Assembly (NCBI GenBank): GCA_003133025.1
Contig: PKZK01000105.1
Location: forward strand, 1 to 10,607
Direction: 5' to 3'
Length of the DNA: 10,607 nt
Source: Vulcanimicrobiota bacterium
Lineage (GTDB): Bacteria > Vulcanimicrobiota > Vulcanimicrobiia > Vulcanimicrobiales > Vulcanimicrobiaceae
Shown here: positions 1 to 10,607 of the stretch, in pieces
Position numbering within the stretch: position 1 is the first letter of the stretch
How the letters are laid out: each line of letters begins with the position of its first letter
Notes under the pieces: model-generated
Told to the model about the DNA's origin: nothing
Database searches by the model: none
The model's input: only the letters and a program-made list of their open reading frames with translations
Made by a program: the position numbers and the translations under genes

Positions 1-10
1 GAGATCGCCC

Positions 11-26
11 ACTGAGGTAACTCAGT
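11..26. repeat. Short perfect inverted repeat ACTGAG-GTAA-CTCAGT over the rsmI stop codon
   Basis: A 6 bp stem with a 4 nt loop (GNRA-type on the + strand). It is AT-richer than its surroundings, no U-tract is visible and its function is unknown. Confidence 0.35.
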
Positions 27-882
27 CGCGCGTTCCGTTCCCGCCGCGCCGCGCGCGTTTGCGTTCCACGATCGTGGCGTAGACGTCGTCGCGCGCGAGC
101 GCGTGCCGGCGTGCAAGGGTTTTCGCGGCGGTCGCGACCGCGAGGCCGGCGTCTAGTGCCGCCTCGATGTCGGCGTTGAGATCCAGGCCGCTGTTCGGCG
201 CGCCTTGCGCTGCGGAGACGTCGTGCGGCGCAAGAAGTAACACGATCTCACCGCGCACCGGACGTTCGAGGGCGGCGAGCGCTTCCTCGGGTGTACCGAG
301 GATCTGTTGTTCGTGGAATTTCGTCAGTTCGCGTGCGACGAAGACACGCAGGCCGGGCGCGATGTCGTGTAACGCTTCGAGCGTTGCGATCAGGCGGTTC
401 GGCGCCTCGTACCACGCGCTCGTGACTCCGCGCGCGAGTGCCGCGGCAAAGGCGCGCTCCCGTTGGCCGGCCGCGCGCGGCACGAAGCCCTCAAAACTCA
501 AGCCGTTCGTGGGAAAGCCCGAAAGCACGGCGGCCGTAATGAAAGCGACCGGGCCGGGCAGCACCTCGACGACGACCCCGGCTTCGCGCGCCGCATTGAG
601 CAGCTCGCGCCCCGGATCCGAAATGCCGGGCATGCCCGCGTCGCTGACGACTACCACGCGTTCGGCCTGGGCTCGCTCGAGGATCGGCGCGGTCGCGCCG
701 GGGGCGTTCTGTTCGCGGTAGCTCCACAGCGGTTTGCCCGCGATGCCGTAGGCGGCGAGCAGTCGCCGGGCCACGCGGGTGTCCTCGGCCACGAGCAGAT
801 CGCACTCGCGCAGCGCGTCGAGCGCGCGCTGGGTGATGTCGCGCAGGTTGCCCAGCGGCGTGGGCACGAAGGTCAAACTCAA
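22..882 (-). CDS. rsmI: 16S rRNA (cytidine(1402)-2'-O)-methyltransferase
   Basis: The 286 aa product carries the typical RsmI/YraL motifs LTFVPTPLGNLRDITQRAL, AEDTR, VSDAGMPGISDPG, LPGP, FEGF, YEAPNRL and VARELTKFHE, GEIVL. It starts at TTG (880-882 on the - strand), with a weak GAGAG SD-like sequence upstream. Confidence 0.95.
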   Translation of the reverse strand: MSLTFVPTPLGNLRDITQRALDALRECDLLVAEDTRVARRLLAAYGIAGKPLWSYREQNAPGATAPILERAQAERVVVVSDAGMPGISDPGRELLNAAREAGVVVEVLPGPVAFITAAVLSGFPTNGLSFEGFVPRAAGQRERAFAAALARGVTSAWYEAPNRLIATLEALHDIAPGLRVFVARELTKFHEQQILGTPEEALAALERPVRGEIVLLLAPHDVSAAQGAPNSGLDLNADIEAALDAGLAVATAAKTLARRHALARDDVYATIVERKRARRGGNGTRD

Positions 883-2153
883 TGTCTGATCTCTCGAACG
901 GCGGACGCGGATTCGTCCGCGAGATCGAACTGCGCGGTCATATCCTCGACTCGGGCGTCTTCGGCCGCGTCCTCGAGCTGATCATGGACAACGAGTTCGC
1001 GAACTATACCATCGACAACTTCGTGGTGGGCAAGACCGCGACCGAGCCCAGCACCGCCCGGCTGCGCATCGAATCGGCCAGCCCGCAGACGCTGCAAGAC
1101 CTCGTCGACAAACTTCGCGACATCGGCGCGGTCGTGGCCGACGATACCGACGCGGAAACCGAACCTGCCCCGCGCGACGGCGTGTTGCCCGACCAATTTT
1201 ACGCCACCACGAATCTGGAAACCGAGGTGCGCGTCGAGGGCGCCTGGCTGCCGGTCGCGTTCACCGAGATGGATTGCGCGATCGTGATCGATGCCGACGA
1301 CGCGCGGACGGTCGCACCCTCCGACATCAAGGCCGGCGAGGCGGTGGTGGTGGGCCACGGCGGCGTGCGCGTGCAAGCGCTGCAACGTCCGCGGCGCAAG
1401 GCCGTCTTCGAATTCATGTCGAGCGCCGTGTCGAGCGAGAAGCCCAAGGAGTCGCTGATCGCCGAGATCGCGCGCGAACTGGCCGCGACGCGTGCGCAGG
1501 GCAAGCGCGTGCTGTTGGTCGGCGGTCCGGCGATCGTGCACACGGGCGCGGGAAAATACCTCGAACGCTTGATCCGGCACGATTTCATCGACGCGCTCTA
1601 CGCGGGCAACGCGCTCGCGGTGCACGACATCGAGTCGCAGTTCTTCGGCACGTCGCTCGGCGTCGATCTCGACGATGCGTTTCCGGTGGAAGAAGGCCAC
1701 GTGCACCATTTGCGCACGGTCAACCGGATCCGCGCGGCGGGCGGCATCGGACCGGCCATCGACTCGGGCTTGCTCGCCGGCGGCATCATGTTCGAAGCCT
1801 ACCGGAAGCGTATTCCGGTGGTGCTGGCCGGTTCGATCCGCGACGACGGCCCGTTGCCCGACGTGATCACCGACGTGGTCGAGGCGCAGCGCGCGATGCG
1901 CCGCCACGTGCCCGAGATCGGCATGGCGCTCATGGTCTGCACGCTGCTGCACTCGATTGCGGTGGGCAACCTGCTGCCCGCTTCGTGCAAAACGATCTGC
2001 GTCGACATCAATCCGGCCAGCGTGACCAAACTGACCGACCGCGGCACGACCCAGACGCTGGGCCTGGTGATGGATGCGGCCTCGTTTCTGCGCGAGTTGT
2101 GGCACGCGCTGACCGAGGTCCCGGCGCCCAAGGCGGTTCGCAGCCTGCGCTGA
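882..2153 (+). CDS. TIGR00300-family / LOR-SDH conserved-domain protein, putative ornithine cyclodeaminase (homolog of the ArgZ/AgrE C-terminal region)
   Basis: The 423 aa product has motifs IELRGHILDSG, DGVLPDQFYATTN, EMDCAIV, FEFMSSAVSSEKP, GGPAIVHTG, GNALAVHDIE, FGTSLG, GHVHHLRTVN, LAGSIRDDGPLPDVITD, TLLHSIAVGN, CVDINP and KLTDRG. ATG at 882 is preceded by GAAGG. Confidence 0.88.
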   Translation: MSDLSNGGRGFVREIELRGHILDSGVFGRVLELIMDNEFANYTIDNFVVGKTATEPSTARLRIESASPQTLQDLVDKLRDIGAVVADDTDAETEPAPRDGVLPDQFYATTNLETEVRVEGAWLPVAFTEMDCAIVIDADDARTVAPSDIKAGEAVVVGHGGVRVQALQRPRRKAVFEFMSSAVSSEKPKESLIAEIARELAATRAQGKRVLLVGGPAIVHTGAGKYLERLIRHDFIDALYAGNALAVHDIESQFFGTSLGVDLDDAFPVEEGHVHHLRTVNRIRAAGGIGPAIDSGLLAGGIMFEAYRKRIPVVLAGSIRDDGPLPDVITDVVEAQRAMRRHVPEIGMALMVCTLLHSIAVGNLLPASCKTICVDINPASVTKLTDRGTTQTLGLVMDAASFLRELWHALTEVPAPKAVRSLR

Positions 2154-2178
2154 CGGGCACCGGCCCGCCTGCCGATAG
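2150..2178 (+). promoter_or_regulatory. Candidate sigma28-family promoter (CTGACGG...GCCGATAG)
   Basis: GCCGATAG at 2171-2178 matches the sigma28 -10 consensus GCCGATAA at 7 of 8 positions. TGAC at 2151-2154 lies 16 nt upstream. The architecture is the same as at 4709-4737. Confidence 0.5.
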
Positions 2179-2185
2179 GTACTGC

Positions 2186-2209
2186 ATGAGGCCCCGAACC
2201 GCCCCGTGA
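2186..2209 (+). other. Putative leaderless upstream mini-ORF MRPRTAP* coupled to the GT-C start
   Basis: The sequence reads ATG AGG CCC CGA ACC GCC CCG TGA. The ATG is 7 nt after the candidate -10 box, and the TGA (2207-2209) overlaps GTG 2206-2208. Confidence 0.3.
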
Positions 2210-3606
2210 GTCCGGTCGCGATCACCGCCCTGTTCCTGTCTCTCTGGGAGATCATCGGCCGCAAGCTGCCGAGTTTGCCCCAGGGACCCTGGCCGCGCAT
2301 TCCGCGACTGGCCGTGGCCGTGGGTTCGCTCTTGCTCGTGGCCGGGTTCGGCGCGCAACTGCTGTTGCTCGCCTATCAGGCCGGTCACGACGGCGTGCGG
2401 CCCGACTGGGTCTCGCGCACGCCGTTCCTCTACGTTGACGAAGCCTTTCCGTTCGGCCCCGACCACAGGCTGATCTCGCTCGCGGCGCTGGCCGCGGTGC
2501 TCGCGCAGATGGCCGGTTTCTTGGCGCTGGTGGGCGCGGTAGCCCAACCCGCCGAGACGCCCGCCGACGCCGCAGCCGGCCGATTTTCGAGCGCGCTCGC
2601 GCCGCTGGTTGCGGGCGTCCTCGCGGTGCTCGCGCTCTGGTCACCGGCGGTCTCCTCGGGCGACGTGTTCGGGTACGCGGGCCTGGGCATGCTGGGCCCG
2701 CACCCCTTCGAGCGGCCGCCGCATTTCTTCAGGGGCGAATACGCGGCGGTGTTCGACTCGTGGCATCTGCGGCCCACGATCTACGGCCCGCTCTGGACCA
2801 CGCTCAACGCTGCGGTCGTGTCGTTCGGCACCACCTTCGCGGGCAAGGTGCTCGCGCTGCGCGTCTTCGGCTTGGTGCTGTTGCTCGCGTTAACCGGGCT
2901 CGTGCACGTGCTCGTGCGCTCGCGTGCGGTAACGCTCGCGGTGTTGCTCAATCCGATGCTCTGGCTGCAGTTCGTGACCAACGCGCACAACGACATCCTG
3001 GGCGCGTGTCTCTTGGCCGCCGCGCAGATCTTCATCGTGCGCAAGCGCCCGGCGCTTGCGGTGTTCTGCGTGGCGGGCGCGGGCTTGGTGAAGTTTCCAT
3101 TCGTCGTCATGGGCGCGGTTGCGTTTGCGCGGCAAGGCCCGCGTCGCGCCTTTGGGTACGCGGCCGCCGCCGCCGTCGTGTGCTTCGTGCTCTCGGCGAT
3201 CTTCGCGGGGCGTCCCTATCTCGATGCGCTCTTGCTGACGGCGCGCACGCGCGCGGCCTTTACCGATCCCGTGCTCAACGAGATCAAGCTCGTGCTGTCG
3301 CTGGCCACGCTGGCCGTCACCGCGATTATCCTGTTGCGCGGGAAGTATCCGGCGTTTGCGGGCTGGCTCTATACCGGCCTCGCGCCCGTGATGTTCCCGT
3401 GGTATCTGCTCTGGGCGGTGTCCTACTCGCTCTTCTCGCGCACCCTGCTGCTGGCGACGCTGCTCTCGCTGCCGCTCGTGGCGCTGCTTTCCGACGACGT
3501 CTACGCTTTCGACATGCTGGCCTTCGTGCTGCCGGCGGCGGCCGGCTTGTGGCTGCTCTGGAGCACGCGCGCGACGCCGGGGCGCTTGCGACCGGCGAGC
3601 CGATGA
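2206..3606 (+). CDS. Multi-pass GT-C fold glycosyltransferase, MptA/MptB (alpha-1,6-mannosyltransferase)/GT87-like
   Basis: The 466 aa product is very hydrophobic. Motifs SSGDVFGY..LG, HPF, PTIYGPLWT, LNPMLWLQFVTNAHNDILG, LVKFP and FPWYLLW match polyprenol-phosphate-sugar-dependent transferases. The GTG start is uncertain. Confidence 0.8.
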   Translation: MSPVAITALFLSLWEIIGRKLPSLPQGPWPRIPRLAVAVGSLLLVAGFGAQLLLLAYQAGHDGVRPDWVSRTPFLYVDEAFPFGPDHRLISLAALAAVLAQMAGFLALVGAVAQPAETPADAAAGRFSSALAPLVAGVLAVLALWSPAVSSGDVFGYAGLGMLGPHPFERPPHFFRGEYAAVFDSWHLRPTIYGPLWTTLNAAVVSFGTTFAGKVLALRVFGLVLLLALTGLVHVLVRSRAVTLAVLLNPMLWLQFVTNAHNDILGACLLAAAQIFIVRKRPALAVFCVAGAGLVKFPFVVMGAVAFARQGPRRAFGYAAAAAVVCFVLSAIFAGRPYLDALLLTARTRAAFTDPVLNEIKLVLSLATLAVTAIILLRGKYPAFAGWLYTGLAPVMFPWYLLWAVSYSLFSRTLLLATLLSLPLVALLSDDVYAFDMLAFVLPAAAGLWLLWSTRATPGRLRPASR

Positions 3607-4712
3607 AGGCTGCCGCCGAGCGGCCGCATCTCGCCTACGTCGACGGTCTGCGGGCGCTCGCGGCGCTCGGCGTCTTGTGGACGCACGGCATCGGTTGCGC
3701 GTATCGCGCGTGCGCGGGCGCGCACGTCGCGTGGCGCGACATCGGCGATCGCGGGGTCGAACTCTTCTTCGTCGTCTCGGGCTTCTGTTTGGCCTATCCG
3801 TTTCTGGCGCGCAAATATGCCGGACGCCCGGTCAAACTCGATTACGTGCGCTTTCTGGTGCGGCGCTTTTCGCGCATCGCGCCGCCGTACTACGCCGTCC
3901 TCGGTCTCCTCGCGTTGCTCGCGCTGACGCCGATCGGGTTTCCGGGGAACGCGACGCTCGGTCCGATTCCACCGGGCCTCGCGGCCTCGACGTTCGCGCG
4001 CGACGTCGTCTTCGATACCTCCGGCTGGCAACTCTACAACCTGGCCTTCTGGACGCTGGGCGTGGAGATGCACTGGTATTTGGTCTGCCCCCTCTTGATC
4101 GCGCTGTACTTGCGTTGGCCCGCGGCATTTTTCCTGACGATGCCGCTACTCTACGCGCTGAGCTTCTTTCCGCCGTTCGGGTTACCGCACGTCTTCGAAC
4201 TCGCGACGCTGCCGTGCTTCATGCTGGGCATCCTCGCCGCGGATCTGACGTTTCGGAAGAGGGCCGCGGCCCGATACGCGCTGGCCGTCGTGCCGGCGGC
4301 GCTGGTCATCGTGCTCTTCCGAGAAGGCTCGAAGGTCGACTTCACCGATCCGGGCTGGCATCTGCTCTCGTTCCTGATCGTTGTGCTCGCGGGCATGGCG
4401 CCGCTCTCGCGGTTCTTCGCGCTGCGCCCGATGGTCGCGGTGGGCGTGGCCTCGTACAGCATCTACCTCGTGCACTTTCCGGTCATCGGGTTCTTCGAGC
4501 GCCACGGGGTGCCGAGCTGGCCGGCGACGGCGATCGCACTCGGCGCGGGCTTCGCCTTCTGGCGGCTGGTCGAGGTGCCGTTCCTGCGGCCCGAGGTGCG
4601 CGGGCGCATCGAGTCGGGGCTCGAGGCGCTCCTCGGCCGTCTCAAGGTGCCGAGCTCCCTTACCTTACCGGGCCCGCCTCTGGCACCGCGCCCGGGCGGG
4701 CCCGGGGGCTAA
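3603..4712 (+). CDS. Acyltransferase-3 family (OafA/YrhL-like) membrane O-acyltransferase, no SGNH domain
   Basis: The true start is probably ATG 3603, which overlaps the upstream stop as ATGA, giving 369 aa. Motifs are YVDGLRALAALGVLWTH, GVELFFVVSGF, RRFSRIAPPY, FWTLGVEMHWY, GVASYSIYLVHFPVI and WRLVEVPF. The ORF-track extension to 2760 is an out-of-frame shadow. Confidence 0.92.
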   Translation: MKAAAERPHLAYVDGLRALAALGVLWTHGIGCAYRACAGAHVAWRDIGDRGVELFFVVSGFCLAYPFLARKYAGRPVKLDYVRFLVRRFSRIAPPYYAVLGLLALLALTPIGFPGNATLGPIPPGLAASTFARDVVFDTSGWQLYNLAFWTLGVEMHWYLVCPLLIALYLRWPAAFFLTMPLLYALSFFPPFGLPHVFELATLPCFMLGILAADLTFRKRAAARYALAVVPAALVIVLFREGSKVDFTDPGWHLLSFLIVVLAGMAPLSRFFALRPMVAVGVASYSIYLVHFPVIGFFERHGVPSWPATAIALGAGFAFWRLVEVPFLRPEVRGRIESGLEALLGRLKVPSSLTLPGPPLAPRPGGPGG

Positions 4713-4737
4713 CGGGCGGCCCCGGCGGAGCCGAAAC
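4709..4737 (+). promoter_or_regulatory. Candidate internal sigma28-family promoter (CTAACGG...GCCGAAAC)
   Basis: TAAC (4710-4713) is followed by 16 nt, then GCCGAAAC (4730-4737), then 7 nt, then ATG 4745. The spacing is identical to the 2150-2188 site. Confidence 0.5.
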
Positions 4738-4744
4738 GTTGAGT

Positions 4745-5743
4745 ATGGTCGTCTGCGTCATTCCGGCGTTCCGCGCGGCGAGATCGATCGCGGACGTCGT
4801 CCGGGGCGCGCTCGAGTGCGTCGACCACGTGGTGGTCGTGGATGACGCGTGCCCCGAATCGACCGGGAAGATCGTGGAGCGCGAATTTCGCGCCGACCCG
4901 CGGGTCGAGTGCATCGTCCGCACGCAGAACGGCGGCGTGGGCGCCGCCACCAAGACGGGGATCGCCCGCGCGCTCGAACTCGGCGCGACCTTCGTCGTGA
5001 AGCTCGACGCCGACGGCCAGATGGATCCGTACTACATTCCCGCGATGCAAGACGTGCTGCGCTCCAAGCCGCAGGTCGCGCTGGTGAAGGGGAACCGCTT
5101 CTACGACTCCTCGGTCGCGCGCGCGATGCCCACCGTGCGTCTGCTGGGCAACTCCGTGCTGACCCTGCTGGTGCGCATCGCGACGGGTCTCTGGGGCAGC
5201 ATCGACCCGACGAACGGCTACTTCATGGTCCGCGCCTCGAGCTTGAAACGCATTCGCTTCGAGCGTCTGGCGAATCGCTACTATTTCGAGATCTCGCTGC
5301 TGGCCGCGCTCGCGATGCGCCGCTCGGAAATCGCCGAAATGGAGATGCCCGCGATCTACGGCAACCATCCGAGCAGCCTGAACGTCTGGAAAACGGCCGT
5401 CGAGTTTCCGGGAAAGTTACTGGCCACGCTGACCAAACGGCTACTCTGGCAGTACCTGATCAGCGACATGAACGTCGGCTCGGTCATGCTCGGCTTGGGC
5501 TCGTTGCTGATGACGGCCGCCGTGCTGTACGGCGGAGCGCAGTGGATCGAAACGGTGCGTTCGGGCATTCCGCGCACGCCGGGCACGGTCATGCTGGCCT
5601 TTCTGCCGTTCATCACGGGCTTCCAACTGCTGGTCAACGCGCTGATCTACGACGTCCAGTTCTCGCCCAAGGTGCACAACGTGTCGCTCGAAGAGCGCGT
5701 CGAGGTGCCCGCGCTGCCCCTGCGTTCGCTGGTCAACTCGTGA
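4745..5743 (+). CDS. GT2 family, DPM1/GtrB/ArnC-like polyprenol-phosphate glycosyltransferase with two C-terminal TM helices
   Basis: Start is ATG 4745 (332 aa). Motifs are VCVIPAF, VVVVDDACPE, NGGVGAA, VKLDADGQMDP (DxD), KGNRF, R.LGN and DPTNGY. The C-terminal hydrophobic segments are VGSVMLGLGSLLMTAAVLYG and VMLAFLPFITGFQLLVNALIY. Confidence 0.88.
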   Translation: MVVCVIPAFRAARSIADVVRGALECVDHVVVVDDACPESTGKIVEREFRADPRVECIVRTQNGGVGAATKTGIARALELGATFVVKLDADGQMDPYYIPAMQDVLRSKPQVALVKGNRFYDSSVARAMPTVRLLGNSVLTLLVRIATGLWGSIDPTNGYFMVRASSLKRIRFERLANRYYFEISLLAALAMRRSEIAEMEMPAIYGNHPSSLNVWKTAVEFPGKLLATLTKRLLWQYLISDMNVGSVMLGLGSLLMTAAVLYGGAQWIETVRSGIPRTPGTVMLAFLPFITGFQLLVNALIYDVQFSPKVHNVSLEERVEVPALPLRSLVNS

Positions 5744-6555
5744 GCCTCGACCGCGCGGCGCCGGTGCCGCTCAGCGTCGTCGTGCCCTCGTTGAATCAAG
5801 GACACTTCATCCGCCGCACGCTGGACTCCATCCTCGATCAAAGTATCGAAAATCTTGAGGTCATCGTCGTCGACGGCGGCTCGGGCGACGACACGCTCGA
5901 GGTCTTGCGCGGCTACGGCGAGCGCATTACGTGGACGAGCGAACCCGACCGCGGCCAGAGCGACGCGATCAACAAGGGTCTGCGCCGCGCACGCGGCGAG
6001 ATCGTCTGCTACCTCAATTCCGACGACCTCTTCGAACCGGGCGCTCTGCGCGCGGTGCTCGATCACTTTGCCGCGCATCCCGGCACGCAGTGGCTCTTCG
6101 GCCGCTGCCGCATCATCGACGGCGCGGGCGCACCCATCCGTTCGCTGGTGGACACGTACAAAACGCTGTGGGCCCGGTTCGTGCGCCTGCGCGCGTCGCT
6201 GCTCGTGTTGAACTACATACCGCAGCCGGCGACGTTCTGGCGGGCATCGGCGACGGCGCAGGTCGGCCTGATCGACGAGTCGCTCTACTACGCGATGGAC
6301 TACGACCTGTGGTTGCGCCTCTCGACGCTCGGCCGGCCTGCATTCCTCGACCGGTACCTCGCGAGCTTTCGCATCCACGACGGTTCGAAGAGCCTCAACG
6401 GCGCGCGCAAACAGCTCGCGGAAGCGTGCGACGTCGCGCAGCGCCACGGTGCGGGCGCGTTACTGCCCCTTCATCGCGCGCACGATCGGGCGACGTTACT
6501 CGCCTACGGCTCGCGCTACGACCAGAAGATTCAACCGGCAGGCTCGCACGCCTGA
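5740..6555 (+). CDS. GT2 family soluble glycosyltransferase (WcaE/WfgS-like)
   Basis: Start is GTG 5740 in a GTGA overlap (271 aa). Motifs are LSVVVPSLNQG, VIVVDGGSGDDT, SEPDRGQSDAINKG, YLNSDD, PQPATFWR, YAMDYDLWLR and FRIHDGSKS. Confidence 0.92.
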   Translation: MSLDRAAPVPLSVVVPSLNQGHFIRRTLDSILDQSIENLEVIVVDGGSGDDTLEVLRGYGERITWTSEPDRGQSDAINKGLRRARGEIVCYLNSDDLFEPGALRAVLDHFAAHPGTQWLFGRCRIIDGAGAPIRSLVDTYKTLWARFVRLRASLLVLNYIPQPATFWRASATAQVGLIDESLYYAMDYDLWLRLSTLGRPAFLDRYLASFRIHDGSKSLNGARKQLAEACDVAQRHGAGALLPLHRAHDRATLLAYGSRYDQKIQPAGSHA

Positions 6556-6575
6556 CGCCTGAAAAGAGGCGGGAC

Positions 6576-7367
6576 ATGACGGCTTCCGCCATCGCGATCT
6601 TGCAGACGGGCCGGCTCGGCGATCTGTGGTTTACTGTTCCGCTCGCCGACCATCTCGCGAGCCGAGGGCATACCGTCGAAGTGTGGTACGACGGCAATTA
6701 CGGCGACCCGTTTACGTTCTTTCCCTCGGTGACGCCGAAGCCGGTAAGACTCCGGGGCGTGTTGCCGGGAGCGGGCCGCATCGCGACCGTCGCGAACTCC
6801 GCCGCGGCGCAATTGGTTCTCTACGCGCAGCTCAAACGGCTTGGGCGCACGGTGATCTGGAATCAGATCTATCCGTTCCGCGTCGGCGCGTATCTCGAGA
6901 ACAGACCGTACCCTTTCTATTGGTACCGGCACTTTCCCGAGGTCGCGTTCCGCCGGGCGCGCACGACGTTGACGCTTGCGAACGACCGGACGATCCTCTA
7001 TTTTGCCGCGAGCGCGTCGCTGCGCATCGACGACGGCGGCGCGTATCGCAGTTGGCTCGAAGCGAATCTGCACGAACTGGAGACGCATACGGGCTATCGC
7101 GTGATCTACGTGCCGCCGCCCGGCGGCCCTGAGCATCCGCGGTACGAGACCTGGCGCGGCGACCTCGCGGCCTATCAGCAGTTGATCGCTCGTTGCGGCA
7201 TCGTCTTCGGCATCAGCACCTCGGCGCACGTGCTCGGACAGTTGCTCGGTAAGACGGTCATCCCGTGTTATGTGAGTCGCAGCCGGCTCGTCGACACGAT
7301 CGGTGAGGAGAGCGTGCGGCTCTTTCCGGGAGATACGCTCGGGCCCGAGGCGCTGTCGCGCTTGTGA
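6576..7367 (+). CDS. Divergent GT-B glycosyltransferase, GT9 (heptosyltransferase)-like
   Basis: ATG 6576 follows the SD-like AAGAGG (263 aa). The N-terminal ILQTGRLGDLWFTVPLADHL resembles the GT9 GD motif. The C-terminal LAAYQQLIARCGIVFGISTSAHVLGQLLGKTVI resembles GT9 L..LI..ADL.VG.DSG..HLAAALG.PTV. Confidence 0.6.
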   Translation: MTASAIAILQTGRLGDLWFTVPLADHLASRGHTVEVWYDGNYGDPFTFFPSVTPKPVRLRGVLPGAGRIATVANSAAAQLVLYAQLKRLGRTVIWNQIYPFRVGAYLENRPYPFYWYRHFPEVAFRRARTTLTLANDRTILYFAASASLRIDDGGAYRSWLEANLHELETHTGYRVIYVPPPGGPEHPRYETWRGDLAAYQQLIARCGIVFGISTSAHVLGQLLGKTVIPCYVSRSRLVDTIGEESVRLFPGDTLGPEALSRL

Positions 7368-9331
7368 TCGCGCGGCGTCTGGGACTCGCCGCCGTCCTCT
7401 TGGTGTCGCTCGGCCTATCGCTGCTGTGGCTCGTGCGCGTGCCGTTCTTCGAGTCGCCCGACGAAAACGCGCACGCCGACTACGCCTTCACGCTCTACTC
7501 GTTGCGCGCGCCGGTGCCGCTCGCCGGACGTAGGACCGCGACCAACGTGCATCCGCTGGTGGCCTACCTCGAGAGCGCTTCCGAATTCGAAAAACTCCAC
7601 TACAATCCCGACGGCCGCGTGCCGGCCGGGTACGGCAGCCCGGCGTTTCGCCGCACGGTCGCCGCGGGTGCACCCGCCGTGCCGCGCGACTTTCTGGAAC
7701 ACAACGGCGGCCGCGTGCCCTACGTGGCACGCGCCTACTCCTATGGTTACTACGCGTTGGACGCACTCGCGATTTGGGCCGGCGCGCTGCTGAGCAACGG
7801 ATCGGCGACGGCCGAGTTCTTTGCGGCGCGCGCCTTCAACATGCTCTTGCTGCTCTGCTCGCTCGTGCTCGCGTACGCGACGTTCCGCGAGCTGCGCTTG
7901 CCGTACCGCAGCGCGCTCGCGCTGACCGCCACGATCGGATTGTTCCCGTTGACGTCGTGGGTCTCGGCCTACGTCCAGCCCGACAACCTCTCGTTCACCG
8001 CGGTCGCGCTCGCGCTCTATCTCGCCGTTCGCCTGCGCCGCGAGTCCGCAGGCATCGGTGCCTGGGCTGCTCTCGGTTTGGCCTTCGGCCTGTTGGCCTT
8101 GACGAAAGCGCAGTACTACGTGGTCGTCGTCGTGCCGGTGCTCGCGTGGCTGGCGGTACGCGTCGAAACGCCACGCGCTTCGTGGCGCACGTGGGCGGTG
8201 CGCATCGGGCTCTTGCTGCTGCCTTCGCTCTTGGCCGCCGCGTCGGTTCACGGCAGCGTCGTCGGCGCCGACAAACAGGTCACGGGCGGAGCTTCGTTCT
8301 ACGGCAATCCGCTCGGCGCAGCGGCGCATCTGGGACTCGTTCCGTTCGTGCAAACCGCGGTGGGGCTGCTCGCCAAGGCGTTCCTGACCACGTTCTACGA
8401 CGGGCTCTCGTTCGTCGGGTATTGGGGTGGTTTCTCGTGGGACGATACGAAGATCGACTTCGGCTCCGACGAAATAACGCGATTGGTCTATGCCCTTATC
8501 GGCGCCTGTTCGTTGCTGGTCGCGGCGCTCGTGGTGTCGCGCCTGGTTTTCGGCGTGTGGCCGCGGCTGTTCGCGATCGGACGGAGACGCGGTGCGCTCT
8601 CGGCCGCGCGAGTTGCCCTGCGCGACGTGCATCTCAACGCCTACCTGTGCTTCGCGGTCACGATCTTGGGCCTCAACGTCATCACCGGCGGAGGGCTCGG
8701 CTCGGCCGGGCGCTATTGGCTGCCGTTGATCGTCTCGGCGTTGCTCTGCGCGACGCGCTGCGCGCCGCGGGCGCTGCCGCGGCGCTACCGGCGGCCGGTT
8801 GCAGTGAGCATCGGCGGCGCGCTGCTGGCCTACTCGGTCGTGGCCGCGGCCGCTTCGCCGGCGTCGATCGAAGCGCGCTTCTATAGGCCGCCGGCGCACC
8901 CGCTCGATGCGGAGCGGGATGCATTGATCCGTCACGTCGGCGGCCTGCGTCCGCCCGCGCCCGGCGCGCGGCTTCGTTTCGCGGCGAACGCGATCGTCGA
9001 GGTCGACGGCGTCGCGCTCGATTCGCACAACACCGCGCCCGTCGACTACGTCGATGTCGCGGTCGACGGCGTGCGGACCGTGCGCGCCCGCTACGGACTG
9101 CCGGAACCGGCCGTCGCTTCATCGATGAACGACGATCGTTTACTGCATACGGGGTACGTCGCGCGCCTCGACTTGAGCAAGCTCGCGCCCGGCGATCACG
9201 AAATCGGGCTGCTGGTCGGCGAGCCCGGGCGCGCGTCGCCGTGGAAGAGTTTGTCCACGGTGCCGATTACGCTCGAGGCGCCCGCGAGCGGCGCTCAGAC
9301 CGGGGGAATGAAGCGCCGGGCGCCGAGATAA
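7364..9331 (+). CDS. Multi-pass GT-C membrane protein (DUF2142/PMT-like) with C-terminal extracytoplasmic Ig-like domain
   Basis: The GTG start lies in a GTGA overlap (655 aa). TM1 is followed by VPFFESPDENAH (PDExxH), then YYAL, ARAFN, VQPDNL, LTK and GRYWLP. A beta-rich C-terminal domain occupies about 8993-9277. Confidence 0.75.
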   Translation: MIARRLGLAAVLLVSLGLSLLWLVRVPFFESPDENAHADYAFTLYSLRAPVPLAGRRTATNVHPLVAYLESASEFEKLHYNPDGRVPAGYGSPAFRRTVAAGAPAVPRDFLEHNGGRVPYVARAYSYGYYALDALAIWAGALLSNGSATAEFFAARAFNMLLLLCSLVLAYATFRELRLPYRSALALTATIGLFPLTSWVSAYVQPDNLSFTAVALALYLAVRLRRESAGIGAWAALGLAFGLLALTKAQYYVVVVVPVLAWLAVRVETPRASWRTWAVRIGLLLLPSLLAAASVHGSVVGADKQVTGGASFYGNPLGAAAHLGLVPFVQTAVGLLAKAFLTTFYDGLSFVGYWGGFSWDDTKIDFGSDEITRLVYALIGACSLLVAALVVSRLVFGVWPRLFAIGRRRGALSAARVALRDVHLNAYLCFAVTILGLNVITGGGLGSAGRYWLPLIVSALLCATRCAPRALPRRYRRPVAVSIGGALLAYSVVAAAASPASIEARFYRPPAHPLDAERDALIRHVGGLRPPAPGARLRFAANAIVEVDGVALDSHNTAPVDYVDVAVDGVRTVRARYGLPEPAVASSMNDDRLLHTGYVARLDLSKLAPGDHEIGLLVGEPGRASPWKSLSTVPITLEAPASGAQTGGMKRRAPR

Positions 9332-9855
9332 CGGCTGCGAAAATACGGTGCGTCGAAGTTCGACTCGTGGACGTCTGAACCGATGGCTTGGACGAACCAG
9401 CCGCCGCCCAGATAAATGGCCACGTGCGATGCGCCGTACGCGTACGTTTGGAAGAAGAGCAGATCGCCGGGCTCGGGCTCGGCCACGGGTTGTCCCGCGG
9501 CGAATTGGAGATCGGCCGTGCGCGGAATCGGGATGCCCCACATCGCGTAGACGTACTGGACGTAGCCCGAGCAGTCGAAGCCGCGCGGCGTGTTGCCGCC
9601 CCAGAGATACGGCACGCCGAGAAACGCCAGGGCGTAGCGGGCCAAGGCCACGCCGCGGGCCGCGGTGCGCGCGGCGATCGGATCCGGCGTCGGAGCCGCG
9701 GCTGTCGCCGGACGCGGCTTCGGCCGGCGTGCGGGCGCCGGGGTCGACACGCCGTCGACGATCACCTGAACGCCGCCCACGTTGGTCACGGTCGTAGCGC
9801 TCGCGGCAAGCGGGCTTGCTGCGACGAGAGCGGAAGCGAGGAGGAGGCGCAGCAC
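9295..9855 (-). CDS. Secreted NlpC/P60 (C40) peptidoglycan endopeptidase
   Basis: The 186 aa product has a signal peptide (MLRLLLASALVAASPLAASA) and a Pro/Ala/Arg linker. These are followed by LGVPYLWGG, GFDCSG (catalytic Cys), PRTA, PGDLLFF, SHVAIYLG (His), FVQA and YLGARR. Confidence 0.93.
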   Translation of the reverse strand: MLRLLLASALVAASPLAASATTVTNVGGVQVIVDGVSTPAPARRPKPRPATAAAPTPDPIAARTAARGVALARYALAFLGVPYLWGGNTPRGFDCSGYVQYVYAMWGIPIPRTADLQFAAGQPVAEPEPGDLLFFQTYAYGASHVAIYLGGGWFVQAIGSDVHESNFDAPYFRSRYLGARRFIPPV

Positions 9856-9865
9856 GTCACCATGT

Positions 9866-9892
9866 GTATCGGTAGCCGGAGGCGAGACCTGA
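9866..9892 (-). promoter_or_regulatory. Candidate sigma28-family promoter for the NlpC/P60 gene (TCAGG-N14-ACCGATAC)
   Basis: The minus strand reads TCAGG tctcgcctccggct ACCGATAC acatggtgac GTG. The spacing equals the canonical TAAA-N15-GCCGATAA geometry. Confidence 0.42.
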
Positions 9893-9908
9893 ACCTGCGG
9901 GCAGCTCT

Positions 9909-10607
9909 TTGAAGCGACGTCACTCTTTCGACGCGCTCCCCTTCGCGTTGTGGGTTGCGGCCATGGCCGCGATCGCGGGCGTCACGGCCGTGGCCTTGCC
10001 GCACGCCGGTCCGTCCCTCGACTTTGCCCAAGGCACGCGTGTCGCCGGTCACATCGGCGACCGCACCTTGACGCCGCTGCCGGTGATCCAAAACGCGCCC
10101 GGCGCGTGGCCGCTCCTCATCGGATATCTGGCGGCATTCGGCTGCGCCTGCGCGGCGTACGCGGCGATCTGCCGTCTGCCCGACCCCGGCGCGCGAACGA
10201 TCTGGATCGCCTTCGCGCTCGGCGCGGCGGCGATGCTCGCAGTCGGTTTTTATCCGACGAGCGATCCGTATGCCTACGCGCTCTACGCCCTCGAGGCCGG
10301 CCCTCTGCGACTCGATCCCTACGTCACGCAGTCGCTCGCGGGCACGTCGCTGCCCTGGGCCGCGCAGTTGCTCGCGATCTTTCCCGACCCGGACGCCTAC
10401 GTGCGGCATTGCAATTACGGTCCGCTCGCCGTCTTCGCCTACGCCGCGCTCGCGTTGCCGCTCGCACACGCACCGCTGGTCGCCTATCTGTTCGCCGAAC
10501 GCATGTTCGGCATCGCGGGCGTCGCGCTGACGGGACTCGCACTCGCCCGCAGCGCGGCCGGCGTCGAGGGTCGCAAGCGCCTGGCGACATACGTGCTGCA
10601 TCCGCTG
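9909..10607 (+). CDS. Second MptA/MptB-like GT-C glycosyltransferase, 3'-truncated by the window edge (not in ORF track)
   Basis: Translated by hand from TTG 9909 (alternative ATG 9963; in-frame TAG at 9873-9875 upstream), the frame stays open to the window end. It reads MKRRHSFDALPFALWVAAM...FYPTSDPYAYALY...LDPY...HCNYGPLAVF...ERMFG...YVLHPL, and the S-D-x-Y-x-Y, DPY, YGPL and LHPL motifs parallel those of 2206..3606. Confidence 0.82.
   Translation, partial: MKRRHSFDALPFALWVAAMAAIAGVTAVALPHAGPSLDFAQGTRVAGHIGDRTLTPLPVIQNAPGAWPLLIGYLAAFGCACAAYAAICRLPDPGARTIWIAFALGAAAMLAVGFYPTSDPYAYALYALEAGPLRLDPYVTQSLAGTSLPWAAQLLAIFPDPDAYVRHCNYGPLAVFAYAALALPLAHAPLVAYLFAERMFGIAGVALTGLALARSAAGVEGRKRLATYVLHPL

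Follow-up and report, generated by a model that had tools for sequence, protein, structure and literature searches.

Two motifs of the same pattern in the window, the 10 607 nucleotide stretch of Vulcanimicrobiota DNA analysed here, are probably promoters of a WhiG/FliA-family sigma factor, at which transcription would start on the A of an ATG. The gene block that they precede would belong to a small sigma-28 regulon in a bacterium for which no flagellin gene was found, a reading drawn from sequence comparisons.

Two motifs in a glycosyltransferase gene block

The features of the window, all on the forward strand, are as follows.

882–2153, +: TIGR00300 ornithine-cyclodeaminase-like gene, upstream of the block
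2150–2156, +: putative site 1 -35 box, CTGACGG, matrix score 1.6 (weak), overlapping the upstream gene's stop codon TGA (2151–2153)
2171–2178, +: putative site 1 -10 box, GCCGATAG, score 11.8, separated by 14 bases from the -35 heptamer and by 7 from the ATG
2186–2209, +: seven-codon upstream ORF (MRPRTAP, stop) that begins on the predicted +1 and whose TGA overlaps the start codon GTG 2206 (GTGA)
2206–3606, +: MptA/B-family-like membrane glycosyltransferase (GT-C), 466 aa, identified via the ESM Atlas, with no Pfam or NCBIfam match
3603–4712, +: acyltransferase-3 gene (PF01757, E 1e-25), overlapping the MptA/B-like gene (ATGA), its stop TAA within the site 2 -35 box
4709–4715, +: putative site 2 -35 box, CTAACGG, score 7.4
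4730–4737, +: putative site 2 -10 box, GCCGAAAC, score 10.5, separated by 14 bases from the -35 heptamer and by 7 from the ATG
4745–5743, +: GT2 glycosyltransferase (PF00535), start codon at the predicted +1 (predicted leaderless), no Shine-Dalgarno
5740–6555, +: second GT2 glycosyltransferase (PF00535), overlapping the first (GTGA)
6576–7367, +: GT9-like 263 aa protein (lead only), no Pfam match, Atlas features 0.96
7364–9331, +: DUF2142 membrane protein (PF09913), final gene of the block

The 39 base strings at 2150–2188 and 4709–4747 are identical at 22 of 39 positions, without gaps. They read exactly as quoted in a preliminary description of this DNA, which had also placed both motifs in intergenic gaps, where they indeed lie, with -35 boxes overlapping the upstream stop codons (TGA 2151–2153 and TAA 4710–4712). 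The full pattern given there occurs at only these two places in the 3.35 Mb genome, a post hoc count, as the pattern was built from them. In the 36 bases 5' of the ATG the two sites share 19; when the regions upstream of ATG genes of the same genome were compared with one another, 915 of 418 155 pairs (0.2%) did as well. Both -10 boxes fit the sigma-28 octamer GCCGATAA and its central CGA and, as had been claimed, an ATG is found at the predicted +1, 7 bases after the octamer, at both sites. The spacer following the TAAN tetramer is 16 bases in each, the WhiG length, against 15 for FliA. The site 2 -35 heptamer and 14 base spacer are also present in the flagellar region of a relative (G009, locus L168). 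A search for sigma-70 promoters returned one site in the window versus 0.9 expected, and none in the two gaps.

A promoter consensus for the lineage

The lineage consensus is CTAAAGT-N13/14-GCCGATAN (21 promoters; 27 flagellin loci of relatives). Site 2 matches its -35 at 5 of 7 positions and site 1 at 4 of 7, while homologs carry CTCAACG or CTGACGT at the site 1 position. A scoring matrix was trained on 38 flagellar-region promoters from 11 relatives, with no sequence of the studied genome included; the rule for building it imposed GCCGA or TCCGA and spacers of 13–14 bases. The preliminary description had cautioned that the spacer is 1 nt longer than the Escherichia coli consensus. This concern falls away, as the longer, 14 base spacer is the commoner one in the lineage (22/38 training promoters) and equals the WhiG spacing, given as N16 in the available part of the source (PMC7005675). 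Site 2 scored 17.9, ranking 7th in the genome, and site 1 scored 13.4, ranking 119th of the 262 positions that score at least 12; the leave-one-out scores of the training promoters range from 12.2 to 26.8. Many of the 118 positions that outscore site 1 are within genes.

Enrichment of the motif over background, put forward earlier as a check, was evident as a sharp genome-wide peak in both spacer and start distance. Intergenic matches at most 250 bases from a start numbered 27 at spacer 14 versus 6–12 at 12 other spacers, and scores of at least 10 with spacer 14 at 6–9 bases from a start were found for 8 of 1729 upstream regions versus 0–3 in 34 other cells. Gene starts were those of our own gene caller. 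Simpler patterns were less useful. The E. coli pattern TAAA-N15-GCCGATA, which misses the spacer of the lineage, has no match in the genome. Whole-genome pattern counts discriminated weakly against the reversed-pattern control, with 37 versus 11 in 61 genomes in one scan and matches in 54 of the 61 in another, and in the studied genome shifted spacers matched as often; 14 of 46 inspected matches from the second scan fall within coding sequence, and the first was used to pick example loci.

Conservation of the two sites

Conservation in orthologous regions, also proposed earlier as a check, was found for site 1 in nine of 10 homologs and for site 2 in the four closest of 28, kin that are not independent of one another. 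The GT2 homologs begin at the same residue as the GT2 gene, and in those four site 2 recurs 7 bases 5' of an in-frame ATG with scores of 7.8–15.3; a score of at least 7.8 in this register occurs in 7 of 1729 upstream regions of the studied genome. The register is absent from the other 24 of the 28 and from all seven GT2 homologs of a separate set (46–53% identity). A scan of the genome collection with the GT2 protein returned two 50% homologs alone, both without site 2.

The MptA/B-like protein matched an MptA_B_family cluster in the ESM Atlas (features 1.00, structure TM 0.81), in which the commonest phylum is Vulcanimicrobiota. In nine of 10 homologs of its gene (at least 45% identity), the site 1 -10 box is followed 6–7 bases on by RTG. 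This opens a seven- or eight-codon ORF ending in an RTGA overlap in seven of them and is an in-frame start in two, L232 and L321. At L227 and L228 the -10 box and next 10 bases are identical to those in the window; L227 has no recognisable -35 and the spacer at L228 is 15 bases. The site 1 promoter is absent at L322 and at the two paralogs on contig C66 of the studied genome.

It is very improbable that the motifs merely resemble each other by chance, as GC-rich gaps that both open on a stop codon, or that they are non-functional remnants of a flagellar regulon now lost. A stop codon does overlap each -35, a short GC hairpin is possible at site 1 and many high-scoring matrix matches lie within genes. 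However, the overlap with a stop codon, raised earlier as a caveat, does not extend to most homologous loci, and the register is kept in divergent homologs where the -35 ends no gene. The sharp peak in spacer and start distance also argues against chance. A hairpin or terminator reading of the gaps was rejected, as folding was no better than that of shuffles (z -0.8 and -0.7), and flagellin was not found in any of the five homolog-bearing genomes tested (76–91% complete).

Predicted leaderless start and short ORF

The proposal that both sites yield leaderless mRNAs of the genes behind them was upheld in part. ATG 4745 is the start of the GT2 gene, but ATG 2186 begins the seven-codon ORF, not the first gene of the block, and is out of frame with GTG 2206. 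Neither the peptide nor a regulatory codon run is conserved in this mini-ORF, while its length (seven to eight codons) and stop overlap are kept, which points to a role in coupling, not attenuation.

A TGA overlap arises automatically when a gene begins with Met/Val-Ser or Met/Val-Asn. The overlap TGA at the MptA/B-like gene follows from its Ser second codon, and this lends something to the unlikely alternative that the promoters are real and ATG 2186 incidental, with a purine +1, a weak ribosome-binding site (GAGG or GGAG) and the MptA/B-like gene read uncoupled from a 20 base leader. GGAG or GAGG directly follows the RTG in the window and five homologs, and transcription starts tend to purine-pyrimidine, according to the available part of a published study (10.1101/834739). 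However, these GGAG or GAGG motifs are 13–15 bases from the start versus 4–10 genome-wide, and L050 and L320 have neither yet keep the RTG and an eight-codon ORF (a 3 base change, with the frame kept). In L232 and L321 the equivalent RTG is itself the in-frame start. We prefer the reading in which the RTG serves as a start codon.

Sigma factors

A search for FliA/WhiG paralogs, as had been suggested, found a sigma-28 gene at C21:3001–3816, whose product scores 253 bits on TIGR02479 (cut-off 189.6) and has Streptomyces WhiG as its nearest solved structure (E 1e-68), and a second FliA-like sigma gene on contig C81. Together with the boxes, spacing and conservation in homologs, the C21 gene sustains the earlier assignment of the sites as predicted sigma-28/WhiG-type promoters.

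Recognition by another sigma of the genome, either the C81 protein or SigH, with a -10 CGAA like that of site 2, is improbable. The C81 protein scores 131 bits on TIGR02479 and its gene adjoins two flagellar-rod-like genes that remain in the genome; this score is nevertheless under the cut-off, and Glu replaces the 'PR' motif Arg of the C21 sigma, WhiG and FliA, which we equate with R97, the residue that contacts the extended -10 (numbering inferred). The -10 box of site 2 scores well in the SigH-type class of a four-class EM of promoters, an overfitted model (background class down to 1%) of which only this class was used and then re-tested. However, the SigH-type RGG at 18–19 bases is absent from both sites, with class posteriors of 0.02 and 0.09. 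The published SigH (Spo0H) promoter, AGGA-N17/18-GAAT (PMC12456013), was ruled out by the position of the -35, with no RGG at that distance. The C21 sigma remains the favoured candidate.

The anti-sigma motif of the RsiG/c-di-GMP-controlled WhiG2 system, E(X)3S(X)2R(X)3Q(X)3D, had a single match among 3333 predicted proteins of this incomplete genome, in a 285 aa, likely unrelated DNA-binding regulator. FlgM was not found in the genome by tblastn with FlgM of four relatives; the Pfam model is insensitive here (3/36 in the family).

Flagellar loss and the predicted regulon

The motility context suggested for the block was not supported. No matches to PF00669, PF00700, PF00771, PF01706 or PF04316 (flagellin, FlhA, FliG, FlgM) were found in the genome, which is 80% complete, and the flagellin island has been deleted, leaving 203 bases between the csrA-like gene and the start of the rpsB-like one. 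Of 61 genomes from the class to which Vulcanimicrobium belongs, 55 have a WhiG-like sigma-28 above the cut-off and 22 have flagellin. In the flagellar region of flagellated relatives, the same promoter type precedes flagellin, FliW, rod protein and TPR-GT2 genes. Among envelope glycosyl- and acyltransferase genes with free upstream DNA, families picked after the target list was seen, 5/22 carry a site versus 19/2079 other genes (p 3e-6), or 3/19 with this contig removed (p 9e-4).

Origin and proposed expression of the block

As the TIGR00300 gene abuts nlpC/P60 in three relatives (L025, L035 and L039), we conclude that 2154–9294 is an insertion. The Atlas clusters matched by the GT9-like protein carry PF01075 on 46% and 81% of members. 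The source organism is an uncultured peat bacterium. Of the words of the stretch, fractions of 0.10 and 0.05 occur in two metatranscriptome runs. Near-identical contigs from run X19 (2224–2434, 3901–4081, 4771–5012 and 5046–5193) begin just 3' of both predicted starts; such contigs show neither starts nor strand, DNA may be present, and they were given no weight here.

Under the proposed mechanism, the GT2 message would start at AUG 4745, with ribosomes loading without a leader, and the site 2 transcript would then carry both GT2 genes and the GT9-like and DUF2142 genes. The site 1 message would open with AUG 2186, where a ribosome would load, end at the mini-ORF TGA that overlaps GTG 2206 and restart on the MptA/B-like gene; the second overlap would pass it on to the acyltransferase. 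Site 2 probably arrived as part of the GT2-GT2-GT9 cassette; the frame of the acyltransferase would now close at the first stop met, the TAA inside the site 2 -35 box. The block would probably alter the surface glycan (sugars and O-acyl groups) in a condition-dependent manner.

More tentatively, and somewhat short of an even chance, a WhiG-like sigma-28 may across the class have outlived the flagellum and become a surface-remodelling switch, acting through leaderless GT-C, GT2 and O-acyltransferase messages, some with a coupling mini-ORF, and controlled by an anti-sigma other than FlgM or RsiG. This would be a second origin, in bacteria outside Actinomycetota, of a non-motility sigma-28 programme, and the switch would mark an undescribed cell state of these soil and peat bacteria. 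It suggests a route for repurposing a motility regulator, from glycosylation genes beside flagellin in relatives to envelope transferases after loss of the island, and the predicted sites narrow the targets of a sigma-28 retained in the absence of flagella to a short list that can be tested.

Comparison with known systems

The class 3 flagellar promoter of Pseudomonas aeruginosa fliC has TCTAAAG and GCCGATAA, with +1 lying 7 bases after the octamer (PMC12784957). Both boxes and the +1 position of FliA/SigD class 3 promoters are shared here, but the spacer is one base longer than in Pseudomonas fliC, and flagellin, FlhA, FliG and FlgM were not found in this genome. In Actinomycetota, WhiG promoters (whiH, whiI) are given in the available parts of the sources as WhiG1, CTCA-N16/17-GCCGAACT, and WhiG2, T(A/C)AA-N16-GCCGATAA (10.64898/2026.01.14.699351, PMC7005675, PMC3160421). 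The -10 box, the spacing (N16 after TAAN, N17 after CTNA), the use of sigma-28 outside motility and a leaderless start, predicted here and like that of whiH, 7 bases from octamer to start, are common to both systems. Unlike WhiG's, the present sites are in another phylum, each -35 departs from the WhiG1 tetramer at one base, a protein of the RsiG motif type was not found, and envelope glycosyl- and acyltransferases, the targets predicted here, are not listed among the main classes of WhiG regulons in the available part of the source (10.64898/2026.01.14.699351).

Mycobacterial operons headed by leaderless short ORFs (10.1101/834739) and translational coupling through start-stop overlap (PMC12548453) have been described, as far as the available parts of these papers go. 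As in mycobacteria, an RUG at the predicted +1 opens a short ORF before the main gene; here, in contrast, the promoter is of sigma-28 type and peptide and regulatory codons are not conserved. Sigma-28 boxes, leaderless starts and overlaps are individually known parts. As far as our literature search reached, this is the first promoter code found for Vulcanimicrobiota, and a gene family in which some members have a predicted direct leaderless start and others a mini-ORF overlap offers a natural test set for how leaderless loading and coupling stand in for a Shine-Dalgarno site.

Two promoter-like motifs and their start codons

The two 39-base strings of the preliminary description lie where it placed them and are identical at 22 of 39 bases, and its pattern has no third match in the genome (G000; 3.35 Mb, 66% G+C, 80% complete). 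In the 36 bases 5' of their ATGs they share 19 positions, as do 0.2% of 418,155 pairs of upstream regions. Interpreted as promoters, they have this layout:

2150-2188, + strand: site 1, CTGACGG-N14-GCCGATAG-N7-ATG, ahead of the MptA/B-like gene
4709-4747, + strand: site 2, CTAACGG-N14-GCCGAAAC-N7-ATG, ahead of a GT2 gene

Each ATG had been described as lying exactly at the predicted transcription start. At site 2, ATG 4745 opens the GT2 gene. At site 1, ATG 2186 is not in frame with the gene starting at GTG 2206; it opens a mini-ORF (MRPRTAP*) whose TGA overlaps that GTG. Judged by sequence, both sites are likely to be promoters whose type is known and whose role is new.

The sigma-28 promoter of the lineage

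Among 27 flagellin loci of relatives (30 minus two of G027 and one weak match), 21 promoters fit CTAAAGT-N13 (12) or N14 (9)-GCCGATAN. The scoring matrix was trained on 38 sites with at least 5/7 matches to CTAAAGT and a GCCGA or TCCGA box, which came from the surroundings of flagellin genes (18 stretches, 11 relatives). The N14 spacer occurs in 22 of the 38, and one site in the relative G009 has a -35 identical to that of site 2. Several training sites lie 7-9 bases 5' of rod-protein, FliW, polysaccharide-synthesis, GT1 or TPR-GT2 genes (Pfam matches for 13 of the 18 downstream proteins). Leave-one-out scores were 12.2-26.8. With 17.9, site 2 takes rank 7 in G000; site 1, with 13.4, takes rank 119 among the 262 positions scoring at least 12.

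Conservation of the two sites

Site 1 was compared with the upstream DNA of 10 homologs of at least 45% identity from other organisms, leaving aside three loci of the same species (L225, L226, L233) and one that is cut (L234). As the preliminary description anticipated for orthologous regions, the -10 box recurs, followed 6-7 bases later by RTG, in 9/10. In seven homologs this RTG begins an ORF (seven codons in L227-L231, eight in L050 and L320) whose stop forms an RTGA overlap, and in L232 and L321 it is the in-frame start; box and RTG were not found in L322 or in the two G000 paralogs on contig C66. A plain 20-base leader is the main rival reading for site 1. Five homologs have CTCAACG as their -35, at N14, and two have a variant. 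In L228 the -35 is CTGACGT at N15, with no gene ending there, and in L227 no -35 was recognisable. Five homolog-bearing genomes tested for flagellin (76-91% complete) gave no match.

For site 2, 28 GT2 homologs were drawn from 401 genomes. In the four best (54-56% identity) the best site has spacer 14 and lies 7 bases 5' of an in-frame ATG, with scores of 15.3, 7.8, 8.4 and 10.1, again in line with the earlier expectation; in G000, 7/1729 upstream regions score at least 7.8 in this register. No same-strand gene was found ending at the -35 in these four, and the register was not found in the other 24 of the 28 or in 7 members of a separate homolog set.

Sigma factors and loss of the flagellar island

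G000 contains 21 sigma-70 region-2 matches, and service of both sites by another sigma is the other main rival. Only one of these sigmas, C21:3001-3816, exceeds the FliA/WhiG cut-off, providing the sigma-28 gene that had been predicted. Its nearest solved structures are Streptomyces sigma chains (6PFJ/6PFV, E 1e-68) and E. coli FliA (5e-46); the former are titled sigma factor and nothing narrower, and we take them to be WhiG. The Arg of the PR motif is common to C21, WhiG and FliA and missing from a second FliA-like protein, on C81, which is below the cut-off. A similar second match is present in many relatives. The SigB/F-like sigma gene at C188:1219-1829 is split between two reading frames where bases are unresolved (N), which is probably an assembly error.

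FliA/WhiG exceeds the cut-off in 55/61 genomes of the class and flagellin is present in 22/61 (0/19 in one family), tallies that include genomes marked unpublished (G018, G020, G027, G028, G048, G059), which no sequence-level claim uses. The proposed motility context was not borne out: flagellin, FlhA, FliG and FlgM were not found in the 80% complete genome. Of the flagellum, two rod-like genes were all that was found, at C81:15492-18394 together with a small gene and the divergent second sigma. In G009, a csrA-like gene is followed by a flagellin and glycosylation island of ~30 kb and then rpsB (names given by likeness). As 203 bases separate the csrA-like gene of G000 from the rpsB-like start, with both on one contig, we conclude that the island was deleted and is not just unassembled.

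A predicted regulon

Using our own gene calls (3333 genes), we found 27 intergenic matches scoring at least 12 at spacer 14 within 250 bases of a start, against 6-12 at the 12 other spacers, an enrichment over background. For 1729 upstream regions, sites were also tallied by spacer (7 values) and distance (5 bins): spacer 14 with distance 6-9 gave 8, and the other 34 combinations gave 0-3. Of 43 sites scoring at least 10, about half are expected noise. Of 40 downstream proteins scanned, a set without the two genes of the window and without one very short ORF, 26 had a Pfam match; these predicted targets include two acyltransferase-3, GT87, FkbM, Crp, RND, SPFH, Flp pilin, an ECF sigma and two kinases.

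Among genes with free upstream DNA, a site scoring at least 10 within 60 bases precedes 5/22 acyltransferase-3, GT87, MptA/B-like and GT2 genes and 19/2079 others (p 3e-6; 3/19, p 9e-4, without the window contig), families chosen after the target list was seen, with two genes lacking a gene call. Two acyltransferase-3 genes at C43 134-2535 (-) both have the -35 CTAAGGT, spacer 14 and a GA/TCGAACA -10 (score 9.8 each); with C43:10748 and one on C192, such sites precede 4 of the 6 acyltransferase-3 genes that have free upstream DNA. Two MptA/B-like paralogs at C66:9928-14258 stand on either side of an ECF sigma gene and a likely anti-sigma gene. Between the first of these paralogs and the ECF gene lies a sigma-28-type site (12.1), which opens an ORF of 53 codons that overlaps the start of the ECF gene.

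The gene block and a probable second promoter class

The block comprises an MptA/B-like membrane glycosyltransferase (an ESM Atlas assignment), an acyltransferase-3, two GT2, a GT9-like (a lead only) and a DUF2142 gene, flanked by TIGR00300 and NlpC/P60 genes. As these flanking genes adjoin in three related loci (L025, L035, L039), the block is an insertion. The L228 cluster has GT-C, two acyltransferases and DUF2142 without the GT2-GT2-GT9 genes, and the acyltransferase tails are unlike that in the window; we infer that the three genes arrived later and that site 2 came with them. Sequencing runs containing this stretch are mostly peat metagenomes.

At 22-882 (-), a TP_methylase gene, presumably rsmI-like, lies head to head with the TIGR00300 gene (+) with almost no gap, a pair conserved in most relatives. 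Divergent from the NlpC/P60 gene, a membrane-protein gene of GT-C look (9909-10607, +) is cut by the contig end; neither a family match nor a sigma-28 site was found for it.

RGG-N18/19-GAA-N9-11-ATG precedes 63/915 ATG genes with free upstream DNA in G000, against 3.4 in shuffles and 20.8 +/- 4.0 (maximum 35) in 1000 half-swaps, and exceeds the TANNNT class (32/915). A Shine-Dalgarno is present in only 5 of the 63, and this is likely a larger set of leaderless promoters, of SigH type; SigH of G000 is over its cut-off. One copy, at 844-884 (+), is ahead of the gene at 882 and within the first codons of the divergent gene, and a looser pattern occurs in 13/16 loci of the gene at 882. The third gap of the block, 6537-6578 (+), 5' of ATG 6576, fits the SigH-type class by EM (posterior 0.9) and also contains GAGG; the final two genes of the block may be under a second sigma.

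Proposed mechanism and comparison with known systems

Transcription by the C21 holoenzyme would begin with the A of ATG 2186 and of ATG 4745. Translation would be leaderless for the GT2 gene and would reach the MptA/B-like gene by stop-restart from the mini-ORF, and the products would decorate a surface glycan with sugars and acyl groups while the sigma is active. Searches of the open-access literature on Eremiobacterota/Vulcanimicrobi- listed no account of such a regulon.

Published sigma-28 geometry agrees with the lineage promoter: in the fliC complex of Pseudomonas the -10 covers -15 to -8 (PMC12784957), WhiG targets have N16 spacing (PMC7005675), and the WhiG1 and WhiG2 consensus sequences fit as well (bioRxiv 10.64898/2026.01.14.699351). 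For whiH, the transcript is leaderless with 7 bases to GTG (PMC3160421), the same distance to the start codon as at sites 1 and 2. Mycobacterial operons headed by leaderless short ORFs are likewise described (bioRxiv 10.1101/834739), and the window mini-ORF resembles them as a predicted leaderless short ORF in front.
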